From an uncultured archaeon (GTDB taxonomy: Archaea > Asgardarchaeota > Jordiarchaeia > Jordiarchaeales > Jordiarchaeaceae): 11,283 nt of DNA. The notes below the pieces were generated by a model. It worked only from the letters and a program-made list of their open reading frames with translations, made no database searches and was not told the origin of the DNA. Positions 1 through 11,283 of this stretch are shown here, one piece after another. Position numbers and translations under genes: made by a program. Positions within the stretch are counted from its first letter, which is position 1. Each line of letters starts with the position of its first letter. Location: assembly GCA_964510585.1 (NCBI GenBank), contig CAZECW010000172.1:1-11283 (forward strand), read 5' to 3'.

Positions 1-134
1 GCGTCTTGTTTAGCCTCTTAAGCCCAAGCCAAACCCTTCAGCTACCAACAACTATTTATATACCATACTTTCAAATAAACTTTCTGGCGATTCATCCCCA
101 CGACTAAAGTCGGGGGCTTTCTCGCCAAGGTTTT
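1..134 (-). mobile_element. IS200/IS605-family (IS608-like) left end; element continues off the left edge of the window
   Basis: The minus strand reads TTAC|AAAACCTTGGCGAG-AAAG-CCCCCGAC-TTTA-GTCG-T-GGGG (TTAC at 138-135, AAAG at 120-117, hairpin 116-96 with a single bulged T). This matches the IS608 left-end layout as I recall it: TTAC target, AAAG guide at the hairpin foot, CCCC...GGGG hairpin with bulged T. An outer stem GGCGA/TCGCC (86-90/122-126) is also present. No transposase or tnpB ORF is visible in the window. Confidence 0.75.
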
Positions 135-262
135 GTAAAAAAAGAATTGATTGTTAATATTTCTTTCCATCTTTAAAGGGGAAAAGTTGTAGACCTAGAT
201 TTAGTGTGCATTTTCCCCGGGATATTTTGTTAAGGGCGGAGGAAATAAAGGGCACCTTTTGA

Positions 263-1642
263 CTATTTCTTTGCCTCTTCTAGTGGGTAGCCGGCCTTCT
301 TCCAAGCCATTACTCCTCCCAGTACACTGGTTACTTTTTCGTAACCGTTCATTTTTAGTATGCTGGCCGCTATGCTGGTCTTGTACCCTGAGTCGCAATA
401 AACTACTACTTGTTTTTCTTTTGGCACTTCCCCTAAGCGATTTCTGAGGTCTCCCACCCATATGTGGTGGGCATTCTTCACATGGCCGTCCTGCTTCCAT
501 TTGTTCTCATCTCTTACATCTAGTATGAAGAGGGACTTGTCTTCAAGGTGTTTTTTAAATTCATGAACAGACCAAGTGTTTACCTTCTCGACTTGTTCGG
601 CTTCTCTATACCAAGAAGGGAACCCGCCGGCCAGGTAGCCTTGAAGGTTGTCGTAACCCAGGCGAATAAAGTATCTCACGATTTGGTCGAGGGCAGCATT
701 GTCATCAGTGATGAGTATTATGGGGTCTTCATAGTTTAGCATCCAACCTATGAAGAGAGGCAATCCGCTTTTCCATATGTTTATGCTTTTGGGCACATGT
801 CCACCTGAGAAACCTGTGGGCATCCTTGTGTCCACAATTTGGGCACCTTTTTCAATGTACTTTTTTAGTTCCGCTACACCTATTGCTTTAAGACTGGGTA
901 AGCGGTGTAGGAGGGGAGGACCCTTTTTGTTGTACTCCTCCATTTTTCTAAAGTAGGGGGGTCTATCGAGCTTCTCCCCCATTTTGTGGGCGACAAATGC
1001 TGCTTTACTTTTCAGCTGCAATACTTTATTGGTTTTCTTTTCAAAGCCTATAGTAGTATATTCAAGATCCCCAATTGCTCCTCCGCACACAGAGCCCTTC
1101 CCATGAGCTGGACAAACAATGACTCCATCCTCCAACTTGAGTAGCTTGCCGAATAGACTGTTATACAGATTGCTAGCTAACCTTTCCTTCTCTTTCTCTC
1201 CATAGAGATCTGTTCTTCCAACATCCCCCGCAAATAGTGTATCGCCAGTAAACACCATGTATGTTTCGTTTGAGGATTCTTTATCCTTTAGTGTGATTGA
1301 TATGCTCTCGTCTGTGTGTCCGGGAGTTTCAAGCACTTCCAATTCGAGCATGCCTACTTCAAATTTGTCTCCTTCCTTGACTCCATGTCCATAAGAGAAA
1401 TCTAGCCTGGCACCATGATATATCTCTGCACCAGTCACGTTTGCCAGTTCCATGGAGCCGATGACGTAGTCCTCGTTCCTGTGTGTTTCGAATATGTGAG
1501 TGATTTTCACCTCGTACCTATTTGCAAGATCAAGGTAAATGTCGATGTCTCTTCTTGGATCTATGACTGCAGCTTGATTTCCAGAACCCACAAAATAAGA
1601 GTTGTGCGCTATTATTTCAGACTTCACCTTCTCAAATATCAA
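263..1642 (-). CDS. MBL-fold persulfide dioxygenase-like domain fused to two rhodanese domains (CstB/Blh-like), ~459 aa
   Basis: MBL motifs ETHRNEDY, TPGHT, FTGDTLFAGDVGRTDL and PAHGKGSVCGG. Central rhodanese-like domain (IVDTR...GHVPKSINI) has no catalytic Cys. C-terminal rhodanese has LDVR...GHVKNA...VYCDSGYKTS...GGVMAW. Start moved from 1678 to TTG at 1642 because GGAGGT lies at 1656-1651. Confidence 0.92.
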   Translation of the reverse strand: MIFEKVKSEIIAHNSYFVGSGNQAAVIDPRRDIDIYLDLANRYEVKITHIFETHRNEDYVIGSMELANVTGAEIYHGARLDFSYGHGVKEGDKFEVGMLELEVLETPGHTDESISITLKDKESSNETYMVFTGDTLFAGDVGRTDLYGEKEKERLASNLYNSLFGKLLKLEDGVIVCPAHGKGSVCGGAIGDLEYTTIGFEKKTNKVLQLKSKAAFVAHKMGEKLDRPPYFRKMEEYNKKGPPLLHRLPSLKAIGVAELKKYIEKGAQIVDTRMPTGFSGGHVPKSINIWKSGLPLFIGWMLNYEDPIILITDDNAALDQIVRYFIRLGYDNLQGYLAGGFPSWYREAEQVEKVNTWSVHEFKKHLEDKSLFILDVRDENKWKQDGHVKNAHHIWVGDLRNRLGEVPKEKQVVVYCDSGYKTSIAASILKMNGYEKVTSVLGGVMAWKKAGYPLEEAKK

Positions 1643-1739
1643 ATCAAAAAACCTCCACAAAAACAAATTATTCAACAATTTTCAAGCATATATTGCCTAC
1701 TTAAAACCATGTTTCTGTTTGGAATTAATAAAAAATGTT

Positions 1740-1781
1740 AAAAGGCCTACTAAAACCTACTGGAAGGTGGATAGGCCTTTT
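1740..1781 (-). terminator. Terminator-like inverted repeat just downstream of the sulfurtransferase stop
   Basis: AAAAGGCCTA (1740-1749) and TAGGCCTTTT (1772-1781) form a perfect 10-bp inverted repeat with a 22-nt loop, 9 nt after the stop codon at 1790. On the minus strand the 3' arm ends in a T-run. Confidence 0.45.
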
Positions 1782-1789
1782 TTGGAGAT

Positions 1790-2662
1790 TTATCGTGGGT
1801 TTTTTCCCACCACTGTTGGATTTTCGGGGTAGGCTGTCCACTCTGTGAATGAGCCTTCATATATTTTGACTTTGGGGAATTCCAGGTAGTATTTAAAGAG
1901 GAGAAACTCGTTGGTTGCCTCTCTTCCAGTTCCACAAGAACAAATTATGGTTTTGTCAGGAGTAATTTTGTTGGCGTCTAGGATGGACTGAATCTCTTTA
2001 TCGGGTTTAAGCAGCCTTTTGTTCTTTGCATCCATGAAGTTTGCCCAGGGTAGGTTTATTGCCCCCGGTATGTGGCCAGGCTTAATCCAGGGCCCTTGGC
2101 CCTCGTAAACAGGTGCTGGGCGGGCGTCTAAAAGAATCACGTCTTCTCGATCCTTTATTTTCTTGAATTCCTCATATTCGACATAGAATTCTTTGCGAAC
2201 TTGCGCCTTGAAGTTTGATTCTTCTATCTTGGGAAATTCTTTGGTGAGTTTTCTGCCCTCCTCCTTCCACTTGTCAATGCCTCCGTCAAGAATGTAAACA
2301 TTGTTGTGTCCGAAACGAATTAGGGTATAGGCTACCATGGTCTGCTCCAAACCATCCCCCCAACCCTTAAAGGAACCCACACCCGTATAAACGACCACTG
2401 GCACATCTGGCTTGAGACCGTTTCTGCGAAAAAGTGCTTGGGCAACCTCCTTGGGAACATATTTCCCAGGAATCCCCTTATAAGGAACACGGAACAGTTT
2501 CTCACTCATATAGACTGCTCCTGGTATATGTTCCTGAATATAGTCGTGGATGTCTGGCTGAGTGTCCAGTATCATCAAATTTTCGTCGTCCAAGTGCTCC
2601 GCCAACCAGTCGGTTGAAACCCATTTTACTATGCCCTTTCCAATGGGATATTTCTTAGCCAT
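1790..2662 (-). CDS. sseA: Two-domain rhodanese sulfurtransferase (thiosulfate/3-mercaptopyruvate sulfurtransferase, SseA type), 290 aa
   Basis: N-domain [10 protein letters not shown]...ILDTQP...HIPGAV and [10 protein letters not shown]-domain LLDAR...[11 protein letters not shown], active-site loop [10 protein letters not shown] and C-terminal signature [18 protein letters not shown] upstream of the ATG. Confidence 0.92.
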
Positions 2663-2894
2663 AAAAACATCGCCTCCTCATACAATAAATTAAAATCGAC
2701 CTTACAGCCAATTTGATTATACAATTGATTTATATTATGAGTATTATTTAGTAGCAGTTATCCATTTTAACCTTACCCTAAAATTCTTCACCCCACTAAC
2801 CCGATGTTCAGCAAAAAGAAAAATAATTAAAAGGGAGGGTGCAGAGGTTTCGAACAAGCTTTTTAACGATTGGGTAAATTGCGTAGCCAGCGCT

Positions 2895-3440
2895 TTAGAA
2901 GGATTTGAATTTTTCTTTTGGGGAATTGCATATGGGACACTTATCTGGAGCTTCACCCTCAAGGGTGTAGCCGCAAACAGAGCACACGTTTATTGGCCCA
3001 AAATTGGCGTCTTTGCCCTGGTCTACAGATTTTTTTGCTTTTTCGTATAAGCCCAGATGGGTCTTTTCAGCAGCCAGAGCCCACTCAAAACTATTTGCCG
3101 CAGCCTTTTCGCCTTGAAGGTTAGCCACAGCAATGTAGGCGGGGTACATCTCGTTGATTTCGAAGGTTTCCCCATCAATGCCGGCTTGAAGATCCTCGGA
3201 AGTGTTCGTGGTTCCAAAAATTGCCCCCGAAATAGTAACAGCATCCCCCTTACTCTTTATTATGTGGTAATGATTGCTTGCATGAACCTTCTCGGCAAAA
3301 GATGTTGCCTGAAACAAGCGAGCAACATTGGGAAACTTGTTCTTCTCTGCTCTCTCTGAATAAATTAAATATCTCATGTGAGCCTGGCTCTCACCAGCAT
3401 AAGCACTCCTAAGATTTGTTTCGGTCATTTCCTTAACCAT
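2895..3440 (-). CDS. rbr: Rubrerythrin (di-iron four-helix bundle plus C-terminal rubredoxin domain), ~181 aa
   Basis: NLRSAYAGESQAHMRY, AEKVH and AEKTH (ExxH), GETFEINEMY, and rubredoxin CSVCG...CPIC. Start set at ATG 3440, with GGAGGG at 3455-3450. Confidence 0.95.
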   Translation of the reverse strand: MVKEMTETNLRSAYAGESQAHMRYLIYSERAEKNKFPNVARLFQATSFAEKVHASNHYHIIKSKGDAVTISGAIFGTTNTSEDLQAGIDGETFEINEMYPAYIAVANLQGEKAAANSFEWALAAEKTHLGLYEKAKKSVDQGKDANFGPINVCSVCGYTLEGEAPDKCPICNSPKEKFKSF

Positions 3441-3497
3441 AAAATACAACCCTCCAGTTCATTAAAAATTTGACGAGATATTATATGGGAGAAGAAA

Positions 3498-3510
3498 TAT
3501 ATTAATTTCT
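3498..3510 (-). promoter_or_regulatory. Putative archaeal BRE/TATA promoter for rubrerythrin
   Basis: The minus strand reads AGAAA-TTAATATA, ~60 nt upstream of the ATG at 3440. A similar AAAC-TTAATATA lies upstream of the MFS gene at 10331-10342. Confidence 0.45.
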
Positions 3511-3612
3511 AATCATTTGCGTAAAGCTTCTCACACTTAGGGAAACACTCTTTAAATCTGCTTCCAAGAACATTTGATTTCTACAGTTAAAGGGGCAGAT
3601 GGGAAGCCAAAA

Positions 3613-3795
3613 CCATATGTTTAGGCAGCACGCCATATTTGTGGGAATATGCTTTTGTGAATCTGGGAAGACACGTTTCACCCATTCTTAACACTTTTGC
3701 GCAATAAAAATTAGGGCCAGGAGGATATTGGAGAAAGGCTAGAAGACCAAACTAAACAAAAACCAGATTTCCAAGAGTGCTGTTTAAACATATGG
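3613..3795. repeat. 183-bp element bounded by 19-bp imperfect terminal inverted repeats (MITE-like or long RNA stem)
   Basis: Left arm CCATATGTTTAGGCAGCAC (3613-3631); right arm GTGCTGTTTAAACATATGG (3777-3795); 17/19 complementary. Flanked by the near-direct repeat GCCAAAA (3606-3612) / ACCAAAA (3796-3802). Confidence 0.5.
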
Positions 3796-3867
3796 ACCAA
3801 AAGGCACCAAATTTGCCTTCTATACATAAGCTTCAGCGATCAAGATAAAAAACCTAAAAACAGCACC

Positions 3868-3894
3868 CCTTTTCGAGAAAAGGAGTTTTATAAA
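3868..3894 (+). promoter_or_regulatory. Perfect palindrome (candidate operator) abutting a TATA-like box upstream of the GRE gene
   Basis: CCTTTTC-GA-GAAAAGG (3868-3883) is followed by AG and TTTTATAAA (3886-3894). Confidence 0.4.
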
Positions 3895-3988
3895 GCCAGA
3901 ATGATTTTAAACAGTAAACATTGTGGAGCATTTTAAGTTAAAAAAAGGTTTAAGAAGCAGTTTTTCACATTGTTTTTAGAATTTGGCA

Positions 3989-3996
3989 TTTATAAC
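3989..3996 (+). promoter_or_regulatory. Second TATA-like box; would give a leaderless or near-leaderless GRE transcript
   Basis: TTTATAAC lies 26-38 nt upstream of the in-frame ATGs at 4015 and 4027, neither of which has a clear SD sequence. Confidence 0.3.
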
Positions 3997-4014
3997 CGGG
4001 AAATATTTTGTAGC

Positions 4015-6420
4015 ATGGTGAATTCTATGATCAAATCCTCCCATGATCTTAAGGGTAAGCTCATAGTTAAGGCAGTTCGAAACGTCAGAAGAGGCTACGC
4101 TAAAGATGAAGCCACCAGAGGTATGTTTCGCCCCGGAATTAAACTTGATTTACAGAGGGCACGCCTAATAACTGAATCCTATAGGATGACTGAAGGGGAG
4201 CCCATGCCCATAAGAAGGGCTAAGGCTCTAGACCACATACTCAGCAATTTAAAGATTTATATTCAGCCATGGGAACGCATCGTTGGTAACCACACGGAGG
4301 AGCCAAGCGGTCTCTTCTTTCCAATCGATATGAATTGGAGGTCAGTCTGGAGGGCTGTTAACTCAGTTGAGGGGAGAAGCCTCCTTGACGATAATGGGCG
4401 GAAAGAGTTGGAAGAACTTTGCAAATATTGGGACGGTAAATGCATGAGTGACAGACACAAAGACTTCTTTGGTGGAGAGTTGGCTAAATATTGGAGGTAT
4501 GATGGCACATTTCTGTGGACTCATTGGTCAGAGTTGGGAGTGCCGGATTATGAGAAACTGTTTCGGGTTGGACTGAAGGGGCTAATCAAAGAGGCGGAAG
4601 ATAAGCTTGAAGAAATAGAGAGGGAAGTTCCACGCAACTACGTGGAAAAGAAAGAATTCCTCCTAGCAGTCATAATCGCCCTCAAAGCAGTCATCAAATA
4701 TGCTCGCAGATACTCTAAACTCGCCAGAGAGATGGCTGAAAGGGAAACAAAGGATAAGGATTTGAAGCAGAGGCTTCTGGAGATTGCTGAGACCTGTGAA
4801 TGGGTCCCAGAAAACCCGCCACGCACATTTCTTGAAGCTCTACAATTTTTCTTCTTCATCCACTTGGTACGCTACGTTGAGTATTCCACTCTGGGAATTG
4901 GAGTAAGGTTTGACAAGGTTTTTGGCCCCTACTACGAAAAAGATCTCGCCGAGGGACGCATCACCAGAGAAGAAGCCTTAGAACTATTACAGCTGCTCTG
5001 GGTCAAAATACATGAACTGGGACTAATTTATTCCCCCCTACTTACCGCTATTTATGGAGGTGTAGCCTCCCTACAAGCCATCACCATAGGCGGAACAGAC
5101 TCAGAGGGTAGAGATGTTACAAATGAGGTTAGCTACCTTGTTCTGGACACTGCTCTGTCTATGCGTACACTTGAGCCGAGCATCGCCCTGAGGGTTCACG
5201 ATGGCACTCCAGACGAACTCCTAGAGAAAGCTGTCGATGTAATACGCACGGGCATAGGATACCCCTCACTATTTAATGATAAAGCCATTATTCCCCTACT
5301 TCAGAGATGGAACGTGCCCCTCAAGGATGCCCGCGACTACTCTGTAAGCGGCTGTGTCTACATAGAGATTCCCGGAAAGTGCATGGCCCGCCGCGCCCCA
5401 GGAGGCATCGTACTACCTAAATGTCTGTGGTGGGCTCTCCACCAGGGGAAAGACCCAAAGACGGGAGAGCAAAGGGGCGCGCCCACACCGGATCCCAGAA
5501 CTTTTAAATCTGTGGAGGATGTGATGAACGCTTATCTGGAGCAGGTGCGGTTTTTCTTTGACAAGCAGTTGAAGCTGGAGGACACTTGCCGTGAACTTTA
5601 TGAGAAGTATCTTCCAAGGCCCTATTACTCGGCGATTCTGGACGGCTGTATAGAGAAGGCGATGGATTGCAGAAAGTGGGCTTATCCCACTAACTCGTTC
5701 TGCGTAATTATTGGTCCCACAAATGTTGCAGATTCCATCGCCGCCATTAAGAAGGTTGTTTTCGAGGATAAGAAGGTCACAATGGAAGAACTCATAAAGG
5801 CCATTGATAATAACTGGAAGGGCTATGAGCACATTAGGCAGTTAATGCTTCAAGCGCCCAAGTATGGAAACGATGACGACTATGTGGATGAAATAATGAA
5901 TGAGGTGCAAGTAAAAACTGAAGCAGTGATAGAATCGTTCAGGGATCGCTTTGGGCATCCCTGCCGCGGTGATGGAAGCGGTGTTTCTGCCACTTATGGT
6001 GTTGCGTTTGACACCCCGGCAACTCCTGATGGGCGTTTCGATGGTGAACCATTTGCAGATGCTACCCTTTCTCCCATGATGGGCAGAGATCAGAAAGGCC
6101 CCACTGCTGTTCTCAGCTCTGCAGCCAAAGTCGATGCAATTAAAACTTACAATCATCTGCTTAATCAGAAGTTTTTGCCGAGCTACCTTGAGGGTGACTA
6201 TAAACCCGTTTTCATACAATACCTCAAAACTTGGAGAGAAATGGGGATACCTCACATACAATTCAACATTGTGGACAAGAAAACCCTGATCGAAGCTCAA
6301 ATGAACCCTCAAGAACACCAGGACCTTATTGTACGGGTTGCGGGTTATAGTGCCTACTTTGTAGATCTCAGTAAGGGATTACAGGACGCAATAATAGCCA
6401 GAACCGAACAAAAGTTTTAA
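4015..6420 (+). CDS. Glycyl radical enzyme (PFL2/GRE superfamily) of undetermined reaction class, ~801 aa
   Basis: C-terminal glycyl radical motif LIVRVAGYSAYF (Gly codon 6343-6345); Cys loop DARDYSVSGCVYIEIPG (Cys codon 5353-5355). Typical GRE segments include RARLITESYRMTEGEP..IRRAKAL, PPRTFLEALQ, ITIGG, GYPSLFND, ATPDGR and GPTAVL. Single Cys, not the PFL Cys-Cys pair. Start uncertain (ATG 4015 or 4027); the TTG at 3970 is unlikely. Confidence 0.95.
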   Translation: MVNSMIKSSHDLKGKLIVKAVRNVRRGYAKDEATRGMFRPGIKLDLQRARLITESYRMTEGEPMPIRRAKALDHILSNLKIYIQPWERIVGNHTEEPSGLFFPIDMNWRSVWRAVNSVEGRSLLDDNGRKELEELCKYWDGKCMSDRHKDFFGGELAKYWRYDGTFLWTHWSELGVPDYEKLFRVGLKGLIKEAEDKLEEIEREVPRNYVEKKEFLLAVIIALKAVIKYARRYSKLAREMAERETKDKDLKQRLLEIAETCEWVPENPPRTFLEALQFFFFIHLVRYVEYSTLGIGVRFDKVFGPYYEKDLAEGRITREEALELLQLLWVKIHELGLIYSPLLTAIYGGVASLQAITIGGTDSEGRDVTNEVSYLVLDTALSMRTLEPSIALRVHDGTPDELLEKAVDVIRTGIGYPSLFNDKAIIPLLQRWNVPLKDARDYSVSGCVYIEIPGKCMARRAPGGIVLPKCLWWALHQGKDPKTGEQRGAPTPDPRTFKSVEDVMNAYLEQVRFFFDKQLKLEDTCRELYEKYLPRPYYSAILDGCIEKAMDCRKWAYPTNSFCVIIGPTNVADSIAAIKKVVFEDKKVTMEELIKAIDNNWKGYEHIRQLMLQAPKYGNDDDYVDEIMNEVQVKTEAVIESFRDRFGHPCRGDGSGVSATYGVAFDTPATPDGRFDGEPFADATLSPMMGRDQKGPTAVLSSAAKVDAIKTYNHLLNQKFLPSYLEGDYKPVFIQYLKTWREMGIPHIQFNIVDKKTLIEAQMNPQEHQDLIVRVAGYSAYFVDLSKGLQDAIIARTEQKF

Positions 6421-6480
6421 ACTAAAAAGGGGGATACGACCCCTATTATTGTTATTGGCATTTTTGTTGTTTGAGGAAGA

Positions 6481-7410
6481 TTGCTAAGGGTGGGTGGAAA
6501 AATTCTGGAGTTAAAGGGACTTATTTTTAATATTCAGAGGTTCAGTATTCATGATGGGCCTGGAATAAGAACCACGGTTTTCTTGAAGGGGTGCCCTCTG
6601 AGATGCCTTTGGTGTTCTAATCCTGAATCTCATGAGCCCTTTCCTACTATTATTGTTCGAGACATCAAATGTGCCAAGTGTGGAAGCTGCGCTTTGGTGT
6701 GTCCTGTTGGAGCTATAAGCTTTGATAGGGAGAGGGGCAGAGTGATTAATTGGATGGCTTGTAATCAATGCTTGGTTTGCGTGGATGCATGCAAGTATCA
6801 GTCTCTTAGCATTTGTGGAAGATATATGGGTGTGAATGAGGTTCTTGGAGAGGTGTTGAGGGATGTGCCCTTCTACAAAAATTCGGGTGGTGGGGTGACT
6901 GTTTCGGGGGGTGAGCCTCTCTTGCAGTGGGAGTTTGTTTCTGAACTTTGCAGAACTTTTAGAGAAAATAAGCTCCATATTGCTCTTGAGACATGCGGCT
7001 TCGCCCCCTGGAAAAATTTTGAGAGGGTTTTGGAACATGTGGATTTGATTCTTTACGATGTTAAGCACCTTGACCCTGTGAAACATAGGGAAGGAACCGG
7101 TGTGGATAATGCGGTAATTTTGGACAACCTCCACAAAGCGGCTAAGAAGAGGCCGGTCTGGATTAGAATACCCCTAATTGCTGGGTATAATGATTCAAGG
7201 GAGCACATTAAAAGCCTGGTAAATTTAGCAAGAGAGGTGGACGCCAAAAAGATTTCATTGTTGCCCTACCATGAAGGTGGGAAATCAAAGTGTGAACAAA
7301 TCGGAAAAACTTATCCCATACCGGACGCTAAAGCCCCGCCAGAAGAGTACGTCAAAGAACTACAAAAATATATTACAGAGTTGGGGGTGGAAGCAACAAT
7401 AGGTCATTAG
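6481..7410 (+). CDS. Glycyl radical enzyme activating enzyme (radical SAM) with a 2x[4Fe-4S] ferredoxin-like insertion
   Basis: FNIQRFSIHDGPGIRTTVFLKGCPLRCLWCSNPES (CxxxCxxC); inserts CAKCGSCALVCP and CNQCLVCVDAC; GGVTVSGGEP; ETCG; LLPYH. Begins 60 nt after the GRE stop. Exact start uncertain (TTG 6481 or GTG 6490). Confidence 0.94.
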   Translation: MLRVGGKILELKGLIFNIQRFSIHDGPGIRTTVFLKGCPLRCLWCSNPESHEPFPTIIVRDIKCAKCGSCALVCPVGAISFDRERGRVINWMACNQCLVCVDACKYQSLSICGRYMGVNEVLGEVLRDVPFYKNSGGGVTVSGGEPLLQWEFVSELCRTFRENKLHIALETCGFAPWKNFERVLEHVDLILYDVKHLDPVKHREGTGVDNAVILDNLHKAAKKRPVWIRIPLIAGYNDSREHIKSLVNLAREVDAKKISLLPYHEGGKSKCEQIGKTYPIPDAKAPPEEYVKELQKYITELGVEATIGH

Positions 7411-7499
7411 TACAGGTGACTTATGACCAAAAGACTTTTCAATTATGAGTAAAGCATGGTATTTTAATCAAGAATTAGTTAATTTAGAGGTGCCAAGTT

Positions 7500-8156
7500 T
7501 TGGAGATAAAGGCTCTTGTCTTTGATTTGGAGGGTACACTTTACAATTCTAGAGAACTTGCCAATGAGTGGCGGGTTCAGGTATTTAAACTACTCAAGGA
7601 GAAAACTGGGAGAAGCGAGGAGGATATTCTGAAAGAATTTTTAAAGATAACTGAAGAATTAAGGAGACAAGGATTCAGGAGACCTCCCGTCTCCATGATA
7701 GTGGAAAAAGTGGGAATAACTAGGGAAGAGTTCTACAAGGCAATAGACTCGGTGGACGCTAAAAAATTTTTGAAACCCGATCCGGAACTGAAACAAGCTT
7801 TGGAACACATGAAGAAGCGGTGGAAGCTGGCTATGCTTACAAACCTGAGCCGTAAAAGCACCCTCAACATAATTGAAGCCCTAGACCTAGACCCAGGAAT
7901 TTTTAACCCTCTGATTACCGCGAGTGAAATGGAAAAAGGAAAACCAGATCCGGAACCCTTCAAGAAGATAATTGAAGATTTAGGCTTGGAACCCTCATCC
8001 ATAATGATGGTGGGCGACAGCATTTCATCAGATCTAGCACCCGCCAAGAAGCTGGGAATGAAAACCGCTCTTGTCAGCGAAAAAGAAAGCTCACCCCTAG
8101 CTGACATAAAAGTTAAAAACATTGTAGAATTAAAAGAAATTCTTGAAAACGAATAA
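7500..8156 (+). CDS. HAD-superfamily hydrolase (cap-domain type, phosphatase-like), 218 aa
   Basis: Motif I FDLEGTL, motif II LTN, motif III KPDPEPF, motif IV VGDSISSD. TTG start with GAGGTG at 7487-7492. Confidence 0.9.
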   Translation: MEIKALVFDLEGTLYNSRELANEWRVQVFKLLKEKTGRSEEDILKEFLKITEELRRQGFRRPPVSMIVEKVGITREEFYKAIDSVDAKKFLKPDPELKQALEHMKKRWKLAMLTNLSRKSTLNIIEALDLDPGIFNPLITASEMEKGKPDPEPFKKIIEDLGLEPSSIMMVGDSISSDLAPAKKLGMKTALVSEKESSPLADIKVKNIVELKEILENE

Positions 8157-8481
8157 AAACTATCCATTCCAACAATTTTTAAGAATCAGACACATATAAA
8201 CATCCAACTTTTTGAAATAGGGAGATAAAAGGGATTCAAGAAACCTTAGAATTCCCATCTCTACTTCAAAAACAATAAATTTCATTTGTGAAAAAATCTG
8301 AATAGGCCCCCTCAAGAAAAATAGAACTTTAGGGTCACAATTTTTTGAGATGAATTCACATAAATTTTATGTCTACACTACTTTGGAAACGGCCTTTTTT
8401 TCAAAGGGTGTTAGTGATGATGTTGATTTCTCCTGCTTCTTATCTCCTTTTTGGACTGGAACATAAAACTTGTTTCACATA

Positions 8482-8548
8482 TCTCTTTTCAAAAGAGAAA
8501 CAAAGGAATCTAGAACTATTCTGAGAGGGCATAATAACTTTTTTATAA
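8482..8548 (+). promoter_or_regulatory. Palindrome plus TATA-like box upstream of the FAD oxidoreductase
   Basis: TCTCTTTT-C-AAAAGAGA (8482-8498) is a perfect 8-bp inverted repeat. TTTTATAA at 8541-8548 lies ~60 nt before the ATG at 8609. Confidence 0.35.
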
Positions 8549-8608
8549 GAGTTTACCGTATATATGAAAAGTCATGATTCTGATATCCCTTTTTTGGAGA
8601 GATGAGCC

Positions 8609-10099
8609 ATGTCTGAGAAATTTGATGCGGTGGTTATTGGCGCTGGTTTAGGTGGACTCTCCTCCGCCGCCACCCTAGCTAAGAATGGTCTGAGCGTTTT
8701 GCTTCTTGATAAGCACTACAAGCCCGGCGGGTATGCAACCTCCTTTGTTAGGGGAAGGTTCGAGTTCGAGGTAGCACTCCACGCTCTCTCCGGACTAGAT
8801 CTTGACCGTAAACGTGGTTACATGTACCGGATGCTTGAAGATCTCGGAATCACAAAGAGGGTGGAATTCGTTAAACTTCCCACGCTCTACAAATCGGTCT
8901 ATCCCGATTTTGAGTTTGTGATGCCCGCCGGGAGAGAAAATATTGAGAATGTTCTATTTGACACTTTTCCCAAGGAGTCGGAAGGCATAAAACGTTTCCT
9001 TGACCGAATAAGTGCTACAAACGCTGTTCTCACCGGGCTCCAGCGGGGTGGAGTGACAAAAGAGCAGATTCAGGAACACTTTGTAAAGTATCAAGACAAG
9101 ACACTCGCAGAAGTGTTAAACGCAGACGTTAAAGATGTTAGGGCTCGCGCAATCCTCGCCCAGCTTACTGGCTACTTTGGACTTCCACCCTCAAAGGTTT
9201 CCTACATATTAGCTGCGTCTGGCCTAGACACCTACTTCATGTATGGTGGAGCCCAAATAAGAGGAACCTCCCACACCCTGGCAAACGCCTTCGTAGAATC
9301 CATTACCGAATTCGGGGGAGAAGTTCGACTAAGCAACGGAGCCAAGAAAATCCTCACAGAAGGAGGCAGAGTCACTGGAGTCATAACAGAGAAAAACGAG
9401 AAAATAGAAACAGATTACATAGTTTCAAATGTTAACCCCTTTGCGCTGTGCAACTTAATTGGCCTGGATAAGATGCCTGAGTCCTTCTTGGAGAAGCTGC
9501 GCTCAAAGCCCATAGCCATAGCAACAACCTGTGTTTACTTGGGGTTGGATGTACCGCACACCGAGCTGGGACTAGACGAATTTGAAATGTTTATTGGCTC
9601 AAGCTATGACTTTGACCGACTCTACAAAACTAGTAGAAGTCTGGAGCCAACCGAGATTGGACTTGCCACCTACAACTTGGCTTATTCCGACGCCTCACCA
9701 CCAGGAACAACCATTATGGTACTCACAACCATTTCCAATGGCGATGCTTGGACAAAACTGGATCCCGCACAGTACTTTGAAACAAAGACGAGAGTAGGTG
9801 ACAGAATGTTAAAAATAGCTGAGGAGAGAGTGGTTCCGGGACTAAGGGAACACATTGAGGTAGTGGAAGTATCCACACCAATCACCAACATGCGGTACAC
9901 TGGAAACCCAGACGGCACAATACTTGGAACCCCCTACACTCCCGACAATGTTTTGGGAAAACGCTTGCCGCAGGAAGGACCATTTAAAGGACTTTACCTT
10001 GCCGGAGCATGGACCCAGATTGGTGGAGGATACCAAACCTGTTTGATGTCTGGCAACTGGGCCGCAAACAGAATTCTCAGCGAGGTTAAAAGAAAATAA
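8609..10099 (+). CDS. FAD-dependent oxidoreductase of the phytoene desaturase / retinol saturase (CrtI-like, COG1233) superfamily, 496 aa
   Basis: N-terminal Rossmann motif FDAVVIGAGLGGLSSAATLAKNG..V.LLDK...PGGYATSF.RG.FEFE. C-terminal TPIT..RYT.N.DG...G and GLYLAGAWT..GGGY...LMSG..AA. RBS GGAGAG upstream. No carotenoid synthesis genes nearby, so the substrate is not assigned. Confidence 0.88.
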   Translation: MSEKFDAVVIGAGLGGLSSAATLAKNGLSVLLLDKHYKPGGYATSFVRGRFEFEVALHALSGLDLDRKRGYMYRMLEDLGITKRVEFVKLPTLYKSVYPDFEFVMPAGRENIENVLFDTFPKESEGIKRFLDRISATNAVLTGLQRGGVTKEQIQEHFVKYQDKTLAEVLNADVKDVRARAILAQLTGYFGLPPSKVSYILAASGLDTYFMYGGAQIRGTSHTLANAFVESITEFGGEVRLSNGAKKILTEGGRVTGVITEKNEKIETDYIVSNVNPFALCNLIGLDKMPESFLEKLRSKPIAIATTCVYLGLDVPHTELGLDEFEMFIGSSYDFDRLYKTSRSLEPTEIGLATYNLAYSDASPPGTTIMVLTTISNGDAWTKLDPAQYFETKTRVGDRMLKIAEERVVPGLREHIEVVEVSTPITNMRYTGNPDGTILGTPYTPDNVLGKRLPQEGPFKGLYLAGAWTQIGGGYQTCLMSGNWAANRILSEVKRK

Positions 10100-10399
10100 A
10101 AAGTACAGTGTACCACATTATCAAGGATTTAGAAAAGCCCTTACAGAAAGTGCGTAGATAAGAGGAGTAACTTGAACTTTAAAATCCTTTACTATTAACA
10201 TAATTAGGAGAGGGGGATCTCGGAACTATTCTAAATTCTCTTATTCACAGTTATGAGTGGTATTCTCCGTTCTTAACTCTGCAGCTAAGATAATTGTTTA
10301 ACGAAGAAGTTTACTAGTTTGGATGCGGATAAACTTAATATATTTCCGGTAAAATTTTATTTTTTTGCTTACATCGATGCTTTGGAAGTCAGTGCTTTT

Positions 10400-11146
10400 A
10401 TGACAGTTACTTTACCTCCAGAGAAGGTTTCTAAGGGTTTAAAAAACATAATTTATGACGGTATTTGCTCCCAATCCCTATTCACCCTCGCTGGTGGGCC
10501 ATTCCTAGTGGCTTTTGCTCTTATTATGGGAGCAGATAATGCATATATAGGATACATTACCGCGGTATCTTTTCTAAGCCAGTTGATTCAAATCCCCACC
10601 ATATACTTGATTGAAAAGCTTGGCAGGAGGAAACTCATAACAATAATAGGTTCCCTAACAAGCCGAGCTATGTGGATTGTTATTGCTCTTATGCCCTTTT
10701 TTTCTCCACAAAACCTACTTCTACTACTTGGCGTTTTTTCCACAAGTTCCATACTTGCTAATGTGTCCGCCTGTAGTTGGAACTCCTGGATGAGAGATTT
10801 AGTTCCTATAGAAACCCGTGGAGTGTTTTTCGCAAAACGTTTCAAGCTGAGTTATGCCCTCAGCTCCACGCTGGGCATTCTGGCTGGACTGTTCATTGAT
10901 AATTTGGGCGGAGTGTCTTTAGAGATTCTAAAAAGTTACTCTATAATTTTCATCATTGGGACAATTTTCGGCTTGATGAGCGTTTTTTTCATTACACGCA
11001 TCCCTGAACCAGCTATGGAAAAATCAAAATTCAGCCTTGAACTGTTGAAACAGCCATTCTTAGATAAAAACTTCAGAAAACTCCTTTCCACCCTAGGCTT
11101 TTGGAGTTTTGCCTCTAATCTCGCAACACCATTCGTAGCAGTTTAC
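10400..11146 (+). pseudogene. MFS transporter, N-terminal ~249 codons; apparently interrupted at ~11147 (missing from the ORF track because no stop lies inside the window)
   Basis: My translation reads MTVTLPPEKVSKGLKNIIYDGICSQSLFTLAGGPFLVAFAL...LIEKLGRRKLITII...SWNSWMRDLVPIETRGVFFAKR...IPEP...LKQPFLDKNFRKLL..LGFWSFASNLATPFVAVY. It has hydrophobic TM helices, an MFS loop motif (EKLGRRK) and the start of TM7. After this the same frame becomes polar and non-membrane (KLLYPKVSYRYGAPIFPNCFYKEVCRQAFKE...). Confidence 0.72.
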
Positions 11147-11283
11147 AAGCTACTTTATCCTAAAGTGTCATATAGGTATGGAGCTCCAATTTTTCCAAAT
11201 TGTTTCTACAAGGAAGTATGCCGACAGGCTTTTAAAGAGAACATTTTAGTGCGGGTAAATAGAAAGATGCACTGCGCCATGGG
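11147..11283. other. Foreign-looking segment replacing the MFS C-terminal half (possible inserted element end, rearrangement or assembly junction)
   Basis: No frame clearly continues the MFS. The junction follows GTTTAC. The segment starts with a small palindrome, ACTTTA-TCC-TAAAGT (11152-11166). Confidence 0.35.

Follow-up and report, generated by a model that had tools for sequence, protein, structure and literature searches.

A glycyl radical enzyme with tyrosine in its cysteine loop, encoded by an Asgard archaeon, belongs to a distinct and probably non-eliminase clade

Results

The stretch of DNA analysed here (the window; 11,283 nucleotides of contig CAZECW010000172.1) carries at 4015-6420 on the forward strand a gene whose product is a glycyl radical enzyme (GRE) of the PFL-like branch of the superfamily, according to its domains (Pfam PFL-like PF02901, 3e-174; Gly_radical PF01228, 2e-26), its RVAGY motif, its Cys462 and the adjacent activase gene. 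The open frame (3970-6420, forward strand) begins with a TTG at 3970, from which residue numbers are counted here, and the true start is likely the ATG at 4015, giving the 801-aa protein P0009, which is the recorded protein and is 100% identical to the ORF product. The Cys loop, SVSGCVYIEIPG (5341-5376, forward strand), reads in frame S-V-S-G-C-V-Y-I-E-I-P-G, with Cys462 encoded by TGT at 5353-5355, Tyr464 by TAC at 5359-5361 and Glu466 at 5365-5367, and both loop and codons agree with a preliminary description of this DNA. On the same strand follow Arg474-Arg475 (5389-5394) and then Gly478-Gly479, placed by mapping in the multiple alignment, BLASTP to the BSS-like protein P0186 and P0186-to-TutD numbering, and the glycyl radical motif LIVRVAGYSAYF (R-V-A-G792-Y, 6334-6348; Gly792 codon 6343-6345). 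This motif is intact, as had been described, and with motifs, domains and adjacent activase all present the enzyme looks functional.

The activase gene (6481-7410, forward strand) encodes a radical SAM enzyme (Pfam Radical_SAM/Fer4) with a CX3CX2C motif and two ferredoxin-like Cys clusters, and scores 351.6 bits with the NCBIfam model TIGR02494 (PFLE_PFLC) against a cutoff of 174. Downstream in the same orientation lie a HAD-IA family hydrolase (7500-8156; Pfam and NCBIfam matches) and, as context only, a CrtI/phytoene-desaturase-family FAD oxidoreductase (8609-10099) and an MFS transporter (10319-11281) that runs off the window end. Among 44 loci of the family the activase lies near the GRE in 31 and immediately downstream in 25. 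The HAD hydrolase after GRE and activase is kept only in Jordarchaeia and Lokiarchaeia relatives (loci L001 and L014) and is absent from Hodarchaeota and bacterial loci; the FAD oxidoreductase is kept only in the congeneric L014. By analogy with E. coli ybiY-ybiW-ybiV, the archaeal hydrolase may point to a phosphorylated substrate, and would then count against the explanation that we favour below.

Bacterial neighbourhoods are mosaic, and their only consistent part is the GRE with its activase, with or without a TetR gene. The commonest neighbours there are TetR regulators (at least 10 of the 44 loci, some with a YsiA/FadR-like C-terminal domain), FadD-like CoA ligases (9 loci, about one-fifth) and acyl-CoA dehydrogenases (6 loci); thiolase, MaoC and CoA-transferase genes are also present. 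Near the archaeal GREs acyl-CoA genes are absent, the HAD hydrolase standing in their place. No ORF of 40-130 aa near the GRE is conserved among 41 non-redundant loci, nor is there one in the window, and thus BssB/C- or MasC/E-type subunits are not encoded at these loci. The small ORFs upstream of the gene (3450-3970) are neither conserved nor Cys-rich in the way of BssB/C. Recurrent aldehyde dehydrogenase, microcompartment or aldolase genes were likewise not found at the 41 loci, a single Aldedh-family gene being present in locus L011. In the Lokiarchaeia relative a flavodoxin-like gene lies between rubrerythrin and the GRE, of which no remnant was seen upstream of the GRE in the window, and one locus of the family includes an RND efflux pump.

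The sequence GCVY[ILMV][ED][ILV]PG was found in all of about 115 full-length homologues (66-84% identity), and GCVY-x-[E/D]-x-PG in all of about 120 homologues (63-96% identity) and also in tandem paralogues. Close homologues all keep the tyrosine and none has GCVE or GCVQ, so that GCVY is conserved across the cluster. In an alignment of 31 diverse members G-C-V-Y is invariant; the acid (E/D) at Cys+4 is conserved as strictly as Tyr464 in all members, the RVAGY motif shows no variation across the family, and in the family alignment Arg474 (R459 in P0009 numbering) never varies, and R460 is conserved to at least 90%. Mean column identity across phyla is 76%, which indicates strong purifying selection.

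Homologues occur in Asgard archaea, Thermodesulfobacteriota, Syntrophales, Chloroflexota and Bacillota, the named hosts including Smithella, Syntrophaceae, Peptococcaceae and the cultured Desulfatibacillum alkenivorans DSM 16219, which has two GCVY copies in tandem. Three congeneric genomes carry the same gene at 96-97% identity, and it occurs also in hot-spring metagenomes from several studies. A Candidatus Jordarchaeia MAG has a 96%-identical gene in the same gene order as the window, and therefore the archaeal host proposed in the preliminary description is upheld. The family itself, however, is not archaeal in character, as it consists mostly of bacterial proteins, among which the Asgard copies are nested as a single clade. 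Their patchy occurrence (8 of 301 Asgard genomes) together with this nesting fits horizontal transfer, by which the Asgard copy was probably acquired. We found no paper on GREs with tyrosine in the Cys loop and an unassigned function; the paper describing Jordarchaeia does not mention GREs, and no report on the GCVY paralogue was found in the Desulfatibacillum and Smithella literature.

Characterised GREs share only 29-38% identity with the window GRE. The best PDB match is GDH (485 bits), and the solved GREs all score 345-485 bits, a ranking in which raw similarity is slightly nearer to GDH than to BSS (377 bits), counter to the explanation favoured below. None of the NCBIfam equivalogs passes: PFL2-3 reaches 590 bits against a cutoff of 678, and the IAD and HPAD models give partial-length matches of 429 and 327 bits against cutoffs of 1100 and 1150. 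When sequences were clustered at 50%, one representative of the family stood at 63% identity and the next match fell to 47%. The suggestion of an uncharacterised GRE subclass is thus borne out in that characterised relatives are found at low identity only and no equivalog fits, and a search for clustering at high identity with a characterised GRE returned none. A formate-lyase (PFL, TdcE) was rejected, since the adjacent Cys-Cys of these enzymes is lacking (the loop has Gly461-Cys462) and the PflB match is only 94 bits.

Enzyme classes were anchored by PDB matches, NCBIfam matches and loop motifs, and the named reference sequences covered were E. coli PflB, PflD and YbiW. Two candidate anchors were rejected, P0142 for MasD as it is not MasD-like, and P0173 (loop GCIY) as a stand-in for Archaeoglobus fulgidus PFL2 as it is unrelated to 2F3O. 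The A. fulgidus enzyme itself (PFL2/PflD, PDB 2F3O) resembles the window GRE in being an archaeal PFL-like GRE, probably also of bacterial origin, whose role is disputed between dehydratase and alkylsuccinate synthase; in contrast, at 401 bits and about 32% identity it lies outside the GCVY family. An AF2 model of the window GRE has a pTM of 0.87, with pLDDT below 50 in the pocket loops 337-352, 655-661 and 775-788 (P0009 numbering), and Foldseek against the PDB gives TM scores of 0.84-0.88 to every PFL2-type GRE, so that the classes are not told apart by fold.

In HMMER alignments to solved GREs, Cys462 aligns with GDH C433 and BSS C493, and Tyr464 occupies the column of the eliminase/isomerase glutamate, as the preliminary description had proposed. 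GDH (E435), IslA, IseG, PflD, HplG and HpzG have GC-x-E at this column. The same description gave GCVQ as the loop of both indoleacetate and phenylacetate decarboxylases, which is right for the latter (PAD, Cys482/Gln484) but not for the former (IAD), which keeps Glu502 (PMC13450708). None of the polar residues that form the eliminase pocket is kept in the window GRE, each being deleted or replaced by leucine, glycine or alanine: of those mapped from GDH, H164 and Y640 are deleted, and H281 corresponds to Leu, S282 to Gly, Y339 to Leu and D447 to Ala, with E435 corresponding to Tyr464. The hydrocarbon-pocket positions of BSS are hydrophobic residues in the GCVY clade (I384 to I/V361, F385 to Y362, L391 to L368, V709 to V672). 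The fumarate-anchoring R508 of BSS (R492 of MASS) corresponds to the invariant Arg474 in the multiple alignment and in BLASTP to P0186, a correspondence at the level of alignment. The other fumarate contacts of BSS, W613, N615 and Q707, are not kept in the clade. The contacts common to BSS and MASS are only the Arg and the oxyanion hole of the Cys loop (PMC12358834).

In a maximum-likelihood tree (LG+C20 PMSF, PflB as outgroup), with which a quick tree agrees, the GCVY clade has support of 100/98 and its archaeal subclade 100/99. It falls within a 26-row subgroup (100/100) of a superclade (100/100) whose sampled members all lack Glu at Cys+2, the residue there being W, V, I, S, T, G, R or Q outside GCVY. 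The superclade also contains BSS-like enzymes (P0186), and the subgroup with P0186 does not include the GCVY clade, which belongs to its sister group. PAD-like representatives (P0180, P0219 and P0235, with CxQ and Trp at Cys+13) fall in another clade. On these sequence data, the GCVY clade is a distinct one within a Glu-less superclade to which the X-succinate synthases also belong. The tyrosine does depart from the eliminase pattern, as first noted, but it is not a unique departure, since the whole surrounding superclade lacks the glutamate and Tyr rather marks this clade.

Discussion

It seems that the window GRE is best explained as a competent non-eliminase enzyme of the GCVY clade that acts on a carboxylate-anchored hydrophobic substrate, and from sequence comparison we put the probability of this explanation as a whole at about 60%. 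Judging by the intact motifs, the activase would install the radical on Gly792, and Cys462 would become the working thiyl radical. The enzyme would not be a 1,2-eliminase or isomerase, the base glutamate being replaced by the invariant Tyr464, which is paired with the invariant acid Glu466. From the alignment, Arg474 would bind a carboxylate, so that Arg474/475, together with the backbone of the Cys loop, may hold a carboxylate-bearing substrate or co-substrate. The thiyl radical would then take a hydrogen from the hydrophobic moiety, and the Tyr464-Glu466 pair may function as a proton or H-atom relay or as a shaper of the pocket. The product may pass into acyl-CoA metabolism, as FadD-like ligases, acyl-CoA dehydrogenases and acyl-CoA-type TetR regulators are often found in the bacterial loci. 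X-succinate synthases depend on small subunits; the GCVY enzyme would do without them.

More tentatively, the GCVY enzyme may catalyse a GRE reaction that has not been described before. The enzyme could make or break C-C bonds, without small subunits, in a hydrophobic substrate anchored by a carboxylate, or it could use Tyr464-Glu466 as a relay for H atoms or proton-coupled electrons. We regard such novelty as a real possibility, though one on which we would not yet bet.

Of the chemistries already known in GREs, decarboxylation of a hydrophobic carboxylic acid of the aryl- or alkyl-acetate type comes first, although we consider it unlikely. Here Arg474 and the Cys-loop backbone would grip the carboxylate, and Tyr464-Glu466 would supply the proton, as Glu505 does in HPAD; the conserved Arg does imply an anionic group. 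A precedent is offered by PAD (PhdB), a single-subunit GRE known from anoxic sediment and sewage communities. It has Gln484 in place of Glu at Cys+2, its neighbours are limited to an activase and a regulator, and what donates its proton is not known. The GCVY enzymes are also single-subunit with only activase and regulator as regular partners, and a toxic hydrocarbon product would be in keeping with the TetR genes and, in one locus, the RND efflux pump. However, the likeness does not extend to the active site, since PhdB has CxQ and Trp at Cys+13 whereas the GCVY enzymes carry Tyr at Cys+2 and Arg at Cys+12/13; the PAD residues C482/Q484/W495/Y691 are thus not reproduced, and neither is the HPAD/IAD signature (CxE with a second Glu or Arg), the loop being CxY. 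The separate position of the PAD-like representatives in the tree and the IAD and HPAD model scores far under cutoff, from partial matches, argue in the same direction, and with CoA ligases and acyl-CoA dehydrogenases adjoining, an acid is more to be expected as product or intermediate than a hydrocarbon as product.

A genuine X-succinate synthase (alkyl- or arylalkyl-succinate synthase), adding a hydrocarbon to fumarate, is in our view quite improbable. Its case is built on the 100/100 superclade common to GCVY and the BSS-like P0186, the invariant Arg at the BSS R508/MASS R492 position followed by Gly-Gly, and the predicted hydrophobic pocket positions. The hosts add to it, as some degrade hydrocarbons or fatty acids (Desulfatibacillum and Smithella are hydrocarbon degraders), and so does the FadD-like ligase that adjoins the GRE in 9 loci. 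In metagenomic papers this annotation has been given to similar Asgard GREs with a "GC-motif", and PflD-type GREs of Hermodarchaeota have been named Ass/Bss (PMC8163825). In contrast, the small subunits are missing that PMC6776118 and a review describe as found in fumarate-adding enzymes alone and as necessary for them, with no beta, gamma or delta subunit of the BssB/C or MasC/E type at any of the 41 non-redundant loci (0/41). Compared with the known synthases (BssA/TutD, PDB 4PKC and 5BWE; MasD, PDB 9O8U), identity is about 30% (377-383 bits), the loop is GCVY-x-E against L/A-C-M-S (LCMS in these synthases), W613, N615 and Q707 are not conserved, and GCVY is a sister lineage of the BSS-like group. 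No downstream pathway operon of the bbs or ass type is present, and the Asgard hosts are without a linked pathway. Limonenylsuccinate synthase was rejected as a relative, since it comes with small subunits and shares 61% identity with BssA (PMC12583861).

A divergent 1,2-eliminase or isomerase, with Glu466, Asp668 or a Tyr phenolate as the base and a substrate that is possibly phosphorylated or hydroxylated, is still harder to accept and appears very unlikely. The best raw sequence and fold matches of the window GRE do belong to this group: the glycerol and 1,2-propanediol dehydratases (PDB 1R8W, 5I2A and 9RCO) together with CutC, HypD, IseG/IslA and HpsG, with GDH and PD at the top, the B12-independent dehydratases/eliminases having 33-34% identity (Foldseek), TM 0.87-0.88 and 420-485 bits. 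These enzymes are likewise single-subunit and have a PFLE_PFLC-type activase with two auxiliary clusters. In addition, the acid at Cys+4 is strictly conserved, and the archaeal order of GRE, activase and HAD hydrolase recalls the E. coli ybiY-ybiW-ybiV genes, whose GRE acts on a sugar phosphate. However, all characterised GRE eliminases and isomerases keep CxE (2026 review, PMC13450708), where GCVY has Tyr, and every other polar residue of the GDH pocket (H164, H281, S282, Y339, D447 and Y640) is lost. The tree sets GCVY apart from the CxE groups with full support, and the 41 loci are without recurrent aldehyde-processing, microcompartment or aldolase genes. Finally, an inactive relic or an annotation or sequencing artefact is scarcely credible, as it has nothing but the unusual loop in its favour, against an open frame with intact motifs and an adjacent activase, 76% mean column identity across phyla and independent recovery of the gene from several metagenomes.

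GREs run chemically hard anaerobic reactions, and new classes of them have opened up trimethylamine formation, sulfonate cleavage and hydrocarbon activation. Whole GRE clades are still unassigned, and no archaeal PFL-like GRE has a known function (2026 review, PMC13450708). If the reaction of the GCVY enzyme should indeed prove to be an undescribed one, it would found a new class of GREs, and an archaeal PFL-like GRE would for the first time have an assigned function. The GCVY clade is a well-defined target for such work, with strong conservation over distant bacterial phyla and Asgard archaea, a diagnostic Cys-x-Tyr-x-Glu loop, kinship to hydrocarbon-activating enzymes without their troublesome small subunits, and a cultured host in D. 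alkenivorans. Once found, its substrate could reveal a widespread step of anoxic carbon cycling, and the enzyme could offer a simpler scaffold for radical C-H functionalisation.

Results

The glycyl radical enzyme and its homologues

One long ORF of the window (3970-6420, forward strand) encodes a glycyl radical enzyme (GRE) with PFL-like (3e-174) and Gly_radical (2e-26) domains in Pfam. Translation probably begins at the ATG at 4015, which yields the recorded 801-aa protein P0009; residues are numbered here from the TTG at 3970. Translation and alignments to solved GREs agree with the preliminary description on the Cys loop SVSGCVYIEIPG at 5341-5376 (forward strand), in which TGT at 5353-5355 is Cys462 and TAC at 5359-5361 is Tyr464, and the glycyl motif region LIVRVAGYSAYF lies near the C-terminus on the same strand. 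HMMER alignments to solved GREs set Tyr464 in the column where glycerol dehydratase (GDH), IslA, IseG, PflD, HplG and HpzG have their catalytic Glu. The gene directly downstream (6481-7410) encodes a GRE activase that combines CX3CX2C with two ferredoxin-like clusters (351.6 bits on TIGR02494, cutoff 174).

Searching 5.8 billion proteins yielded more than 120 with 66-84% identity to the window GRE, among them proteins from Lokiarchaeia, Hodarchaeota, Thermodesulfobacteriota, Syntrophales, Chloroflexota and Bacillota, and every full-length homologue of this set has both GCVY[ILMV][ED][ILV]PG and RVAG[YF]. Across 31 diverse family members, aligned with a mean column identity of 76%, every sequence has G-C-V-Y, P, G, K and the first Arg behind the loop; at Cys+4 at least 90% have Glu, with Asp as the acid in some members and in tandem paralogues. 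The mark of the clade is Cys-x-Tyr-x-Glu/Asp. A genome scan found the same gene, 96% identical at the protein level, in a congeneric Candidatus Jordarchaeia MAG (L014), whose gene order is unchanged and whose nucleotide sequence is 85-88% identical; the window's organism is therefore an Asgard archaeon of this group, and the gene is also found in hot-spring metagenomes from several studies. A private mutation or sequencing error at Tyr464 is excluded, as Tyr is kept in every full-length homologue and the gene recurs across genomes and metagenomes.

Relation to characterised enzymes

Comparisons with the PDB, NCBIfam and a clustered library answered no to the question of whether the GCVY family is CHARACTERISED. 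Among solved enzymes GDH is the closest (1R8W, 485 bits), and the characterised GREs as a whole span only 345-485 bits and 29-34% identity, in line with the earlier claim of an uncharacterised subclass. No NCBIfam equivalog came near its cutoff, and the PFL2-3 subfamily model was also under it (590 vs 678). The library clustered at 50% identity contains one GCVY-family representative (63%), the next clusters being at most 47% identical. According to a June 2026 review of the superfamily, PFL-like GREs of characterised function are all bacterial, and entire clades are still unvalidated (PMC13450708). The same review confirms that CxE is kept in all eliminases, as previously stated, and in isomerases. 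The Gln at Cys+2 (GCVQ) ascribed to both arylacetate decarboxylases holds for phenylacetate decarboxylase (Cys482/Gln484), but was wrong for indoleacetate decarboxylase because that enzyme has Glu502 (PMC13450708).

Maximum-likelihood trees combined family members and tandem paralogues with the closest representatives of the 50% clusters and three E. coli enzymes, PflD, YbiW and, as outgroup, PflB. Four features recur in a careful tree (LG+C20+F+G4 PMSF, UFBoot/SH-aLRT support) and a quick 84-row tree. A 36-row superclade (100/100), in which none of the 36 members has Glu at Cys+2, splits into a group (95/75) with the representative P0186 (755 bits to TutD/BssA, loop LCMSPG) and a group of 26 rows (100/100). 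The GCVY clade (12 rows, 100/98) lies within the latter, its successive sisters having V and then W/I/Q at Cys+2, and representatives like phenylacetate decarboxylase (CxQ, Trp at Cys+13) are placed elsewhere. The clade is thus allied to the X-succinate synthases rather than to the eliminases. The uncharacterised subclass of the preliminary proposal stands; lack of Glu does not set it apart, the surrounding superclade being a large unexplored, Glu-less radiation.

The archaeal copies (window, Lokiarchaeia and Hodarchaeota; n=3) group together (100/99) within the bacterial sequences, and the family occurs in 8 of 301 sampled Asgard genomes (4/6 of the window's own genus and 4/68 of one other family). 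This nesting and patchy distribution therefore indicate horizontal acquisition. The 3.78-Mb genome of the window itself encodes five PFL-like GREs, which is unusually rich for an archaeon. The other four are at C117:7702-9744, C125:11481-13460, C62:69300-70760 and C158:4800-6587 (loci L091, L093, L094 and L095); three have CxE loops (GCVEP, GCVEP, GCLEN), and the C158 enzyme shares 62% identity with P0138, a representative of the Glu-less sister clade (loop SCMIP), and 46% with the GCVY enzyme.

Active site

In the alignment to GDH, His164 and Tyr640 fall in deletions, and His281, Ser282, Tyr339, Glu435 and Asp447 correspond to Leu308, Gly309, Leu368, Tyr464 and Ala476. The suggestion that Tyr removes the eliminase base is borne out, and by alignment the whole eliminase machinery, more than the Glu alone, appears to be gone. 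Benzylsuccinate synthase (BSS) numbering was taken through P0186 and confirmed by multiple alignment, and the Cys-loop stretch by pairwise BLASTP. BSS R508 corresponds to the invariant Arg474, which is followed by Arg475 (at least 90% conserved), and Gly512-Gly513 match Gly478-Gly479. The positions I384, F385, L391, L492, M494 and S495 become I/V361, Y362, L368, G461, V463 and Y464, and W613, N615, I617, Q707, V709 and L711 become N/H575, F/I577, V/I579, S670, V672 and A674. Since the Arg is retained and BSS and the MasD-containing synthase share as fumarate contacts only the Arg and the Cys-loop oxyanion hole (PMC12358834), the clade would seem to keep this common anchor together with a hydrophobic pocket, but not the contacts specific to BSS. 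An AF2 model (pLDDT 81, pTM 0.87) is unreliable in precisely the pocket loops.

Genomic context

Among 44 family loci (41 non-redundant), an activase is near the GRE in 31 and directly downstream in 25. At least 10 bacterial loci have TetR-family regulators upstream of the GRE, some with a YsiA/FadR-like C-terminal domain. In nine loci the GRE adjoins a FadD-type AMP ligase (about 550 aa; best PDB match A. fulgidus FadD-1), and six have an acyl-CoA dehydrogenase. Thiolase, MaoC, 3-hydroxyacyl-CoA dehydrogenases, CoA-transferase, SDRs, MFS transporters and sigma-54 activators are sporadic. One Thermodesulfobacteriota-type locus (L005 1299-4977) adjoins a three-subunit xanthine-dehydrogenase-family molybdoenzyme (FAD, 2Fe-2S and MoCo subunits), two 3-hydroxyacyl-CoA dehydrogenases and an acyl-CoA dehydrogenase, a single case. 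Four loci (L027, L038, L018, L028) have extra GCVY paralogues in tandem, with four copies in a Chloroflexia MAG (L027 2054-12852) and two in the cultured Desulfatibacillum alkenivorans DSM 16219 (L038 6707-12458), flanking one activase. Small differences between the loops of these paralogues (GCVYLDIPGKNNNARR, GCVYLELPGKNISHR) suggest substrate diversification within the clade.

Archaeal loci have no shared partner but the activase, joined in Jordarchaeia and Lokiarchaeia by a HAD-IA hydrolase (window 7500-8156, forward strand, after the activase) that bacterial GCVY loci lack. The order parallels E. coli K-12 ybiY (activase)-ybiW (GRE)-ybiV (HAD sugar phosphatase; L089 4214-8512). YbiW acts on a sugar phosphate, the likeness is one of gene order, and the HAD subfamilies probably differ; the neighbour may give a weak hint of a phosphorylated substrate. 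Divergent and upstream of the GRE (263-3449, reverse strand) are rubrerythrin, a two-domain rhodanese and an MBL-fold-plus-rhodanese protein, a trio kept in the Lokiarchaeia (L001 5809-8890) and Jordarchaeia (L014 4276-7412) relatives and not found in bacterial GCVY loci, which may provide oxidative-stress or sulfur-transfer protection. The gap of about 560 bp upstream of the GRE (3450-4014) has no conserved ORF; in L001 it holds a flavodoxin-like FMN reductase gene (9066-9632), of which no remnant is detectable in the window. Behind the HAD gene, a CrtI/phytoene-desaturase-family FAD oxidoreductase (8609-10099) and, further downstream, an MFS transporter (10319-11281), both on the forward strand, are conserved only in the congeneric L014.

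Discussion

The window encodes an intact GRE and its activase from a distinct, strongly conserved and uncharacterised clade, whose chemistry is probably not 1,2-elimination. Arg474/475 and the Cys-loop backbone would anchor an anion, probably a carboxylate, on a substrate that would otherwise be hydrophobic, and the bacterial pathway would connect with acyl-CoA metabolism. The Tyr-Glu pair may relay a proton or hydrogen atom to or from Cys462, or merely shape the pocket.

Decarboxylation of a hydrophobic acid is an unlikely alternative, as both the phylogeny and the CoA-ligase context speak against it. That the enzyme is a true X-succinate synthase is slightly more doubtful still, even with the shared anchor: the clade is placed in the sister group of the BSS-like group, and no conserved small ORF (40-130 aa) lies beside the GRE in the 41 non-redundant loci, so the beta/gamma subunits, considered peculiar to enzymes that add fumarate (PMC6776118), are absent. 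A divergent eliminase using the Cys+4 acid is argued against by the loss of the entire polar pocket.

The GCVY enzymes are thus an uncharacterised GRE subclass, and the clade is a strong target for enzyme discovery because it is conserved and broad, is present in a cultured sulfate reducer and is related to hydrocarbon-activating enzymes.
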